A stretch of DNA of 64,000 nucleotides from Candidatus Pyrohabitans jungbluthii (lineage in GTDB: Archaea > Hydrothermarchaeota > Hydrothermarchaeia > Hydrothermarchaeales > BMS3B). How positions within the stretch are numbered: position 1 is the first letter of the stretch; each line of letters opens with the position of its first letter. Of the stretch, positions 1 through 64,000 are shown in pieces. The translations under genes were made by a program, and so were the position numbers. The notes beneath the pieces were generated by a model. The model was not told the DNA's origin. It searched no databases and saw nothing but the letters and a program-made list of their open reading frames with translations. The stretch lies in assembly GCA_002010065.2 (NCBI GenBank), contig MTMD02000008.1, forward strand, positions 288,001 through 352,000. Direction: 5' to 3'.

Positions 1-1
1 G

Positions 2-1390
2 AACGCTCCAAGCATTATATTCATAGACGAGATAGACTCTATAGCGCCGAAGCGCGAAGAGGTTACTGGCGAGGTTGAGCGCCGCGTCGTTGCGCAGCTA
101 CTCGCCCTCATGGACGGGTTAGAATCTCGAGGACAGGTCGTTGTAATAGGTGCGACCAACCGTCCAAATGCTCTGGACCCTGCGTTGCGTCGCCCGGGCA
201 GGTTTGACCGTGAGATAGAGATAGGCATACCCGACAGAAATGCCAGGAAGGAGATCCTGCTCATCCACACGCGGGGCATGCCATTGCCAGAGGATGAGGA
301 GGAGCGTAAGCGCATCATAGAGGACTTCGCAGATAAAACCCACGGCTTTGTGGGCGCCGACTTAGAGGCTCTCTGCAAAGAGGCGGCAATGCGCTCCCTG
401 CGCAGAATCCTGCCTGAGATTGACTTCGAGCTGGAGAGCATACCCGCAGAGATACTGGACAAGATACAGGTGACCTACCAGGACTTCGAAGAGGCCTTTA
501 TGGACATTGAGCCCAGCGCCATGCGGGAAGTGCTTGTAGAAGTGCCCGACGTAAGGTGGGACGACATAGGCGGTCTGGAAGAGGCGAAGCAGGAGCTCCG
601 CGAGGCTGTGGAATGGCCCCTCAAGTATCCAGAGGTGTTCTCCCACATGCGTGCCCAGCCGCCCAAGGGCATACTGCTCTATGGCCCGCCTGGCACAGGT
701 AAGACGCTCCTCGCAAAGGCGGTGGCGAACGAGAGTGAGGCCAACTTCATAAGCGTCAAAGGCCCAGAGTTCCTGAGCAAGTGGGTGGGCGAGAGCGAAA
801 AGGCGGTGAGAGAAACCTTCAGAAAGGCACGCCAAGCCGCGCCGTGCGTGGTGTTCATGGATGAGATAGATGCGATTGCACCTACGCGTGGCTCGGGCTT
901 CGATTCTCACGTTACAGAGCGTGTGGTGAGCCAGATCCTCACAGAGCTCGATGGCTTGGAAGAGCTGCGCGGCGTAGTTGTAATCGCGGCAACGAATCGC
1001 CCGGATATAATCGACCCCGCTTTACTGCGCCCGGGTAGGTTCGACCGCTTGATATTCATCCCGCCGCCTGACAGGAAGGCGAGGGAAGAGATATTCAAGA
1101 TTCACACCCGTTCCAAACCCCTCGCTGAAGACGTGGATATTGCCAAGCTTGCGGAGATGACAGAGAACTACACCGGCGCTGATATCGCTGCGGTGTGCAA
1201 CGAGGCAGTGATGCTGGCGATACGCGAGTATATAAGCGAGGGCAAGCCCCTGGATAAGGAGACGATGAAGAAAGAGCTCAAGCTGAAGATGAAGCACTTT
1301 GAGGAGGCGATGAAGAAGATAAAGCCCATATCCAAGGAAGAACTGGAGCAGTACCTGCGAATAGCTGAGAAGTTTAAAACATCGGCATAG
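2..1390 (+). CDS. cdc48: CDC48/VCP/VAT family AAA+ ATPase, paralog 1 (5'-truncated by window edge)
   Basis: Frame is open from position 2 ([21 protein letters not shown]1 Walker B). Contains the SRH ([19 protein letters not shown]), D2 Walker A GPPGTGKT and Walker B FMDEID. Confidence 0.96.
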
Positions 1391-1395
1391 GTGAC

Positions 1396-1418
1396 GGAGG
1401 GCAAAGCCCTCCCCTTTA
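1396..1418 (+). terminator. Short GC hairpin after cdc48 paralog 1
   Basis: GGAGGGC-AAA-GCCCTCC perfect 7-bp stem followed by CCTTTA, 6 nt after the stop codon. Confidence 0.4.
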
Positions 1419-1473
1419 CAACAACAAATTTTAAAGGCATAGCGATGAATATTAATTAGCGGTCGTGGTAAGT

Positions 1474-3657
1474 ATGGAAGTTGAGCTTAAGGTTGCAGAG
1501 GCGCTACAGAACGACGTTGGGCGAGGTATAGTTAGGCTGGATACCCGCACCAGGGAGATTCTGGGCATCTCCACAGGCGACATAGTAGAGATTTATGGTA
1601 AGCGTAAAACAGGCGCCATAGTGTGGCGTGCTTATGCTGAAGATGAAGGGCTGGGCATCATTCGAATGGACGGCATTATTCGTCAGAACGCCCAGATTTC
1701 CCTCGGCGAAAATGTGCGGGTGCGCAAGGCGAAGGTTAACGATGCTCGCCGCGTGGTACTCTCGCCCAACCAGGCAATACGCTTCTCCACCGGCTTCGGA
1801 GACTTCGTAAAGCGTAGGCTTCTGGGCAGGCCTCTCACCCAGGGTGATAAGATTGTGGTGGGCGTACTGGGCACAACCCTGCCCTTCACTGTGACGCAGA
1901 CTATACCAGCTGGTATAGTGCGCGTGGCTGATCGCACTGAGGTGATAGTGCGCGAGGAGCCGGTGAAGGAGCGCGCAGGGATACCCAGCGTCGCCTACGA
2001 GGACATTGGCGGGCTCAAGGACGAGGTGCAGAAGATTCGCGAGATGATTGAGCTGCCCATGAAGCACCCCGAGCTTTTTGAGCGCCTTGGCATAGAGCCC
2101 CCCAAGGGTGTGCTTCTCCACGGTCCGCCCGGCACTGGCAAGACGCTCATCGCAAAGGCTGTAGCAAATGAGACCAACGCCTACTTCATCCATCTCAACG
2201 GTCCTGAAATCATGAGCAAGTTCTATGGCGAGAGTGAGGAGAACCTGCGCAAGGTTTTCAAGGAGGCTGAGGAGAACGCTCCAAGCATCATATTCATAGA
2301 CGAGATAGACGCGATCGCGCCAAAGCGCGAGGAAGTGCACGGCGAGGTTGAGCGCCGCGTCGTTGCGCAGCTACTCGCGCTGATGGACGGGTTGAAGTCT
2401 CGTGGTAGAGTCGTGGTAATTGGCGCCACGAATCGCCCCGATGCCCTCGACCCTGCGTTACGTCGTCCAGGCAGGTTTGACCGCGAGATAGTAATCGGCG
2501 TGCCCGACCGCAAGGGGAGAAAGGAGATACTCCAGATTCACACGCGAGGAATGCCCCTCGCGGAGGACGTTAACCTTGACGAGTTAGCAGACATCACCCA
2601 CGGCTTTGTGGGCGCCGACTTAGAGGCTCTCTGCAAGGAGGCGGCGATGAATGCACTGCGCAAAGTGCTGCCCAAGATAGACTTAGAGGAGGAGAGCATC
2701 CCGCCGGAGATTCTGGAGAGCTTAGAGGTCACCCGCGAGGACTTCCTCGAGGCGTGGAAGGTGATGGAGCCCAGCGCACTGCGCGAGGTTTACGTAGAGG
2801 TGCCAGACGTAAGGTGGGACGACATAGGCGGGCTGCACGAGGTGAAGCAGGCACTGCGCGAGACTGTGGAGTGGCCCATAAAGTATCCCGAAGGTTTCAG
2901 CAAGCTCGGTATCTCTCCGCCTAAAGGTGTGCTCCTCTTTGGTCCGCCCGGCACAGGTAAAACGCTGCTCGCAAAGGCAGTTGCCACTGAGAGTGAGGCC
3001 AACTTCATAAGCGTCAAAGGCCCTGAGATTCTCAGCAAGTGGGTGGGTGAGAGTGAGAAGGCGGTGAGAGAGATCTTCAAGAAGGCGAAGCAGGCGGCGC
3101 CGACAGTGGTGTTCTTCGATGAGATAGACGCCATCGCAAGCATGCGCGGAATCGAGGTGGGAAGCAAGGTGGGCGAGCGGGTGCTCAACCAGCTCCTCAC
3201 TGAGATGGACGGCCTGGAAGAGCTTCACAATGTTATTATCATCGCCGCAACAAATCGCCCGGACATGCTGGATCCGGCGTTGCTGCGCCCGGGCAGGTTT
3301 GACAAGATATTACTCGTCCAGGCCCCTGACGCCGAGGCGAGGCGGGAGATCTTCAGGGTGCACACCCGCAAGATGCCCCTCGCTGAAGATGTGGACTTCG
3401 ACTTCCTTGTGAAGCAGACAGAGAACTTTTCGGGTGCGGATATTGAAGCACTCTGCCGTGAAGCTGCGATGCTCGCCTTTAGAGAGGCGGTGCTCAACAA
3501 GGAGAGCTTTGACGAGAAGAAGGTGGAGATGCGCCACTTCCGTGAGGCACTCAAGCACGTGAAACCGAGCTTGACAGAGGAGACAAAGAAGACCTACGAG
3601 CAGTTCCTCAAGCGCTACGAGACAAAGGAGCTGGAGCGGCTGGTGTATATGGGATAA
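1474..3657 (+). CDS. cdc48: CDC48/VCP/VAT family AAA+ ATPase, paralog 2 (full length)
   Basis: N-domain ([19 protein letters not shown]) plus two AAA modules with GPPGTGKT, hhhhDEID and SRH. ATG 1474 preferred over GTG 1465. Confidence 0.97.
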
Positions 3658-3672
3658 GCTTTCGCCACATAA

Positions 3673-4998
3673 CTATACTCCACCCATCCCCCGCATCATC
3701 CTCGCAAGCTGTGGGAAGCCCTTGCCTCTGCCCTTCTTGAAGCTTTTAAGTGCCTTCTTCATCGTGTTGTAGTACTTTAGAAGCTCCTTTACCTCCTCCA
3801 CCTTGGTGCCTGAGCCGAGGGCGATTCTCCTCATACGGGAAGAATTTATTATTTTCGGGTTCCTCTTCTCAGCGGCTGTCATTGAATCCATTATCACCAG
3901 AAAACGCTTCATCCTCGCCTCGGTTACATCAGCCGCCTCCTGAGGCAGCGCAAACCCAAGGCCAGGGATCATCTTGAGTATATTACCCAGTGGACCCATC
4001 TTTGTGAGGGACTCGATCTGGGCGTAGAGGTCTTCGAGGGTGAAATCTCCCTTGAGTATATCCCTTGCCTTTGATTCGTCTATGGTCTCCTTGGCCTTTT
4101 CCAGCAGGCTCTGCAAATCCCCCATGCCCAGCAAGCGAGAGATGAAGCGCTCAGCATCGAATGGTTCAAGCGCGTCTATACCCTCACCCGTGCCCACAAA
4201 GCGAATGGGCGCACCCGTTGCGGCGACCGCTGAAAGAGCACCTCCTCCGCGAGCAGAGCCGTCCAGCTTGGTGAGCACCACGCCGGTTATACCTATGTGC
4301 TCATTAAACGCCTTAGCCTGCGTACCCGCCTGCTGTCCCAAATTTGAGTCTATGACAAGAAACTTCTCGTCTGGCTTAAAGACCTCTGCAAGGGCAACCA
4401 TCTCTCTGAAAAGCTCTTCCTCGCTCTTGTGCCTACCTGCGGTGTCGAGGAGTATGATGTCGCTCTTACCTACCTGGGTAAGTGCCTCTCTGACCACCTC
4501 CACTGCGTCTTTGCTCTCGGGTGAGCCGAAGACTTTTATGTGGAGTGGTTCAACCAGCTGAGAGAGCTGCTCATACGCGGCAGGGCGATATGTATCTGCA
4601 GCTATAATCGATACCCTCAGCCCACGCTTCTGGAAGTACTTCGCCAGCTTGGCTACAGTGGTGGTTTTGCCAGAGCCCTGCAAACCCACTAGCATTATCC
4701 TCGCCTTCTGAGGCAGAGCATAAGCCTCACCTCCCCCGAGAAGATTTACAAGCTCCTCGTAGAGCACGCGTATGGTGTGCTCCTTTCTGCTCAGCCCCGC
4801 AGGAGGTTTCTCTTTCAGAGCGCGGCTCTCCACCTTCTTGGAAAGCTCCATTACGAGCTTCACATTAACGTCTGCACTCAGCAGAGCGCGCTGAATGTCG
4901 CGCACCACCTCGCGGACAAGCTTTTCATCCACCATTCCAGCGAGGGTTATCTTGCGTATCACCCCGCTCAGGGATTCGCCAAGCTTATCGAGCGCCAT
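3673..4998 (-). CDS. srp54: Signal recognition particle protein SRP54
   Basis: NG domain motifs GLQGSGKTTT, DTAGR and TKLDGSARGGG; M domain with SRMRRIALGSG; Met-rich tail. Confidence 0.97.
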   Translation of the reverse strand: MALDKLGESLSGVIRKITLAGMVDEKLVREVVRDIQRALLSADVNVKLVMELSKKVESRALKEKPPAGLSRKEHTIRVLYEELVNLLGGGEAYALPQKARIMLVGLQGSGKTTTVAKLAKYFQKRGLRVSIIAADTYRPAAYEQLSQLVEPLHIKVFGSPESKDAVEVVREALTQVGKSDIILLDTAGRHKSEEELFREMVALAEVFKPDEKFLVIDSNLGQQAGTQAKAFNEHIGITGVVLTKLDGSARGGGALSAVAATGAPIRFVGTGEGIDALEPFDAERFISRLLGMGDLQSLLEKAKETIDESKARDILKGDFTLEDLYAQIESLTKMGPLGNILKMIPGLGFALPQEAADVTEARMKRFLVIMDSMTAAEKRNPKIINSSRMRRIALGSGTKVEEVKELLKYYNTMKKALKSFKKGRGKGFPQLARMMRGMGGV

Positions 4999-5107
4999 CG
5001 CAAGCTTATAAAATATTACCCTGAAAAAATCTTATGGTACAGAGGTTTAGGAAAATTTTAAATAATTGGTGGTGCTAAACACACCACAGAAGAAGGAGGT
5101 CGCTGAT

Positions 5108-5371
5108 ATGGTCGAAGTCGAGTTACCAGATGTTGGGAAGATAAATGTTGACCGCGTGGTGGACTGCCAGGGGATGGTGTGCCCGAGGCCACAGCTTGAG
5201 GTGAAGCGTGCCGCAACACAGATGAAAGAGGGAGAAGTTGCAGAGGTACTGATAACCAACCCCGCCTCTGTCGAGGCGATACCCGGAATTTTGAAGAAGA
5301 CGGGTTGCACCCTCCTGGGCAAGGTAAAGGAAGGGAACGTCTTCAAGCTGTACTTCAAGAAGGGCACCTAA
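5108..5371 (+). CDS. tusA: TusA/SirA family sulfur carrier protein
   Basis: VDCQGMVCPRP (CPxP motif), about 87 aa. GGAGGT Shine-Dalgarno at 5095-5100 supports ATG 5108. Confidence 0.85.
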   Translation: MVEVELPDVGKINVDRVVDCQGMVCPRPQLEVKRAATQMKEGEVAEVLITNPASVEAIPGILKKTGCTLLGKVKEGNVFKLYFKKGT

Positions 5372-5376
5372 ATTTT

Positions 5377-5826
5377 ATGTTTGAGGATAAAACAAGAAGG
5401 CGGACGTTTATCGCCAGGCTTACCAAGCTCTTCTTTGGCATTTTTTCTTTAATCTCTATTGTCTCCGCCTTCAAGCTTAAGCCAGGCGCACCCGAGCGTG
5501 TGGTTTCTCTGGAAGCTATGCCGGTGCGCGTGGCGAGCATGGCGGAGCTCATGCAGAAGGGCTATGTTGCCTTTAACTTAAGAGGGAGGCCAGGGATTCT
5601 GCTCTTAGTCGGGGAGGAAATACGCGCCTTCGACGCAACTTGCACGCACATGGGCTGCCCGGTGAGCGGAAAATCTCTCAATACCAAGGGTGTGCTGGAG
5701 TGCCCCTGCCACGGCTCCACCTACGACCCGGCTACGGGTGAGCGCCTCTCAGGGCCAGCGCCTCGTGGCTTGAGTCCCCTCGAATTTGAGGTTCGCGGGG
5801 AGGAGGTCTACATCCTTCCGCAGTGA
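5377..5826 (+). CDS. Rieske [2Fe-2S] protein with twin-arginine signal/anchor
   Basis: CTHMGC and CPCHGS Rieske boxes, GPAPRGL motif, N-terminal TRRRTFI followed by a hydrophobic stretch. True start is ATG 5377, just after the tusA stop. Confidence 0.9.
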   Translation: MFEDKTRRRTFIARLTKLFFGIFSLISIVSAFKLKPGAPERVVSLEAMPVRVASMAELMQKGYVAFNLRGRPGILLLVGEEIRAFDATCTHMGCPVSGKSLNTKGVLECPCHGSTYDPATGERLSGPAPRGLSPLEFEVRGEEVYILPQ

Positions 5827-5828
5827 AA

Positions 5829-6566
5829 CTAAACCTCAAAAAACATAATCACGAGCTGGATAACCAGTATGCCCAAGAGGAGGGTGAGAAGCGACTTGAC
5901 CACATCTCTGGTTTCCCCACTTTTCTGAAGTTCCGGCATTAAATCGGTGGTAGCTATGTATATAAACCCACCCGCAGCAAGCCCCAGCAGGGCGGGTACC
6001 AAATCAGTGACTAAAGAGGAGGAGAGAAGCGCAGCCGCAGCGCCAGCGAAACTGGCGAGGGCAGAGAGGAAGTTGAAAAACAGAGCCTTTGCTCTGGTAA
6101 ATCCCCCGTAAATCAGGATTCCAAAGTCGCCTATCTCCTGAGGTACCTCGTGGAAAATAATCGCTATGGTGGTGACCACGCCCAGGTCGAAGCTGGTTAA
6201 ATACGCCGCGGCTATAATTGCGCCGTCTATAAAGTTGTGCACTCCGTCGCCTATAAGGTTGAGGTAGGTGAAGGAGTGCACCTCGCATCTCTCCTCATGG
6301 CAGTGGTGCCACCTTATCACCCCCTCCACTATGAAGAAGAGCACTATACCGAGGAGCGCATAGGTTAGAGTGAAATCTCCATGCTCCGTAGCCTCAGGAA
6401 GAAGGTCGAGGAAAGCCGCACCGAGGAGCGTGCCCGAGGCGAAGGCAACCAAGGTTTTAATCACCCGCCTGAGCACACCCTCCTGAAACATGAGGGTAAA
6501 TATCCCCACCAGGGAAACAAGGCTGGTGAGGAGAACACTTAGGAGAATGGCTACAACAACATCCAT
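5829..6566 (-). CDS. ZIP family zinc/metal transporter
   Basis: GDGVHNFIDG and HEVPQEIGDFG ZIP signatures, His/Cys loop WHHCHE, multiple TM helices. Confidence 0.92.
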   Translation of the reverse strand: MDVVVAILLSVLLTSLVSLVGIFTLMFQEGVLRRVIKTLVAFASGTLLGAAFLDLLPEATEHGDFTLTYALLGIVLFFIVEGVIRWHHCHEERCEVHSFTYLNLIGDGVHNFIDGAIIAAAYLTSFDLGVVTTIAIIFHEVPQEIGDFGILIYGGFTRAKALFFNFLSALASFAGAAAALLSSSLVTDLVPALLGLAAGGFIYIATTDLMPELQKSGETRDVVKSLLTLLLGILVIQLVIMFFEV

Positions 6567-6615
6567 GGCATTTATTATGCTGCCCTAACATTAAAAAGCA
6601 TGCGATAATAATAGC

Positions 6616-6652
6616 TAACTTCTCCATGCCACAAGCTTCACTTGCGGGTAAC
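6616..6652. repeat. Degenerate copy of the ~37-bp palindromic intergenic repeat
   Basis: TAACTTCTCCATGCCACAAGCTTCACTTGCGGGTAAC matches the reverse complement of 9843-9879 at 30/37 positions, with a compensatory stem change. Confidence 0.65.
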
Positions 6653-6715
6653 GCATATATACCATGTTAATCTTACACAACTAAGGCAAGTGGAATCGCA
6701 GACTGGTGGTGAGCA

Positions 6716-7348
6716 ATGCCTTCGGAGGCTAAGTGGAAGTCCCTTGCTCTGGCTTTTGCAGTCCTCTTTCTACTATCTGCAATATGGGGGTATGCAAGAG
6801 TACCCTCTGGCTCTATGGTGGTGCCGGAGGAGGAGTACACCATCCTGAAAAGCAGCATCTCAGCGCTTCAGAAGGAGAATGATAAGCTTAAAATCGAGCT
6901 GGCGCAGATCAAGAAGGAGCTTGAGCAGGTAAGAAAAGAAAAGGGGAAGACCGTTGGGGATTTTACATATACGGGAGAAGAGTTGTGCACCTCTGATGGC
7001 AAGCCCGTGGTCTATTTCTTCGGCACCAGCTGGTGCCCTCACTGCAGATGGGAGAAGCCCATAATAAAGCAGGTGGCGAGCGAGTTTTCCAACAGCATCG
7101 ACTTCAGGTTCTATGAGTTGGACCTGCAGAGCGCCCCCGAGGAGGACATGAAGGTGTTCCGCAAATTCAGTCCGAACGGAGCGGTGCCCACCCTTGTGTT
7201 TGGGTGCAGCTACTACCGCGTGGGAAGCGGGGAGAACTTTGGAGAGGAGGCTGAGGCAGAGGCGCTTAGAGCACTGCTCTGCAAGATAACCCAGAGTAAG
7301 GCAGAGGTGTGCAAGAAGTACGCGGGCATAATCGCGGGAATACCGTAA
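6716..7348 (+). CDS. Membrane-anchored thioredoxin-fold protein with coiled-coil linker
   Basis: N-terminal TM helix, a heptad segment, WCPHC active site, cis-Pro motif AVPTL and additional Cys residues. Confidence 0.82.
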   Translation: MPSEAKWKSLALAFAVLFLLSAIWGYARVPSGSMVVPEEEYTILKSSISALQKENDKLKIELAQIKKELEQVRKEKGKTVGDFTYTGEELCTSDGKPVVYFFGTSWCPHCRWEKPIIKQVASEFSNSIDFRFYELDLQSAPEEDMKVFRKFSPNGAVPTLVFGCSYYRVGSGENFGEEAEAEALRALLCKITQSKAEVCKKYAGIIAGIP

Positions 7349-7380
7349 AGGTATTATATGCGCGGGTATAACTTTCGTGT

Positions 7381-7785
7381 ATGCGCGTAGCTGTACTGCT
7401 TTTTCTGCTCCTGGTGCTGAGCGGGTGCACCGCACTGGGCTCAAAACATACGATTAAGCTTGAGAGTGAGGTGACGCCGAGCAAGGTGAGCATCGAGGAG
7501 CCTGAGGAGATTGTGGTCAAGGCGAAGACCACCAACATCGCCGATAAGATGGTGACAGTAGAGGTGAACGTGGTTGAAACTGAAGGGCTGAGCATTACCA
7601 GGCCCAACAAGACCACGTTCAGGCTTAAGCCCGGGGAGAGCAGGATAGTTGAGTTTAAGGTGAATCTCAACGAGGATGCGGTGCCAGGGGATTACAGGAT
7701 AGACGTCCAGGCAAAAACTACCGAGGGTGATGTGGTGCTGGACAAGGCAAAGCTCCGGGTCTACAGGAAGAAGGCGCTGCTGTAG
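7381..7785 (+). CDS. Predicted lipoprotein with a beta-sandwich (Ig/CARDB-like) domain
   Basis: Signal peptide ending in the lipobox LSGC; LKPGESRIVEFKV and PGDYRIDV are typical Ig-like strands. Confidence 0.7.
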   Translation: MRVAVLLFLLLVLSGCTALGSKHTIKLESEVTPSKVSIEEPEEIVVKAKTTNIADKMVTVEVNVVETEGLSITRPNKTTFRLKPGESRIVEFKVNLNEDAVPGDYRIDVQAKTTEGDVVLDKAKLRVYRKKALL

Positions 7786-7830
7786 ATAAGATATTTATTT
7801 TACCTCGGGAATATAATCATATAACCCACA

Positions 7831-7904
7831 GGGCCCGTAGTCTAGCTGGTTATGACGTCGCCTTGACACGGCGGAGGTCCGGAGTTCGAATCTCCGCGGG
7901 CCCA
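7831..7904 (+). tRNA. tRNA-Val(GAC)
   Basis: GGGCCCG acceptor stem, anticodon arm TCGCC-TTGACAC-GGCGG, T arm CGGAG-TTCGAAT-CTCCG, discriminator A. No intron and no encoded CCA. Confidence 0.95.
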
Positions 7905-7950
7905 CTTTTAACAAAATTTCATGGCACCTACACAACCTCTCTTTTTAGAA

Positions 7951-7986
7951 ATGTAAACTAAAAGGTGCATGTATGTAAACTAAAAG
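7951..7986. repeat. 14-bp direct repeat ATGTAAACTAAAAG x2, 22-bp period
   Basis: Exact copies at 7951-7964 and 7973-7986 in AT-rich DNA downstream of tRNA-Val. Confidence 0.7.
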
Positions 7987-8081
7987 ATTATCTTTCAGAA
8001 TATGTATAATTTATATTGCCCAGGGAGGTAAGAATCCTACTTCTTTTTCTTCATCATCCCTGGGCCTCCTCCCTCCCAACC

Positions 8082-8651
8082 CTATTCCATCTGTTTCATG
8101 GAATAGACCATCCTGTGGAAAGCGGTAAAGAACCCCATGAGTGCAAGAAAGACTAATAGGTAGTAAACCTGCCCTAAGAGGAGCCCTAATATTATTGCCA
8201 GTATCCTGAAATCCCGTGTGGCGAGACCTACTCTGCACTCTGCTCCAACAGCCTCTGCCCTGGAGCGGGTATAGCTCACAAGGAAAGTCCCCACAATCGC
8301 AAAGACACCCGGGAACCAGTAGTCAGCAGGGGCTAAGGCGATTAGAGCGATTATTAAGCCTGCGTCCACAAATCTATCCAGCACGCTGTCAAGATATGCT
8401 CCCCTCCTAGTTGTCTGTCCTTTTAGCCTTGCCAGGTCACCATCGGCGCAATCCAGAATCTGAGAAATAAAAAGCACAACTACGCCTGCGATTACCTCTC
8501 TGATTGCTATGAGATATGCGGCAAAAAATCCCACGAAGGCTGCAAACCAGGTAACTGCATTTGGAGAGACGCCCGTATGCTTCAGCAATTTTGCTATAGG
8601 GATGGAAAATCTCCTGTAAACGTAGTTTGTCAGCGGATACTTAAATTCCAT
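8082..8651 (-). CDS. CDP-alcohol phosphatidyltransferase family protein (DIPP synthase-like or archaetidyl-alcohol synthase)
   Basis: DCADGDLARLKGQTTRRGAYLDSVLDRFVD signature. The real start is ATG 8651 (MEFKYP); the longer ORF runs through the tRNA. Confidence 0.88.
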   Translation of the reverse strand: MEFKYPLTNYVYRRFSIPIAKLLKHTGVSPNAVTWFAAFVGFFAAYLIAIREVIAGVVVLFISQILDCADGDLARLKGQTTRRGAYLDSVLDRFVDAGLIIALIALAPADYWFPGVFAIVGTFLVSYTRSRAEAVGAECRVGLATRDFRILAIILGLLLGQVYYLLVFLALMGFFTAFHRMVYSMKQME

Positions 8652-8722
8652 CCCTAAGCACCACTTAATATACTCCCTATTTTTACAGATGAACGCAACA
8701 CCCACCCAATATAAGCAAGTTA

Positions 8723-8794
8723 TGGGCCCGGAGGGATTCGAACCCACGACCGCCCGGTTATGAGCCGGGCGCTCTACCGCTAAGCTACGGGCCC
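8723..8794 (-). tRNA. tRNA-Ile2(CAT), agmatidine type
   Basis: Reverse complement GGGCCCGTAGCTTAGCGGTAGAGCGCCCGGCTCATAACCGGGCGGTCGTGGGTTCGAATCCCTCCGGGCCCA. CAT anticodon with G1-C72/G2-C71 and an Ile-type acceptor stem, not the A1-U72 of initiator Met. Confidence 0.85.
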
Positions 8795-8916
8795 GCAGGT
8801 GTAAGATTGCATTGAAAATATTTATCATTTTCTCTATACTAAGGAACGACAAAAAAGGATTATGTAAGGGTGTGATATTTATACCTGGGATGGCAGAATA
8901 TACTTGGGGAGACGTA

Positions 8917-9843
8917 ATGAACTACGAGCTGGTTAAGGAGACGGCAAGCAAAATTGCACGCATGGAGATTCGGGGCGCGGCGAAGATTGCCCAGAGCGCG
9001 GCTCAGGCTCTTCGCGATTTCGCCCTTAATTACCAGGGAGAGAGCGCGGCAAAGTTCCTCTCAGAACTTGAGAAGGCTGGCACCATCCTCAAGGAGGCGA
9101 GGCCGACTGCGGTAAGCCTTCCCAACGCAGTGAACTATGTGCTCCTTGCTGCTAGAGGAAAGGGCGAGGTAGAGGAGATTAGAAGGGCGGTGGTTAACGC
9201 AGCAGAGGACTTCATTGCCCGCTCAAAGAAAGCGCTCGGCAGAATAGGAGAGATAGGAGCCAGACGTATAAAGAGCGGCGACATTATACTTACCCACTGC
9301 AACTCCCAGGCGGCGCTTTCTGTGATAACTACCGCCTTTCGTCAAGGCAAAGATATAGAGGTGATTGCCACCGAGTCGAGACCACGCTACCAGGGGCATA
9401 TTACAGCGAGGCAGCTCGCCGAGCAGGGCATACCGGTGACGCTTATCGTCGACTCTGCTGTGCGCACATTTATGAAAGAGGTGGATAAAGTAATAGTGGG
9501 CGCGGACAGCATAGCCGCGAACGGGGCGGTGATTAATAAAATTGGCACCTCGCAGATAGCGCTCGCTGCCCACGAGGCGAGGGTGGTCTTCATGGTGGCT
9601 GCCGAAACATACAAGTTCCATCCCAAGACGCTGATAGGCGCGCTGGTGGAGATTGAGGAGCGCCCCAGCGAGGAGGTTGCCAACCCAGAGGAATTCCCTG
9701 GGGTAAAGATTCGAAACCCCGCCTTCGACGTCACCCCGCCCGAGTACATAGATTTGATAATCACTGAGAAGGGCGTAATTCCACCACAGGCGGCGATAAT
9801 GGTGTTAAAGGAGGAGTTCGGGCTGGAGCTTGAGAAGGAATAG
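8917..9843 (+). CDS. e2b2: Ribose-1,5-bisphosphate isomerase (eIF-2B family)
   Basis: [38 protein letters not shown] and NPAFDVTP motifs. Start ATG 8917. Confidence 0.88.
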
Positions 9844-9906
9844 TTACCCGCAACCGCAGGTTGCGGCATGACGAAGTTACCAAGAGCTTCGCTCCGGGTA
9901 ACGAAG
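9843..9906. repeat. Two-unit palindromic repeat between convergent genes
   Basis: GTTACCC-GCAACC-GCA-GGTTGC-GGCATGAC-GAA-GTTACCAA-GAGC-TTC-GCTC-CGGGTAAC-GAAG. Shares the TGACGAAGTTACC core with the reverse complement of the 46064-46176 array. Confidence 0.8.
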
Positions 9907-10356
9907 CTACTCCATTACCCGAACCACATCTATCCCACTCTTTTTCAAAACCTCTATGCCGTGCTTGTCGCTGTAGTCCGCGAACACAACCACTCGCTTA
10001 ATGCCCGAGTTTACTATAGCAAGAGCGCACCAGAAGCACGGGTCAACCTGGGTGTAAAGAGTCCCGTCCTTGATGCTCACCCCGTGGTAGGCTGCGTTGA
10101 TAATAGCGTTCATCTCCGCGTGCACAGAGGGACAGGAGTAGTCTATTACGCCTGAAGGTATGCCGTACTTATCCTTGTAGCACGGCACCTCGTCGCCACA
10201 GTTCTCCCACCCGCGGGGCGCACCGTTGTAACCCGTCGCCACGATGCGATCGTCCTTTACGATTATCGCTCCCAGCTTTCGCCTCGAGCATGCGCTTCTC
10301 GAGGCTATTGCATCGATAATCTTCTTGTACATCTCTATCTTTGTGGCTCTTCCCAT
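9907..10356 (-). CDS. dCMP deaminase (ComEB/cytidine deaminase family)
   Basis: GAIIVKD..IVATGYNGAP, HAEMNAI and DPCFWC zinc motifs. Confidence 0.9.
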   Translation of the reverse strand: MGRATKIEMYKKIIDAIASRSACSRRKLGAIIVKDDRIVATGYNGAPRGWENCGDEVPCYKDKYGIPSGVIDYSCPSVHAEMNAIINAAYHGVSIKDGTLYTQVDPCFWCALAIVNSGIKRVVVFADYSDKHGIEVLKKSGIDVVRVME

Positions 10357-10360
10357 GCTA

Positions 10361-11515
10361 TCACCCGTAATTTTCTAAAGCCTTTTCAATTCTATCCATT
10401 GCCTCGGCAATATTCTCCAGAGAGTTGGCATAGGATATGCGGAGGTGCCCCTCGCCACGCCTGCCGAAGGCAGCGCCAGGGGTAACCGCAACCTTCGCGG
10501 TGTCGAGAATATATTCCGCCAGGGCAGAGGAGTCTGTGGAAATCTCACTCACGTCGGGGAAGACATAGTACGCTGCCTTGGGCTCATGGACCTCGAAGCC
10601 GGGGATATCCTTAAGTCTCTTAATAATATACTGCCTGCGCCTGTCGAACTCCGCCTTCATCGCTTTAACCTCGTCGCGAAGAGACAGCGCCACCACGGCG
10701 GCGTGCTGCGCAAAAGAGCTCGGGGAGATATAGAAGTTCTGCTGGAGCTTGAGCACCTGCGCTATTAGCTGCTTCGGTGCAACGACGTAGCCCAGGCGCC
10801 AGCCGGTCATGGCGTAGAGTTTGGAGAAACCGTCCAGCATAACAGAGCGCTCATAGCCTGCTTTGAGGATGCTTGGGCTTCGCTCTGCATCGTAGACTAA
10901 GCCCGAGTATATTTCATCGCTTATAACCCAAGCTTCAGCCTCGGAGGCAACTTCGCATAGCGCGCGAAGCTCTTCCATGGTGAGGTATGTACCAGTGGGG
11001 TTGGCTGGGGTGTTTATGAGTATCGCCTTTGTGCGCCTGCTGAGCTTCTCCTTAAACTCTTCCAGGTCAAGGGAATAATCCTCTCGCAGGTTTACGCTCA
11101 CAGGCTTGGCGTCGAAAAAACGAATAAAGTTGGGGTAGCACGGGTAGCTTGGATCTGTGATGAGCACTTCATCTCCGGGCTCAAGGAGAGAGGCGAGCAC
11201 AAACTGCAGCGCCAAGCTAACGCCGCCCGTAACGAGTACCTCCTGCGATGGATCCACCTCAACGCCCAGAGTTTCAGATATATGCTCACTAATCGCCTCT
11301 CTAAGTTCGCGGATTCCTCTCGCATCGGTGTAGTGGGTATCCCCACGCTGCATTGCCCTGTACGCCTCATCCACCACCTTTTTAGGCGTTGGAAAGTCAG
11401 GTTCGCCTATCTCCAAATGGATAACCCTCTCGCTCTGCCTCTCAAGACGCTGCGCCTTTGCCAAGATTTCCATCACCTGAAAGGGCTCAATCTGAAGCAC
11501 TCGCCTTGAGAACAT
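10361..11515 (-). CDS. PLP-dependent class I/II aminotransferase (aspartate aminotransferase-like)
   Basis: IGEPDF, NTPANPTG, SDEIY, FSKLYAMTGWRLG (PLP lysine) and LRISYA motifs. Confidence 0.93.
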   Translation of the reverse strand: MFSRRVLQIEPFQVMEILAKAQRLERQSERVIHLEIGEPDFPTPKKVVDEAYRAMQRGDTHYTDARGIRELREAISEHISETLGVEVDPSQEVLVTGGVSLALQFVLASLLEPGDEVLITDPSYPCYPNFIRFFDAKPVSVNLREDYSLDLEEFKEKLSRRTKAILINTPANPTGTYLTMEELRALCEVASEAEAWVISDEIYSGLVYDAERSPSILKAGYERSVMLDGFSKLYAMTGWRLGYVVAPKQLIAQVLKLQQNFYISPSSFAQHAAVVALSLRDEVKAMKAEFDRRRQYIIKRLKDIPGFEVHEPKAAYYVFPDVSEISTDSSALAEYILDTAKVAVTPGAAFGRRGEGHLRISYANSLENIAEAMDRIEKALENYG

Positions 11516-11516
11516 G

Positions 11517-13421
11517 CTACTTCCTCCTGCGCAACGCGTCTATCTTCTCGCCCACGTAGGCTTCGTCTCTGCCCGTCTTCATCGGCTTAACCTGCGACCT
11601 TCTCTTCAGAAGCCTTTTTAACCTCTCTACCTCTATTCTGAACAGCTCCACCTCCTCGCATACCTCCGCATAGCGACGCTCCAGCTCACTTTTCGCCACC
11701 TTTTCTTTCGAAAGCTCTGCCTTGAGGTCTTTAAGCTTTTTCTCTGCGTCTATCCTCAGTCTCCTTTCATTGATTAGTTCCTTTTTAATATTCTCCTCGA
11801 GCGTTAGCTTTTCTGCAAGAACCTCTTCGATTCTAGCTTTTAGCGAATATATAACCTCTTTTTTATCCTTCAATTCCTTCTCAAGTCTTTCATTTTCCTT
11901 CATCACCTGCTTTAGCCTGCTCAACTCCTCCTCTGTGGCATCCTTTTCCTTCAGAAGTTTTTCAATTTGACTTTTTAATCCGTTGATCTCCCCATCTTTT
12001 TCTTTTAGCTTTGCATTTATGGCAGCAATAGTTTTTTCAAGCTTAGCTTTTTCTGATTCTTCTTCTTTCAATACACCCTCAATTTTGCTTTTTTCTATTT
12101 CCGCAGCCTTTCTCAAATCTTTTTCTCTCTTTATCTCCTCTTTCAATCTGTGCAGTTCCTCTGCAAGTGCTGATTTTTCTTTTTCTAGCTTTTCAAGCTT
12201 TTTATGCATTTTTTTAGACTCTATTTTTAAATTCTCTATTTCTGATTTGAGGGCACTTTTTTCCTCCTCAAGAAGCACAAGCTCTTTCTCAAGCTTCTCA
12301 GCGCTTTTTATTTTCTTCTCTGCCTCTTTAAGCCGCTTTTCAGCCCGCTCAAGCTCTGCAGTGCGCTTTCTGAGCTCCTCCCTGAGTTTCCGCTTTTCAG
12401 CGTCGTCCTCCTCCGGAATGTAGTCTCTGAAGTCTTCCTCCAGAGCAAGAAATAGCTTTTTTCTCGCCTCTGTGGCAGAGTTTAGTATGCTGAGGTAATC
12501 TTCGCGCAGAGATAGTATTCTGCTGTAGCTGTTGAATCTTTCCCCCAGTGCCTCAGCGCGCTTTCGAAGTTCTTCAAGGCTCTTCTCAAGCTCTCTTTCT
12601 TTTTCTACAGCCTCTTTAAGCTCCTCCCTGAGACCTTCGCAGGTGCTGGATGCGCGCTCAACTTTGCGCTTCTCTTCCTCGAGCTTTGCAAGCTTTCTCC
12701 TCTCCTCCTCAAGGAGTGGAGGAATCTTCCTCGCCCCCTCGTCTGCAAGCTCTTTTATTGCATGCCGTAAGGGATCTTTATTCAACACCAGCCCAGTGAT
12801 TCTTATTCTCTCATGGTAGCCAGGGTCCTTAATAAGGTGCTCAAAAAGCACTTCCAGAGGCAGCTCCTCTCCAGCATCGCTGTAAACTCTGCAACCGCGA
12901 AGCAGACGACGAGCTTCTATCAAGAAGCTGTCCCTTATCTCAGCCAGCCTTTCATCTGTCTGGGCTCTTATCTCAGCTACCTTCTTCTCGTACGCATCTC
13001 TGAGCTTCTCTGCCTTATCGCATGCCCTTTGCACCTGCAGCTCAAGCTCCTGGCGATGCCCCTTATGAATTCCCAGCTTCCTCTCCTTTAACCTTATCTC
13101 CTCGGCGAGTTCCAGGTAGAGACGCAGCTTCTCTACGTCGTCTTCAACCGCCTGAGAGAACTTTTCAATCGCAGAGCCAACCTTCTGCATCGCCCCGTCG
13201 AAAAAGTCACGCCTCTCTGGAACAAGACGCATGGCAGAGGTGCAAACAAGGTCAAGATAGCGCTTAGTCTCTGCCGCAAGAACAGAGAGTTCAGCAAGAG
13301 AACTTTCAAGGCTTTCGCTGGCGGAGCGATGCTCTTTCAGAGCTTCCACGCTTTCGACGAGTTTGAACCAGCTTTCTGGAAGGCTCCTAAACTCCTCAGG
13401 GGGTAAAAATTCTGTGCCCAT
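11517..13421 (-). CDS. Uncharacterised long coiled-coil protein A (634 aa), paralog of the neighbour
   Basis: E/K/L/R-rich heptads throughout, with no Walker A/B and no TM segment. Aligns with 13437-15005 over about the first 350 aa. Confidence 0.85.
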   Translation of the reverse strand: MGTEFLPPEEFRSLPESWFKLVESVEALKEHRSASESLESSLAELSVLAAETKRYLDLVCTSAMRLVPERRDFFDGAMQKVGSAIEKFSQAVEDDVEKLRLYLELAEEIRLKERKLGIHKGHRQELELQVQRACDKAEKLRDAYEKKVAEIRAQTDERLAEIRDSFLIEARRLLRGCRVYSDAGEELPLEVLFEHLIKDPGYHERIRITGLVLNKDPLRHAIKELADEGARKIPPLLEEERRKLAKLEEEKRKVERASSTCEGLREELKEAVEKERELEKSLEELRKRAEALGERFNSYSRILSLREDYLSILNSATEARKKLFLALEEDFRDYIPEEDDAEKRKLREELRKRTAELERAEKRLKEAEKKIKSAEKLEKELVLLEEEKSALKSEIENLKIESKKMHKKLEKLEKEKSALAEELHRLKEEIKREKDLRKAAEIEKSKIEGVLKEEESEKAKLEKTIAAINAKLKEKDGEINGLKSQIEKLLKEKDATEEELSRLKQVMKENERLEKELKDKKEVIYSLKARIEEVLAEKLTLEENIKKELINERRLRIDAEKKLKDLKAELSKEKVAKSELERRYAEVCEEVELFRIEVERLKRLLKRRSQVKPMKTGRDEAYVGEKIDALRRRK

Positions 13422-13436
13422 AATAACAGCAATGCC

Positions 13437-15005
13437 TTAGCTCCTGATTTTCTCAAGTATATCGAGCAGAGACCTCTCAACCTCAGCCCTGAGGCGGGCA
13501 ATTTCCTCCTCAAGTGCTTTCACTCTGCTCTTTTCCTCTTCAAGCTCTTTCTCGAGTTTTGCCTTCTCATCCTCAAGCTTCTCAGAGGCATTTGTAAACT
13601 TCTCCAGCTCTGCCCTGAGATTCTCAACTTCCCCAGCTAGCCTCAGATTCTCTTCCTTAAGAATTTCAGCTTTCTCCGACTCCCTCCGGCGGAATTCCTC
13701 ATACTCCTTCTCCAGCTCTGAAAGCTTCCTTTCCAGCTCTGAGTTCTTATCCTTTAGACTCGCTATGATGCTATTCCTATCCTCAAGTTCTCTGGCGTAC
13801 CTGCTCACCTTCTCCTTCAGCGCCTCCCTCTCCTCTTTCAAGCTTTCCAGCTGTGAAGCGAGTTTTTGCATCTCCTTCTCAAGCTCTCCTATTCTGGAGA
13901 GCAGGCGCCTCTTCTCAGGGTCGTGCTCTATCTCGAGGTCTCCGAATGTTGCTGCGATGTACTCAAGAAAACCTCTTATCTCAGGGTCAATAGAGTCGAA
14001 GACAGAGGTGAACTCCTCTTTTATTGACAGAATCTCATTGTAATCATCAAAATTTCTGTTTATCCTCTCCTCAAACTGTGCTATCTTATCCTCAAGCTCA
14101 TTTCTGTAATTTTCGAGTTCCTCTCTGCGCTTTTCCACATCTCTGCACGCTTTCTCCAAAGAGTCCAGGTCAGCGAACTCCCTGCTGAGGTTGCGCGCAT
14201 TCTCCATCTCCACCTCTTTTATTCGCCTAGCCTCTTCGATGAGCTCCTGGGCTATGTACCTGAGCACCTCCAGCCTCGCCTCCTCCCCAAGCCCCTCGCG
14301 CTTTAGCCTTATTCCCAGGAAGCTCCGCGAAGGCCTAGCCTCGCGAAGGTATACCTTCTCAATCGCGCTAGGGTCGCGAAGCATAGCCTTAAAGAGCTGC
14401 TCTGGCGTTGTGGGCTCACCCGCATAGTAAAGCTCGTAGTCCCCCACAATGCCAGTAGCCTTTTCCTCAAACTTCGCCTGGAGATCGTACAACCCCTTTT
14501 CCACCCGCGCCTTAATCTTCTCCTTCGCAAGCTTAAGCTCGCGCTGCCTCTCAAAGAACCTCGTGCACAGTGTCGCGACGCGAGCATCCACTTCTTTAAA
14601 TTCTTTATTTATCTTCCCTATTTCCTCCCTCAGCGCAGAAACTTCTCGCTTAATTGCAATGAACTTCTCAAGCTTCTCAAGCTCCTCCTTAACCTTAGAT
14701 GCCAGATCCTTCAAACCCTGCTCTATGCCCGCGGTTCTGTGGTCCACCTCGGCGCGAATCTCCGGCATGTGCCTCTTCGCTGAGCGCGCAAGCACATCAA
14801 GCTCAGTTAACAGATGTTCGAGATTTTTATTTATCTCAGCCAAAGTGCGTCTGAACGCAGGCTGCTCACCTGAGCTGAACTCTGCGATAGCGTCTATTTG
14901 CCTAGCTACCGCGTACCACTCCTCCTTAAAATCAGCACACCGCCTCTCAAGCTCAGCTGGTGATAATAACGCGTCGGTCACTCTCTCCCTCACATCCTTT
15001 TTCAA
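13437..15005 (-). CDS. Uncharacterised long coiled-coil protein B (522 aa)
   Basis: Heptad-rich with no ATPase motifs; TTG start; central non-coiled insert YYAGEPTTPEQLFKAMLRDP...SRSFLGIRLK. Confidence 0.85.
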   Translation of the reverse strand: MKKDVRERVTDALLSPAELERRCADFKEEWYAVARQIDAIAEFSSGEQPAFRRTLAEINKNLEHLLTELDVLARSAKRHMPEIRAEVDHRTAGIEQGLKDLASKVKEELEKLEKFIAIKREVSALREEIGKINKEFKEVDARVATLCTRFFERQRELKLAKEKIKARVEKGLYDLQAKFEEKATGIVGDYELYYAGEPTTPEQLFKAMLRDPSAIEKVYLREARPSRSFLGIRLKREGLGEEARLEVLRYIAQELIEEARRIKEVEMENARNLSREFADLDSLEKACRDVEKRREELENYRNELEDKIAQFEERINRNFDDYNEILSIKEEFTSVFDSIDPEIRGFLEYIAATFGDLEIEHDPEKRRLLSRIGELEKEMQKLASQLESLKEEREALKEKVSRYARELEDRNSIIASLKDKNSELERKLSELEKEYEEFRRRESEKAEILKEENLRLAGEVENLRAELEKFTNASEKLEDEKAKLEKELEEEKSRVKALEEEIARLRAEVERSLLDILEKIRS

Positions 15006-15061
15006 TTAGGTGGTAAGCAGAAATATATATACGTTTAGGTAGAGTAAAATAGGGTGGGATA

Positions 15062-16276
15062 ATGGGAGAAGTTATCGCAAGCTACAGAATAGACGCAGAT
15101 GACATAAAAGTAGCTGCCCGCGCAATAGCAATGGAGCAGAGCACGGGCACGTGGACGAAGGTTAGCACCGCCACGCAGGAGATTCACGAGAAGTACGGCG
15201 CCAAGGTTGTGGAGGTGGATGAGGAGGCGAAGGTTGCAAAGATCGCATTTCCCGTGGAGGATTTCAGCCTGGAGATAGGCGGCATACCCAACATCCTGAG
15301 TATAATCGCAGGCAACCTCTTCGGCTTGCGGGAAGTTCGCGCTGTTAAGCTTCTCGATGTCGAATTTCCCCGCGAGATTGTAACCTTTTTCCAGGGACCC
15401 AACTTCGGCATAGAAGGTGTGAGGAAGCTTGTGGGAACCTCGCAAACGAAGCGCCCGCACGTGGGCACAATTATAAAGCCCAAGATAGGCCTGCCCCCTG
15501 AGCGCTTTGCAGAAGTTGCATATGAGGCTGCGATGGGCGGCTTGGACTTTATCAAGGACGATGAAACCCTGGCGAATCAGGATTTCTGCCCTCTTGAGGA
15601 TAGGGTATCCCGCACCATGGAGGCGCTGGACAGGGCAAAGGAGGAGACGGGCAAAACCTGCCTCTATGCCGTCAACGTCACCAGCGAAGACATAGTTGAG
15701 ACTGCACAGCTTGCCGTGGACAATGGCGCCAATTGTTTGATGATCGACGTCCTTACATGCGGCTTTCCCGGGCTGAGGGCGCTTAACAGAAACTTCAAGC
15801 TTCCCATACATGTGCACCGCACAATGCATGGAGCAATAACGCGAATGAAGAACCACGGCATCGCTATGCTGGTGTTCGCCAAGCTTGTACGCTTAGCGGG
15901 TGGAGACCAGCTCCATGTGGGCTGCGCCATGGGTAAAATGGAGAGTGAGAACTTCCAGGCGAACTACAATGCGCTTAGAAGCGAGTGGTACGGCTTAAAG
16001 CCGGTGTTCCCAGTCTGCTCCGGCGGCGTTCACCCCGGCTACGTGGAGGGCAATGTCAGAGCTGGAGGCACGGATATAGTGATTCAGGCAGGAGGCGGCG
16101 TGCACGGGCATCCTCTGGGAACGAGAGCGGGAGCTAAAGCGATGATGCAGGCGGTGGAGGCTGTGATGAAGGGCATTCCTTTAGAGGAATACGCCAAGGA
16201 GCATGAGGAGCTGAGGCTTGCGCTGGAGAAGTGGGGTACGCAGCAAATCACGAGGTACTACAGTGAGGAAATGTAG
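15062..16276 (+). CDS. rbcL: RuBisCO large subunit, archaeal form III-type
   Basis: All catalytic motifs present: EQSTGTWT, AGNLFG, GTIIKPKIG, GGLDFIKDDE (carbamylated Lys), HVHRTMHG, LHVG..GKME (loop-6 Lys), SGG, GGGVHGHP. Confidence 0.92.
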   Translation: MGEVIASYRIDADDIKVAARAIAMEQSTGTWTKVSTATQEIHEKYGAKVVEVDEEAKVAKIAFPVEDFSLEIGGIPNILSIIAGNLFGLREVRAVKLLDVEFPREIVTFFQGPNFGIEGVRKLVGTSQTKRPHVGTIIKPKIGLPPERFAEVAYEAAMGGLDFIKDDETLANQDFCPLEDRVSRTMEALDRAKEETGKTCLYAVNVTSEDIVETAQLAVDNGANCLMIDVLTCGFPGLRALNRNFKLPIHVHRTMHGAITRMKNHGIAMLVFAKLVRLAGGDQLHVGCAMGKMESENFQANYNALRSEWYGLKPVFPVCSGGVHPGYVEGNVRAGGTDIVIQAGGGVHGHPLGTRAGAKAMMQAVEAVMKGIPLEEYAKEHEELRLALEKWGTQQITRYYSEEM

Positions 16277-16957
16277 ATGGAGTTTCTTATTAAACTCATT
16301 CTCGCCCTGCTGGTGCTCTTCTACGCCTCTCTGCTCGACTGGCGGTATCGCGAGATAAACGATGCCTCCTGGTTAGCGCTGGTTTTCATGGGCATTGTGT
16401 TCATAGCTGTAGACGTTGCAAGAACTGGAGTTACAACCCCGCTCCTCTACTTTCTGATTTCTGTAGGTGTAACCTCTGCGCTCATGCTTGCGTTCTCCTA
16501 TTTTAACCTTCTCGGAGGCGGCGATGCGAAGATATTCATCGGCATAGCATCGCTATTCCCCTACTACCACCGCGAGGTAACGACGGTTTTTCCAATCTTC
16601 GCCCTCTCCGTCTTTGCAAACGCGATAACACTTTCGCTCGCTTTGCCGGTGTACTTCTTCTTGAGGAATCTTCCTCATCTTAAGCGGGTGAGGAGCGCTA
16701 AGGAGTTTTACGCCCTATTTCTGGGCTACAAAAAGAATGCCTCTGAGATCAAGCCCTATGAGGCGGTTTATGGCAACGGAAAGAGCTTCACCTTCCTTCT
16801 CCGCACAGATGCTGAGCTGGGAAAGGCTGAAGGAGAAGGTGAAGTGTGGGTAACGCCGGCGGTGCCATTTGTAATCCCGATAACTATTAGTGTGCTGCTA
16901 AGCGCGCTGTACGGTGATATAATAAGTGCGATTATACTATTTCTGAGAGGAAGCTAA
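16277..16957 (+). CDS. A24 family prepilin/prearchaellin peptidase (FlaK/PibD-like)
   Basis: YASLLDWRYREI (first Asp), GGGDAK (GxGD) and C-terminal VWVTPAVPFVIPI. Confidence 0.88.
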   Translation: MEFLIKLILALLVLFYASLLDWRYREINDASWLALVFMGIVFIAVDVARTGVTTPLLYFLISVGVTSALMLAFSYFNLLGGGDAKIFIGIASLFPYYHREVTTVFPIFALSVFANAITLSLALPVYFFLRNLPHLKRVRSAKEFYALFLGYKKNASEIKPYEAVYGNGKSFTFLLRTDAELGKAEGEGEVWVTPAVPFVIPITISVLLSALYGDIISAIILFLRGS

Positions 16958-16981
16958 TTATATGTCCGGAGGGGTAATATA

Positions 16982-18532
16982 TTGGCGAGGGAGATGAACA
17001 GCACCGCCAGAGATATTGCCACAATCCTCGCCAGCCTAATAGTACTCATCTTGGCAAGCACACTGTTAATAATGAAGTTCGAGAACCTCTCTCTCCTCGA
17101 CGCCTTCTATTTTGTAATAGTTACCATAACCACTGTAGGCTACGGCGACATAACCCCAGCCACCACCGAAGGGAGGATAGTAAGCCTGGTGCTCATAATT
17201 TTCGGCGTGTTCTCTGTTCTTGCCATTATCCCGGTCATATCCTCTCACCTCATCCAGCGGGGCATAAGCCGTACCCTTGGCATCGCCGGAATTAAGCGCC
17301 TGAAAGACCACATCATTATCTTTAAATATAACGACCTTGCGGAGCAGGCCATTCAGGAAATAAAAAGCTATGGAATACCCTTTATAGTAATCGAGGATGA
17401 CGCTGAGGTGCTGAGGAAACTTCAGGAGCTTGACCTGCCCTTCGTTGCCGGCGATGCCACGGATGAAAGGATACTCAGGAAAGCCAGCGCTGATGCTGCC
17501 CTGGGGATAATACTCACATCTCGAAAGGATGCGGAGAACGCTTTCGTAGCTATGGCTGCCAAGGAGCTCAACCCATCGCTAATCGCCGCCGCCAGGCTGG
17601 AAAAACCTGAGGATGCCAAGCTGCTTAAGAGGGCGGGGATAGACTACCTTGTCGACCCGCGTGAAGCAGCGCTTAACTTGCTGGTTAGGAGTGTGCTCTC
17701 CCCCTACAGCGCCGAGTTCCTGGACAGGATGTCCATCTTCAGGGGGATAAGCCTGGGGCAGTACAGGGTGTGTGGCGATTCTCCTGTAGCCGGAAAGAGG
17801 ATCGCTGAAACTAGGCTCAGGAGCAAGACGGGAGCAAGTATAGTAGCAGTGTGGAAGAAAGACACGCTCATCACCAACCCCCCTGCGGAGATGCTGCTTG
17901 AGGCTGGCGACGTGCTTCTCCTGCTGGGCACAAAAGAGCAACTTAAAAAGGCTAAAAGGCTTATAGAGAGGAAGACGAGAAGGAGAGTTAAGGTAGGGGA
18001 AGTAGAGGAGTCACGGGAGAGCGAAGCCCCTGAAGTTAGGGCGAGGTTCTCCAGGGTTATCTTCAACTCGGCTCTAATTTTCATGCTCCTCATAGCCTCG
18101 GTTGTGCTACTTCCCTACCTCTCGCGGATTTTTGAGGTTCTTCCCTACTCGATTGCAAGCTTCATGGGCACCCTACTTCCCCTTGCACTCTGGCTCGCGA
18201 TACTCGGCTTAACTCTAAAAATGCTGGAAGACCTCAAAGTGATTATCTCAATCTTCTCAGGCATCCTCACCTCCGCTGCTCCGGGAATACAGCGCAAGAA
18301 GGACTTGAACCGCGCCATGAAGGACATCACCTACGCCGCCCTTCTTGGCATTGCCTTCGCTGCGGTCGCCCCATTCTTATCCGGCATACCTAGGGCAAAG
18401 GCGGCGCTGACATACGTTGGCTTCGCAATTTCAGTACTCTTCCTCTACGACGCGGGCAGGATACTCTACAGCTACCTTCAGGGAATAGCAGGTCTCATAG
18501 CCGAAAAGATTGCACGCGAGGTTGAGAGATGA
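16982..18532 (+). CDS. Potassium channel (2TM pore + RCK N/C) with an extra C-terminal 4-TM domain
   Basis: TITTVGYGD selectivity filter, TrkA-N and TrkA-C domains, then four more hydrophobic helices. Start is TTG 16982 or ATG 16994. Confidence 0.9.
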   Translation: MAREMNSTARDIATILASLIVLILASTLLIMKFENLSLLDAFYFVIVTITTVGYGDITPATTEGRIVSLVLIIFGVFSVLAIIPVISSHLIQRGISRTLGIAGIKRLKDHIIIFKYNDLAEQAIQEIKSYGIPFIVIEDDAEVLRKLQELDLPFVAGDATDERILRKASADAALGIILTSRKDAENAFVAMAAKELNPSLIAAARLEKPEDAKLLKRAGIDYLVDPREAALNLLVRSVLSPYSAEFLDRMSIFRGISLGQYRVCGDSPVAGKRIAETRLRSKTGASIVAVWKKDTLITNPPAEMLLEAGDVLLLLGTKEQLKKAKRLIERKTRRRVKVGEVEESRESEAPEVRARFSRVIFNSALIFMLLIASVVLLPYLSRIFEVLPYSIASFMGTLLPLALWLAILGLTLKMLEDLKVIISIFSGILTSAAPGIQRKKDLNRAMKDITYAALLGIAFAAVAPFLSGIPRAKAALTYVGFAISVLFLYDAGRILYSYLQGIAGLIAEKIAREVER

Positions 18533-19188
18533 AGAACCACATAATAATATGTGGCTACGGCTATCACGGCAGGAGAATCGCCGAAGCGCTGGAAAAAGAG
18601 AAGATTCCCCACGTTATTATAGACCTCACCGCTGAGGATGAGAAAGAGAACCTGATAAAGGGCGATGCCAAGGATGAGGAGAATCTGCTCAAGGCTGGAA
18701 TAAAGGAGGCGAAGGAGATTGTGATTGCGGTGAGCAACGACATTGATGCTGTGTTCATATCCCTGCTCGCAAGAAACCTTAACCCCGACATCAGGATAGT
18801 GGCAAAGGCAGACAGGCTTGACTCCATGAAGAAGATCTACATGGCTGGGGCTAACAAGGTTATTTCCCCCTACGTTATAGGGGGGAGGCTTTTAGCAAGG
18901 GCAGTTGCTAAGCCTCTCGTAGCTGAGTTCTTTAAGCGGGTAACAATCGCCAAGGACTTAGAGGTGGCGCAGGTCGCGATAGGTGCAGAGTCGAAGTTCG
19001 CAGGCAAGAAAATCAGGGACATGGACCTCGCCTCTCGCGGCTTGGCTATTCTTGCAGTTTACCGCGCCGGGGAGCTGATACCTAACCCACCGGCTGATTT
19101 TCTGGTGGAGGAAGGCGACCATCTGATAATCCTGGGCAGCAACGAGGAGATAATGAAGCTCAGGAGCAGGGAAAAGCTTCTTGGCTAA
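18529..19188 (+). CDS. TrkA/RCK domain protein (stand-alone gating-ring subunit)
   Basis: HIIICGYGYHG (GxGxxG), GDAKDE, AGANKVISP and a TrkA-C domain. ATGA overlap with the channel stop. Confidence 0.9.
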   Translation: MKNHIIICGYGYHGRRIAEALEKEKIPHVIIDLTAEDEKENLIKGDAKDEENLLKAGIKEAKEIVIAVSNDIDAVFISLLARNLNPDIRIVAKADRLDSMKKIYMAGANKVISPYVIGGRLLARAVAKPLVAEFFKRVTIAKDLEVAQVAIGAESKFAGKKIRDMDLASRGLAILAVYRAGELIPNPPADFLVEEGDHLIILGSNEEIMKLRSREKLLG

Positions 19189-19403
19189 GGTTTCTTTGCA
19201 TAGCTCTCTATCAGGGTCTTAATTCCCACCGCCAGACCGAGGAAGATACCCACCACCATGCCTATAAAGGCTGCAGCATCCCCATAGCGTTTTCCAAGGT
19301 AATAGCCGGCTAAGCCGAGGAGCACCGCTGGGGTGGCAAGCTCTATGCTCGCCCCCAGCGCTGCGATGGCGCCTTCAAGGGTCTGAGGCCTTCTATCTCC
19401 CAT
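19185..19403 (-). CDS. Small 2-TM protein resembling AtpZ/AtpI (ATPase gene 1) family
   Basis: LGASIELATPAVLLGLAGYYLGKRYG...GIFLGLAVG pattern. Start ATG 19403, overlapping the upstream gene. Confidence 0.6.
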   Translation of the reverse strand: MGDRRPQTLEGAIAALGASIELATPAVLLGLAGYYLGKRYGDAAAFIGMVVGIFLGLAVGIKTLIESYAKKP

Positions 19404-19635
19404 CCACCCCCACCTTCCTCTCGAGATAACGCAGCAGCGCATAGGCTAAGGAGAGAGAGAGCAGGAGAATCGCCAGGTCGTCGAGCTTATAATGGTAAAC
19501 CCACCTCCAGAAGCCCATAGCTTGAACTGCAGAATTCCAGAAAAACCACGACAGGGAAGCCTTTAGCACCAGACCTACAAAAACCACTCCAAGAAGGGCT
19601 AAAAGAGCAACAAAGGCTGCGTTGCTCCTCTTCAC
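19393..19635 (-). CDS. Hypothetical small membrane protein
   Basis: Two hydrophobic segments. The GTG start at 19635 overlaps the TGA stop of the PUA gene (GTGA coupling). Confidence 0.6.
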   Translation of the reverse strand: MKRSNAAFVALLALLGVVFVGLVLKASLSWFFWNSAVQAMGFWRWVYHYKLDDLAILLLSLSLAYALLRYLERKVGVDGR

Positions 19636-20123
19636 ATCTCCAGCTTCCATATCCTGTCGCCCACGTGGTGAAGGTTCTTCACACACTTACCTTTCTCCTT
19701 TTCCCCAAACTCCTCGCCGCTCCACAGCGCCTTGCCTATGGCTATGGGCTTGCGGTGCCTCTCCTCGAGCACCACTACTAGGTCCCCCTTCTCAATCTTC
19801 TCATCGTAGTCAATCACGCCGGGACGCATTATGTCCGCACCGTTAACCACATAGGGCACAGCGCCTGCGTCAACCACGACGTAGAGACGATCCACACCAA
19901 CTTCAAGCGCACCCTTCAACGTTGGAAAGTACCTGCCCTCCACTTCAAAAATTTTCGGCTCACCATTAATCAGAAAGAGGGTTATCCCCTCTTCTGTCTT
20001 TGCAACCTCCACCTTCGCCTTATCTCCGAGAAGCTTTGCAAACGATGGCGAAGCCTTGGAAAGCTCCTCCCTAAGAGCCCTCACAACCTTCTGCTTTGCG
20101 AAGTACCTCTCTTTAATCTTCAT
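19632..20123 (-). CDS. PUA-domain RNA-binding protein (DUF1947 + PUA; MCT-1/Tma20-like)
   Basis: YFPTLKG, VVVDAGAVPYVVNGADIMRPGV, KPIAIG and KNLHHVGD motifs. Confidence 0.9.
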   Translation of the reverse strand: MKIKERYFAKQKVVRALREELSKASPSFAKLLGDKAKVEVAKTEEGITLFLINGEPKIFEVEGRYFPTLKGALEVGVDRLYVVVDAGAVPYVVNGADIMRPGVIDYDEKIEKGDLVVVLEERHRKPIAIGKALWSGEEFGEKEKGKCVKNLHHVGDRIWKLEM

Positions 20124-20185
20124 CTCCCCTACTCCCCAAGGCTAACGCAGAAAATCTTTTTTAGCTACCCCGTGAAAAGAGCAGC

Positions 20186-20902
20186 ATGGCAGAGATACAG
20201 GACAAGGAGATGCCTCTTGAGGAGCACTTAGCTGAGCTCAGAAAGCGACTGCTCATCTCCCTGGCGGCGGTAGGTGTGCTCTCCGTTGTGGCTGCGCTCC
20301 TCTTTGGCAGGGGGTTAATAAGGCTGCTCATCTCCCACTTTCTACCCGCGGAGGTTAAGGTTATCGCCCTGAATCCGGTGGAATACGCCTATACGTGGTT
20401 CTTAATCTCCCTCTTCTTTGGAATATACCTGGCTCTGCCGATAATAATATACGAGATCTTCAGATTCGCTGAACCCGGGCTTTATCCCAACGAGAGGAGA
20501 TTTCTAATCAGGGTAGTGCCCACCTCCTTCATCCTCTTCACCCTAGGAGTGCTCTTCTCCTTCTTCCTCCTTACCCCTTTCTCAGCCAAGTTTCTGGTGA
20601 GCTATGCTGAGGCTACCGCTGAGCCTATGCTCTCGTTGCACCGCTTCGCGAGCTTCATAGGCTTCATGCTCATCAGCGCGGGCATAATCTTCCAAATACC
20701 TCTCATCGTAGCCTTTCTGGTTAAAAGTGAGCTTGTGAGCATGGAGCAGCTCAGAGACAAAAGGAAGTACGTGTACATCGCCTTTATCGCCATCTCCATG
20801 ACCCTCGCTCCAGACCCAACGCCTGTGACGCCACTGGTAATCGCGGGTACGCTTATTTTCATCTTCGAGCTAAGCTTGGTGCTCTCACGATACCTGCTTT
20901 AG
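20186..20902 (+). CDS. tatC: Twin-arginine translocase subunit TatC
   Basis: MPLEEHLAELRKRL, FAEPGLYPNER, FQIP and TLAPDP motifs; six TM helices. Confidence 0.95.
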   Translation: MAEIQDKEMPLEEHLAELRKRLLISLAAVGVLSVVAALLFGRGLIRLLISHFLPAEVKVIALNPVEYAYTWFLISLFFGIYLALPIIIYEIFRFAEPGLYPNERRFLIRVVPTSFILFTLGVLFSFFLLTPFSAKFLVSYAEATAEPMLSLHRFASFIGFMLISAGIIFQIPLIVAFLVKSELVSMEQLRDKRKYVYIAFIAISMTLAPDPTPVTPLVIAGTLIFIFELSLVLSRYLL

Positions 20903-22161
20903 CGCCGTGAGAGGAGCACTATGTTCTCCACGTGTGGTGTGTGGGGAAACATATCAAAAGCCAAGAGCTTCACCAGCTCATAACCTTCGAGCTTCCTTAT
21001 GTCCTCTGCTTGGGTATAGGGGTTGCAGGACACATAGATTATAACCTCTGGGCTCAGCTTATTAAGCGCGGCTATAACCTTTGGGTGGAGACCTGCACGG
21101 GGCGGGTCAACTAGGATTGCGTCGAATCTTCCTTCCACCTTCGCCAGCGTTGCCTCAGCCTTTCCAGCGATAAAGCTGGCGTTGTTTATATCGTTCAGCT
21201 CTGCATTGAGCTTTGCCGCTTCAATCGCTGTCGCATCTTCCTCGATACCCACCACCTCGCTTGCCAAATCCACCAAAGCCAGGGAGAAGGTTCCCACACC
21301 GCAGTAAAGGTCGAGAAGCCTATCCACGCTTCCGAGCCAGGATTTAACGCACGCAAGAAGGCGCTCCGCCTGGTAGGGATTTGTCTGGAAGAAGGAGAAA
21401 GCTGGGATGCGGTAGGTTATTCCGCCGAGCCTTTCTTCAAGATACCCTTCTCCTGTGTGGGCGCGGATCTCACCAAAGGAAACATCCGCAAGCGAGTCGT
21501 TGACAGCCCACACAATGCTGTCGGCAAGCTCGCCAAGCGCTCCTGCATACTCCTCAACAGGAAACTCACCCTCTGTGGTCACAACGTTTATCAGCCTCTG
21601 CCCTGTGAACTTCCCCTCCCTCACCACGAGATAGCGCAGAAAACCTTTCTTTGCTAGGATGTCGTAAGCCTCAAGCTTTTTTTCCTGAAAGAACTTCCGC
21701 GAGAGGCGGAGAATCTCGTCGCTCTCTTTGGATAGGAGGAGGCAGCCCTCTGCGCTCTCCACCTCCGCAAAGCTGGAGTAGCGCCGCATGCCTATGGCCT
21801 CTCTGCTTATTGTGAAGTCCATGCGGTTTCTGTAATACCATATCTTTGGACTCGAGGTAATCCCCACCTCCTGCGCGAAGAGCTTTTCAACCACTCTCCT
21901 CTTAAACCTGAGCTGGGCTTCGTAGGCTAAGCCCTGCCACCTGCAGCTTCCGCAGCGAGAGAAGTGCTCACAGCGCGGCTCAACTCGAGCCTCGCTCGCC
22001 TCAATGACCTTCACCAGCCTTGCTCTGCCCCTCCCTATGGGCACAGCAAGAACCTTATCTCCAGGGTAGGCGTAGTCTACGCGATAACGTTTTCTCCCTA
22101 TCCTTCCCACACCTGCGCCGCGCTTATCCAAGGCAACAATCTCCAGCTCAAGCTCCCGCAT
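20899..22161 (-). CDS. RlmD/TrmA-family RNA m5U methyltransferase (TRAM + [4Fe-4S] + MTase)
   Basis: CEHFSRCGSC..C cluster, YRNRMDF, SFFQTN, LDLYCGVG, VDPPRAG, YVSCNP and DMFPHTPHVE. Substrate (23S rRNA vs tRNA U54) cannot be determined from sequence. Confidence 0.92.
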   Translation of the reverse strand: MRELELEIVALDKRGAGVGRIGRKRYRVDYAYPGDKVLAVPIGRGRARLVKVIEASEARVEPRCEHFSRCGSCRWQGLAYEAQLRFKRRVVEKLFAQEVGITSSPKIWYYRNRMDFTISREAIGMRRYSSFAEVESAEGCLLLSKESDEILRLSRKFFQEKKLEAYDILAKKGFLRYLVVREGKFTGQRLINVVTTEGEFPVEEYAGALGELADSIVWAVNDSLADVSFGEIRAHTGEGYLEERLGGITYRIPAFSFFQTNPYQAERLLACVKSWLGSVDRLLDLYCGVGTFSLALVDLASEVVGIEEDATAIEAAKLNAELNDINNASFIAGKAEATLAKVEGRFDAILVDPPRAGLHPKVIAALNKLSPEVIIYVSCNPYTQAEDIRKLEGYELVKLLAFDMFPHTPHVENIVLLSRR

Positions 22162-22281
22162 GCTACTGCCTCGTTTGCGGTAGGCTTAAAGTTTTTTGTA
22201 TATGAGAATCACCTGCTTAGGGGGAGTGTAGAGAAGGGTTCTTCCGAAACCCTTATTAGCCCGCGGTGAGAATCGCTAGCT

Positions 22282-22848
22282 ATGCAGGCTCAGGTTAAAA
22301 GGAAAACCAGAGAGACAGACATAACGGTACACTTAAAAATCAATGGCAGCGGCGAATACGAAATCTCCACCACCCTGCCCTTCTTTGACCACCTGCTTGC
22401 GAGCTTCGCAAAGCATGGCAGGTTTGACTTGAAGGTTAAAGCTCAGGGCGACCACGAGCATCACATTGTGGAGGACGTGGCTATAGTGCTTGGGCAGGCT
22501 TTCAGAGAGGCAGTGGGAAGCAAGGAAGGGATAAGGCGCTTTGGGCATGCAATTGTGCCCATGGATGATGTTCTTGTGCTGTGCGCCGTGGATATAAGTG
22601 GAAGAAGTTACTGTTCTAACGGCGTTAAGTTTCGCTACAAGCATGTGGAAGGTCTAAGCACTGAGCTTTTAGGCCACTTCCTCGAGAGCTTCTCCAATGA
22701 GTTCAGGATCAACCTGCACACGAAACTGCTTGACGGCAAAAATGAGCACCACAAGGCTGAAGCGCTATTTAAAGCTCTAGGCATGGCACTGAGCATGGCA
22801 CTTGAAAAGCGCGGCAAGGGCGTGCCCAGCACCAAAGGCGTGCTTTAA
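22282..22848 (+). CDS. hisB: Imidazoleglycerol-phosphate dehydratase
   Basis: RKTRETDI, FFDHLL, HHIVED, PMDD, NEHHKAEALFKA and PSTKGVL motifs. Confidence 0.96.
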   Translation: MQAQVKRKTRETDITVHLKINGSGEYEISTTLPFFDHLLASFAKHGRFDLKVKAQGDHEHHIVEDVAIVLGQAFREAVGSKEGIRRFGHAIVPMDDVLVLCAVDISGRSYCSNGVKFRYKHVEGLSTELLGHFLESFSNEFRINLHTKLLDGKNEHHKAEALFKALGMALSMALEKRGKGVPSTKGVL

Positions 22849-22924
22849 TGCTGCTTTCGACGGAGCAGAAAAGAGAGTCGAAAAGTTTAAATATGATTGA
22901 GACGAGTTCTAACTGGTGGTAGTG

Positions 22925-23263
22925 ATGGCAAAGACACTGAAAGTTGGAGATAAGGAGTTGGAGCTGGACGAGGACGGATTTCTGAAGGACCCAACCCAGT
23001 GGAACAAGGAAGTCGCCGAAGCCTTTGCTCGCGAGGAGGGCATTGAGCTCACCGATGAGCACTGGGAAATTATAAACTTCCTCAGGCAGTACTACGAGCA
23101 GTACCAGATAGCTCCCATGATTAGAATCCTTGTAAAAGAGGTGGGGAAGAAGCTCGGTCCCGAGAAGGGCAACCTCAAGTACGTTTACAAACTGTTCCCC
23201 AACGGTCCTGCAAAGCAGGCGTGCAAGATCGCCGGTCTGCCAAAGCCAACTGGCTGCGTGTAG
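22925..23263 (+). CDS. dsrC: DsrC sulfur-carrier protein (both C-terminal cysteines present)
   Basis: LDEDGFL, LTDEHWEIINFLR, LFPNGPAKQACKIAGLPKPTGCV (CysB-X10-CysA). Confidence 0.9.
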   Translation: MAKTLKVGDKELELDEDGFLKDPTQWNKEVAEAFAREEGIELTDEHWEIINFLRQYYEQYQIAPMIRILVKEVGKKLGPEKGNLKYVYKLFPNGPAKQACKIAGLPKPTGCV

Positions 23264-23270
23264 ACATCAC

Positions 23271-23310
23271 GCCCGAAATTACTCGGGCATCTCCGCTAAT
23301 TTTATTTTTT
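23271..23310 (+). terminator. Hairpin plus T-rich tract between convergent dsrC and UPF0058 genes
   Basis: GCCCGA-AATTAC-TCGGGC followed by TTTTATTTTTT. Confidence 0.45.
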
Positions 23311-23333
23311 GTTATTTTGAAAAATTTAAAAAA

Positions 23334-23615
23334 TCAGGGCTTTATTTCTTCTTTTGCCCTATCTGCCATTTCTTTAAGTCTCTTGGCTATACTTCTGGGC
23401 ACTATCTCATTATTTTCTGCAAGCACATCAGAAATCTCAGACGCTAGCAAAAAAACAGCATATTTATGCTCTGCTTTTGTTCTGTGGATGTGGTGGGGGC
23501 TTATGCCCAGCTCAGTGTACTCCCTGAAGTACTCCTTAGAGACACCATTCTCCACCAGGAATTTCATTAAATATATAAACAGCTGATGGAGGTAAATCAG
23601 CTCATCCTTATACAT
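23334..23615 (-). CDS. UPF0058 family protein
   Basis: MYKDELIYLHQL...LGISPHHIHRTKAEHKYAVFLLA. Start ATG 23615 after a GGTGAG SD. Confidence 0.85.
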   Translation of the reverse strand: MYKDELIYLHQLFIYLMKFLVENGVSKEYFREYTELGISPHHIHRTKAEHKYAVFLLASEISDVLAENNEIVPRSIAKRLKEMADRAKEEIKP

Positions 23616-23687
23616 CTCACCACGCAAGTATGCTCATCGTTGAAGAATAAAAAGTTTACTGGTGGGCATAGCGCAGTGCTAAAAGCC

Positions 23688-24917
23688 TTACGCTATGCCC
23701 AGGTCATTTGCGGTGAGCAGGCGTATGTTCGCCGGCTTCTTTGTGAGGTTGCCCACCTTCGCTCCTACGAGGTACTCCACTTCCTTCTCTGCGGCTATTT
23801 CAACCAAGCGCTGGGTTATCACACCATCGAATATCACCACTGACACCACATCTTTTGAGTTCTTGAGCGCCATGGCGAGGTCTCTCACCGCCACCTCTTT
23901 TATTATGTTGGAATCCTGGTCGAGAAGGTAGGCCTTGAGGGTGCCCGATAGGTCGGTGAAGAACTTCTTGAAGGTCTCTAGCTTGCCGTCCTTCTCCACA
24001 GGCTTAGGAGCAGGCTTTTCCTCTGTCTTCTTCTGCCTCTGTGGCCTGCGGCTCAGGAAGGGCTTGGGCTCCTCCTTCTTCTTTATTGAGAGGTAGTCCA
24101 TCACCTGCTCCGCAGGCACCTTGTTGCGAAGCGCCTTGAATATCTCCTTCTTTGTCAGGTCCTCTACTTCCTTGCCGTCCGGAGCACGAGCAACGAAATC
24201 CACCTCTGCAACCTGCAGGAGTTCTCGCAGTATGAGCTCGCCTCCGCGGTCGCCATCCACGAATGCGGTGACGGTCTTCTTCTTGCTCAGATCGATGATC
24301 GTCTTGGGAACGCTGGTGCCTTCGACGGCTATTGCATTCTTAATGCCGTACTTGAGCAGGAGGAGCACGTCGGCTCTTCCCTCGACTACGATTATGGCAT
24401 CGCTCTCGTCGATGTTGGGGCCAGCCGGCAGCTTATCAGGACCATACTCCTGAATTTCCCTAAGCCTTATAGCCTCTTTGACCTCCTCGGTTATCTCCAC
24501 GCTGTCAGGGGTAATCTCCTCCACCATTGTAGCAAGAATTTCCTTGGCTCGTTCAATCACCTGACGACGCTTGCTAATCCTCACATCCTCTATGCTATCC
24601 ACCACAAGCTTCGCCTCACAGGGTCCAACACGATCTATGGTTTCGAGAGCTGCAGCGAGTATCGCTGTCTCAACCTTGTCCAGGCTGGAGGGAACCTTGA
24701 CTGTGCCTCTCGACTTACCACCCTTTGTCTCTATTTCGACCTCTATCCTGCCTATTCTGCCAGTCTTCTGGAGTTCCCTCAGATCAAGGTCATTCCCGAG
24801 TAAACCCTCAGTCTGACCAAAGATTGCCCCAACTACGTCGGGCTTCTCAACAACACCATTGGTTTCAATTCTCGCATGAATAACATACTTGGTGGTGCCC
24901 AAGTCAATCTTACCCAT
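23688..24917 (-). CDS. dnaG: Archaeal DnaG (TOPRIM; exosome-associated)
   Basis: [35 protein letters not shown] and C-terminal [19 protein letters not shown]. Confidence 0.96.
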
Positions 24918-24937
24918 GGTAATGACCTCCTTTTAAC

Positions 24938-25093
24938 TCCCCAAAAAAGCAACTGCTCAGTTGGAAATCTCACTACCTCTCCCCAAACTTAGGCACAAAC
25001 TGTGGCAAATGAGCTATCAGGATGACATTTACCTTCATACTTCCATACCTTGGTGAGTAGTGAGATTCCAGTGAGCAATCACTTTTTTGGGGA
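24938..25093 (-). ncRNA. Candidate structured 5' leader/ncRNA upstream of dnaG (long imperfect hairpin)
   Basis: Minus strand TCCCCAAAAAAGTGATTGCTCA-C-TGGAATCTCACTAC pairs with GTAGTGAGATTTCCA-AC-TGAGCAGTTGCTTTTTTGGGGA. The mismatches are G-U only on the dnaG strand. Confidence 0.6.
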
Positions 25094-25374
25094 TTATTAC
25101 TACTAGTTCCAATTTTTAGTAACATCTGTAATTTTTAGAAAACAATGTTAAAATTTGTTTTAATATTTAAAAAGTTTTAACTTATGTTTATAAGAAATGT
25201 CTGCGGACTCACACATGAACAAAAGCGTTACATTTTTATATGTGAAGGTTGATAAACTTACTTGCCACCCTCCAAAAGCCCCAGGGCCTGTGTTACTACT
25301 TCCCCCACAGGCCCCTTATTTTAATAGTTAATTTTTTATTCTCAGCCCCCCAATTTTCTCTGGGTGTGTGTTTT

Positions 25375-25707
25375 ATGTTTCCAGGCAAAATCAACCCGAG
25401 GCAAATGAAGAAGATGATGAAGCAGCTAGGCATGGAGATGGAGGAGCTCGCAGCTAAGGAAGTGATTATCAAACTGGAGGATAGGGAGATTGTTATTGAG
25501 AACCCTTCCGTGAGTGTTGTAAAGGCGATGGGGCAGAAGACTTATCAGATAGTTGGGGAAGAGAGGGAGGTCCTCGCTATACCTGAGGAGGATGTGAAGC
25601 TAGTGGCTGAGCAGGCAGGCGTTAGCTTAGAGAAAGCCAGAGAGGCCCTGGAGAAAACTAAAGGCGACCTGGCTGAGGCGATAGTGCTCCTCACACAAGA
25701 AGGATGA
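25375..25707 (+). CDS. nac: Nascent polypeptide-associated complex (aNAC)
   Basis: [25 protein letters not shown] and a UBA-like [21 protein letters not shown]. Start ATG 25375. Confidence 0.94.
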
Positions 25708-25717
25708 GCTGAATATC

Positions 25718-26119
25718 ATGGTGAGCGCTTCCCGCAATCTGGTGGAACTCTACAAAAATGCCGGAGAGGAGGAGCTTCTGGAGCTTTTCAGACGCAGGGT
25801 TACCTTTTACAGAGACCTCTTTCTTCTACTAACACTCTCATCCATAGCGGCGGCGCTGCTTGTGTTTCTGAGCTTCGGTTCCAGGGTGCTTATCCCCCTG
25901 CTGCTTCTGATTTTCCTGCCGGTTGCCGCATACTGGAGGTATCACCCCCGTATTATCTTGGAAGAGTTGGCTGCGCTGACGGAGGCAAAGGGGAAGCTTT
26001 CGCCCAGAAAACAGGAGGAGGAAGTTAAGGCCGCAAGCGTTGGCGTCGACCCCATGATGCTTCTAGGATACGAGGGCTACCTCCAGGCGTTGAGGGATAT
26101 GGTTAAGAGGAGGGAGTGA
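25718..26119 (+). CDS. Hypothetical 2-TM membrane protein
   Basis: 133-aa ORF in operon position between nac and the nitroreductase, with two hydrophobic helices. Confidence 0.65.
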   Translation: MVSASRNLVELYKNAGEEELLELFRRRVTFYRDLFLLLTLSSIAAALLVFLSFGSRVLIPLLLLIFLPVAAYWRYHPRIILEELAALTEAKGKLSPRKQEEEVKAASVGVDPMMLLGYEGYLQALRDMVKRRE

Positions 26120-26120
26120 G

Positions 26121-26846
26121 TTGCCCGCGATAGGCGACGAGTATCACGAGTTTACAAAGCTCCGTCGTGGGTCACCGCCAAAGCAGCGATCGAAGTGGTG
26201 GTCACCGCCGGAGCTTTACAAGATTTATGAGGATGCGCCCCTCATAAAGCTCCCAGAGCCAGAGAAAAGCGGGGGGATGCCCATATGGGAGGCGATCGCA
26301 AAACGGCGCTCTCGCAGAGAGTATTCTGGCGAAGCGATAAGTGGTAAGGAGGTTTCCCAGCTTCTCTGGGCTACGCAGGGTATAACTGGCGAGATAGACG
26401 GCTACTACCTGCGCGCTGCACCGAGTGCTGGGGCGCTGTACCCGATAGAGACCTACCTGGTGGTAAACCACATAGATGGGCTGGAGCGAGGCATCTATCA
26501 CTATGCGGTGCTGCGGCACGCGCTTGAGCAGCTAAAAACTGGCGACTTCAGGCAGCGCATAGCGAGCGCGGCTTTAGAGCAGGAGTTTCTTGCTCGCGCG
26601 AGCGTGGTGTTTGTGTGGAGCGCTGTAGCGGCGAGGACCAAGTGGAAGTACGGTGAGCGGGGATGGAGGTATATTTACAAAGATGCGGCCCACGTATGCG
26701 CCAACCTTTACCTCGCTGCCACCGCTCTGGGGCTGGGGTGCTGCGCCGTGGGAGCGTGCTTCGACGACGAGGTGAATGAGCTTATAGGCTTAGACGGAAA
26801 GGAGGAGACCGTCGTATACTTGGCGGCGGTGGGTAAGCTTCTATAG
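26121..26846 (+). CDS. SagB/ThcOx-type nitroreductase family flavoprotein
   Basis: RRSRREY, LRAAPSAGALYPIE, KYGERGWRY and NLYLAATALGLG..GACFDD motifs. Confidence 0.9.
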   Translation: MPAIGDEYHEFTKLRRGSPPKQRSKWWSPPELYKIYEDAPLIKLPEPEKSGGMPIWEAIAKRRSRREYSGEAISGKEVSQLLWATQGITGEIDGYYLRAAPSAGALYPIETYLVVNHIDGLERGIYHYAVLRHALEQLKTGDFRQRIASAALEQEFLARASVVFVWSAVAARTKWKYGERGWRYIYKDAAHVCANLYLAATALGLGCCAVGACFDDEVNELIGLDGKEETVVYLAAVGKLL

Positions 26847-26914
26847 CCTGGGCATGCAGGGCTTTCATAAATACTCACCTCAGCTAAAGCTATCTAAAAG
26901 GGTGGCAGGTTGAT

Positions 26915-28201
26915 ATGAAGGAAATTGAAGAAGAAAAACTCGGCTTAAAAGAGCTGGTTGCCATAGGTGTTGGGGGAATGATAGGAGGAGGTATCTTCTC
27001 AGTTATTGGCATCGCAGGCGAAATAGCAGGTAATGCCACGCCTTTTGTATTCGTTGTGGGTTCACTGGTGGCATTTTTCACCGGTTACAGCTATGTAAAG
27101 CTTGCACTGACTTTTAAGGAAGATGGGGCAAGCTACATCTACCTGAAGCACGCGTTTCCCGCTGAGCAGGAAATTGCCGGTTTCACGGGGTGGAGTGTAA
27201 TTACAGGGTATGTAGGTACCTTGGCTTTATATTCGTACACCTTCGGTGCCTATGGCGCGGCGATGCTAGGCTTTGAAAACAACTACGCCGTGAGAACCCT
27301 TCTGGGGCTGTTCATCCTCTCAGCGTTTCTGTACATCAATTTGAAAGGCGTAAAAAGCGCTGGAGAAAGCGAGGACATCCTAGTTTATCTCAAGATATTC
27401 ATACTTCTCATTTTTGGGGTTGTTGGGCTCTTCTTGGTTAATCCTGAGCACTTCAAACCCCTCTTTAACCATGGCATTCCTTCGGTATTCTTAGGAGGAG
27501 CAATAGTATTCGTTGCCTTTGAGGGCTTTCAGCTTATCACAAACTCTGTCGTAGAGGCGAGAGAGCCGGAGAAAAACCTGCCCCTGGGGGTTTACCTTTC
27601 AATCGGCATAGTTTCTGTGATTTACATTCTACTCGCAATTACAGTTATGGGGGTTTTGAGCTTTGAGGAGATTTTAAGGGCAAAGGAGTTCGCCGTGGCA
27701 GAGGCGATGAAGCCAATTTTTGGAGATTACGGCTTTGCAATCGTTTCTCTCGCGGCTCTGCTCGCAACGTCCTCTGCGATAAACAGCACTCTCTTCGGGG
27801 CGAGCAGGATGATGGCAGATATAGCGAGAGACAGGTACTTCCCACCCATTCTCGCTAGGAAAACAGAAACACTCATCCCAAAAAATGCTCTGCTGTTCTT
27901 ATTTATCCTCTCTGCCCTTTTCCTGATATTTGGCAGGCTTGAAGCGATAGTAGCCTTTTCAAGCATGACATTTCTACTTGTATCTCTTGCTGTTGCGATT
28001 GCAAACTTCAGGTTGAGGGGAGTTACCAACGCTAACCTTGGCATTGTGCTTGCTGCTATTGCTCTAATAACAACCACGATTGTCTTAATGATTATCTATC
28101 TTTTAAAACACGAAATAGACACTCTCCTTAAAATCCTGTTCATATACATCTCTGCGGCGACTGCTTTTGTTGTTTATAGAATAAAAATCGCACAAGCCTG
28201 A
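26915..28201 (+). CDS. APC family amino acid permease
   Basis: GVGGMIGGGIFS, FVAFEGFQLI and SSAINSTLFGASR; about 12 TM helices. Confidence 0.9.
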   Translation: MKEIEEEKLGLKELVAIGVGGMIGGGIFSVIGIAGEIAGNATPFVFVVGSLVAFFTGYSYVKLALTFKEDGASYIYLKHAFPAEQEIAGFTGWSVITGYVGTLALYSYTFGAYGAAMLGFENNYAVRTLLGLFILSAFLYINLKGVKSAGESEDILVYLKIFILLIFGVVGLFLVNPEHFKPLFNHGIPSVFLGGAIVFVAFEGFQLITNSVVEAREPEKNLPLGVYLSIGIVSVIYILLAITVMGVLSFEEILRAKEFAVAEAMKPIFGDYGFAIVSLAALLATSSAINSTLFGASRMMADIARDRYFPPILARKTETLIPKNALLFLFILSALFLIFGRLEAIVAFSSMTFLLVSLAVAIANFRLRGVTNANLGIVLAAIALITTTIVLMIIYLLKHEIDTLLKILFIYISAATAFVVYRIKIAQA

Positions 28202-28232
28202 ATGGAAAAGGTGTCCATGGACCCCTGCAATT

Positions 28233-28703
28233 TCAAGCCTCTTTCTTACCCTCGAGCAGGTGCTTTCCCACGTCGGGTGGTACAACCATCACAGGCACGG
28301 GAGAAATGCCTATCACTCGCTCCGCCACGCTACCGAGGAGAATCTTCTCTAACCCAGAGTGGCCATGGCTCCCCAGAATTATTAGGTCACAGTGGAGTCG
28401 CTTCGCGGCTTCAACGATTTTGAGGTAGGGCACACCCTCTTCAAGCAGTGTCTCGGCGTCTATGCCCTCAAGGTCGCAGTGCTCCTTCACCTCCTCCAGT
28501 ACCTTCTCTCCTTCATCCCTGTATCTCTTCTTCATGTCATGCCACAGCACCTCGACGTAGCCATGCACATTGGCAACGTGGATAATAGTGAGCTTTGCCC
28601 CCGTAGCCTTGGCGAGGCGCATGGCATAGCACACCGCTGCCTCGCTGAACTTTGAACCATCGGTGGCTACAAGAATATGGGAGTAGATCCCCATGCCTAT
28701 CAC
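28233..28703 (-). CDS. Universal stress protein (single domain)
   Basis: ILVATDGS...DLIILGSHGHSGLEKILLGSVAERV (intact ATP-binding G-2x-G-9x-GS motif). Confidence 0.93.
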   Translation of the reverse strand: MIGMGIYSHILVATDGSKFSEAAVCYAMRLAKATGAKLTIIHVANVHGYVEVLWHDMKKRYRDEGEKVLEEVKEHCDLEGIDAETLLEEGVPYLKIVEAAKRLHCDLIILGSHGHSGLEKILLGSVAERVIGISPVPVMVVPPDVGKHLLEGKKEA

Positions 28704-28706
28704 CCC

Positions 28707-29777
28707 CTAATGGTGACTCGGCGTCGGGGCTTTTTTATTTACCGCAGCCGCGTCCCTGACCTTCTTGAAAATCACACCTATCGCGAGCAGCGCACCACCG
28801 AAGAGCAAAGCCATGCTGACGAGACTAAGCACATGGCCAGTGCCCTCACTTAAACTTATGTATCCCATCCTCCTGAGATACTCTGGTATCATCACCACTC
28901 TGCCCAGGTCGGAGGTTGCTATCACCGTCACCAGCGCCATCTTTGCCACGCGCTGCTCCACTATCTCAGTGGCTATCGCCCCAATCTGCACACCTATGAG
29001 GGAGCCCAGGTAGAGAAGCACCACAAGGCGTAGGTCCACATAACCGCGAAGAGCGTAGTTTATCGCTCCCCAGGCGCCTGAGAATATTGCCAAGAAAAGC
29101 TCAGTGCCAGCTGCCACGCGGGTGCTTATCCCAAGCAGGTAGATCATCGCAGGCACGCCTATGAAGCCACCTACACCTATTGTGCCAGCAAGGTAACCTG
29201 TGGCGAAGGCAACTATGAGGGGGAACCACAGTGAGACAGTTATCCTGGCAACATCAAAGTGCACCATTGGTGGGAGCTTAATACTCTGAATCTTCTTCGC
29301 AAGCTCTGAGCTTCCTGACTTAGTCTCCTTCTCACCCCTCCGCAGGTCTCTGATAATAACGATGGTTATGGCGGTGAGCACTATTATGAAGATGGCGCTG
29401 ATATACAGGTTAGAGGCAGCCTTGCCCATGGACTCGAAGATGTGGGAGTTGACCTTTACTGCCGCCTGGACGCCGGCAAGCAACCCTATTACCATCATTA
29501 TCGCCAGCTTTTTATCCACGTGCCCAAGCTCGCCGTGGCTGCGAGAGCCGACGATAGCCTTGCCAAATTTGTGGGTTATGTTGGAACCGACGGCAAGTAT
29601 ACCTGGCACACCAAGGTTCATCATGCCAGGGGTCATTATGAATGCACCCCCGCTGCCCAGGAAGCCGCTCAGCGTGCCGCCTATAAAACCCAGAAGAGCT
29701 ACAGCTAATGCTTTGCCAAGGGTGAGGTCTATAAACTCAACCTCAAAACCACTGGGTGGTGGTACAAACCCGCCCAT
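28707..29777 (-). CDS. TauE/SafE (TSUP) family sulfite/sulfur-compound exporter
   Basis: Duplicated Gly-rich motifs SGFLGSGGAFIMTP and AGTIGVGGFIGVP, plus AAGTELF. Confidence 0.9.
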   Translation of the reverse strand: MGGFVPPPSGFEVEFIDLTLGKALAVALLGFIGGTLSGFLGSGGAFIMTPGMMNLGVPGILAVGSNITHKFGKAIVGSRSHGELGHVDKKLAIMMVIGLLAGVQAAVKVNSHIFESMGKAASNLYISAIFIIVLTAITIVIIRDLRRGEKETKSGSSELAKKIQSIKLPPMVHFDVARITVSLWFPLIVAFATGYLAGTIGVGGFIGVPAMIYLLGISTRVAAGTELFLAIFSGAWGAINYALRGYVDLRLVVLLYLGSLIGVQIGAIATEIVEQRVAKMALVTVIATSDLGRVVMIPEYLRRMGYISLSEGTGHVLSLVSMALLFGGALLAIGVIFKKVRDAAAVNKKAPTPSHH

Positions 29778-29790
29778 TCAAGTCGCCTCC

Positions 29791-30396
29791 TCAGTGCGCT
29801 TTTGGCTTAATGCCCAGGTACTTCAAAGCGTGGGCAATTGTATTGCCGTATATGTATGCCACCGCAAGCACTGTACCGAGAATGAGAGCCACTGAAACAA
29901 AGCTCTTCTGAGTGAGTATTCCCTTGATTACCCCGAAGGATGTGAATATCGCCGCATATAGCAAGAATGCCGCCGCTCCGTAGGCTGCAGAGACTCTGAG
30001 CTCCTTTTTCCTCGGGTTGGGATACTCCACCTGCAGCCCAATTATATCCTTCTTGAGGTGCTTAGCCAGCTTTGAATCTGTGAGAAAAACAACCTCTGGC
30101 TTAAGTGCATTTACCTCCTTGGATAAGCGCTCAGTTGAGCAAACCCGCACGAGAGGCTCAGCCTCTATATCACGCTTTTCAAAGGCTGGAGCAAGCCTCT
30201 TCAGCAGGCTTTTCGCATTATCCAAGTCCTCAGCCGACTCCACCACGTACAGTAACGTTGCCCTGTTCCTCATGCCTGTCTTGGCATGCCTGCTCAGCCA
30301 CTCAGCGCAGAATTCTGCAAACTCTAGCGCAAAAGCAGAATCACCAGCATCTAAAGCGGTATTCACCACAACAACTGCGTTTCTCTCCATGTTCAC
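29791..30396 (-). CDS. Degenerate USP-like domain fused to two C-terminal TM helices
   Basis: AVVVVN...ATLLYVVE USP-type beta strands without the GS motif; ends in two hydrophobic helices (..YIYGNTIAHALKYLGIK). Confidence 0.7.
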   Translation of the reverse strand: MNMERNAVVVVNTALDAGDSAFALEFAEFCAEWLSRHAKTGMRNRATLLYVVESAEDLDNAKSLLKRLAPAFEKRDIEAEPLVRVCSTERLSKEVNALKPEVVFLTDSKLAKHLKKDIIGLQVEYPNPRKKELRVSAAYGAAAFLLYAAIFTSFGVIKGILTQKSFVSVALILGTVLAVAYIYGNTIAHALKYLGIKPKAH

Positions 30397-30405
30397 AGCC
30401 CTCCT

Positions 30406-30909
30406 TTAACTCTGCTCCAGCGCCGCACTGGCGCTGAGCCTCTTTATCCTAGAAGAAAGAGTGAGTGCAATCTTGTCGGTGAACCTCAGCAGCTTGGGTT
30501 TGAACACCACCACAGGACAGGGAGCGCGCTTTATCACCTCTTCAATCACGCTTGCTGCAAGCACCCTAGACAAGCCTGCTCTACCGTCGGTGCTCATAAG
30601 TATGGCAAAAGCTCCAGTCTCCCTTGCCTCGCGCACTATCTCCCTGGCGAGCCTTCCCGCTTTCAGCTTGATTTTTGCCTCTATCCCGTGCTGCGCAAAC
30701 TCTTCTGCTAGCTCCCTTAGCTGAGCCTCTTTAATCCTCATGTCCTCCAGCACGGGTGTGGCTGCCTCCATATCATGAACCTCTGCGACGTAGAGCAGCG
30801 TAGCTTTAACATTTCCGCTCAACTTATTCGTCCACTCCACTATGTTAGGCAGAGCCTTTCTCAACACCCTTACATCGGTGACCGCAATTACCACATTTTT
30901 ATCGGTCAT
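30406..30909 (-). CDS. Universal stress protein
   Basis: VVIAVTD, TLLYVAE and AILMSTDGRAGLSRVLAASVIEEVIKRAPCPVVV. Confidence 0.88.
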   Translation of the reverse strand: MTDKNVVIAVTDVRVLRKALPNIVEWTNKLSGNVKATLLYVAEVHDMEAATPVLEDMRIKEAQLRELAEEFAQHGIEAKIKLKAGRLAREIVREARETGAFAILMSTDGRAGLSRVLAASVIEEVIKRAPCPVVVFKPKLLRFTDKIALTLSSRIKRLSASAALEQS

Positions 30910-30970
30910 TCCTCAAATCCTCCAAATTTAATTTAAATTATACTAAAAACAACGTAGTATTTATTTATTT

Positions 30971-31054
30971 TCCAAATATTTTAAAGAAAAAATCTTAAAA
31001 CCGTCCCAAAAATATTTGAAACTTTTCCCAACTCTCTCCCAACATCTACCAAAC
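30971..31054. promoter_or_regulatory. 11-bp-phased TCC(C/A)AA operator-like array
   Basis: TCCAAA 30971, TCCCAA 31004, TCCCAA 31026, TCCCAA 31037 and ACCAAA 31048; all offsets are multiples of 11. Confidence 0.55.
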
Positions 31055-31069
31055 TGGCTGGTGCTGCTC

Positions 31070-31363
31070 CTATCTGGTGCTCAGGTAGATGAAGATAGAG
31101 AGCGCAAGGGTTTCAAAGACATCTGCTATGAGCCTGTAGTGGTCCACCACGTTGGAAGTTTCCACACCGAACACAAACACCTTTATAATTGGCGCTGCAA
31201 AAAATGTTCTGAAGAACAGCGCCAGGGCGAAGAGCAGAAAACCCAGGGTGAAGGTGGACTTTAGCTCAAGGTAACGCTTAAAAAAGATGTAAACCAATAC
31301 GCTGAGAATGGCGAGGTTTATTATGCTGAACACCAGCCTTGCGGTAAGAATAAAGTCTTCCAT
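31070..31363 (-). CDS. Small 3-TM membrane protein divergent from the ArsR-like regulator
   Basis: MEDFILTARLVFSIINLAIL...KSTFTLGFLLFA...ETLALSIFIYLSTR. Start ATG 31363 avoids overlap with the regulator. Confidence 0.75.
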   Translation of the reverse strand: MEDFILTARLVFSIINLAILSVLVYIFFKRYLELKSTFTLGFLLFALALFFRTFFAAPIIKVFVFGVETSNVVDHYRLIADVFETLALSIFIYLSTR

Positions 31364-31436
31364 ATCCTTCAGGAAAGAGATGTTGAGGATTAATATATAA
31401 GCTTTATCGTATAGATTGTGCAACAGGTAGTTGACC

Positions 31437-31730
31437 ATGAATAAAAAGCTCCTCTGGTGGATTTTCGGCGTGACCAAGGGCGGGGTTGTGAGAGCAAAAA
31501 TAGTAAAGATACTCCACGAGAGGCCTAGCAACGCCAATCAAATAGCCCAGAAGCTCAAGATGGACTACACAACCGTGAGATACCACCTGAATATCCTGTT
31601 AAAGCACGGGATAGTTGAAACCTCAGAGCACACCTACATAGTTATGTACTTTCTCACCGACAAGATGCTGGAGCACTGGGATGAGTTTCTCAAGATTTAC
31701 GAGAAGATCACAGGAGGAGGGAAAGAATGA
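31437..31730 (+). CDS. ArsR-like winged-HTH transcriptional regulator
   Basis: LLWWIFGVTKGGVVRAKIVKIL..PSNANQIAQKLKMDYTTVRYHLNIL HTH. Confidence 0.88.
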   Translation: MNKKLLWWIFGVTKGGVVRAKIVKILHERPSNANQIAQKLKMDYTTVRYHLNILLKHGIVETSEHTYIVMYFLTDKMLEHWDEFLKIYEKITGGGKE

Positions 31731-32182
31731 AAATACTCGTGCCTACCGACGGCTCCTGGGCGGCATATGCCGCGGAGAAGTATGCCGTGGAGCTCTGCCG
31801 CAGATGTGGGGGTAAGATTATTGCGCTCCACGTGTATGACCCGGAAATCTCCCTGGAAACCTGGAAGGTGAAGATAAAGAGAGAGCTTCTAGGGAGGATG
31901 CAGACAGAAAGTGACACCCTTGAGATCGTCGATAGGGTGAAGAAGCTGGGGGAGGAAAAGGGCGTAGAAGTGGAGAGTGTCATAATAAAGGGGAAGGGCA
32001 GGCCTTCGGATGAGATTATAAAGTTTGTGAATCAGCAAGGCGATATTGACCTCATAGTAATTGCACCCACCGGGAAGAGCCACCTCTTCAAGCTGTTTCT
32101 CGGGAGTACCACCGAAGCTTTGATAAGCGAACTGGGAAGGCTTCTGCGCGTTCCTGTGCTTGTTGTTCCAAAGCCTGAGTAG
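31727..32182 (+). CDS. Universal stress protein
   Basis: KILVPTDGS, DLIVIAPTGKSHLFKLFLGSTT and VPVLVV. ATGA-coupled to the regulator. Confidence 0.9.
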   Translation: MKILVPTDGSWAAYAAEKYAVELCRRCGGKIIALHVYDPEISLETWKVKIKRELLGRMQTESDTLEIVDRVKKLGEEKGVEVESVIIKGKGRPSDEIIKFVNQQGDIDLIVIAPTGKSHLFKLFLGSTTEALISELGRLLRVPVLVVPKPE

Positions 32183-32252
32183 GTAACAGAGGGGGTATGC
32201 GCATTTTTGCAAAACCATTAGTAAAATTTAAATATTGCAATGGTTATCATTT

Positions 32253-32281
32253 TCCCGATTGTTTCCAAAATTTATCCAAAC
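32253..32281. promoter_or_regulatory. Second 11-bp-phased TCC(C/A)(G/A)A array upstream of sulP
   Basis: TCCCGA 32253, TCCAAA 32264 and TCCAAA 32275, just downstream of a TTTAAATA box. Confidence 0.5.
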
Positions 32282-32433
32282 TCCTCTAGGAGGTAGATAG
32301 GAACGTTTGTTTTATGGTCCCAGGCATCGAATATTAGTGTTTATAAGGTGCACAAAGGGTTTGGTTTTGTCCCCTTCGCTGCGCGTGCTGAAGTCTCTGA
32401 GCTTGCTTCAAAACTCCATGAGGTGGTTGTACA

Positions 32434-34155
32434 ATGAACCTAGAGAAAGTGATTCCTGCGATTTCCTGGTTGAAGAACTATAAATCCAGGTATTTCTATT
32501 TTGACCTTATTTCTGGGATAAACCTTGGTGTAAGCATGATACCCAAGGCTATGGCCTACGCTTTAGTCGCGGGTTTGCCGCCGATTTACGGCTTATATGC
32601 AAGCTTCGTGGCACCCCTTGTGGCGATACTCTTCGGGAGCAACAAGCTCTTATTCACAGGTCCGGTTGGCGTCATGACCGTCCTGGTTTTCACCGCCCTC
32701 TCGCCTCTTGCTGAGCCGGGCACCCAGGAGTACATAAACTTGGCGGCAATGCTATCCCTGATAGTCGGGTTCCTAATTCTGCTCATAGCCCTGCTTCGCT
32801 TCACCTTCATTCTAAACCTCATATCACACGCAGCGGTTATAGGCTTTGTAAATGCAGCAGCGCTTATAATCACAGCGACGCAGCTCAAGTACATCTTTGG
32901 CGTTCACGTACCCAAAGAAGAGTACGTCATAATGATGTTCCTGGAGATATTCAAGAGCATCCCCGAAACAAACCTGTACGTGTTTGCTTTGTCAGTAGTC
33001 GCCTTTGCCTCAATAATTTTCCTTCACAAGCGCTATCCAAAGCTCCCTGAAACGCTTATAGTGCTGGTCACTTTAACCCTGCTGGTCTACTTCATGAACC
33101 TGGAGGAGAAGGGTGTTGAACTCGTGGGCAGCCTGCCCCAGGGGTTGCCAATGCCCACCCTGCCAGGGGTGGACCTCTCAAGGTTGGGAGCGCTTATCGC
33201 CTCCGCTGTTGTCATAGCTATAGTTGGCATGACTGAGACCTACTCCATCTCGAAGATCGTAGCCTACAACACAAAGCAGAAGGTAGACTTCAACCAGGAA
33301 TTTATAGGCCAAGGGCTTGCGAACATAGTCACGGCGTTCTTCAGGGGCTACCCTGTGTGCGGTAGCTTCTCCGGCACAAGCGTCAACTGGTCCAGTGGTG
33401 CGCGCACCGGCGTATCCATAATAATCTTCAGCATACTCGCCCTTCTCTCCATAACAGTGCTCACGCCGGTGTTCTACTACCTGCCCAAGTTTATGCTGGC
33501 TGTGATTGTGATACTCGCAGTGATTAAGCTGTTCCAGCCAAAGCAGCTTGTGGAGATATACAGGATAAATAAGTACGACGGCATCGTCGCCTTCACAACC
33601 TTTGCAGTCTCTCTTCTGACGAAACCCGATGACGGGATAATCGTCGGCGTTGTGCTCGCGTTGGCGCTTTACGTGTGGAAGACCATGCACACCCGCGTAT
33701 ATTTCATCACCAAGGACAAGGAGACCGGCTACTTCATCGCCTGCCCGGAGCTGGAAAACTCTGAGTGCGAGCAGCTCCTCATCCTGAAGCCCGAAGGCCC
33801 ATTCATCTATGTGAATGCGGAGCACATGCGAGACGAAATCCTCCGCCTGGTGGGCAGCCATAAAAAAGCGAGATGTGTGATCCTCGACATGGCGGCGGTG
33901 TACTACATGGATACCTCGGGCATAGATGCTTTGAAGGACCTTATTGAAGAGCTGCACAAGAAGAATGTGAAGCTTCTGCTGATACACGTGGAGGACGAGG
34001 TGCTGGATGCAATCGCAAAGGAAGGCTTAATAGAGCAGCTAGAAGTCCATGAGACCAAGAAAGAGGCGATTTCCAGCGCATTCAAATACCTTGACAAAAG
34101 TATATGTAAGGAATGTGACAAAGATATATTCAGCGAGTGCAAAGAGAGGAGGTGA
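32434..34155 (+). CDS. SulP/SLC26 anion (sulfate) transporter with STAS domain
   Basis: IPKAMAYALVAGLPPIYGLYA, NQEFIGQGLAN, GSFSGT and STAS DMAAVYYMDTSG; Cys-rich C-terminus. Confidence 0.93.
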   Translation: MNLEKVIPAISWLKNYKSRYFYFDLISGINLGVSMIPKAMAYALVAGLPPIYGLYASFVAPLVAILFGSNKLLFTGPVGVMTVLVFTALSPLAEPGTQEYINLAAMLSLIVGFLILLIALLRFTFILNLISHAAVIGFVNAAALIITATQLKYIFGVHVPKEEYVIMMFLEIFKSIPETNLYVFALSVVAFASIIFLHKRYPKLPETLIVLVTLTLLVYFMNLEEKGVELVGSLPQGLPMPTLPGVDLSRLGALIASAVVIAIVGMTETYSISKIVAYNTKQKVDFNQEFIGQGLANIVTAFFRGYPVCGSFSGTSVNWSSGARTGVSIIIFSILALLSITVLTPVFYYLPKFMLAVIVILAVIKLFQPKQLVEIYRINKYDGIVAFTTFAVSLLTKPDDGIIVGVVLALALYVWKTMHTRVYFITKDKETGYFIACPELENSECEQLLILKPEGPFIYVNAEHMRDEILRLVGSHKKARCVILDMAAVYYMDTSGIDALKDLIEELHKKNVKLLLIHVEDEVLDAIAKEGLIEQLEVHETKKEAISSAFKYLDKSICKECDKDIFSECKERR

Positions 34156-34922
34156 CCTTTTTGAATATACTGCTCTTGGTGTGCCCCCCCTATTCAGAGA
34201 TTGAAAAGCTCCTCAAGGTTGCTGAGAAGATCGGCGCCGCCCTAGGGGGCAAGATAACAGCGCTGTGCGTGAGGAGCGAAATTGCGCAGAAGTACTACTC
34301 ACCCTTCAGCATCCAGCTCGGGAAGGTGGATAAAGAAGAGGAGAAAAAGGTATTTGAGGAGATAACCCGGGTGCTGGGGGATGAGGTTGTGAAGATGAGC
34401 CGCGGCGGAGAGTTGGTCTCCCAGGTGCTCGATGAGATTGAGAAAGGCGGTTACAACATGCTCATCTTTGGGGATGTAGACAAGAAGCTGACAAAGAAGA
34501 TTGCTGAGTACTCCCACGTTCCCACCTTTATATACCGGCGCGGCGAGCAGCTTTCTCGCTTTCTGGTGTGCACCGATGGGAGTGAGCACTCCCTTCGCGC
34601 TGCGCGTTTCGCCGGCAAGCTTGCAAAGGCTATGAAGGCGAAGCTTACCCTCCTCTCTGTGGCCAAAAGTGAAGAAGAGCGCTCATTCGCGGAGGAGGCG
34701 ATACGCAAGGCAAAGGAGGCGCTGGCAGAGGTATCCGTCAGCGAAGTGGAGGAAAAAATTGGAATCGGTAGGGTGAGGGAGGTCATCCTCGCAGAAGAGA
34801 AAGACTACGACCTGCTCGCACTCGCTCCTCGTGGGCTGAGCAAGCTGGAGCGAGTGGTGCTGGGGCATGTCTCTCTGCATGTTCTCGAAAAAGCGGAGAG
34901 CAACATCCTGCTCGTCCGTTAA
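34152..34922 (+). CDS. Tandem-domain universal stress protein
   Basis: Two USP domains; second has LVCTDGS and APRGLSKLERVVLGHVS. GTG 34152 overlaps the sulP stop. Confidence 0.88.
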   Translation: MTFLNILLLVCPPYSEIEKLLKVAEKIGAALGGKITALCVRSEIAQKYYSPFSIQLGKVDKEEEKKVFEEITRVLGDEVVKMSRGGELVSQVLDEIEKGGYNMLIFGDVDKKLTKKIAEYSHVPTFIYRRGEQLSRFLVCTDGSEHSLRAARFAGKLAKAMKAKLTLLSVAKSEEERSFAEEAIRKAKEALAEVSVSEVEEKIGIGRVREVILAEEKDYDLLALAPRGLSKLERVVLGHVSLHVLEKAESNILLVR

Positions 34923-34927
34923 GTTTT

Positions 34928-35770
34928 TTATTCCAGTTCTGGGCAGCTCTTAACTATAAACACATTTGTCTCTGCATGTGCTACCAGCGCCAGGGAGACA
35001 TGTCCCATTAGCAAACGCTGGAGCTTGCTCAAGCCGCGGGAGCCGAGGAGCACCAGGTCGTAATTTTTGGTCTCTTCCAGTATAGAATCCCTAACCTTGC
35101 CCACCTTCACCTGAGTCTCTGCCTCAACCCCATGCTTCTTTGCTATATCTACACCTTCCTCCACATTTTTCTCTGCAATTTCCCTGAGCCCCACTTCCCT
35201 TGCCACTGAAAGCAGCGTGAGCTTTGCATTCATATTCTTAGCGAGGTAGGCGCCCAGCTTCACAGCACAGTTCGCAAGCTTGGAGCCGTCGGTGCACACC
35301 AGCATGTTCCGAATCTCAGCCTCCTTCCTCACTACGAGAACAGGTGCCTTGGAGTACTCCGCCACCTTGCTTGAGACGCTGCCGAGTATTGAACGCTGGA
35401 CTCCGGTGCTACCTGAAGTGCCAACTGCGGCGAAGTCGTAGTTGCCAGTTTCAATCTCCTGCACAATCTCCCTGGCGGGGTCTCCAACGACGTATTTCGT
35501 CTCAACCTTTATTCCGTACTCACCCAAGGTTGTGCTCACCCTCTCAAAGACCTTCTCCGCAACCCACTCAACACCGAACATATTTGCTATGGTCTCACCC
35601 TTTGGTCCGGCAGGAATGTTCAGCAGCGAGAAGTACCTCTTTGGCACCTCCGGAGCAACGTATATAGCTGTGGCTTCTCCACCCAGAGCCTTAATAACCT
35701 GCCCCGAAACCACAAGCAGGCTGTGCAGATGCTCCGCGGGGTACACACCCAGCAAAAATCTCGTTCTCAT
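34928..35770 (-). CDS. Tandem-domain universal stress protein
   Basis: GTSGSTGVQRSILGSVS and GSRGLSKLQRLLMGHVS. Start ATG 35770 just after the DASS gene stop. Confidence 0.9.
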   Translation of the reverse strand: MRTRFLLGVYPAEHLHSLLVVSGQVIKALGGEATAIYVAPEVPKRYFSLLNIPAGPKGETIANMFGVEWVAEKVFERVSTTLGEYGIKVETKYVVGDPAREIVQEIETGNYDFAAVGTSGSTGVQRSILGSVSSKVAEYSKAPVLVVRKEAEIRNMLVCTDGSKLANCAVKLGAYLAKNMNAKLTLLSVAREVGLREIAEKNVEEGVDIAKKHGVEAETQVKVGKVRDSILEETKNYDLVLLGSRGLSKLQRLLMGHVSLALVAHAETNVFIVKSCPELE

Positions 35771-35771
35771 T

Positions 35772-37577
35772 TTAATAACCTCCAATACCCGCAAATTCCC
35801 TCGCTCTGTCGAGCAGGCCGTCGGGGAACCCCACAATGCTGTACACCAGCACAAATGTGAATATCCACATTATTACAAGGCTGAGCAGGAATATCCCTAC
35901 CCCGTACTTTATGAAATCACTTGCACTGAGCATGCGCTCTCCCGTGTCTGGATACCTGCCCAAGGCGTAAACTATTACGTTGTTCGGCGTACCTATCACA
36001 AGGATGTGGGCAAAGCTCGTTGCAAAGGCTGTGGCCAAGCCAACTGCCCAAGGTTCGGCAGAGTTGCCGCTCAACAAGCCCATAGGCAATGTTATTGGAC
36101 CCAGAAGCGCAGTTGTGGCAGCATCGCTCATAAAGTTGGTTATCACACCGCTGAGCAGACTAACAAAGATCCAGAGCATCAAGCCGCTGGGTTCCACGAT
36201 GCTCGACATTGTGTTCATAAAACTCCTCGCCAGCCAGAGCGCTGCACCAGTTTCCTTCATGAATGCGCCCAAGCCGAGGGCACCGATATAAACAAACCAG
36301 GCATCCCAGGCGATGCCCTTTAACATCTTCTCCCAGTTGATTATCCTCAGAAATATTGGAGCAAGCATTGCAAACAGCGACGCAGCGCCGAGACCGCCTA
36401 TCTCAAAGAGTTCACCAAAAACCCAGCCTATGATTGTTATCACCAGTATGAGTGCCACCAGCTTCTCATCCCTGCTCATCGGTCCGCGTTTTCGAATCTC
36501 CTCTTTTATCGCCTCAATGCCAGGGGTCAGGTCTCTTACCCTGGGCTTGAACACCACCATTGCGTAGACACCAACTGCAACGCCAAGCACAGGCACCATG
36601 GGTAAGCCGTAAAGCATCCACTGGGCAAAGCTCATGGGCACGCCAAAATGTTCAAAATACTGAAGCATTATGGCATTTCTCGCACCTGCTGCGGGAGAGC
36701 CCACACCGCCTACGTTCATAGCCCACGTCAGTGTTAGAAGGAGCATCTTCGCAAGCACAGGGTCGTGAACCACCTCACCGCGCTTGCTAGCAGCGCGCAC
36801 GGCGCCATAGTAGATGCTCGCCATAACAGGTGCGAGAAAAGCAGCAAGAGCGTGAGCAGATATAAAAGCGCCCACAATTGGCATTATTATAGCAATCGCA
36901 AAAATAGGTCCACGAAAGCCGTGCGCCCACCCAAGGATGGTGGCAGCAATTCGGCTGTGCAGTCCCACCTCGGAGACTATGTATCCCAGCGCTAACACAC
37001 CCAGGATGAAGAATACCGCATCTCCCATGAAGTTCTTTGCAATGTCGCTGGGGCTTGGACCGTCAAGCACAAACACATAACCTGTCATTGGAATCAGCAT
37101 TGCCGCTGCACCGATGGGCACCGCCTCTGTTGCAAAGAAGATCACAGACATCAGTACGAGAGCTACCACAACCTTCGCCTTGAATGCCGCCTCCTTGGCA
37201 ACATGGTCCAGCCAAGCGTCACTCTTTGCTATCTTGGCACGCCACTCTTCCCTGGAGAGTATGATCTCGTCGATGAGCTTTATCTTTTCATCTTCATCCT
37301 TTGCTATGGAGAGAAGCTCATCAACCTTCTCCCTGTCTTCTTCTGGCAGAGTTATCTTTCCTGTCTCGTAGAAGTAGAGGAAGTCCCTGGCATTGCCGAC
37401 AATCTTCTTCTCCACGAACATCCTCTCAGCGTACTCATTCTCCCTGACAACTTCATAGAGACCCTCAGGTGTTGGTAGTGATATAACAGCCAAAAATACA
37501 AAAAATCCAAAAGAGGTCCACATCCTCTTATGCGCCAGAAGACCACGGTGGTCGACAGTATGCTCTGCCTCTACCAT
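35772..37577 (-). CDS. DASS/SLC13 family divalent anion:sodium symporter
   Basis: FFATEAVPIG, NVGGVGSPAAGARN, TNFMSDAAT and LVIGTPNNVIVY motifs. Confidence 0.9.
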   Translation of the reverse strand: MVEAEHTVDHRGLLAHKRMWTSFGFFVFLAVISLPTPEGLYEVVRENEYAERMFVEKKIVGNARDFLYFYETGKITLPEEDREKVDELLSIAKDEDEKIKLIDEIILSREEWRAKIAKSDAWLDHVAKEAAFKAKVVVALVLMSVIFFATEAVPIGAAAMLIPMTGYVFVLDGPSPSDIAKNFMGDAVFFILGVLALGYIVSEVGLHSRIAATILGWAHGFRGPIFAIAIIMPIVGAFISAHALAAFLAPVMASIYYGAVRAASKRGEVVHDPVLAKMLLLTLTWAMNVGGVGSPAAGARNAIMLQYFEHFGVPMSFAQWMLYGLPMVPVLGVAVGVYAMVVFKPRVRDLTPGIEAIKEEIRKRGPMSRDEKLVALILVITIIGWVFGELFEIGGLGAASLFAMLAPIFLRIINWEKMLKGIAWDAWFVYIGALGLGAFMKETGAALWLARSFMNTMSSIVEPSGLMLWIFVSLLSGVITNFMSDAATTALLGPITLPMGLLSGNSAEPWAVGLATAFATSFAHILVIGTPNNVIVYALGRYPDTGERMLSASDFIKYGVGIFLLSLVIMWIFTFVLVYSIVGFPDGLLDRAREFAGIGGY

Positions 37578-37835
37578 CCAACTACCTCCTTTAGATACAA
37601 GATTACTTTTATTGCGTTAAAAATTGATTTGCGACTATTTAAATTCAGTGGTTACTGTGCCGCACGGCTCTGACAAACTTTCAAATAATAACGGATATTT
37701 TTAAAAAGCTAAAATATCTTTGGAAACGACCCATACACAGGCGGCCTATTTCGAAGCCCGGAAATACTTCCAAAACAAATATATAGTGAGACCAATTTTA
37801 TATACCAGACCAGTACATCGCGGAGAGTAGTAGGC

Positions 37836-39167
37836 ATGGAGCCAGCTCAGATATTTGCAGCCACGGTGCTTTTAGTTTCATATGCTTTGATTGTCACAGA
37901 AAAGGTGCATCGCACAGTTGCCGCCATGGGAGGCGGAGCGCTGATAATCGCCCTTGGCCCCCATTTCGGGCTCATCGACAGGGCAAGCTACCCCAGCGAA
38001 ATCCACTTCATGCGCGAGGCAGTGGACTGGAACACCATAGGCCTCCTCCTAGGAATGATGATAATAGTGGGCATACTGAAGGACACAGGTGTATTCGAGT
38101 TTATCGCCGTAAAAACTGCCAAGCTCTCCAGGGGCGACCCCTGGAAGATAATGCTCCTGTTCGCCTCCACTACAGCTCTGCTTTCCGCCTTCCTGGACAA
38201 CGTTACCACAGTGCTGCTCATCGCCCCTGTCACTGTAAGTATAACCCTGAGCCTGAAGCTCAATCCCGTGCCATTTTTAATATCCGAGGTGCTAGCCTCC
38301 AACATAGGAGGCACTGCCACGCTCATAGGTGACCCGCCGAACATAATAATAGGAAGCGGCGCAGGACTCAGCTTCAATGAGTTCATCATCAACCTAGGAC
38401 CAATAGTCGTCGTCGTGTTTATTCTTTCGTTATTTTTCCTGAAATACGTCTTCAGAGCCCATCTGTCGCAGAAGCCAGAGAACATAGACGAAGTTCTTGC
38501 GATGAACGAGTGGGACCAGATTAAGGACCCCGTGCTACTCAAGAAGTCCCTCGCGGTGCTCGCCTTTGTTATAATCCTGTTCTTCCTGCACTCTGCTCTG
38601 CACCTAGAGCCATCGACGGTGGCGCTGCTCGGCGCCTCAATGCTCCTGCTTTTGAGCTTTGAGCATCCTGACAAGGCGCTCCACCAGGTGGAGTGGAGCG
38701 TGTTGCTATTCTTTGCAGGGCTGTTCGTGATAGTAAAGGGCGTGGAGGAGGCTGGCTTAATAGAGAGGGTTGCGATATTCGCTGTTGAGCTGACAGGCGG
38801 GGACCTAATTGTTGCCATGTTTGTAATACTGTGGATCTCGGCCATAGCAAGTGCCATAATAGATAACATCCCTTTCACGGCGACGATGGTACCACTGGTG
38901 CACAGCATGAGCTCGAGTCCAGAGCTGGCATCGCAGATAGCCCAGCTTAACGGAAACCCCCTGTGGTGGGCTCTCGCTCTGGGCGCCTGCCTTGGTGGAA
39001 ATGGTACGCTGATTGGAGCCTCCGCAAATGTCGTTGTCGCTGGAATAAGCGAGCGAATGGGATATCCGATATCCTTCAAGGAGTTTCTGAAGTACGGCGC
39101 ACCTGTAACATTCCTATCTGTGCTGATCTCCGGGATACTTCTTTATGTTAAAACCTTTATAATATAG
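37836..39167 (+). CDS. ArsB/NhaD-superfamily (IT superfamily, P-protein-like) anion permease
   Basis: SAFLDNVTTVLL, ASNIGGTATLIGDPPN, SAIIDNIPF and LGGNGTLIGASAN. Confidence 0.92.
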   Translation: MEPAQIFAATVLLVSYALIVTEKVHRTVAAMGGGALIIALGPHFGLIDRASYPSEIHFMREAVDWNTIGLLLGMMIIVGILKDTGVFEFIAVKTAKLSRGDPWKIMLLFASTTALLSAFLDNVTTVLLIAPVTVSITLSLKLNPVPFLISEVLASNIGGTATLIGDPPNIIIGSGAGLSFNEFIINLGPIVVVVFILSLFFLKYVFRAHLSQKPENIDEVLAMNEWDQIKDPVLLKKSLAVLAFVIILFFLHSALHLEPSTVALLGASMLLLLSFEHPDKALHQVEWSVLLFFAGLFVIVKGVEEAGLIERVAIFAVELTGGDLIVAMFVILWISAIASAIIDNIPFTATMVPLVHSMSSSPELASQIAQLNGNPLWWALALGACLGGNGTLIGASANVVVAGISERMGYPISFKEFLKYGAPVTFLSVLISGILLYVKTFII

Positions 39168-40070
39168 GTGAGGAGGAAAATGAAGATACTCGCAGCGGTG
39201 AAGTTTTCAGACGAAAAGAACCCTGTGGTGGAGACGAGTATAAACTTCGCATGCCATACCAAATCCTCTCTGCGCTTTCTTCATGTTGTGGACAGAACTC
39301 CGCTCAAGCGAAGCTTTGTCAGAGAGATGCCAGAGAGTATGAAGGAGTACCTGGTGAAGAGGGGGGAGGAAATTCTAAAGAATGCGAAGAAGCAGGCTAA
39401 GAGGTGCGGAATTTCTGTGAGAACAGCGCTTCTTGAAGGCAACCCCAAGGAAATTATATTGAAGGAGGCTGAGAAGCACGACCTCTTGGTTATGCGCTCC
39501 AGGGTTTTCAGCCCATCGGAGAAGCTGGGCAGCGTTGCCGAGCAGGTGCTCTCCAAGGTTACAAAGCCGGTGATGCTTGTAAATGAGACGAAGGCGAACT
39601 TCGACGTGTGCCTGGTACCGGTTGACGGCTCAGACGCTTCGTTTAAATCCCTGTATGAGATAAAGAACAAAAGCAAAATATACAATTTCAAAAAAATTAT
39701 TATCCTTTTGATTCACAGTAAGAGTAAGGAAGAGGTAGTTAAGGAGGAAGTGTCCAAGGATTCAAAGAAGGAGATCCTCTCCGGCACAGGTGAGCTTGAC
39801 CTGTATGGACACCGCGTCATAATGGAGGCCGCTGAGAACATAGTTGAAAACGCTGCTCCAGAGGTGGTGTCAGAGGTTGTCCACATAACGCATGGCGATG
39901 TTGCAGATGCCATTTTAGACTACTCTGCAAAGAAGCAGGTGGACATAATATTTATGGGTATGACGGGGAAAGGAAGAATCTCGCGCTTTTTCATGGGCTC
40001 CGTCTCACGAAAGGTGGCGTCTTTCTCCAAGGTGCCTGTGGTTATCTTTCCAGAGCCATACGTGCCCTGA
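39168..40070 (+). CDS. Tandem-domain universal stress protein
   Basis: KLGSVAEQVL..KPVMLV, CLVPVDGS and MGMTGKGRISRFFMGSVS. Abuts the permease stop (start GTG 39168 or ATG 39180). Confidence 0.9.
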   Translation: MRRKMKILAAVKFSDEKNPVVETSINFACHTKSSLRFLHVVDRTPLKRSFVREMPESMKEYLVKRGEEILKNAKKQAKRCGISVRTALLEGNPKEIILKEAEKHDLLVMRSRVFSPSEKLGSVAEQVLSKVTKPVMLVNETKANFDVCLVPVDGSDASFKSLYEIKNKSKIYNFKKIIILLIHSKSKEEVVKEEVSKDSKKEILSGTGELDLYGHRVIMEAAENIVENAAPEVVSEVVHITHGDVADAILDYSAKKQVDIIFMGMTGKGRISRFFMGSVSRKVASFSKVPVVIFPEPYVP

Positions 40071-40092
40071 TTAAAAAGAAAAGGTAGAGAAT

Positions 40093-40467
40093 TTAGTCCT
40101 CCTCGTCATCCTCCTTCTTATCAGGGTCGAAGTCCAGGTATTCCTTCATCTCTCCCGGGAATATCTCTATTACCTCGTCGCCGCGCTTTAAATGGGTGTA
40201 AACCACCTCAAGATAATCCTCAAACTTCACCTTGTACTTCTCATGAAAGTCAGGTAAATCACGGGGGAAGTTTATCCATCGGGGATTCTCCACCTTAACC
40301 TCAACGGTCTCGTTGATCTCCTGAATCAGGTTTTTCCTTTCATCGAAGTGACGGCGCACCTCAAAGACAAGCACATCTCCCGGCTTAATGTCGTACTGTG
40401 TCTTCATGGTGTAGTTTATGTACATCTCGTCGTCGCTCTCTATGCGGTTTATCTCCCTGAGTGGCAT
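40093..40467 (-). CDS. Hypothetical protein, possible tandem AbrB/SpoVT swapped-hairpin repeats
   Basis: YINYTMKTQYDIKPGDVLVFEV and INFPRD..HEKYKVKFEDYLEVV repeats; acidic tail; GGAGG SD. Confidence 0.7.
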   Translation of the reverse strand: MPLREINRIESDDEMYINYTMKTQYDIKPGDVLVFEVRRHFDERKNLIQEINETVEVKVENPRWINFPRDLPDFHEKYKVKFEDYLEVVYTHLKRGDEVIEIFPGEMKEYLDFDPDKKEDDEED

Positions 40468-40538
40468 TGCTTTCGCCTCCCTTAACTTTTTCTTACCAAA
40501 GTTAGCTAAACTATCTTAACCTGTTAAACTTTGGAGGC

Positions 40539-41039
40539 ATGGCAATGGCGGAGTTACCCACTGTACCCTATCATCCTACACCTCATGACAAGGCTAAGGA
40601 GCTTCTATCTTTGGCGGAACTCAGCGAGGGCGAGGTGCTCTTTGACCTGGGCTGCGGCAAGGGAAATATACTCATAGTTGGCGCCGAGGAGTTCGGAGCG
40701 CGATGCGTTGGAATAGAGAAGGATGCAGAGCTGGTGAGGGAAGCGTGGGAAGAGGTTAAGAGGCGCGGACTTGAGGACAGGGTGGAGATAATCCATGGGG
40801 ATATCTTTGCTCCCGAGTTCTGGGCGCACTTAGGCGGCGAAGGCAGCGCAGTTGTGCGCAACGCAGACGTCGTGGCAATATACCTCAACTTCGACATGCA
40901 CGAAGTGCTAAAGCCCATGCTTGAGAAGGAGCTGCGCGATGGCACTCGCGTGGCGAGCTTTGAGTTCTTTGTGCGCGGCTGGAAGGTTTATAAAGAAAAG
41001 CCAATGATGTTTGTTTTCAAGAAGGGAGATGGATTTTGA
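40539..41039 (+). CDS. Class I SAM-dependent methyltransferase (small protein-lysine MTase-like)
   Basis: VPYHPTP, LFDLGCGKG, GIEKD, HGDIF, ADVVAIYL and GTRVASFEF. Confidence 0.88.
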   Translation: MAMAELPTVPYHPTPHDKAKELLSLAELSEGEVLFDLGCGKGNILIVGAEEFGARCVGIEKDAELVREAWEEVKRRGLEDRVEIIHGDIFAPEFWAHLGGEGSAVVRNADVVAIYLNFDMHEVLKPMLEKELRDGTRVASFEFFVRGWKVYKEKPMMFVFKKGDGF

Positions 41040-41077
41040 GGTTCCAGAGGAAACACAGGAAACTGAGGCGAAGTAAT

Positions 41078-41093
41078 AGAAAATATTTTATAC
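41078..41093 (+). promoter_or_regulatory. BRE/TATA promoter for the candidate ncRNA
   Basis: AGAAAA-TA-TTTTATAC; TATA centre is about 26 nt upstream of G41116. Confidence 0.55.
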
Positions 41094-41115
41094 TATGATG
41101 TACAATAATAGACCT

Positions 41116-41258
41116 GCGGGCTCGGTAAGAGCTCGGCGACGCTGCTTCGGCAGCAACGCCGGCACAGGCCTCCTCCTTGAGGAGAGCTATGTGTGAGAGG
41201 AAGGCTGATCTGCCTCTTTGAGGCAAGAGAGCCAGACTCTCGGCCTTGCCGAGCCCGC
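41116..41258 (+). ncRNA. Candidate structured ncRNA, four-way junction (family not recognised)
   Basis: 14-bp closing stem GCGGGCTCGGTAAG/CTTGCCGAGCCCGC enclosing three hairpins (GCTGC-TTCG-GCAGC; CTCCTC-CTT-GAGGAG; TGCCTC-TTT-GAGGCA). GC-rich island in an AT-rich spacer, with a T-tract after it. Confidence 0.75.
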
Positions 41259-41266
41259 TCTCATTT

Positions 41267-42496
41267 TTATGCTGATTTTCTTCTGTGCAGTTCCTCCGCC
41301 AGCATGGGCAAAAACACACCTATGTCGGTGACCACACCCAATGCTTGAGCGGTACCTCGGTCTGTGAGCTTTGTTACCGTCGCGGGGTTTATGTCCACGC
41401 ATATCGTTTTGACACTGCTGGGCAATATGTTGCCCACAGCTATGCTGTGCAGCATTGTGCACATCATAAGCACCAAGCCTACGCCTCGAAGATGGCGGCG
41501 CATCTCGCGCTGAGCCTCAAGCACATCTGTAATCACCTCAGGTAAGGGTCCGTCGTCGCGTATGGAGCCAGCGAGCACATAGGGTATGCCGCGGCGAATC
41601 ACCTCGTACATTATTCCAGCCTTAAGCTTACCCTGCTTAACAAGCTCCGCTATGCCACCAGCCTTCATAACCTCATTTATCGCGTAGAGGTGGTGGCGGT
41701 GACCGCCTTCAGCAGGCCTCCCTGTCTTGATGTTTACTCCCAGAGAGGTGCCGAAGAGCTGAGCTTCGATGTCATGCACCGCTAAGGCGTTGCCAGCGTA
41801 GAGCACGTCTATGTAGCCCTCGCGTATCATCCTCGCCAAAGCTGGCGCTGCACTCGTATGAACTACCGCAGGCCCGACAACAGCCAAAACCTTCTTGCCC
41901 GAGCGCTTCACCTCGAGTATTGCCTCGGCGATCTGTCTGATCAACGGCTCCGCAGGCTTTTCACTGCTCACGCGGCTGCGCATGAACTCAAATACAGAAA
42001 AGCCCCGCGGCCTCTCCGGAGGCTCAATGCGAATTCCGCTCTGCCCTACAACGACGAGGTCCCCCTTCTTAATCTCGCCTATGGGCTTGCAGTAAGCGCG
42101 CTTCTTCTCTGGTTCAACCACAATTGCTGTGTCCATCTCAATGTCCTCTACCTCAACCCACTCGCCATCAAGGAGCACGTAGGTGGGGTGGTTGGTGGTG
42201 GAGTAAAAGCCATCGGGAAGAGTCCTGTCTTTTGGCGCGGGCTTTAACCTCAGCTCCTCAACTTCAGGAACTCTCGCTCCAACCTTTCGCAGCTCCCCCA
42301 GAATTTCATCAAGTTGCTCCCTTGTCTTCGCCTTTACCAGTATTCTGGCATAGCTGGGGTCGGTTTTGTGCTTTCCTATGTCGAACTGGAGCACCTCAAA
42401 GTCGCCGCCCATGTCCATTATGGTGTCAAAAACCTTTGGGAGAATGAAAGAGTCAATTATATGCCCTTTAAGCTCAATCTCTCGCACTGCCACCAT
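41267..42496 (-). CDS. TIGR00300/LOR-SDH family protein (AgrE/ArgZ C-terminal-like ornithine cyclodeaminase)
   Basis: [52 protein letters not shown] and TKLTDRG. Confidence 0.88.
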
Positions 42497-42546
42497 ACTA
42501 CCACGCTAGAGGAGTATATATACCAGACTATTAATAACTTTTCTCT

Positions 42547-43311
42547 ATGCGTGCCCTCATCAACCTGAAGCTTACCATGGAAAGTGGCCAGCCGCCTGAG
42601 TTTCTCTGGAATAAAGAGGGCGAAAGATACTGGCGGGAGCTTGGCGATGGTCGTTGTTGCTACCTGTGGCAGCGGAATGAGGAGCTATTATACCAGGGTT
42701 GCACCGAGAGTTATGTACGTGAGTTTCTCAGGCTGGATGACAACCTTGAGGAGATTTACGCGGTTATCTCAGCCGAAGACGAGGTTATGACGCGAGCTAT
42801 TGAGCGCTTCCGCGGGTTAAGAATAACAAAGAATGACCCGTGGGAGACCCTCGTAGCCTTCATCTGCTCCATAAACAACAACATCCCGCGAATAAGGAAG
42901 AATGTGCAGTGCCTTCTCAGCGGGGGCTGTGTATTGCCTCCGGAGCAGCTTGCCGCAGCAGACTTGACCAAAGCAAAGCTGGGCTTCAGGGAGAGATACC
43001 TTAAAGCCACCGCAGCGAGAGTCGCTAACATGGACTTCAAAGCTCTTGGAAAGCTGAGCTACACCGAAGCCAAGCAGGAGCTTATGAAGCTCCAGGGTGT
43101 TGGGGAGAAGGTTGCTGACTGCGTGCTCCTCTTTGGCTTCGGCTACCTTGAGGCTTTTCCTGTGGATGTGTGGATAGCCCGTGCTATGCGTGCATATTAT
43201 GGCATCGATAAAATTAAGGAGATGCGCCACTTTGCCCGCGAGAGGTGGCACCCCTACGAGGGCTACGCCCAGCAGTACCTCTACATGCTGGTGAGGGAGG
43301 AGAAGCCGTGA
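42547..43311 (+). CDS. ogg: 8-oxoguanine DNA glycosylase, Ogg1 type (HhH-GPD)
   Basis: ESGQ, FICSINNNIPRI, LQGVGEKVADCVLLF, FPVDVW and GYAQQYLY. Confidence 0.9.
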   Translation: MRALINLKLTMESGQPPEFLWNKEGERYWRELGDGRCCYLWQRNEELLYQGCTESYVREFLRLDDNLEEIYAVISAEDEVMTRAIERFRGLRITKNDPWETLVAFICSINNNIPRIRKNVQCLLSGGCVLPPEQLAAADLTKAKLGFRERYLKATAARVANMDFKALGKLSYTEAKQELMKLQGVGEKVADCVLLFGFGYLEAFPVDVWIARAMRAYYGIDKIKEMRHFARERWHPYEGYAQQYLYMLVREEKP

Positions 43312-43317
43312 GGGTAA

Positions 43318-44979
43318 CTACAACCTCCCGCTCCTCAGAATGCTGAGCAGGAGCACTGTGCCCAGAACGCTGGCGAACAGAAAGCCAAGGATGCCAAAGA
43401 CCGGGTATCCCAGGAAGCTTGGCCCCTTATCTGTCTGCATTATAAGCGCCGAGCCTACAACTATAGCTGAGGTTATGAGCGCGAAGGAGATGCGGTTGCT
43501 CATCACCTCAAGCTCATATATCAGCTCGCTGAAGCCGCGGTGCTGCAGGGTGAGCTTGCCCTCCTCCGCGCGCCTCAGCACCGCCTCGGTAGCCGTGGGA
43601 ATCCTCCTCAGCGCCTGTACCAGAGATGAAAGCTCGCGAATAAAATCTCTGGCAAGGCGGCGTGGAGCTAGGCGCTGGCGTATCATCTCCTTTACGAAGG
43701 GCTTGGCGGCAATGGTGAAGTTGAACTCAGGGTTCAGCGTTCTGGCAACGCCCTCTATTGTAACCATGCTTTTGATTAGGAAGGCGAAGTTAGGGGGCAT
43801 CATTACGCGATGCTTTAGCGCAATCTCCAGCATCTCGTTGAGCAGGGCAGCGACGTTCACCTGGCTAAGCTTGGTGTCGTAGTACTCAAGGATTAAGTCT
43901 TCAATATCACTGCGGAACTCACTCAAATCGCTCTCCGGCGTTACTACCCCTATGCGCAGAAGCTGCTCCACAACGCGCTCAACATCCTTATCAACCAGCG
44001 CTATCGCTAGGTCAGCGAGCTTGTCGCGCAGCTCGCTCTCTATGCGCGCCACCATTCCAAAGTCCACCATGGCTATGCGCTCGCCTTCAAGCACCAGCAG
44101 GTTGCCCGGGTGAGGGTCTGCCTGGAAAAGCCCATCCACAAAAAACTGCTTCATGAACGCCTGGGCGAGCCTCTCAGCGAGCAGCTCAAGGTCGTAGCCC
44201 CTGTTTTTGAGCTCCTCAACTTTGCTTATCTTCACCCCCTCAATATACTCCATGCATAGCACCCGCTTTGTGGTGTACTCCCAGTATATCTTTGGTATCT
44301 TTATGTAGTCTATGTCAGAGAAGTTCTTTGCAAAGCGCTCCGCATTTCTCCCTTCCCGCATGAAATCCAGCTCACGGCGAATAGTCTTGGCAAACTCGTT
44401 AACTATGCCAACGAGGTTGTAGCGCCTTGCCTCGCGCACACGAGCTTCAACCAGCGATGCAAGCTGGTACAGCAGGGAGATGTCTGATTCGATAGTCTTT
44501 GCTATATTCGGGCGCTGCACCTTGACAACGACGCTCTCCCCGCTCTTGAGCTTCGCCCTGTGAACCTGCGCCAGTGAGGCGCTGGCTATGGGCTTGCGCT
44601 CAAAGTAAGCAAAAACCTCCTCTAAGCTCTTACCAAGCTCCTGCTCCACTACACCCTTTACTTCATCGAAGCTCAACGGCAGCGCTTCATCCTGAAGCTT
44701 GCTCAGCTCGTCGATATACTCCTTGGGTATTAAGTCTGGGCGAGTGCTCAGAATCTGCCCTAGCTTTATGTAGGTAGCGCCCAGCTCCTCCAGGATAAGG
44801 CGCACCTTCTCAGGCGTTGTAAGCCCCTCTATCTCCTCCGGGAAGAGCCTTCTCTTAAAGGGTATGTAGGAGTAGAGACCAGCGCGTTTTAGTACAATAT
44901 CGAAGCCATACTTGCTGACAACACCTACTATCTCACGCAGCCTGGCTACGTTGCCTATACCTCGCCTTCTGTGTAGCAT
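43318..44979 (-). CDS. ubiB: UbiB/AarF/ABC1 atypical kinase
   Basis: YIKLGQILSTRPD, ASASLAQVH, VVKVQRP, FQADPHPGN and VDFGM; two C-terminal TM helices. Start ATG 44979. Confidence 0.93.
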   Translation of the reverse strand: MLHRRRGIGNVARLREIVGVVSKYGFDIVLKRAGLYSYIPFKRRLFPEEIEGLTTPEKVRLILEELGATYIKLGQILSTRPDLIPKEYIDELSKLQDEALPLSFDEVKGVVEQELGKSLEEVFAYFERKPIASASLAQVHRAKLKSGESVVVKVQRPNIAKTIESDISLLYQLASLVEARVREARRYNLVGIVNEFAKTIRRELDFMREGRNAERFAKNFSDIDYIKIPKIYWEYTTKRVLCMEYIEGVKISKVEELKNRGYDLELLAERLAQAFMKQFFVDGLFQADPHPGNLLVLEGERIAMVDFGMVARIESELRDKLADLAIALVDKDVERVVEQLLRIGVVTPESDLSEFRSDIEDLILEYYDTKLSQVNVAALLNEMLEIALKHRVMMPPNFAFLIKSMVTIEGVARTLNPEFNFTIAAKPFVKEMIRQRLAPRRLARDFIRELSSLVQALRRIPTATEAVLRRAEEGKLTLQHRGFSELIYELEVMSNRISFALITSAIVVGSALIMQTDKGPSFLGYPVFGILGFLFASVLGTVLLLSILRSGRL

Positions 44980-44980
44980 A

Positions 44981-45292
44981 CTACTTCTCGCCAGCCAGCT
45001 TGGCAATGGTGCGCTCGAGCTTTTCTATCTTCTTGCTCAGCTTTTCCACGTCCTTCTTGGAGGCGACACCTGTTTTAGCTAAAGCCTTCTCAACCTCCTC
45101 CGCGACTCTCTTCTGAAGCTCCTTCTTCTGCTTCTCCCGCTCAGCGAGAAGCTCTCTCACGAGGGCCTTGCCCTCCTCCCTGCTCAGCTCCCCCTTCTTC
45201 TCAAGCTCCGCCACAAACTCGCGGAGTTTCTCCTCTGTTATGGCAGCAAGACCTATTCCCAGAAGTAGAGCTTTCTTTATCAAATCCTTCAC
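44981..45292 (-). CDS. Phasin-like (PhaF/PhaI-type) coiled-coil protein
   Basis: KKALLLGIGLAAIT..ELEKKGELSREEG..ASKKDVEKL; usual upstream partner of ubiB. Confidence 0.8.
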   Translation of the reverse strand: MKDLIKKALLLGIGLAAITEEKLREFVAELEKKGELSREEGKALVRELLAEREKQKKELQKRVAEEVEKALAKTGVASKKDVEKLSKKIEKLERTIAKLAGEK

Positions 45293-45350
45293 ACCAAATC
45301 CCTCCTAGTGTAATATGGGCACGGAGGATAAAAAAGTTTGTCATGATAGG

Positions 45351-45382
45351 AACTTCGTTACCCTATCGCCTATCGGCGAGAC
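45351..45382. repeat. Truncated copy of the palindromic intergenic repeat
   Basis: AACTTCGTTACCCTATCGCC-TATC-GGCGAGAC compared with unit CTTCGTCACCCTATCGTGC-TTC-GCACGAGAC at 46139. Confidence 0.65.
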
Positions 45383-45412
45383 CTCCTGCTACCATAGATT
45401 CAAGTTTGAATG

Positions 45413-45634
45413 TCAGGAGATCAGGCAGTAGTGGTTCACCCCGTTTATCTTAACCTTTCGCAGGTACCTGTAGAGCATGTGGTAGTAGATGAACATCTTT
45501 ATGTGCCCTTCGTTAACTTTATACCCTCTCTCCGCCAGCCTCTCTGCTATTGTGCGCCCATCCACCACTTCACCAGGCTTAATGACCTCTAAAATCGCCC
45601 TAACCTTATTCGCGGTGTTCCCGAACTTCCTCAC
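45413..45634 (-). CDS. Small basic winged-helix protein
   Basis: 73 aa: VDGRTIAERLAERGYKVNEGHIKMFIYYHM..YLRKVKINGVNHY. GGAGGTGA SD lies 6 nt before the GTG. Confidence 0.7.
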   Translation of the reverse strand: MRKFGNTANKVRAILEVIKPGEVVDGRTIAERLAERGYKVNEGHIKMFIYYHMLYRYLRKVKINGVNHYCLIS

Positions 45635-45722
45635 CTTTCATCACCTCCTTCAGGTATAAGTCGAGGGCTACCCCGAGAGCAATGCTTGCCCCGGCGAAGA
45701 GCGCAGTTATGATTATGTCCAT
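45606..45722 (-). CDS. Small single-TM peptide (38-40 aa), below the ORF-track threshold
   Basis: (MR)MDIIITALFAGASIALGVALDLYLKEVMKGEEVREHRE*; GGTGA SD; overlaps the start of the wHTH gene. Confidence 0.55.
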   Translation of the reverse strand: MDIIITALFAGASIALGVALDLYLKEVMKGEEVREHRE

Positions 45723-46063
45723 TCTCATCACCTTTTGATAAAATATAGTAGTACCCATAATATTTATTATTTTTCCAGCAATAATGGATGTTTTAATAAT
45801 AATTGGCGTTTAATTGGTCGCTTTAATGTTCACAAATGTTTATATTCGTGTATTATTGTAAAACAAGCCAATACCTCTTTTTGCGCTTTAGTCCACATCT
45901 ACGAAATATAAAAATTCATGGCCGTTATGTTTCGAAAAGTTTCTCTGTGGTCATTTCCATAATATATGCCAGATTTATTGGCATTTGGTCAAATCATGGT
46001 AATCAATGCGTCATTACACAGCTACCTCGCCAAAATCGTAGGTATTTTGGCTACTTCATTCCA

Positions 46064-46176
46064 GGTACTTCGTCACCCTATCGTGCTTCGCACGAAACGG
46101 GTAACTTCGTCACACCGGAAGCTTCGCGAGACGGGTAACTTCGTCACCCTATCGTGCTTCGCACGAGACGGGTAAC
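46064..46176. repeat. Three tandem units (37/34/37 bp) of a palindromic REP-like repeat
   Basis: CTTCGTCACCCTATCGTGCTTCGCACGA(A/G)ACGGGTAA at 46068 and 46139, with variant CTTCGTCACACCGGAAGCTTCGCGAGACGGGTAA at 46105. Confidence 0.85.
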
Positions 46177-46216
46177 CCCCAGTAAAAAATTTATTCCCCG
46201 CCAGCCTGGTTATACC

Positions 46217-47143
46217 ATGGACATCGTTGCGATAGGGCATGCCAGCGTCGACTTGGTTAGAATCTCCGGCAAGGAGAAGAATCAGCTTGGTGGAGCAGCG
46301 GTTTACTCCGCGCTTGCAGCTAAAATCTTTTCTCGCGCTGGCGTTGTAACCCGCGTTGGTACCGACTTTCCCGGTGAGTTTTATTCCCTGCTCAGAAAGG
46401 CAGGAGTTGACACCTCTGGAATAAAGCAGGTTCAGGGAAAAAGCACAAGCTTTGAGATTGAGTACGACGATAATGGGCAGGCGCACTACAAAAGCTACAA
46501 TCTCGGAGTGGGCATACACATTCGCCCCAAGGACATACCCAGGAGCTACCTCACCGCCAAGGCATTTCACATCGCTCCTATGGCTGCGAGCAAGCAGCAC
46601 TCGTTTGTCAGCTACCTCAGGGAGCACACTTACAGCTTAATTTCCCTCAACACCCATGTGGCGTACTTCCAGAGGTATAAAAAGGAGCTTCTCGACCTCA
46701 TAGGTGAGGTAGATATATTTACGATAAACGACGACGAAGCTATGCGCTTAACCGGTACGCGCAGCCTTGAACACGCGATAAACGCCCTGAAAAAGCTCAA
46801 GCACAGCATTATCGTCGTGACGATGGGGGTTTACGGCAGCATAATACTCGAGCACGGAGAGGTCAGCTTCTCGCCTTCAGTGATTCAGCGGCGCATCGTG
46901 GATTTAACTGGCTGCGGCGATGCCTTTGCCGGCTCATTTCTGGCGAGCTACCTCAAGACAGAGAACGCCGTGAAGGCTGCGAACATCGCAAATAGCGTCG
47001 CTGCGATAAACGCCAGCGACTGGAATTTCAGGGCACTCGCCAGGCTCTCCTTCCCCAGTTTAGAGGCATTTCAGGAGTTCGTCGTGGCGAGGCAGCGCAG
47101 GCTGAGCAAAAATCAGCGCAGCTTGGAGCACTTTCTGGGATAG
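46217..47143 (+). CDS. PfkB/ribokinase family carbohydrate or nucleoside kinase
   Basis: LGGAAVYSA, RVGTDF, INDDEA, VTMGVYGS and DLTGCGDAFAG. Start ATG 46217. Confidence 0.92.
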   Translation: MDIVAIGHASVDLVRISGKEKNQLGGAAVYSALAAKIFSRAGVVTRVGTDFPGEFYSLLRKAGVDTSGIKQVQGKSTSFEIEYDDNGQAHYKSYNLGVGIHIRPKDIPRSYLTAKAFHIAPMAASKQHSFVSYLREHTYSLISLNTHVAYFQRYKKELLDLIGEVDIFTINDDEAMRLTGTRSLEHAINALKKLKHSIIVVTMGVYGSIILEHGEVSFSPSVIQRRIVDLTGCGDAFAGSFLASYLKTENAVKAANIANSVAAINASDWNFRALARLSFPSLEAFQEFVVARQRRLSKNQRSLEHFLG

Positions 47144-49417
47144 CTATCTCCCCTCTTCTATCCGCTTTGCCGCTATGTAGCACTGCCCCAAGGCGATGCC
47201 TCCATCTCCCGGCGGGACTACGCGATGCTGTACAAGCGTAAATCCTTCTCTCTCCACCACCTTCTTTATCCTTCTCACAATCGCGTCGTTGTAGGCAACG
47301 CCTCCGGTAACGCCTATCTTCTCCACGCCCTGCCGCTCAGCAGCAGCCACAGCAAGCATGGCAATACCCTCAGCGAGCGCTGCTTGAGCGCTTGCGGCTA
47401 TATCCTCTCGTCGCTCGCCTTCGCGCAGGTACTCCAAGGCTTTTGCAACGACGCCGCTTGTGTTGAGAACCTCGGAGCCACCTTCTCTCTTTATCTCCAC
47501 AGGCATCTCCAGCTCAGCCTTGCCCTTCACAGCAAACGCTTCCAGCTTAATCGCCGGCTCGCCCTCATAGGTTCTCTTTCTGCAAACCCCAAGAAGCGCA
47601 GCTATTGCATCGAGCACCCTGCCCATACTTGAGGTCTCCACAACGTTAAAGCCCCGCTCAAGCTGTCTCACCACAACATTAGCCTCGCCCTCGCGCATCC
47701 CCAGGCTTGAAAGAAGCCCGATAAGCTCCTCTCTGGAGTAACGGGGGTGTAACATGCCCGCGAGCATGCGCAGAGGATAGCGAGTTGCTAGGTCTCCACC
47801 TGGAGCGGGGTTGTACTCCAGATGTGCCTCCCTGGAAAATTCATATCCTGAGCAGTAGAGCACCTCACCCCCCCAGGCACTGCCATCTTCGCCATAACCA
47901 AAGCCGTCTATAGCGATGCCCACAAGCTCCTCCTCGCCACTCTCAGCCATAAGCGCAGCGATATGAGCGTGGTGATGCTGCACCTGCATTATCTCGCAAC
48001 CATAGAGCGAGGCGAGCTCCTCCGCAAGCTTAGAGGTGGCAAACTCCGGGTGAAGGTCACGAGCTATGCAGGCGAGTTCGTCCACCCTATTTAGCTCCAT
48101 AAGGGTGGAGCACGCCTGCCTGAGAAACTCAAGCGTTGGGAGCTTCTTTGTATCGCCGATGTACTGGGTAAGAAAGGCACGTTTGCCGGAGAGCACGCAG
48201 CCGGCGACATTCTCCTCGGCGCCAAGAGCGATAATTGCACCTTCAAATTCTATATTAAGCTCTATGGGTAGAGGAACGTATCCCCGGGAGCGGCGCAAAT
48301 ATGCGGTGCTACCCGCCACCAGCTTGAGCACGCTGTCGTCAATGCGATTGCGAATCCTGCGATTGTGCACCAGAGAGTAGTCTTGGTAGCCGAGGCTCAG
48401 CACATCCTCACGGGTAATCGCCATTGGCTCTCCCGGCACATTGGCGGAGGTCATAATAAAAGCTGGCTCCTTCGAATAGTGGAAGAGGAGGTGGTGTACC
48501 CCCGTATAGGGAAGCATAATCCCCACATTGCTGAGCCCTGGTGCCACAAGTGGTGAAAGAGGCGAATCCTCACGCCTGCGCAGGAGTACTATTGGGCGCT
48601 GGGCACTGAGAAGGAGCTTCTCCTCCACCTCGCTAATGTGGGCAAATAGCCTCGCCGCCTCTATATCGCGTGCCATTATTGCAAAGGGCTTCTCAGGCCT
48701 GCGCGAAGTTCTGCGGAGCCTCTCTATCGGCTCGTCCTCCGTAACCTTCGCCGCTAAGTGAGTGCCTCCCAAGCCCATTATCGCCACTATATACCCTTCA
48801 TCAAGAAGCCTGGCAGCCTCACGTATGACATCGCTAACCTCAACCCTATTTTCGCCCTCATAAAGCTCATAGCTGGGGCCGCATTTCGGGCAGGCTATGG
48901 GTTCAGCATGAAAGCGCCTGTCTTCTGGATTACGGTATTCCCGGGCGCACGCATCGCACATGCTAAAGTCGCGCATCGTCGTGTTCTCCCTGTCGTAGGG
49001 CAGAGCCTCAATAATCGCAAACCTGGGACCGCAGTCTGTGCACACTGTGAAGGGGTACATGTAGCGCCTATCGCCGGGGTCGAACATCTCCTTTAAGCAA
49101 GCGTCGCAAATCGCAACATCCGGCGGTATTACGGAGCCCTCGCCACCCTCCTGCGAGCTTTCAAGCACCAGAAAATCATCATAGTGATCCTTATCGCCTG
49201 CCGGAAGCTCCTCTATGGAATGAATCTCCGCCAGGGGTGGAAGCTCCTCTCGAAGGCGATTGATAAAGCGCGCCACATCGCCAATCGCAAGAATCTCAAC
49301 GCTGTTTCCACGGTTGCGAACGTAGCCACGGATTCCCAGACGCTTGGCTATGCGGTAAACGAAGGGTCTGAAGCCCACGCCCTGCACAACGCCACGGATA
49401 AGAAGGCGCTTCTTCAT
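47144..49417 (-). CDS. hypF: [NiFe]-hydrogenase maturation carbamoyltransferase HypF
   Basis: GVVQGVGFRPFV acylphosphatase domain, two CxxC-x18-CxxC zinc fingers, DLHPEF, QHHHAH and PPGDGGIALGQ. Confidence 0.97.
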   Translation of the reverse strand: MKKRLLIRGVVQGVGFRPFVYRIAKRLGIRGYVRNRGNSVEILAIGDVARFINRLREELPPLAEIHSIEELPAGDKDHYDDFLVLESSQEGGEGSVIPPDVAICDACLKEMFDPGDRRYMYPFTVCTDCGPRFAIIEALPYDRENTTMRDFSMCDACAREYRNPEDRRFHAEPIACPKCGPSYELYEGENRVEVSDVIREAARLLDEGYIVAIMGLGGTHLAAKVTEDEPIERLRRTSRRPEKPFAIMARDIEAARLFAHISEVEEKLLLSAQRPIVLLRRREDSPLSPLVAPGLSNVGIMLPYTGVHHLLFHYSKEPAFIMTSANVPGEPMAITREDVLSLGYQDYSLVHNRRIRNRIDDSVLKLVAGSTAYLRRSRGYVPLPIELNIEFEGAIIALGAEENVAGCVLSGKRAFLTQYIGDTKKLPTLEFLRQACSTLMELNRVDELACIARDLHPEFATSKLAEELASLYGCEIMQVQHHHAHIAALMAESGEEELVGIAIDGFGYGEDGSAWGGEVLYCSGYEFSREAHLEYNPAPGGDLATRYPLRMLAGMLHPRYSREELIGLLSSLGMREGEANVVVRQLERGFNVVETSSMGRVLDAIAALLGVCRKRTYEGEPAIKLEAFAVKGKAELEMPVEIKREGGSEVLNTSGVVAKALEYLREGERREDIAASAQAALAEGIAMLAVAAAERQGVEKIGVTGGVAYNDAIVRRIKKVVEREGFTLVQHRVVPPGDGGIALGQCYIAAKRIEEGR

Positions 49418-49456
49418 TGGTAAGAGTATTGGCGGCGTTGCTTAAAGGCTTTGCCT

Positions 49457-50062
49457 CTATTTTTCCTGCTTCCTGCCTTTCATAAAGGCATAGGTGTAGA
49501 AGATTCGCTCCAGCGCTGTGGAGTGGGAAAGCAATGCAACGAATGCCAGCGCGTAATATAGTGCACGTTCTGCTTCCATAAAGCCAGCAAGGCTAGCGGC
49601 AAGGGCGACGATAATTATTATAAGCCTCTCGGCGCGCTCCCCTAAACCAACGTCGCAGCGCGGAATGAAGAGCTCCGCCCTTGCACGAGTATAGCTCACC
49701 ATGAAGCTGCCGAGAAGCGCGAGGAAGGCGAGCAGGTAGTGGCTCTCGAGATACAGCGCAATACCAATTATAACCGCAGCATCTGCATACCTGTCCAGGG
49801 TCGCGTCGAAAAAGGCGCCGAAGTCGCTAACGCGTTGCGTTAACCTCGCAACAGCGCCGTCAATGACATCGAAGAAGCCTGTGAGCAGAAGAAGTACAAA
49901 GGCAAGGTCGAGACGCTTGGCTGCAAGGGCAAAGGCAGTGGCAACGCTTGCAAGCAAACCAAAGATAGTTAGAAGATTGGGTGCTATACCAAGCGCTGCG
50001 AATAGCCTGGCGATTGGTACGATGAAGATATTTGCAGTGCTTCTAAAACGGGCGCTCAGCAT
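49457..50062 (-). CDS. CDP-alcohol phosphatidyltransferase (archaetidylinositol phosphate synthase-like)
   Basis: FDVIDGAVARL...FGAFFDATLDRYAD, MVSYTRARAE and VGLGERAER. Confidence 0.92.
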   Translation of the reverse strand: MLSARFRSTANIFIVPIARLFAALGIAPNLLTIFGLLASVATAFALAAKRLDLAFVLLLLTGFFDVIDGAVARLTQRVSDFGAFFDATLDRYADAAVIIGIALYLESHYLLAFLALLGSFMVSYTRARAELFIPRCDVGLGERAERLIIIIVALAASLAGFMEAERALYYALAFVALLSHSTALERIFYTYAFMKGRKQEK

Positions 50063-50106
50063 GCTTGGATTTAAAACCTTTACTCGTTAAAATACTTATC
50101 GCGGAT

Positions 50107-51609
50107 ATGAAGGTGCTCATAGTTACGGGGAAGCTCGCAGCAGAGCGCGCTCTCGCAATAGCCAAGCGCTTCTCCGCAAAGGTACACATAACCAGCGAGG
50201 AGGTGGCCAGCCTTTTAACTCCAAGAAAGATTGCAAAGAGCTTGGGCAGGGTTCGCGACGCAGAGATGGTGCTCGTACCCGGCTTGATTAAGGGCGACGT
50301 CGCTGAGGTGGCTCGCGTAACCGGTGTACCCGTGTATAAAGGCACCCGTGACATCGCTGATTTGGAGATTCTCCTTAAAAATCTGGATAATATTGAACTC
50401 TCCACCACCACTCCAGCGGATGCCCTGCTTGAAGACAGGGTTATAGCTCAAGCGCTGCGCGAGCTCAAGCGCGTCGATTCCGCGAAGGTAAAAGAGAAGC
50501 TGCTCAAACGCAGGAGGAACATGCTAATAGGCAGCCTCGCTGTGGGCAGGGACTTTCCAATGCGAGTGCTGGCTGAGATTGTGGGGATAGAGCATCTGAG
50601 CGATGATGAGATTCTCAGGCGGGCGAACTACTTCAAGCGCAGCGGCGCTGACATAATAGACCTGGGGATAATGGAGTCCTCGCCCAAGCGCGTCGCAGAG
50701 GTTATAGAACTGCTCAAACCTCTGGAAGTGCCCCTCTCCATTGATACCATGGAGGCGAGGAACATCGCCTCCGCCATAGATGCTGGGGCTGATCTCATTC
50801 TGAGCTTTGACCACGAGCTTTTGAAGGAGTTCTCTGGCATAGAAACGCCGAGCGTTATAATCCCCCGTCGAGGAGGCGAGGTTCCCAGGCGGGCAGAGCA
50901 ACGGGTAAAGCTCCTGGAGGAGAACATAGCTTTAGCAGAGGAACAGGGATTTAAAAAGATTATAGCCGACCCTCTGCTATCTCCTCTCAATTTCGGCTTC
51001 ACCGAGAGCGTGGAAGCGTATCGCCGTTTTGGGGAGCGCAACCCTGAGCGGGTGATGCTCTTCGGCCTGGGCAATGTGAGCGAGCTGCTCGACGCGGATT
51101 CCACGGGCGTAAACGCTGTCCTCGCGGGCATAGCCAGCGAGGTGGGGGCGAGCATCCTCTTCACCCCAGAGGCAAGTGCTAAAACTAAGGGGAGCGTGCG
51201 CGAGCTGAGCGTAGCTGCGAAAATGATGTTCCTAGCGAAGCAGCGTGGAGCGATGCCCAAGGATCTGGGGCTCAGCTTGCTCGTGTGCAAAGAGAAGCGA
51301 ATAAGGCGGGAGCCTCTGCCAGAGGAGGTAAAGCGAGCTAAGGCGGTAAAGGCTGAGCAAAGCGCCTCGCATGCATGGGATGCAAAGGGCTACTTCAAGA
51401 TATACGTAGACGACGCGATGATTTACTGTGCCCATTTCATGGACGGGAAGCTCAACCTTGTTGTGACTGGCGAAAGCGCAAAAGACATAGGCGACACACT
51501 GCTGCGCCTGGGTTTAATAGGCGAGCTTTCCCATGCTCTGTACCTGGGCCGCGAACTTCAGCGCGCCGAGGATGCCCTTCGCCTTGGGAAGGGTTATGTT
51601 CAGCGGTGA
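50107..51609 (+). CDS. Dihydropteroate synthase-related protein (TIGR00284-like) with C-terminal DUF4346-like domain
   Basis: LIVTGKLA, GADIIDLG, LSIDT, IADP, GNVSELLDADSTGVN and HALYLGREL. Start ATG 50107. Confidence 0.85.
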   Translation: MKVLIVTGKLAAERALAIAKRFSAKVHITSEEVASLLTPRKIAKSLGRVRDAEMVLVPGLIKGDVAEVARVTGVPVYKGTRDIADLEILLKNLDNIELSTTTPADALLEDRVIAQALRELKRVDSAKVKEKLLKRRRNMLIGSLAVGRDFPMRVLAEIVGIEHLSDDEILRRANYFKRSGADIIDLGIMESSPKRVAEVIELLKPLEVPLSIDTMEARNIASAIDAGADLILSFDHELLKEFSGIETPSVIIPRRGGEVPRRAEQRVKLLEENIALAEEQGFKKIIADPLLSPLNFGFTESVEAYRRFGERNPERVMLFGLGNVSELLDADSTGVNAVLAGIASEVGASILFTPEASAKTKGSVRELSVAAKMMFLAKQRGAMPKDLGLSLLVCKEKRIRREPLPEEVKRAKAVKAEQSASHAWDAKGYFKIYVDDAMIYCAHFMDGKLNLVVTGESAKDIGDTLLRLGLIGELSHALYLGRELQRAEDALRLGKGYVQR

Positions 51610-51678
51610 GTTAAAAATTGTTACCGTTGAGACTGCTCGGCCTAATTGCGGCTTCACAAGGCGAGAGAGGTTATAGGC

Positions 51679-53409
51679 GTGCCCAGGGTAAAGATTACCG
51701 ACACAACTTTTCGCGATGCGCACCAGAGTTTGGCCGCAACCCGCATGCGGATGCGCCATATGCTGCCCATAATTGAGAAGATGGATGAGGTTGGCTTCTT
51801 CTCTATGGAAGTGTGGGGCGGCGCCACCTTCGATTCGTGCATCCGCTACCTGAATGAGGACCCATGGGAGCGCATCCGCACCTTCAAGAAGCACATGAAG
51901 AACACACCCACGCAGATGCTCCTTAGAGGGCAGAACCTCGTAGGCTATAAACACTACAGCGACGACATAGTGGAGAAGTTTGTGGAAAAGGCCTACGAGA
52001 ACGGCGTGGATATATTCCGAATATTCGACGCCCTCAATGATATCCGTAACATGGAGTTTGCAATACGCGTCGCTAAGCGCCTAGGTGCGCACGTTCAGGG
52101 TACAATATGTTACACAATTTCGCCCGTGCACACCATTGAGAGCTACGTGGAGCTTGCGAAGAAGTTGGAAGAGCTTGAGTGCGATTCGCTGTGCATAAAG
52201 GATATGGCAGGGCTCATCTCCCCTCAGGCAGCGCGCGACCTCGTTAGGGCGCTGAAAAAGGAGATTTCCATACCTATAGACCTGCACTCCCACTGCACCT
52301 CCGGTATGGCGCCCATCGCCTACTTCGCCGCCATCGAAGCGGGTGTGGATATAATTGACACCGCAATGTCCCCCTTTGCGTGGGGCACCTCGCAGCCACC
52401 CACGGAGAGCATGGTGGCCGCGCTTAAAGGTACGCCCTACGACACAGGCATTGACCTCGAGGCTTTTGCTGAAATAACACCCTTCTTCAAGGAGGTGCGA
52501 AGGCGATACGATGCGATTATCGAGGACATCTCAGAGATGGTCGACGTCAACGTGCTGCTATACCAGATTCCCGGGGGGATGATGTCTAACTTAATAGCCC
52601 AGCTCAAAGAGCAGAACGCCCTGGACAAGCTTCCCGAGGTTCTTGAAGAGGTGCCACGGGTGCGAAAAGACCTGGGCTACCCGCCTCTGGTGACGCCCAC
52701 GTCGCAGATAGTAGGCACGCAGGCGGTTATGAATGTCCTTGTGGGAGAGCGCTATAAGGTGGTGCCAAAGGAGGTTAAGGATTACGTTCGTGGCCTATAC
52801 GGCAAGCCCCCCGCGCCCATAGACGAGGAGGTCAAGGCGAAGATAATAGGCGACGAGGAGGTTATAACCTGCCGCCCCGCAGATTTGCTCCCGCCTCAGC
52901 TACACCAGCTTAAAGAAGAGGCGGAGAAGCTGGGGATAATTAAAAAGGAGGAGGATCTGCTAACCTATGCCCTCTACCCGGCGATAGCGGTGAAGTTCCT
53001 CAAAGGCGAGTTACGCGAGGAGCCCCTGCCAGAGAAGCGCGAGGCTGCGGAGAAGGAGGAGAAAGGCATCCCCACGGAATACGTGGTAGAGGTGGATGGC
53101 GAGGAGTTCAATGTGCGCGTAAAGCCAGTGGGTGGCTTCATCGAAATCTCACAGGCGGCGAGGGCAGCACAGCAAAAAGCCCCGCCAAAGGATGTGGAGG
53201 GCGGCATTAAGGCACCGATGCAGGGGATGATAGTGAAGATCAATGTAAAGAAGGGCGACAAGGTGAACAAGGGCGACGTCGTAGCTGTGCTCGAAGCCAT
53301 GAAGATGCAGAATGACGTCATCGCAAGCCACGACGGCACAGTTGAGGAGATCTTCGTGGAGGAGGGGGCGAACGTCGCAGCTGGGGACGTTATAATGGCT
53401 GTGAGATGA
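51679..53409 (+). CDS. pycB: Pyruvate carboxylase subunit B / oxaloacetate decarboxylase alpha (CT + biotin carrier)
   Basis: DTTFRDAHQSL, EVWGGATFD, CIKDMAG, HSHCTSG, LVTPTSQIVG and biotinylation site EAMKM. Confidence 0.93.
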   Translation: MPRVKITDTTFRDAHQSLAATRMRMRHMLPIIEKMDEVGFFSMEVWGGATFDSCIRYLNEDPWERIRTFKKHMKNTPTQMLLRGQNLVGYKHYSDDIVEKFVEKAYENGVDIFRIFDALNDIRNMEFAIRVAKRLGAHVQGTICYTISPVHTIESYVELAKKLEELECDSLCIKDMAGLISPQAARDLVRALKKEISIPIDLHSHCTSGMAPIAYFAAIEAGVDIIDTAMSPFAWGTSQPPTESMVAALKGTPYDTGIDLEAFAEITPFFKEVRRRYDAIIEDISEMVDVNVLLYQIPGGMMSNLIAQLKEQNALDKLPEVLEEVPRVRKDLGYPPLVTPTSQIVGTQAVMNVLVGERYKVVPKEVKDYVRGLYGKPPAPIDEEVKAKIIGDEEVITCRPADLLPPQLHQLKEEAEKLGIIKKEEDLLTYALYPAIAVKFLKGELREEPLPEKREAAEKEEKGIPTEYVVEVDGEEFNVRVKPVGGFIEISQAARAAQQKAPPKDVEGGIKAPMQGMIVKINVKKGDKVNKGDVVAVLEAMKMQNDVIASHDGTVEEIFVEEGANVAAGDVIMAVR

Positions 53410-53581
53410 GCTACTCAAAAATCTACTATTTTTCAGAATTCGAAAGAAAAAGCATATATAAGCAGCAAATAAAATATTAGATACTTTAATGGGGCCTAAC
53501 GGGGGGAGGGGGAACCCTCTTATTTTCATTTTTCCAGCGGTATGCAAAAGGATTTAATAGCCCTGTGCCTTACTCTTTTTA

Positions 53582-54598
53582 ATGCTTGAGTTAACCTATG
53601 AGACCTTCGCGAGGAAGAGGGCGAAGCTAAGGGAGAAGATGATAAAGCTGCTACACAGTGAAGAGTTGAGCAGGTACCGCGAACTGTGGCACAGCTTTGA
53701 GCCCGAGGCGGGGCAGAGCGTTATTGCCGCCGTGGACGGAAGCAGCAACTACAAGCGCTACAAGAGCCTGCTGCTCTACGCGATTAACGCTGCGGTGGTG
53801 AGCTACGACGGCTCTCTTAAAGAGAAGGGATACGCGGATGTTGACTTCCTCACACCCTACAAGTACCTCACTGAGAGGCTTGACCTTTACCGCGCAACCC
53901 TTGAGCTAAAGGCAGCCCTTTCGGTGATAGATGAGGTGGAGCTTCTACTTCTTGACGGCTCACTCCACAGCAGCTTAACTGCGCCGAAGCAGTGGTGGAG
54001 GTTTATGGAGAGAGAAAAGGTAGAGGAGGTGCTTAACTATCTCCCCTTGCTGGAGGAGAGCGAGGAAACAGAGCTAATCTCAAAGGAAATAGCCGAAGAG
54101 TTGGAGGAAGCAGAGAAGATTATGCTGCTAGAGTACCTGGAGTACCTTGTGGCGATTCAGAAGTTGGTTGAGAGGGGGGTGAATAAGGTGGTGGGAGTAG
54201 CCAAAACTTCGACGGACACCAGCTTTAACAGGGGTATTCCAGATATAGCGGTGTTTGAGGAAATCACAAGCAGCGCTGGCTACTCTTCGCCGAGAGACAA
54301 GTTTATAAACATGCGCTACCCCATCTACGATGACTTCTTCAGAAGCCTAGTGTTCACAACCTTCTATGCCAGGCTTGAGAGGGGTAAGGGCATGCTCATG
54401 ATTGAGCTTCCGCGAGAGGCGAGAGAAGAGGAAATCCACGAGCTGCTTGCAAAGCTCAGAGGCATAAGCGTAGACGGTTACCCCTACCTGCTAAGAAAAG
54501 CCCACAAGAGAGTAGTAATAACCGGAAAGGACATGGAGAAGTTTGCAATCTCCCTAGGCATAAGCGAGAAAACTGGGAGGGAGGTGCTGGCATGGTAG
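53582..54598 (+). CDS. nurA: DNA double-strand break repair nuclease NurA
   Basis: AAVDGS, LLLDGSL, VGVAKTS and DGYPYLLRKAH. Confidence 0.9.
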   Translation: MLELTYETFARKRAKLREKMIKLLHSEELSRYRELWHSFEPEAGQSVIAAVDGSSNYKRYKSLLLYAINAAVVSYDGSLKEKGYADVDFLTPYKYLTERLDLYRATLELKAALSVIDEVELLLLDGSLHSSLTAPKQWWRFMEREKVEEVLNYLPLLEESEETELISKEIAEELEEAEKIMLLEYLEYLVAIQKLVERGVNKVVGVAKTSTDTSFNRGIPDIAVFEEITSSAGYSSPRDKFINMRYPIYDDFFRSLVFTTFYARLERGKGMLMIELPREAREEEIHELLAKLRGISVDGYPYLLRKAHKRVVITGKDMEKFAISLGISEKTGREVLAW

Positions 54599-56073
54599 AG
54601 GTTATAGGCGTGTGCATCGGCGAGGCTTCGCCCTCAAAAGTGTCCTTTATAGCAAAGAAAATGCCAAAACTTGGCGAGTATGTGGTGCTTGAGTTTGACG
54701 GCATGCGTGTGCTCGGCATGGTGGAAGCTCTAACCAGAGGTAACCCAAGCATCTCAGGGGACATCCTCGACCCCGAGGTGGTAGAGCGCATCCTTTCCTT
54801 CGAGAGTCAGGAGGAGCAATACATACGCGCCAGCCTTCGCCTTCTCGGGGAGATTTCGTCTCTAACCATGCCCAAGGTTCCACCGCCGCCAGGCACAAAG
54901 GTTTACCGCGCCGATGCACAAACGCTGAGGAGCATTTTTGGAGGAGGGAACATAAAGATAGGGAGGCTCATCTCCCACCCTGAGGTGGAGGTTTACGTGG
55001 ATGCGAACAAGATGATCACTAGGCATCTTGCGATTCTTGCAATTACCGGTGCTGGGAAGAGCAACACTGTTAGCGTAATCGTCGATGGTATCCTCAAGCT
55101 CAAGGGCATGCCCGTGATATTCGACATGCACTCCGAGTATGTAAATGCAGAATTTTCAGGTGGAGTTAAGCGCATCCTGCCAAAGCTTAATCCTATTTAC
55201 CTGCTGTATGGCGAGCTGAAGCGTCTTGTGAACATCGATGAAAAGGCGTATATCCAGGAGAGGTACCTGCGCGAAGCTTATAACCATGCCATGGACCAGG
55301 TTAAGACCTCGCCCGCAAGCTTAATAGATGAGATGCTTCTTTATCTTCAAGAAGTCTACTCCAGCGAAGAAACCAACACCAGCGAAAAGAACTCCATCTC
55401 GGGCGTTATTGGCAAGCTTTTGGACTTCCGGGAGAAATACGGTGATATCCTGGATGAGCACGCCCCTGAGATAGTTGAACTGTTTGAGCAGGGAAAGGCA
55501 AACGTCATAGACCTGGGAAGCGTTGACGAGGACTACGCCGACGTTATAGTGAGTCATGTGCTGAGAAAGCTTCTGTACAAGCGGAAGCTTCGCGGGATAC
55601 CTCCGGCTTTCTGCATTCTCGAAGAGGCGCACATCCTCGCCCCCGCGTACCGCCCCACGCTTTCAAAGTACTGGATTGACCGCATCGCTCGCGAGGGGAG
55701 AAAGTTCGGCGTGGGTTTGTGCCTGGTGAGTCAGCGTCCAAAGAGCTTGGACGCAAACTCGCTATCTCAGGCGAACAATGCGATAATAATGCGCCTTGTT
55801 GAGCCCAGCGATCAACGCCACGTTCAGCAGGCGAGCGAGAGGCTGAGCGATGACCTTTTGGCTCAGCTTAGCTCCCTTAACATAGGCGAGGCGGTTGTGC
55901 TCGGGCTGATGACGCGCATACCAGCGCTGGTAAAGATAGACAGATTTGAGGGTAAGCTCTCAGGCGGGGACCCGGACATAATCGCAGAGTGGGAGAGGAT
56001 GAAAAATAGCGCTGAGGAAGAGGCTGAACAAGCTAAGAGAGAGGTGGAGGAGCTTTACTCAGGGATGGAGTAG
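54592..56073 (+). CDS. herA: HerA helicase/translocase
   Basis: HAS barrel, RHLAILAITGAGKS, FDMHSEY, LEEAH, AREGRKFG and SQRP. Overlaps the nurA stop. Confidence 0.93.
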   Translation: MVEVIGVCIGEASPSKVSFIAKKMPKLGEYVVLEFDGMRVLGMVEALTRGNPSISGDILDPEVVERILSFESQEEQYIRASLRLLGEISSLTMPKVPPPPGTKVYRADAQTLRSIFGGGNIKIGRLISHPEVEVYVDANKMITRHLAILAITGAGKSNTVSVIVDGILKLKGMPVIFDMHSEYVNAEFSGGVKRILPKLNPIYLLYGELKRLVNIDEKAYIQERYLREAYNHAMDQVKTSPASLIDEMLLYLQEVYSSEETNTSEKNSISGVIGKLLDFREKYGDILDEHAPEIVELFEQGKANVIDLGSVDEDYADVIVSHVLRKLLYKRKLRGIPPAFCILEEAHILAPAYRPTLSKYWIDRIAREGRKFGVGLCLVSQRPKSLDANSLSQANNAIIMRLVEPSDQRHVQQASERLSDDLLAQLSSLNIGEAVVLGLMTRIPALVKIDRFEGKLSGGDPDIIAEWERMKNSAEEEAEQAKREVEELYSGME

Positions 56074-56370
56074 CTATATCCTGACCATCTGCGCATGAGG
56101 CACGCCACACACGCGGAGCACATTCTCCTTGTCTATTATCCCTTCTTTTATTGCGATGGAAACAACGCTTTCCCCAGCGAGGTTTGCGATTGTTGCCTCC
56201 TTCAGGAACACCACAACCTGCTCCTCCGTGAATGCCTCATCGCCGTAAAACTCCTTCCTTATATCAAGGACAAGTTCCCCTTCCTCGAATACCTTCCCAC
56301 GAATATCCTCGTCGCACACCGCAACGAGAACCTCATTCTGCACCCGGTATACCTTGGCATAGTACTTCAT
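56074..56370 (-). CDS. DUF424 family protein
   Basis: LVAVCDED, EFYG, ATIANLAGE and CGVPHAQ. Confidence 0.85.
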   Translation of the reverse strand: MKYYAKVYRVQNEVLVAVCDEDIRGKVFEEGELVLDIRKEFYGDEAFTEEQVVVFLKEATIANLAGESVVSIAIKEGIIDKENVLRVCGVPHAQMVRI

Positions 56371-56408
56371 TTCACCCAGGCGGCGCAGTTTAACGTTTTA
56401 CGCCAATC

Positions 56409-57122
56409 TTAAACACGTTTGAACCTGCCAATCTTGGGCTCGTATATCTCGCCTTCGCTAAGAAGCTCATTAAGTACTTCTTCCAGCTGCTCCTCTTCCA
56501 GAGCGCTCTCCCTGAGGAGGGTGATGTACTTCACACCATCGCCGTCGTCAAGCTCCTCGATGAGGTGGAGCACCTTCAGCTTCGGCTCCTCCTTTTCCTC
56601 GCGCTCGACGAGTTCAGCTGACTCAGCGTTTTCTACGCCTACAACCTCTTCCTCTACCACTGGCTCTTCAAAGCTCGCCTCAGCGGCACTCTCCTCTGCC
56701 GGTGCCTCCACCTCTGGCAACCGCCTCTCAGCTATCGCAAGCTCAAGCTCACGCACCAGCTCCCAGTTGGGATCGTCGATTACTCTTACCACCTCTGCAA
56801 GGATGTAAATCTCACCATCGTACTCCTTCACCTTGCCCACCACATCGACGGTATCGCCCACGCTAACCTTAACCAGAGGGTCAACCTCGCGGAAGGCGCG
56901 CACAGCTATCGTAGCCGAGGCGTCATCAAGGGTTATGCTGGAGTATTTGCCATCATCGCTCACAAACTTGGCAACGACAACACCCATAACGCGTACCCTC
57001 GAGGCTTTTACGCCTCGCCTCGTGATTATATAATTGGGCTCAAAGCGTTCACTGCTGCGGTGAAAACTAGCTTCCACCACATCTTTAATTCTGAGCTTTA
57101 CTGCAGTGCCCCTCTCAATCAT
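56409..57122 (-). CDS. RPA32-like ssDNA-binding subunit (OB fold + acidic linker + wHTH)
   Basis: SRVRVMGVVV, ITLDD, VDVVGKVKEY, DPNWEL and C-terminal GEIYEPKIG. Confidence 0.85.
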   Translation of the reverse strand: MIERGTAVKLRIKDVVEASFHRSSERFEPNYIITRRGVKASRVRVMGVVVAKFVSDDGKYSSITLDDASATIAVRAFREVDPLVKVSVGDTVDVVGKVKEYDGEIYILAEVVRVIDDPNWELVRELELAIAERRLPEVEAPAEESAAEASFEEPVVEEEVVGVENAESAELVEREEKEEPKLKVLHLIEELDDGDGVKYITLLRESALEEEQLEEVLNELLSEGEIYEPKIGRFKRV

Positions 57123-57131
57123 CTCCTACCC

Positions 57132-59174
57132 TCATGTAGTTTTAAAGTGGTCGTACTTTGGCTCAAATATATCGCCTTGCTGGCGCAGCTTCTCTATAAG
57201 CTCCTGCGCAGTGCTCTTAGAAATGCCTCTTTCCTCGGCCAAGCTGAGAATCTCAGAGCGCTTGGCAGTGCCGTACTCATCCTCAAGCTCCTTTATTATG
57301 CTCAATATCTCTTTAATCTTGTCCCTCTGGGACTTGGTGACGCCCACGTAAATCTTATCTATGTCTACCCTGCCTGTTTCTAAATCCAGACCCGCCTGCG
57401 CCAGCGAGGTTTTGACCAGCGCGATGGCGCGATGGGCATCCTCTGCCGTAACTACGTTGCTCAGCCTCACCCGTGCACTTGCTTTGGCTAACCTAACTAT
57501 CGCCCAGAGCTGCCTCGCAGTAAGAGGTATTGGCACATCTTCGCTGCGCTGCGCCACCTCGCGCATCTCCACGTAGAAGTCCTCAATGGCTCGGCGCGCC
57601 TCCTCGCTGAGCTCAGGGAACACGTTCTGCCTAGCGTAGGCGATGTACTTTTTGAGCAACTCCGGCGGTATGGGTGGCTTTATGCTCTCAGGCGAAGAGG
57701 CTGTATCCAGTATGTGCCTTGCAATCTCGCGCGTCTTTGAGAGGTCATCTTTAACAAAAAAGATCAAATCAAAGCGGGAGAGTATCGTGGGTGGGAGATT
57801 AACCTGCTCTGAGATTGGGCGGTACTCATCGAAGCGCCCATACTTGGGGTTCGCCGCCGCAAGGATAGCGCAGCGCGAGCGAAAGGTGGCGAGGATGCCA
57901 GCTTTGGCAATGCTTACACTCTGCTGCTCCATTGCCTCGTGCATGGCTGAGCGATCACTCGGATCCATCTTGTCAAACTCGTCAATACATGCGATTCCAC
58001 GGTCGGCGAGTACCAGGGCGCCTGCCTCCAAGCTCCAGCCACCATCGCCAAACTCATCCTTTACAGCGGCTGCTGTCAAGCCAGCGCCGCTGGTGCCCTT
58101 ACCGCTCGCATAAACTCCACGGGGAGCAAGCTCCTTGGCGACATACTGCAGTATCTCGCTTTTACCTGTGGCGGGTTCACCCATGATTATTATGTGGGAA
58201 TCGCCGCGAATTCGTCCTCCATCTGGCAACTCCACGGCAGGAGCAGAGAAAAGCTGATACATTATTGCCTCTTTAATCTCCTCGTAGCCGAAAATGTGGG
58301 GAGCTATGCTTTTGCGAATCCTCTCGTAAATCTCTGGGTCGCGGGAGAGCTCTATAATCTTCTTTTCATCCTCCTTTGAGATGCGAACCTCCTCAAACTC
58401 TATTTGCACTGGATTGAAATTATTCGCCTCAATGAATATGTCGAAGACGCGAGACTTCGCATTGCCCATCTTTCGCCTCGCCGCACGGAGAATGCCTATA
58501 ACCTCAATAGAATCGCCAGGTGTGATTTTCCCTGTCAGGTCGTCCTCCAGAAGCACAGTTATCTGCTTTGGATGCTCTCCTCCGCGCAGGTCTTCCAGAT
58601 TCTCCTGAACAAGAATCTTTTGAGAGTCCACAAACACCGAGTTGTCCACATCAAGCTTGAAAGGACCGCGCTTTTCGCAGCTTTCGCACAGGTAGGGCTC
58701 CTTCAGCGAGTCGTCGTTCTGGGGGATGTGCATTATGTTTCCGCAGCGCTGGCACTCAAAGGCACCAACCACCAGCTTGGGGCGCACATCGGTGGCTTTC
58801 CTCACTATACCCTCGACAGCAATAAGCCTACCCACGTCGGCGCTGCGGATGTCGCGTATCAACAACCTACTCGTGGGTGGAAGATTGGTAAAGCGAAGGT
58901 TGAGTCTTATTGAGGGGTAATCCACGGGTAGCTCAATTTTGGTAAGGGCACGCTGAGCGGCAGAAATCGCAACGTCCGGGTTGCTGAGCACCTCGTCAGC
59001 AAGGGATATGTCGTACCTATCTAAATCTTCAAAGTTGACAACAAGGCTCTTCTCCTCAGGATAACCACGCACCACACGCAGAATCTCCCGCGAATAGTAC
59101 GCCCGGAAGAACCTGTCGAACCTCTCCTCCAGGTCAGTTGCTTGAAAAACCTCCGCACTATGTTCAGCCTCCAT
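57132..59174 (-). CDS. mcm: MCM replicative helicase
   Basis: Zn finger CQRC..CESC, RIRGD, Walker A GEPATGKS, LEAGALVLAD, IDEFDKM, SRFD and TARQL. No intein. Start ATG 59174. Confidence 0.96.
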   Translation of the reverse strand: MEAEHSAEVFQATDLEERFDRFFRAYYSREILRVVRGYPEEKSLVVNFEDLDRYDISLADEVLSNPDVAISAAQRALTKIELPVDYPSIRLNLRFTNLPPTSRLLIRDIRSADVGRLIAVEGIVRKATDVRPKLVVGAFECQRCGNIMHIPQNDDSLKEPYLCESCEKRGPFKLDVDNSVFVDSQKILVQENLEDLRGGEHPKQITVLLEDDLTGKITPGDSIEVIGILRAARRKMGNAKSRVFDIFIEANNFNPVQIEFEEVRISKEDEKKIIELSRDPEIYERIRKSIAPHIFGYEEIKEAIMYQLFSAPAVELPDGGRIRGDSHIIIMGEPATGKSEILQYVAKELAPRGVYASGKGTSGAGLTAAAVKDEFGDGGWSLEAGALVLADRGIACIDEFDKMDPSDRSAMHEAMEQQSVSIAKAGILATFRSRCAILAAANPKYGRFDEYRPISEQVNLPPTILSRFDLIFFVKDDLSKTREIARHILDTASSPESIKPPIPPELLKKYIAYARQNVFPELSEEARRAIEDFYVEMREVAQRSEDVPIPLTARQLWAIVRLAKASARVRLSNVVTAEDAHRAIALVKTSLAQAGLDLETGRVDIDKIYVGVTKSQRDKIKEILSIIKELEDEYGTAKRSEILSLAEERGISKSTAQELIEKLRQQGDIFEPKYDHFKTT

Positions 59175-59325
59175 CACAACACCCACTTCCCATTCTATCC
59201 CTATCCTTTTAACCACTTTCGATTGCCTCAGCTTTACTTCCCATGCTTCTCTTGCAGGTTGTGGAGTTTATATTAAGAAGGAGAGTAAAGAGACTTTGCC
59301 GAGAGAGCGCAGGAAAAGTTAAAAC

Positions 59326-60207
59326 TCAAACAAACACCCCGTAAGTGCGCTCCACCTCCTCCTTGTGAATCCTCCAGATATCCTCTTCGCTGAGCAGCCC
59401 CTCCGCGTAGAGTTTCTTAGTAACCCTGGGCACACTCCGCGGGGATACCACCGCTCCCGGACGGGAGGCATCATCGATATAATCTGACTCCATGAGAAAC
59501 CTCGTCCCCTGCTCCAACGCGGCGACTATATTCTTCCTCGTGGCTATAAGCGAGGGCATTATCCTCAACTCCCTGCTTTTTTTAATCAAAGGCGGGGAGA
59601 AGTGTTTCACAACGCGCTCCCTGCGCAGCCCAGCCTTGTCCGCAAGCTCAGCTATCGCAGTGAAGCCAGCTTCATCTATGCTCTCAGTGTGGAGCTGCAC
59701 AGCGCAGTCTGCATCGCGGGCTAACTCAAAGGCATAGAGCATCAAAGCCTCGCACGCCTCGCGTATCTCGTTTGACACAGGATAGTGGGGTCTGCCCACC
59801 TCGCCTATAGCGAAAGCCTCGCCATCGCACACATGCTTAGCGGCGAGCTCAAGCGCCTTCTCCGCGATTTCTTTAGCCTCCTCGAGGCTTCGCTGCCTTA
59901 CCATGAAGTGAAACTCCGCCGGGTGAACCCCAAGCACAGGGAAGGCGCGCACTCCAAGCTCACTAACCAGCTCTGCAAGCTTTATGGTCTCCTCGTAGAG
60001 CCTCGCAAAATTCTCCACACTAACCCCACTCAGCCCCAGGTCTTTGGTCAGCTTGTTCACTAGGAATATATTTTTGCCGCCCTCGCGGACGAACTTTTTA
60101 ACCGCCTCTATGCCCTCGCCATTCCTAGGATCGAGATGCATGTGGTTGTCTGTGATGGGAAACTCCTTCTTGAAGAGGGTGGCTTCCCTGCTAAGAACAG
60201 CCGCCAT
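59326..60207 (-). CDS. TatD-like amidohydrolase-superfamily metal-dependent hydrolase
   Basis: TDNHMH, GVHPAE, IGEVGRPHY, QLHTE, VKHF and MESDYIDD..RPGAV. Confidence 0.88.
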   Translation of the reverse strand: MAAVLSREATLFKKEFPITDNHMHLDPRNGEGIEAVKKFVREGGKNIFLVNKLTKDLGLSGVSVENFARLYEETIKLAELVSELGVRAFPVLGVHPAEFHFMVRQRSLEEAKEIAEKALELAAKHVCDGEAFAIGEVGRPHYPVSNEIREACEALMLYAFELARDADCAVQLHTESIDEAGFTAIAELADKAGLRRERVVKHFSPPLIKKSRELRIMPSLIATRKNIVAALEQGTRFLMESDYIDDASRPGAVVSPRSVPRVTKKLYAEGLLSEEDIWRIHKEEVERTYGVFV

Positions 60208-60210
60208 TGG

Positions 60211-60906
60211 CTACACCTTCTGCGGCGATGAGGAGCAGCTCCGCGATGCTTCGTGGGCGACCTCCTCTATACCTAACCTCATTGTACGCAGTATCTCCTC
60301 AAGGTTGACCTCTGTTTCCACGCAGCCATCCTTGAGGAGGGGCACGCCCATGACAGCACAGCTCTTACGGGAGATCTCGTGCATTCCCATGTTTAAGTCA
60401 CGGTGACATGCTACTCCGAGAGCAGCCTTGGGTTTCGTCGCCTTGATTATTCTCTTCACAAAGCTGCCCCCTGGCACTATGTAGAACTTGTAGCCAAGGC
60501 GCTCCGCTTCAGCTTTTAAGTCCTTAATTATGCACATCCCACAATCCTTGCAGCTTATGCCGGTCTTCGCATCCAGACGTGCGGGACAGCGTATGTGGCG
60601 GATGCACTGGGGCACAACTAGAATGCGCTCGCTCGGCGGTGTGCGCGCAAACTTCTCGCGGTTGAGATGGTTTCTAACCTCTATTCCAATGGCATCCACA
60701 AGCTTCTCACTCAACCCGAAGGCGCGGGCGACCTTCTTGAACTGCAGGTAGAGGGCGTCCATGGTGAAGAGCAGCAGGTGGGGCAGAATCAGCTTCTTCT
60801 TTTTAATCAGAAGCAGGCCGAGAAGCAGGGATACTAGGAGGAGCGCCAGTAAAATCGCCAGCGAATATACCGCCAGCCTCCCTACAATCTCATAAAAAGA
60901 AACCAT
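60211..60906 (-). CDS. DUF116 family membrane-anchored Cys-rich protein
   Basis: N-terminal TM, PQCIRH..CPA, CKDCGMC, VPGGS, GVACHRDL and DGC. Confidence 0.85.
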   Translation of the reverse strand: MVSFYEIVGRLAVYSLAILLALLLVSLLLGLLLIKKKKLILPHLLLFTMDALYLQFKKVARAFGLSEKLVDAIGIEVRNHLNREKFARTPPSERILVVPQCIRHIRCPARLDAKTGISCKDCGMCIIKDLKAEAERLGYKFYIVPGGSFVKRIIKATKPKAALGVACHRDLNMGMHEISRKSCAVMGVPLLKDGCVETEVNLEEILRTMRLGIEEVAHEASRSCSSSPQKV

Positions 60907-61009
60907 CTTCCCACCTGTCTAATGTTAGCATGAAGTGCTTAAATATTTTACCTGTGCTGTGGTTGCAACCGCAGCAACCTTTTTATCCAATCTTTCACAA
61001 TATTCTTTT

Positions 61010-61210
61010 GTGGCTGAAGAATTCTCCACCCGCGAGGGGGTTAAGTACATCCTGCTAATCCTAGCTCCGGCTGTGGTGATAGTGGCAGCCTCGCTTATGA
61101 TATCCTCCGGAAGGCTGGGACTGGTGGCTGGTGCCGGGGTAATACTTGCCTCCTATGCCGCTGTTTACGCAGTGGTGAGGAGTTTCAGAAAGAGATTTCT
61201 CTCCAAATAA
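61010..61210 (+). CDS. Hypothetical small 2-TM protein
   Basis: GTG 61010 lies about 25 nt after TTTTATCC (leaderless-type); two hydrophobic helices and a basic tail. Confidence 0.5.
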   Translation: MAEEFSTREGVKYILLILAPAVVIVAASLMISSGRLGLVAGAGVILASYAAVYAVVRSFRKRFLSK

Positions 61211-61277
61211 GTAACACAGATTAAGACTTCAGACAGCACAGATAAAACTAAATACATTAAGAGTTAAAAGACCTAAC

Positions 61278-61496
61278 ATGGCAGTTTTGCCCATCTTTGG
61301 CGCACAGGAAAGCATGGTGATTTTTGGAGTTGCTGTTCTCTCTATATGGGAGATTTTCTGGAAGGGTATTGCCCTCTGGAAGGCTGCTAAGGCTGAGCAA
61401 AAAGGATGGTTTGTTGCCATGCTTGTACTTAACACCGCCGGGATACTGCCAATTTTGTACATCTTTGTTTTCCAGAAAGGCAGAAAGGGGATCTAA
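61278..61496 (+). CDS. DUF5652-like small membrane protein
   Basis: WKGIALWKAAK..KGWFVAMLVLNTAGILPILY. Confidence 0.75.
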   Translation: MAVLPIFGAQESMVIFGVAVLSIWEIFWKGIALWKAAKAEQKGWFVAMLVLNTAGILPILYIFVFQKGRKGI

Positions 61497-61516
61497 TTTT
61501 TTGATTTACCGAACTC

Positions 61517-62197
61517 CTAATTATCCACCAGCGACACGAAGATCTCGCCGAATAACTCCTCCTGCCACACATTGATTTTCCGCTGGGAATCTAGATAAAG
61601 AAGGCAGAGCAGGGTTTCAACCACAGCAAGGCGATTACTCCTGTCCTCTACGATGTCGAAAAAGTGGATAACCCCTGAGAGGGAGCAAAGGCGCTTGACC
61701 TTCTCGTACACCTTCGCAATCTTCTCCTTTATGCCCTCCTCGTCCACCTGAATCACGAGCTTGGGCTTCTCGCGCGTGCGTGGAAAGTTGCGGCGAATCA
61801 TCTCTTCACCAAGAGCGCGCTGCAGTGCCTCTACAAGCTCGAATAGCGTGGTCCTGCGCTCTTCTCTGCGACGCATAGGCACGGGTATCGCGGGTATGTC
61901 GTCAATGCGCTTCTCTATGTCCACCTCTTCCTCAAGGGGTTCAAAGTACTCCTCCTCTTCCTCAGTTTCTTCTCGCGGCAAAAGCGACTCGCTCTTCATG
62001 CGCAGCAGTATCGCCGCAGCTAAAATAGCACGACCGCTTAAGCGCAGGTTGAGCTTCTGCATGCGCTTAACCTTCTCAAGAAAGCGCTGCGCAATGTCGG
62101 CGATATCAATATCCCAGGGGTCCATTTCCTCACTGATAACCAAATCAACAAGCATGTCCACCGGGTGGATCTCCTCGTAGAGCTCAGACTCTAACAT
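61517..62197 (-). CDS. scpA: Segregation/condensation protein A (kleisin)
   Basis: MDPWDIDI, AAILLRMKS, TLFELVEAL and WQEELFGEI. Overlaps the smc stop. Confidence 0.92.
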   Translation of the reverse strand: MLESELYEEIHPVDMLVDLVISEEMDPWDIDIADIAQRFLEKVKRMQKLNLRLSGRAILAAAILLRMKSESLLPREETEEEEEYFEPLEEEVDIEKRIDDIPAIPVPMRRREERRTTLFELVEALQRALGEEMIRRNFPRTREKPKLVIQVDEEGIKEKIAKVYEKVKRLCSLSGVIHFFDIVEDRSNRLAVVETLLCLLYLDSQRKINVWQEELFGEIFVSLVDN

Positions 62198-63998
62198 CCT
62201 CCAGCTCCACCCCTATAACCTTAGAAACTCCATCCTCGTTGGTAACACCAAAAAGCTGGTCCGCTGCCACCATCATGTTGTCGCGCAGGCTTACGACTAT
62301 GAACTGCGCCTCCTTCGATGCTTCTTTAATCATCTCTGAAATCTTCTTAACGTTGTTGTCGTCCAGAAACATGTCTATCTCGTCGAGAATATAGAAGGGC
62401 GCGGGCTGGAAGCGCTGTATCGCAAAGAGGAAAGAAAGCGCCGTCAGGGTGCGCTCCCCGCCTGAGAGCAGCTCTATGTACTGCGGATTCTTCCCAGGGG
62501 GCTTAGCCTGAATTTGTAACCCGCCCTCCAGCGGGGCTTCCTCGTCGAGTATCAGCTCAGCTTCGCCGCCTTCGCTGAGGCGGTTGAAGATTCGCCTGAA
62601 GTTCATCGCAACGTTCTCAAAGACCTCCATGAACACCGCCAGCTTGCGCTGCTCTATCTCCTCCATTAGCCTGAGAATCGCCTCGCGCTCCTCCTCAAGC
62701 TTGTGTATGCGAAACTCCAGCTTGTCGTACTTCTCCTTAACCTCCTCGTAGTCCTCCACGGCGCGCATGTTCACCGGCTCCAGCGAGCGGATCTCCGCCT
62801 CCATCTTTGCAATCTCCTTCTCAAGCTCCTCCGTCTCTATAGGCACAAGAAGCTCCACCTCAACGTCGGCGAACTCCTTTAGAGCTTCGCGCAGGCTCTC
62901 CTGCTTTGTCTGAAGCTTTGCCTGCTCTATCTTCGCCGCCTCCAGCTTCTTCCTGAGCTTGGCCTCGCGCCGCTGGAGTTCCTCAATTTTATGGGTAATA
63001 AGCTTAATAGCATGGGAGAATCTCTCTCGGCGCTGCTTCATCTCCTGAAGCTCGCGCTTAACCGCCTGCTCCCGCTCCTGCGCCTCTCTAAGCTCTCTCT
63101 CGGCGCTGCGCAGCTCCTCGCTAAGCTTGTTCTTAACTTCGCGCGCAGTACGCCTCGCCTTGAGAGCCTCAAGAAGAGCGTGGCGCAGTGCATTAGCCTG
63201 CGTCTCCACAACCTCCTTCAACCTCGAGCGAAGGAAGCGCATCTCTCCGCGAAGTGTCTCAAGAGCGCGCTCCTTCTCCAGCATCGCCTCCTCCTTCGCT
63301 CGAATCTCCTTAAGCAGAGCCTCAGCCTCAGCGGTGCGCAGCTCCTCCTCCAGCAGGCGCTTCTCCTCAGTTAGCTTACTCACCTCTTCCCTTAACTTAT
63401 GAAGCTCTGGCTCTAACTCTTCCCTTCTCCGCCTTATCTCGCTCAGCTTAGCCCTGCGCTCCCTCAGCTCTGCCTCTACTTTAGCAAGCGCTTGCGAGAG
63501 CTCCGCCTTCTCCGCCTCAAGCGTAGCTATCGTCGCGCCCAAAAGCTCAACCCTCTTCTCAGCCTCTAGAATCTCCCGATCAAGCTTATCCTTCAGCTCA
63601 AGCTTCGTCTCAAGCTCCGCCTCAAGCTTATCCCTGCGCTGCTGAAGCTCAGCCACCTCGCGCTCAAGCTTGGTAAGCTTGCTTCCCGAGATTTCCAGCT
63701 TGACTCTGCGCTGGTAGTATCCGCCTGTGATTCTTCCCGAAGCCTCGATGAGGTCACCCTCAAGCGTGACCATGCGCGCCTTGCCTATCTCTCGCCTGGC
63801 AAAGGCAAGGTCCTCCACGACAACGGTATCGCCAAAAACGTGAGAAAACGCTGGGTAAAAGCGGTCGTCGAAATCCACTAAATCGAGAGCGAAGCCATAG
63901 CTCCGCGAGGCAAGCTCCTCTGCCTCTCGCGAAATTCGCCTTGGCTTAATCTTGTTCAACGGCAGGAAGGTCGCTCTGCCTATCTTGTTCTCCTTAAG
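62184..63998 (-). CDS. smc: Chromosome segregation protein SMC (C-terminal half; 5' part outside window)
   Basis: Hinge KIGRATFLPLNK at the window edge, VTLEGD..GRITGG, PVNMRA, signature LSGGE and Walker B ILDEID. Confidence 0.96.
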   Translation of the reverse strand, partial: LKENKIGRATFLPLNKIKPRRISREAEELASRSYGFALDLVDFDDRFYPAFSHVFGDTVVVEDLAFARREIGKARMVTLEGDLIEASGRITGGYYQRRVKLEISGSKLTKLEREVAELQQRRDKLEAELETKLELKDKLDREILEAEKRVELLGATIATLEAEKAELSQALAKVEAELRERRAKLSEIRRRREELEPELHKLREEVSKLTEEKRLLEEELRTAEAEALLKEIRAKEEAMLEKERALETLRGEMRFLRSRLKEVVETQANALRHALLEALKARRTAREVKNKLSEELRSAERELREAQEREQAVKRELQEMKQRRERFSHAIKLITHKIEELQRREAKLRKKLEAAKIEQAKLQTKQESLREALKEFADVEVELLVPIETEELEKEIAKMEAEIRSLEPVNMRAVEDYEEVKEKYDKLEFRIHKLEEEREAILRLMEEIEQRKLAVFMEVFENVAMNFRRIFNRLSEGGEAELILDEEAPLEGGLQIQAKPPGKNPQYIELLSGGERTLTALSFLFAIQRFQPAPFYILDEIDMFLDDNNVKKISEMIKEASKEAQFIVVSLRDNMMVAADQLFGVTNEDGVSKVIGVELEDVRV

Positions 63999-64000
63999 AT

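Follow-up and report, generated by a model that had tools for sequence, protein, structure and literature searches.

What might two adjacent genes for long coiled-coil proteins, neither of them with an ATPase head, contribute to an archaeal cell? The question is raised by a 64,000-nucleotide window of contig MTMD02000008.1 from Candidatus Pyrohabitans jungbluthii, a deep-subsurface member of the Hydrothermarchaeota, for which we know of no cultured representative; archaeal cell architecture is almost unknown beyond a few model organisms. A sequence-only reading of this window had proposed an undescribed tandem pair of ATPase-less hairpin proteins, and both of the open reading frames that it named are present on the minus strand, where all the features of A and B given here lie. 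Gene B, of the short type (13437..15005), encodes 522 amino acids from a TTG at 15005 and is without the C-terminal peptide discussed below, and gene A, of the long type (11517..13421), starts 15 nt downstream of B, encodes 634 amino acids from an ATG and bears this peptide. The GTG at 14993, four codons on, is the more likely start of B, giving a protein of 518 amino acids, because in the alignment the sequence of its nearest relative, P0008, starts at this point. Our preferred reading, to which we give about an even chance, is that A and B represent an undescribed, non-enzymatic, all-helical family that acts as an elongated, membrane-linked cytoplasmic scaffold or tether.

Paralogy, predicted fold and conserved residues

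A BLASTP comparison aligned A with B over 522 columns, of which 26% are identical and 15% are gaps (E 2e-17). The N-terminal modules gave a local score of 252, as against 62.9 ± 10.1 in shuffles (n=300, largest score 100; z 18.7), and the tails by themselves reached a z of only 4.6 over shuffles; moreover, a whole-genome search with the A module recovered B at 2.9e-14. At the level of sequence, A and B are true paralogues over their first ~355 residues, with a similarity far above that of composition. The earlier description of a nearly gap-free alignment of ~350 amino acids was sound as to homology and slightly generous as to gaps, and the five A/B motif pairs quoted with it were all found in the sequences. 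The apex of A is ~16 residues shorter than that of B.

AF2 models of B (pLDDT 87.2) and of A residues 1-354 (pLDDT 92.1), for which overlapping sets of relatives were used, have an identical order of elements and agree with the layout suggested earlier of a base, an outgoing helix, an apex, returning helices and a tail. In both, a module of ~355 residues (B, ~aa 1-362, 13920..15005; A, aa 1-354, 12360..13421) consists of a helical base and an antiparallel hairpin whose two helices are roughly 70-100 residues long and whose tip bears a small alpha/beta knob. The family profile matches this module at 1.3e-118 in B and 4.4e-105 in A, values to be read with both proteins included as rows of the profile. 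The B model has helices at residues 16-42 and 49-79, an outgoing helix at 81-187 (107 residues) and returning helices at 241-355, and the helix order of the A module matches it. The knob of B (aa 188-240, 14286..14444) is composed of two short strands, a pair of short helices bearing the conserved LF and, after these, a basic/hydrophobic loop, RPSRSFLGIRLKRE, of low AF2 confidence, and that of A (aa 174-214, 12780..12902) has the shorter loop ITGLVLN. Across the family, the knob combines the conserved LF helix with a Gly-Phe/Leu loop between basic residues. The module leads through a near-invariant junction motif, ExDxEKReL, into a single tail helix; in B this motif, EIEHDPEKRRL (13902..13934), stands at the border between module and tail helix, with low pLDDT at 357-362, and the equivalent in A is PEEDDAEKRKL (12384..12416).

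In a 34-row family alignment (B numbering), W30, E364 and L368 are invariant, and conservation is 90% or higher at C147, L204, F205, L248, C287, E360, D362, K365 and R366. The cysteines in this set, Cys147 (14565..14567) and Cys287 (14145..14147) in B, with Cys134 (13020..13022) and Cys261 (12639..12641) in A, are those that the sequence-only reading had paired in a putative disulfide-stapled stalk; further cysteines occur in both proteins. The pair itself is well kept, with both cysteines in 49 of 58 non-redundant rows, neither in four, the second only in three and the first only in two; coupled loss, on the other hand, was not statistically demonstrable over five independent contrasts (sign test p at least 0.625). 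The absence of PDO was considered as a cause of cysteine loss and rejected: both A and B of genome G029 are without the two cysteines, yet PDO is found there over the cut-off. A thioredoxin-fold neighbour at 6716-7348, considered as a cytoplasmic PDO, is a membrane-anchored DsbE-like protein.

The claimed absence of a Walker A motif, a CxxC hook and a transmembrane helix was borne out by pattern and hydropathy scans. Pattern searches of A, B and a third paralogue, C, found neither Walker A ([AG]xxxxGK[ST]) nor CxxC, and a transmembrane helix is not indicated in A or B, no 19-residue Kyte-Doolittle mean being above 0.72 (the highest are 0.39 in B and 0.72 in A).

Family extent, C-terminal peptide and gene order

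Searched exhaustively, a set of 1.84 billion representatives yielded 42 relatives in all, the best of which span essentially the whole ~350-residue module, with weaker rows covering shorter stretches; a word-match-limited search with the module profile gave four close relatives only. Every named relative is from the Hydrothermarchaeota, and as far as searched the family appears to be confined to this group. The module is present in 30 of 38 Hydrothermarchaeota genomes and in 17 of the 21 of high quality; it is missing from the high-quality genomes G012, G018, G020 and G036 and is therefore not essential. Members of the family are about 400 aa long at the shortest and about 1150 aa at the longest, and paralogue C, of 1102 aa, is encoded elsewhere in the genome.

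The C-terminal peptide of A, DEAYVGEKIDALRRRK (11520..11567), has a basic linker ahead of it and is an instance of a family motif, a 12-residue amphipathic stretch with the consensus E-x-[YI]-V-x-E-K-[IL]-x-A-L-R that likewise follows a basic linker. Of the 74 family rows that are 380 aa or longer, 31 carry this motif (with E at -3 in 29 of them), and 18 of the 19 rows of the A clade (SH-aLRT 100) have it. The other side of the best-supported split in the family tree holds eight pattern matches; these come from the singletons and from proteins of the 1102-aa type, apart from one in a B-type row that is a false match. Because it is found on both sides of this split, the peptide is, on the evidence of the tree, ancestral, with retention in A and loss from B. 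In the genome, it was found only in A, in C and, as a loose resemblance, in one 651-aa ORF.

Turning to gene order, 15 of the 30 genomes with the family have the B-then-A tandem. In all ten fetched loci with both genes, B is the upstream one, at gaps of -8 to +16 nt, and the downstream protein bears the peptide in all eight loci with its end on the contig; B and A are putatively co-transcribed neighbours in about half of the family-bearing genomes. With this recurrent operon, and with no match to a characterised family, the proposal of an undescribed tandem pair of ATPase-less hairpin proteins holds. The further proposal of an obligate heterodimer or copolymer was not supported by the comparison. 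Single copies occur in at least five lineages among the fetched loci (L042-L046), and the tail lengths of A and B are unmatched within genomes (for example 426 and 657 aa in L035 and 690 and 570 aa in L040), which speaks against a single, simple parallel coil of A with B; on both grounds a homomeric ancestor is likelier. A prediction of the A-B complex (A 1-470 with B 1-522) gave a score of 0.01 and a mark of 0.32, and is uninformative either way. New in this analysis are the third paralogue, the ExDxEKReL junction motif, the ancestral C-terminal peptide, and a linkage to genes for RuBisCO and ribose-1,5-bisphosphate (R15P) isomerase.

Likeness to known families and systems

Searches of Pfam, NCBIfam, PADLOC, PDB sequences, Foldseek and the ESM Atlas produced no match to a characterised family. 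Pfam, NCBIfam and PADLOC gave sub-threshold coiled-coil matches only (best PADLOC score 21.7 bits), apart from DUF1664, for which B scored 37.2 bits against a cut-off of 34.6, summed over three generic-tail stretches (best 364-427); A had no match to this model and one of 23 N-modules matched it at E 7.9e-5, and we read the match of B as coiled-coil similarity. The intermediate filament rod domain (Pfam Filament, PF00038) reached 20.2 bits in B against a cut-off of 40, with no match in A and one of 23 N-modules at E 7.7e-4, Rod_CreS reached 21.2 bits against a cut-off of 100 in one relative, and MCPsignal (PF00015) had no match in A, B or the 23 N-modules. The best rows of the PDB sequence profile, to designed antiparallel coils and the syntaxin-1A Habc bundle (E 6.6e-6 to 3e-4, 23-28 bits), are read as generic helical similarity. 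In the case of structure, Foldseek gave no match to the PDB at E <= 1e-3, the nearest shapes being Rad50/SMC arms, the dynein stalk and chemoreceptor hairpins (TM <= 0.53); against BFVD a single row stood out at E 8.6e-4 (TM 0.21), the rest being SMC or Rad50-like coils, and the top ESM Atlas score of 0.79 is under the 0.9 level that counts. Titles and abstract openings in the literature on Hydrothermarchaeota coiled-coil proteins held no description of the family; one may exist.

Of the known systems, the dynein stalk with its microtubule-binding domain, the cytoplasmic hairpin of chemoreceptors and colicin Ia share with A and B a stalk of two antiparallel helices, about 10-15 nm long, that has a small conserved element where it turns; Foldseek gave them TM values of 0.18-0.39 (chemoreceptors 0.35-0.39). 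The likeness is one of shape only, however, as A and B have no motor, receptor or toxin domain and no sequence relation to them. Crescentin, FilP/Scy, DivIVA, PomX and HubP are non-enzymatic, lineage-restricted coiled-coil self-assemblers that recruit partners by short terminal peptides. Their mode of working is the one that we propose for A and B, but there is no homology (Filament and Rod_CreS remain below their cut-offs), and the hairpin-plus-knob module is without counterpart among them.

A proposed scaffold and its rivals

A and B probably build a structural scaffold. In the mechanism that we envisage, the tails would pair as coiled coils, making each protein an elongated dimer, the knob loop would fix the end of the hairpin to a surface, most likely an anionic membrane, and the C-terminal peptide would dock on a partner, at a guess the acidic junction or the base of another subunit. 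Such docking could lead to head-to-tail assembly, with B as a non-propagating or capping partner, and the outcome would be a cytoplasmic scaffold or tether, not an enzyme or motor. The knob loop has just two or three hydrophobic residues and the peptide contains acidic ones; neither feature is typical of membrane-targeting helices. With its hairpin-knob module, junction motif and docking-type peptide, the family offers a tangible candidate for a lineage-specific scaffold, one that could be expressed, and even a plain structural protein would bring a useful annotation to some 40 'hypothetical protein' clusters, now under the name of chromosome segregation ATPases in one source.

What A and B share with SMC, Rad50 and ASRP proteins (ClsN, Sph) is a long antiparallel coiled-coil arm bent back on itself at an apex, and they might be headless chromosome organisers derived from or resembling these; DNA would then be bound by the lysine-rich A linker and the basic loop of the knob, and bridged by the coils. 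Rad50 and SMC arms are the nearest Foldseek shapes (best E 2.7e-3; TM 0.38/0.53 to a P. yayanosii Smc coil segment), the NCBIfam ASRP and SMC models match weakly (31-54 bits), A-type tails have K/R-rich linkers, and one source names the relatives 'chromosome segregation ATPase'. This name, however, rests on coiled-coil similarity, the precomputed Pfam match behind it being CCDC39, and the ASRP model NF045487, which spans the head with its Walker B and signature motifs, scores 31.7 bits in A and 46.7 in B against a cut-off of 300, at coil positions. A and B also lack the ATPase head, Walker A, hinge and zinc hook, carry a small alpha/beta knob where the apex of Rad50 is a CxxC zinc hook, and run on past the base into a second, single tail helix; nor do they fit the definition of ASRPs in PMC9389158, which takes both Walker motifs, with Walker A at the N-terminus, together with a zinc hook. 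We regard such an origin or role as unlikely. Organisation of the cell pole, chemosensory array or archaellum together with a MinD/ParA ATPase seems quite unlikely. Gene C adjoins a divergent chemoreceptor gene, beyond which lie a pair of HEAT-repeat genes, of which one has DUF2226, and a gene for archaeal MinD (336 bits against a cut-off of 201.75), the block recurs in four of six C loci, and according to PMC11588486 the machinery of motility and chemotaxis is positioned by MinD proteins in archaea. The block is conserved within one genus only, however, and is absent at L050 and L053; metabolic genes flank A and B; and the family does not follow motility, since G002, G003, G021, G022 and G023 hold the family but lack both Arch_fla_DE and MCPsignal, and G012, G036 and G037 have both but no family member. 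The C-terminal peptide could instead be a MIM1-like recruiter of an MIT-domain ATPase in membrane remodelling of ESCRT-III logic, which we hold to be highly improbable. The peptide lies at the extreme C-terminus behind a flexible charged linker and, with conservative replacements, fits the spacing of the MIM1 consensus, (D/E)xxLxxRLxxL(K/R), at all six positions (an acidic residue, then three hydrophobic and two basic ones). A and B lack an ESCRT-III core, though: Snf7 and PspA are absent among the two Pfam matches of A and the best 25 of 61 for B, and Snf7 is not among the families matched by the 23 N-modules. MIT (PF04212) had no match at E <= 0.01 in the 99.95%-complete genome, with control genomes positive, and was over its cut-off in none of the 38 Hydrothermarchaeota genomes. 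Hardly credible, finally, is a two-component pore-forming pair of ClyA-family type, as in YaxAB or XaxAB, which the tandem of related genes and the helical stalk with a small strand-containing head bring to mind. The Foldseek rows for YaxB, AhlB, XaxB, SmhB and NheA (E 0.018-0.085, TM <= 0.26) are not significant, the hydropathy maxima leave no hydrophobic tongue, and neither long cytoplasmic-type coiled-coil tails with a basic C-terminal peptide nor vertical, phylum-wide conservation beside housekeeping genes befits a toxin of this kind.

The last rival starts from the neighbourhood of A and B, whose flanking genes are metabolic. A family gene lies less than 5 kb from a RuBisCO-family gene or an R15P-isomerase ortholog in 17 of the 30 family-bearing genomes, spread over nine of ten taxonomic families with the gene (compared by hand). 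RuBisCO is the neighbour in eight genomes, 57-170 nt away in seven and divergent in all six with strands read, and the isomerase is the neighbour in 11, its identity being over the NCBIfam cut-off (456 against 314 bits); the remaining flanking genes are not conserved. The linkage goes unaccounted for under a generic scaffold role, and it could mean that a metabolic pathway is spatially organised in archaea. An AMP-salvage scaffold, with the coils organising or co-localising RuBisCO and the isomerase, for example through the C-terminal peptide, is nevertheless very unlikely in our estimate: G001 and G002, at 98% and 96% completeness, retain the B-A pair with neither a RuBisCO nor an isomerase ortholog for the queries used, G012, G018 and G020 encode both enzymes but lack the family, and related genomes do not count as independent, so that inherited gene order could account for part of the linkage. 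We see a slim chance that form-III-type RuBisCO and the isomerase are arranged on a coiled-coil lattice through the peptide, the knob or both; if so, A and B, with their genes next to those of the two enzymes or in between them across the phylum, would organise carbon and nucleotide-salvage enzymes and be functional analogues, unrelated in sequence, of the linker proteins of carboxysomes and pyrenoids. At the locus itself, an A/T-rich spacer of 56 nt (15006..15061) containing TATATATA separates B from the divergent RuBisCO-family gene and, read by eye, holds putative back-to-back promoters for the two.

A tandem pair of hairpin-knob proteins

Gene B (13437-15005 of the window, minus strand; 522 aa when read from TTG) and gene A (11517-13421, minus strand; 634 aa from ATG) are open reading frames separated by a gap of 15 nt in an archaeal assembly that is 99.95% complete. 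Because P0008, the closest relative of B, begins at B's fifth codon in the alignment, the GTG at 14993 is a likelier start for B than the TTG at 15005. On its upstream side, B is separated from a divergent RuBisCO-family gene by a 56-nt A/T-rich spacer containing TATATATA, and a class I/II aminotransferase gene follows 1 nt after A on the same strand.

The sequence-only reading had taken the two products for paralogues, which BLASTP confirmed (26% identity, E 2e-17). Since over half of the residues in both proteins are Glu, Lys, Arg or Leu, the N-terminal modules alone (about 355 residues, comprising a helical base, a hairpin and its apical knob) were compared with shuffled sequences. This gave a score of 252 against 62.9 ± 10.1 in the shuffles, with 0 of 300 above 100; for the tails alone, z was only 4.6. 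The motif pairs, cysteine positions and two tip sequences quoted in that reading were all found in A and B, which, as it had said, have neither Walker A nor CxxC motifs, nor a hydrophobic stretch able to span a membrane. Its near gap-free alignment stood in part: A and B do align, but the apex of A falls short of B's by about 16 residues.

The layout it proposed, from helical base through apex to long C-terminal coil, is also the architecture predicted by AlphaFold2 for both proteins. The model of B (pLDDT 87.2) opens with base helices at residues 16-42 and 49-79 and a single outgoing helix of 107 residues (81-187). The knob (190-222), built from two short strands plus two short helices, leads into a low-confidence loop (226-237). 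Helices at 241-276, 280-313 and 322-355 make up the return path, and beyond a junction of low confidence (357-362) the tail is one helix (363-521). Residues 1-354 of A (pLDDT 92.1) have an identical order of elements.

A new family limited to the phylum in the searched data

These hairpin-knob proteins constitute a new non-enzymatic helical family that, in the data searched, is limited to the phylum. With B's module as the single query sequence, an exhaustive phmmer search of 1.84 billion representatives returned 42 proteins at E <= 1e-3, 15 of them at E <= 1e-30; the best matches span essentially the whole module of about 350 residues, and weaker ones cover shorter stretches. Named relatives come from Candidatus Pyrohabitans sp., Candidatus Hydrothermarchaeota archaeon and Candidatus Hydrothermarchaeales archaeon. 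Module matches occur in 30 of 38 phylum genomes (17/21 of those of high quality), and half of the genomes that hold the family have a conserved B-then-A operon: 15 of the 30 carry two adjoining matches on one contig, and when 21 fetched loci were scanned with a module profile, the short type lay upstream of the long type in all 10 loci with both, at a spacing of -8 to +16 nt. On a separate contig, the same genome encodes a third paralogue, C (C1:62859-66167, minus strand, equivalent to 8860-12168 of fetched locus L034), a protein of 1102 aa whose module matches (profile E 1.9e-41) and whose tail, ending in ...YIEQKTSALRRV, is much longer. C-type proteins were found in six genomes.

Beyond the hairpin-knob module, the family is characterised by a conserved junction, tails that vary and a terminal peptide of ancestral origin. 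In a 34-row alignment (B numbering), W30, E364 and L368 are invariant, and conservation reaches 90% or more at C147, L204, F205, L248, C287, E360, D362, K365 and R366. The junction motif ExDxEKReL sits precisely at the boundary between module and tail helix, in a segment left flexible in the model. Within the knob, an LF helix is conserved, and in most members it precedes a loop with the pattern basic-G-[FL]-[FLV]-G-x-x-basic.

Both cysteines are present in 71 of 85 distinct rows, with neither in 7, the second only in 5 and a gap in 2 (exact columns). Inspection of the sequence by eye placed C287 at an 'a' position of the 3-4 hydrophobic pattern and C147 just after a 'd' position, an arrangement compatible with both residues facing the hairpin core. 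A disulfide staple of the hairpin is a reasonable candidate idea. A protein disulfide oxidoreductase is encoded in this genome (194 bits against an NCBIfam cut-off of 185); this oxidoreductase family marks thermophiles with cytoplasmic disulfides. G029, a genome in which both hairpin-knob proteins lack both cysteines, also has such an enzyme. The two residues are likewise missing from P0032 and the P0029/P0042 lineage; the tree yields five independent contrasts for their co-loss, for which a sign test was far from significance, and in the C type the two positions were lost independently of each other. Elsewhere in the window, a 210-aa protein (6716-7348, plus strand) combines a thioredoxin fold bearing a CPHC motif with a hydrophobic anchor at its N-terminus and a short stretch of coiled coil, and gave a weak DsbE-like match.

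After a K/R/P-rich linker, 31 of 74 family rows of at least 380 aa end in a peptide of the form E-x-[YI]-V-x-E-K-[IL]-x-A-L-R-x-basic. The search pattern fixed the K, L and R positions; the E at -3, outside the pattern, is present in 29/31 rows. In a tree of 58 non-redundant modules (drawn from the 85 distinct rows, 76 of which cover at least 80% of the module, after dropping rows more than 90% identical), the A type split off with an SH-aLRT of 100, and 18 of its 19 rows have the peptide. On the other side, the pattern matched 8 of 39 rows: rows of the C type, the single-copy proteins found in three lineages, and a false match in one B-type row; two further C-type rows bear a variant outside the pattern. 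As the peptide is present on both sides of the split, its distribution is most simply read as ancestral presence followed by loss in B. Within this genome the peptide is family-specific, save for a loose resemblance in a 651-aa ORF (contig C2:199446-201401, minus strand) ending in ...LEKLAEKIAKLRAE, the only other loosely similar C-terminus, which is probably due to chance.

Proposed role and known systems

We propose that these proteins pair into elongated coiled-coil dimers that would serve as a scaffold or tether, with the knob loop as a putative attachment point, for which a membrane is the first guess. The basic C-terminal peptide might dock on a partner, for which the acidic junction of a second subunit is one possibility; B would then be the partner unable to propagate the contact. 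To this reading as a whole, including dimers, knob attachment and peptide docking, we give roughly half of the weight. The obligate A/B heterodimer suggested earlier is not favoured, because single-copy lineages occur and the tail lengths are unmatched. Such a coiled-coil scaffold would work in an already known way; the module itself is without a detectable relative. Pfam gave only coiled-coil noise against A, B and 23 modules. DUF1664 exceeded its cut-off for B (37.2 versus 34.6 bits), but as a sum over three tail stretches; it left A unmatched and matched one of the 23 modules weakly (E 7.9e-5). The commonest family over these modules was ATG17_like (4 members, best E 1.1e-6). Searches of BFVD, PADLOC, PDB sequence profiles and the ESM Atlas added nothing further, and no description of these proteins came up in the literature searched.

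The remaining weight is spread over several roles. Among them are the organisation of DNA and a toxin-like pair. The best Foldseek PDB rows are Rad50/SMC arms, dynein stalks, F-BAR domains, chemoreceptor hairpins and ClyA-family toxins, all with TM <= 0.53; no row reached E <= 1e-3 for the model of A or B. One source labels relatives 'chromosome segregation ATPase' because of their similarity to coiled coils (CCDC39 is the precomputed Pfam domain behind the label), and NCBIfam models of archaea-specific SMC-related proteins (ASRPs: ClsN, Sph), SMC and Rad50 scored 17-54 bits against cut-offs of 300-1087. The defining features of ASRPs (PMC9389158) are a zinc hook together with Walker A and Walker B; A and B lack both Walker A and the hook. 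An ESCRT-like system would draw on the terminal peptide. Its spacing agrees with the MIM1 consensus of ESCRT-III proteins at six positions. However, MIM1 peptides of ESCRT-III need an MIT partner, and none was found: the MIT model had no match at E <= 0.01 in this genome, although control archaea do match, and exceeded its cut-off in 0/38 phylum genomes. An organiser of poles or arrays would suit the surroundings of C. This gene and that of a HAMP/MCP chemoreceptor point away from each other, and beyond the chemoreceptor gene come two genes with HEAT_PBS repeats (DUF2226 in one of them) and an archaeal MinD. This block recurs at 4/6 C-type loci, only within the genus, and across the phylum genomes family presence did not track archaellum or chemoreceptor markers. 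A further role, a link to the RuBisCO pathway, turns on the neighbourhood.

Linkage to carbon-enzyme genes

Housekeeping and metabolic genes surround the pair: SRP54, a ZIP transporter, CDP-alcohol phosphatidyltransferase, ribose-1,5-bisphosphate (R15P) isomerase, dCMP deaminase, the aminotransferase, the RuBisCO-family protein, an A24 peptidase and TrkA-type channels. With 423 bits on the type III model, the RuBisCO-family gene (15062-16276, plus strand) falls short of the cut-off of 497; the isomerase gene lies at 8812-9843 (plus strand). Positions were compared by hand, with linkage taken as within 5 kb and isomerase orthologs as matches of at least 63% identity. A RuBisCO-family gene is linked to a family gene in 8 genomes (at 57-170 nt in 7/8, and divergent in all six whose strands were read) and an isomerase ortholog in 11; one or the other is linked in 17 of the 30 family-bearing genomes, representing 9 of the 10 taxonomic families with a family gene. 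This linkage is specific, since other flanking genes (ArsR-type regulator, GINS, radical SAM enzyme, histidine kinase, SecY, MscS and others) vary between lineages, but not obligate: G001 and G002 keep the B-A pair without either enzyme, and G012, G018 and G020 have both enzymes without a family member.

A second RuBisCO copy (50% identity) lies on contig C2 of this genome. The A24 prepilin/preflagellin-type peptidase gene (archaeal; 16277-16957, plus strand) starts right behind the RuBisCO stop codon with zero spacer, which is odd company for a carbon enzyme in an operon. Two of the single-copy lineages have an ArsR-type HTH regulator gene as the immediate upstream, same-strand neighbour of the family gene (L043:10227-10742 and L044:9181-9741), and a relative of it is found about 5.7 kb away in L035. 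Within the window, a tRNA-Val lies at 7831-7905 (plus strand) and a tRNA-Met (8723-8794, minus strand) occupies the 5' part of the mechanical ORF 8082-8852, so that the CDP-alcohol phosphatidyltransferase must start further in.

Follow-up and report, generated by a model that had tools for sequence, protein, structure and literature searches.

At 41116-41258 on the + strand of the window (the whole stretch of 64,000 nucleotides that was analysed) lies an element of about 145 bases that is, as far as sequence and covariation can establish it, a member of a new and well-supported RNA family, one that matches no described family. The explanation that accounts for it best, and that I consider probable, is a gene, present once and transcribed on its own, for a noncoding RNA with a compact fold that belongs to one archaeal order. 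The family consists of 21 sequences from seven taxonomic families; compensatory changes in it are extensive, and a promoter module specific to this gene is conserved. Besides the universal RNAs and guide RNAs, very few stable RNAs have been described in archaea, and the Hydrothermarchaeota, which live at hot vents, are uncultivated. The scope is limited to one order, within which the RNA can be lost: this is a solid new motif that overturns nothing.

The fold and its strand

The element begins at G41116, the first base of the closing helix P1 and the putative transcription start, and runs to C41258, the last base of that helix. P1, of 14-18 bp, and three arms meet at a four-way junction that has no linkers. 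In the MFE structure the 5' strand of P1, GCGGGCUCGGUAAG-a-GCU, takes up 41116-41133. It is followed by arm P2, CGGCG-ac-GCUGC[UUCG]GCAGC-aa-CGCCG (41134-41161), and by arm P3, GCACAGGC-CUCCUC[CUU]GAGGAG-a-GCU-a-UGUGU (41162-41194), both also supported by covariation. The longest arm, P4 (41195-41241), rests on the MFE and on covariation of helices 6-8; it rises from a purine-rich basal GAGAG/CUCUC through a purine internal loop GAA/AGA and a GGCU/AGCC helix to an apical stem that UUU closes as its loop. The 3' strand of P1, GGC-CUUGCCGAGCCCGC (41242-41258), is placed by the MFE, by covariation and by the pairing of the ends described below. Beyond it, at 41259-41268, come an unpaired 3' tail UCUC (41259-41262), an A, and TTTTT (41264-41268), a probable archaeal oligo-T terminator. 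All of these features are on the + strand.

Folded without constraint, 41116-41262 (+) reaches an MFE of -95.0 kcal/mol, with P1 and the three arms recovered, as against a mean of -61.1 kcal/mol for shuffled sequences (z -7.79, none of 200 shuffles as good). The sequence and all the helices that the earlier note listed for this DNA are found where it placed them, and its drawing of a four-way junction agrees with the MFE except in small ways: P1 gains 2 or 3 pairs at its top, above a bulged A15, and UCU/AGA pair inside the 4x4 loop of arm 3. The RNA is 64% GC in a genome of 51%. A compact, tetraloop-capped and presumably thermostable four-way junction of this kind is attractive for structural study.

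The minus strand folds less well than the plus (-83.4 kcal/mol, z -5.47), and all three covariance models used below give it about 26-41 bits, as against 131-151 bits for the plus strand. Energy, model scores and the frequent G-U pairs thus favour the + strand, the one chosen in the first reading.

Homologues and covariation

Similarity at the level of DNA finds the RNA in all four genomes of the same genus. Iterated covariance models carry the search further, to 6 of 11 genomes of the family, then to 12 and finally to 18 of the 38 in the class, these 18 spanning seven families of one order. The gain with iteration can be seen by setting the first model, which matched 7 of 35 genomes of the order, against the third, which matched 18 of 38 in the class; the E-values of such models are to be read as rough. 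The third model finds no match in the other 20 of the 38, among them genomes that are 97-100% complete, which could reflect either loss or divergence beyond the reach of the model. The pre-filter of the genome search is lossy (an order-wide run of the first model missed one genome, G009, that the family-wide run had found), so "not found" does not equal absent. Outside the class, none of 113 other archaeal genomes has a match to the covariance model.

Pattern scans, which find close look-alikes only, were made of two further collections. Among genome contigs the pattern picked out 15 stretches, 7 from archaea and 8 from bacteria, and the third model matches none of the 8 from bacteria. Metagenome contigs gave 17, one of which (L047) matches the third model and carries the RNA. 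Seven named contigs with the RNA are titled as Hydrothermarchaeota, Pyrohabitans or Methanobacteriota archaeon MAGs. As far as it can be detected, then, the family is restricted to a single archaeal order, the Hydrothermarchaeales by contig titles. Most genomes with a homologue hold one copy. Two matches occur in G029, with nearly identical flanks, and two in G018, one of them a divergent second copy. The core ranges from 124 to 162 nt across the family.

MAFFT misaligned the arms of divergent members, and alignments to the covariance models were used in its place. Six reverse-strand rows were dropped from alignment A8; alignment A4 was not used, and such rows were kept out of A6 and A7 by E-value cut-offs, the cut-off in A7 also removing the sequence G029b. 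In an alignment of 13 sequences, which is fitted to the model's own structure and so favours pairing, pairing is seen in 92.8% of the 696 cells, and 49 of the 56 pairs have changed on both sides. None of 500 shuffles reaches what is observed, and slid controls give 35.5-45.7% pairing and 10-17 pairs. The two-sided changes include all 6 pairs of helix 3 and 4 of the 5 of helix 4 (both in P2), and 11 of the 12 of helix 5 (P3).

Two observations do not depend on that alignment. Folded without constraint, 19 of the 21 sequences take on P1 and three arms as their MFE structure. And if one simply lays the first 8 nt of each of the 21 against the last 8 before the tail, all 168 cells pair, 20 as G-U, with the first two terminal pairs invariantly G-C and C-G. 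Related genomes, where the first reading proposed to look, do carry the RNA, and its covariation is strong.

The helices covary freely, and at the tips of the arms one stable tri- or tetraloop can replace another. Fixed are the terminal G-C and C-G pairs, the purine-rich basal helix of P4 with its tandem purine-purine loop, the tail N-CUU, and A residues left unpaired in the 3' strand of P2 and in that of P3. Within P4, A147, A149 and G150 are invariant with their partners in the 13-sequence alignment, and every lineage has a polypurine 5' strand there.

Signals that travel with the RNA

The TATA box TTTTATAC (41086-41093, +) lies 22 nt from G41116, its heptamer at -29 to -23 counted from that base. 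Directly 5' of it is a purine tract, TAATAGAAAA (41074-41083, +), whose position suggests a BRE; the BRE-like AATAGAAAA is conserved among homologues together with the TATA box and an element farther upstream. That upstream promoter element (41042-41068, +) consists of a palindrome, TTCCAGAGGAA (41042-41052), then CACAGGAAAC and TGAGG, and its consensus in the family is tccA..gG...CA..gGAAg...Agg. In the source genome it directly follows the stop codon of the upstream ORF, and in 20 homologues, whose upstream genes differ, it can be aligned (TTCCA..GGAAG). The 20-sequence upstream alignment also keeps aATagAAAA. The 1.99-Mb genome has a single instance of TTCCA..GGAA followed within 15-45 nt by a TATA. 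Homologues have a TATA-like heptamer at the same distance, a layout that tRNA genes of the source genome share. At the other end, 17 of the 21 sequences have N-CUU as their tail (N is A in 13 of the 21), with a T-rich run after it.

The neighbouring genes are far less constant. Within the genus they are a methyltransferase and an ArgZ-like gene, the latter in the source genome a convergent ORF on the minus strand that ends at 41267, beside the element. In other lineages they are DUF4416 and SBP, BioY, HEAT-repeat, RACo, arginase, and a 345-aa protein of no assigned kind. No gene is consistently adjacent to the RNA across lineages. TATA box, BRE-like tract, upstream element and 3' T-run accompany the RNA even where its neighbours vary by lineage, and this persistence at fixed distance bears out, at the level of predicted signals, the earlier proposal that the RNA has its own promoter and terminator. 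A link to the adjacent methyltransferase, also raised earlier, fails: the two are adjacent in the genus and in a metagenome relative, and in no other lineage.

One genome, G007, is 96% complete and retains the orthologous upstream gene and a remnant of the promoter, while the body of the RNA is missing, which speaks for a non-essential RNA. Downstream of the 345-aa gene in this genome and three others (G006, G008, G010) the search returns nothing at E<=1, only noise of 10-12 bits.

Comparison with known families

The whole window was compared with the 4227 covariance models of Rfam 15, with the gathering score as criterion. Only two tRNAs (7831-7904 and 8723-8794) pass, neither of them on the element. 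Relaxing the threshold to E<=10 in 40900-41450 adds four weak matches, all at 40991-41092 and none overlapping the RNA; those at 40993-41075 are C/D snoRNA-like, with E from 0.14 to 3.9, upstream of the RNA and below threshold, and of 6 genus-level sequences 3 (G003, G002 and the metagenome copy) do not preserve the C box of these hits. I treat them as chance. At E<=1, the 15 loci with divergent homologues show 5S and tRNA genes elsewhere in the loci and nothing else. The comparison with Rfam suggested by the earlier note thus leaves both the source copy and 15 divergent homologues without a match. ARAGORN reports no tRNA gene in 40900-41450. The statement that the RNA lacks the hallmarks of known families therefore holds, and the absence of an Rfam match, together with the strong compensatory covariation on the + strand, argues for the undescribed class of stable structured RNA that had been put forward.

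A C/D guide RNA has C (RUGAUGA) and D (CUGA) boxes that form a K-turn, and an H/ACA guide has hairpins with a pseudouridylation pocket and an ACA box. Between the arms and beyond them inspection finds neither C/D nor ACA boxes, such boxes are not conserved, and the arms stand 0-4 nt apart, enclosed by P1; both kinds of guide are rejected. A K-turn combines a helix, a 3-nt bulge and tandem sheared G-A/A-G pairs in an asymmetric loop. The loops of P4 and P2 do contain tandem purine mismatches, but by inspection they are symmetric (GAA/AGA, GA/GA, AA/GA, AA/AA) and have no 3-nt bulge, so L7Ae is not specifically indicated.

Among the titles that literature searches returned, none deals with an RNA of this kind, and the main text of PMC6775978 and of PMC6946796 makes no mention of ncRNA, non-coding (or noncoding), small RNA or structured RNA.

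Other readings of the element

It may be asked whether the RNA imitates the end of a tRNA, as a decoy or tagged RNA trimmed by RNase Z, given CCA, or handled in some other way by tRNA enzymes. The outline is that of a cloverleaf, with one helix that closes both ends around three arms. Its terminal pairs are invariant, it has an unpaired 3' N before a pyrimidine-rich trailer, and its TATA promoter lies about 25 nt upstream, as in tRNA genes of the source genome. Those genes also lack an encoded CCA and have pyrimidine-rich trailers: the tRNA at 7831-7904 ends in GGGCCCA and then cttttaac. The stacked acceptor and T stems of tRNA amount to about the length of a helix of 13-18 bp, which is what P1 is in the family. 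Against this, the RNA is twice the size of a tRNA, P1 itself is set against an acceptor stem of 7 bp, and there are neither a variable loop nor the linker bases that a tRNA has at its junction. The arm loops are of 3-4 nt, with no T-loop, D-loop or 7-nt anticodon loop, and ARAGORN and the Rfam tRNA model (RF00005) give nothing on the element. A tRNA proper is thereby rejected. The CUU and T-run are explained equally well as part of an archaeal terminator, and I think a tRNA mimic unlikely.

A second reading is a catalytic or ligand-binding RNA, in which neighbouring arms, like those of the hairpin ribozyme, would bring their internal loops together across the junction to form an active site or a pocket. 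The junction is indeed free of linkers in most members, every arm has an internal loop, and the conserved unpaired A residues in P2 and in P3, both on the 3' strand, would with the purine loops of P4 suit A-minor docking. The hairpin ribozyme and the U1 snRNA core likewise have four helices with few or no unpaired bases at the junction, and the adjacent arms of the RNA, with their internal loops, could dock side by side. Unlike the hairpin ribozyme, the RNA has no identified cleavage-site motif, and the nucleotides that are invariant outside its helices are very few, far below the cores of known ribozymes and aptamers. No ribozyme or riboswitch in Rfam matches. A riboswitch or cis-acting leader is rejected on other grounds: a T-run follows the RNA, the next gene in the source genome is convergent, and downstream genes differ by lineage, so the RNA would not control a gene downstream. 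The reading as a whole is improbable.

Could the RNA instead act in trans, as a small RNA that pairs with mRNA targets through a short seed? In favour are a dedicated promoter that carries what looks like a regulatory element, the fact that one lineage or more can do without the RNA, and CU-rich and purine-rich tracts that could pair with ribosome-binding regions. Those very tracts, however, pair with each other in the covarying helix 6. Nearly all bases are paired, the apical loops of 3-4 nt are not conserved, and the only single-stranded stretch that might serve as a conserved seed is the U-rich tail. An antisense mode is disfavoured since the apical loops vary and the 3' tail is the only unpaired stretch, and I regard this reading as doubtful at best.

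A highly diverged member of some described family (tRNA, 5S, SRP, RNase P, C/D, H/ACA, Y RNA or an HgcC-type RNA) might be overlooked, as sequence evolution in the family is fast enough that the count rose from 7 of 35 genomes of the order with the first model to 18 of 38 of the class with the third, and remote homology could be missed. The genome, however, has its full-length RNase P RNA (C8:80134-80490, 193 bits), SRP RNA (C2:240017-240335, 219 bits) and 5S rRNA (C2:515496-515616, 91 bits) elsewhere. Ro60/TROVE (PF05731) has no match in the source genome, which is 99.95% complete, while the D. radiodurans and B. thetaiotaomicron controls were detected; with no such gene and no match to an Rfam Y RNA, a Y RNA is rejected. 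Set beside the Rfam results and the missing guide boxes, this makes a diverged known family very improbable. It is hardly credible, finally, that the element is no RNA gene at all but a nested DNA palindrome (a recombination or replication site, or the relic of a MITE) or the 3'-UTR or terminator of the ArgZ-like gene on the minus strand: that strand does fold well (z -5.5) and the ArgZ-like ORF does end at 41267, but G-U pairs are frequent and strand-specific, the plus strand outscores the minus by about 100 bits in the models, other lineages keep the + strand TATA and T-run with the element where the ArgZ-like gene is absent, and both a DNA search and the third model find a single copy in the 1.99-Mb genome, not the many dispersed copies, with target-site duplications, that mark a MITE.

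A proposed role

I return to the independently transcribed, structured RNA. A transcript, its ends and its abundance are what I infer from the DNA. My best guess at its function is that of a non-essential, regulated, protein-binding scaffold. Transcription would start from the dedicated promoter under a regulator bound to the conserved upstream palindromic element. The RNA would act through its shape and its internal loops, as a scaffold or decoy that binds protein; pairing with targets is not the mode proposed. It would be an accessory, not an essential component. The mechanism as a whole is plausible but falls somewhat short of probable. More tentative still is the fuller description: the core of a hitherto undescribed, clade-specific RNP, or another shape-dependent RNA, with a terminus like that of a tRNA acceptor and a promoter of snRNA style under a specific factor. 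If that is true, archaea have in this RNA a stable class not seen before, along with a transcription signal of its own.

Known RNAs offer partial likenesses. Y RNAs and bacterial Y-like RNAs are small, with paired ends in a long stem that has conserved sequence near it, a U-rich 3' end, and a shape that is kept more than the sequence, all of which could be said of the RNA described here; unlike them, it has no large internal loop, and its interior is a tight junction. HgcC, HgcE-G and SscA are Rfam families of orphan, GC-rich structured RNAs from hyperthermophilic archaea. The RNA resembles them in being heavily paired and (as predicted here) independently transcribed, and in standing out by its GC content from a genome of lower GC, although neither sequence nor structure matches and the host clade differs.

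Eukaryotic U6 and 7SK promoters combine a proximal sequence element with a TATA box. The likeness, which concerns the promoter only, is of a gene-specific element about 25-45 nt 5' of a TATA box that accompanies a small structured RNA. Archaea differ in having a single RNA polymerase. The conserved upstream element, with its presumed regulatory role, would give a rare handle on the gene-specific control of an archaeal noncoding RNA gene.

A conserved four-way junction

The RNA at window positions 41116-41258 is a conserved, strand-specific and compact fold with its own predicted transcription signals. The sequence quoted for it in the earlier note matches exactly, and so do the proposed closing helix and three arms: unconstrained folding of 41116-41262 (+) gives the same 14-bp helix (P1) and the same arms without linkers, then continues P1 past a bulged A for two or three more pairs. 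This fold reaches -95.0 kcal/mol, where dinucleotide shuffles average -61.1 +/- 4.4 (z = -7.79) and none of 200 is equally good; the minus strand folds more weakly (-83.4, z -5.47). Covariance models give 131-151 bits on the plus strand and about 26-41 on the reverse. G-U pairs, energies and model scores agree, and point to the plus strand as that of the RNA. On that strand a TATA sequence, TTTTATAC, lies at 41086-41093, 22 nt before G41116 (G1, the first base of P1 and predicted transcription start), and directly after C41258 the sequence reads UCUC-A-TTTTT.

Then there is the evidence of covariation. The predicted consensus structure for the genus has 58 pairs, six with compensatory change. 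In a wider alignment of 13 sequences, whose fitting to the covariance model favours pairing, standard pairs fill 92.8% of 696 cells, 49 of 56 pairs show double-sided change, and covariation scores 0.603. No member of a set of 500 shuffles reaches the pairing, the double-sided count or the score, and when the 3' partners are shifted by 1-3 columns, 35.5-45.7% pairing and 10-17 double-sided pairs are left. Two alignment-free checks agree with this result. Unconstrained MFE folding yields P1 and three arms for 13 members of a set of 14 sequences and for 6 of a further 7; the exceptions come from genomes G018 and G020, and the sequence of G012, a close relative of G020, is canonical. The first 8 nt of the RNA pair with the last 8 before the tail in all 168 cells from 21 sequences; 20 of these cells are G-U, and no position uses more than three pair types.

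Little of the sequence itself is fixed. Invariant or nearly so are pairs G1-C and C2-G and the basal helix of the third arm, P4 (R-A-R-A-G / C-U-Y-U-Y), with its polypurine 5' strand. Next after that helix comes a symmetric purine loop, GAA/AGA, GA/GA, AA/GA or AA/AA. Many members have an unpaired A or AA in the 3' strands of the other arms, P2 and P3, and 17 of 21 end in the tail N-CUU. The apical loops are short and swappable (UUCG, UCCG, CUU, UUU), UUCG sitting on different arms in different lineages.

Distribution and loss

DNA similarity finds the element in all four further genomes from the genus, at 97, 91, 85 and 82% identity, and nothing in the remaining 36 genomes searched. Three covariance models were built in series, each from the hits of the round before. 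The first, from five genus sequences, matched 6 of 11 genomes of the family and 7 of 35 of the order; the second, from five diverse sequences, 12 of 38 of the class; the third, from 13 sequences, 18 of 38, including 11 of 21 high-quality genomes. All distribution figures are lower bounds, for the pre-filter is lossy, judging by the family and order runs of the first model, and non-detection is not absence. The E-values of these models are rough. Among the families of the class, the third model matched f1 (6/10), f3 (2/2), f4 (2/4), f5 (2/3), f8 (1/6), f9 (2/2) and f10 (2/2), and had no match in f2, f6, f7, f11 or f12. The 16 positives in a sample of 151 genomes all fall within one order, and none of 113 genomes outside the class was positive under stricter filters with only 21 candidates scored per genome.

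When every GTDB species genome was scanned with an exact pattern, 15 stretches matched it. The seven archaeal ones, on contigs titled Candidatus Hydrothermarchaeota, Candidatus Pyrohabitans or 'Methanobacteriota archaeon' MAGs, all match the third model (67-142 bits); the eight bacterial ones do not, and are rejected. The same pattern in metagenome contigs gave 17 stretches with one true member (L047). Altogether the RNA family counts 21 sequences, whose cores measure 124-162 nt.

G018 carries two copies (L051:1501-1660 (+) and L060:1501-1657 (-)), the divergent second one (51 bits) having a TATA and ATAGAAAA without the upstream TTCCA..GGAAG element. The two in G029 (L052:200-353 and L053:1456-1609) are near-identical, flanks included, lie at contig ends, and look like strain variants within the bin, not paralogues. 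In fragmented MAGs (L013, L014, L050, L052, L053, L056) the distance from the gene to a contig end is often no more than about 500 nt, which could reflect assembly breaks through strain variation or nearby coverage differences.

One genome, G007 (96% complete), has a gene orthologous to a 345-aa neighbour of the RNA, then a recognisable promoter remnant, with no RNA body there and no copy found elsewhere in the genome. The RNA is therefore dispensable or at least replaceable, and its loss here suggests an accessory role.

Promoter and neighbourhood

The earlier note's predicted promoter and terminator gain support, since the predicted upstream module and T-run recur despite differing neighbour genes. 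Twenty upstream regions (the metagenome copy left out) align over about 75 nt to tccA..gG...CA..gGAAg...Agg....g.aATagAAAA..aTtTATa, with about 22 nt from TATA to G1. A T-rich run follows the tail in 19 of 21 3' flanks, those of G005 and G017 having only interrupted A/T-rich sequence. Neighbours are not conserved between lineages. Within the genus, the upstream neighbour is a small SAM methyltransferase, and an ArgZ-like/LOR-SDH gene converges on the RNA from the downstream side; in f10 the corresponding genes encode DUF4416 and a solute-binding protein; in a sister genus there is the 345-aa protein, which lacks a Pfam domain; in other lineages BioY, HEAT-repeat, RACo, arginase, PIN and others. 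Because the flanking genes vary, the predicted promoter module and the RNA move as one unit. The 345-aa protein (L028:380-1417 (-); G000 C5:17366-18388, in the genome carrying the window) keeps 62-82% identity across the family, its gene adjoining the RNA in one genus only. Stable-RNA genes form a cluster 0.7-1.4 kb away from the RNA gene in G020 and G017 (L055:193-763, L057:122-496), made up of 5S rRNA with two tRNAs, or of three tRNAs; no such cluster was seen near it in G000.

Known families and possible function

All membership tests for known RNA classes that could be run were negative, in keeping with the earlier note, which saw no hallmark of the known classes it listed. At Rfam gathering thresholds the whole 64-kb window holds two tRNAs, both far away; a search of the surrounding 551 bases at E<=10 puts no match on the RNA itself; and at E<=1 the 15 loci with divergent homologues contain only 5S and tRNA genes, elsewhere in those loci. 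ARAGORN finds no tRNA in the region around the element. RNase P, SRP and 5S RNA are rejected as identities, full-length copies of each lying elsewhere in G000 (1.99 Mb, 15 contigs, 99.95% complete), where a genome search found no Ro60/TROVE gene. The many dispersed copies that, with TSDs, the earlier note took as the mark of a MITE do not occur: G000 has one. Four weak snoRNA- or lncRNA-like Rfam matches (E<=10) all lie upstream, at 40991-41092. Those resembling C/D-box snoRNAs, at 40993-41075 (+) (sn668, E 0.14; SNORD35, E 0.45; SNORD91, E 3.9), are far under gathering score and overlap the methyltransferase ORF at its 3' end; G003, G002 and the metagenome relative do not keep the C-box AUGAUGU, so these matches are probably chance. 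Among literature titles no description of such an RNA was found, and the main texts of the Hydrothermarchaeota genome papers PMC6775978 and PMC6946796 do not mention non-coding, small or structured RNAs. It is filed here as a new RNA family, the novelty being at family level.

At the level of the gene the RNA resembles orphan GC-rich RNAs of thermophilic archaea; its linker-free four-way junction is shared with the core of the hairpin ribozyme, and its topology with tRNA, as a giant cloverleaf. A tRNA-like terminus is a lead, given the acceptor-like helix, discriminator-like N and trailer. A ribozyme or aptamer core is unlikely because so few nucleotides are invariant. An antisense seed is likewise unlikely, since pairing takes up nearly every base, the loops lack conservation and only the U-rich tail is single-stranded. 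I tentatively favour the reading left after these last two, a protein-binding scaffold or decoy, which would be recognized by its shape plus a few purine and adenosine loops. An Sm-like protein on the U-tail is a possible binder; L7Ae might be another, though its binding is not indicated, the loops by inspection not having the form of canonical K-turns.

The conserved palindromic element upstream suggests that a dedicated factor may control the gene. In G000, TTCCA..GGAA with a TATA 15-45 nt downstream is unique to the RNA locus. A different, short palindromic repeat, GTTACCC-GGAAGC-N3-5-GCTTCC-GG[CT]GTGACG(AAG), is dispersed in this genome: as three tandem units (GTTACCC, a hairpin of about 20 nt, GGTGACGAAG) at 46060-46180 on the minus strand of the window, and at C2:239951, C2:241699, C2:248576, C2:515213, C8:191606, C8:249239, C10:10841, C14:20314 and C15:15161. 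Several copies lie immediately 5' of tRNA-Ser, tRNA-Lys and tRNA-Thr genes and the SRP RNA gene.
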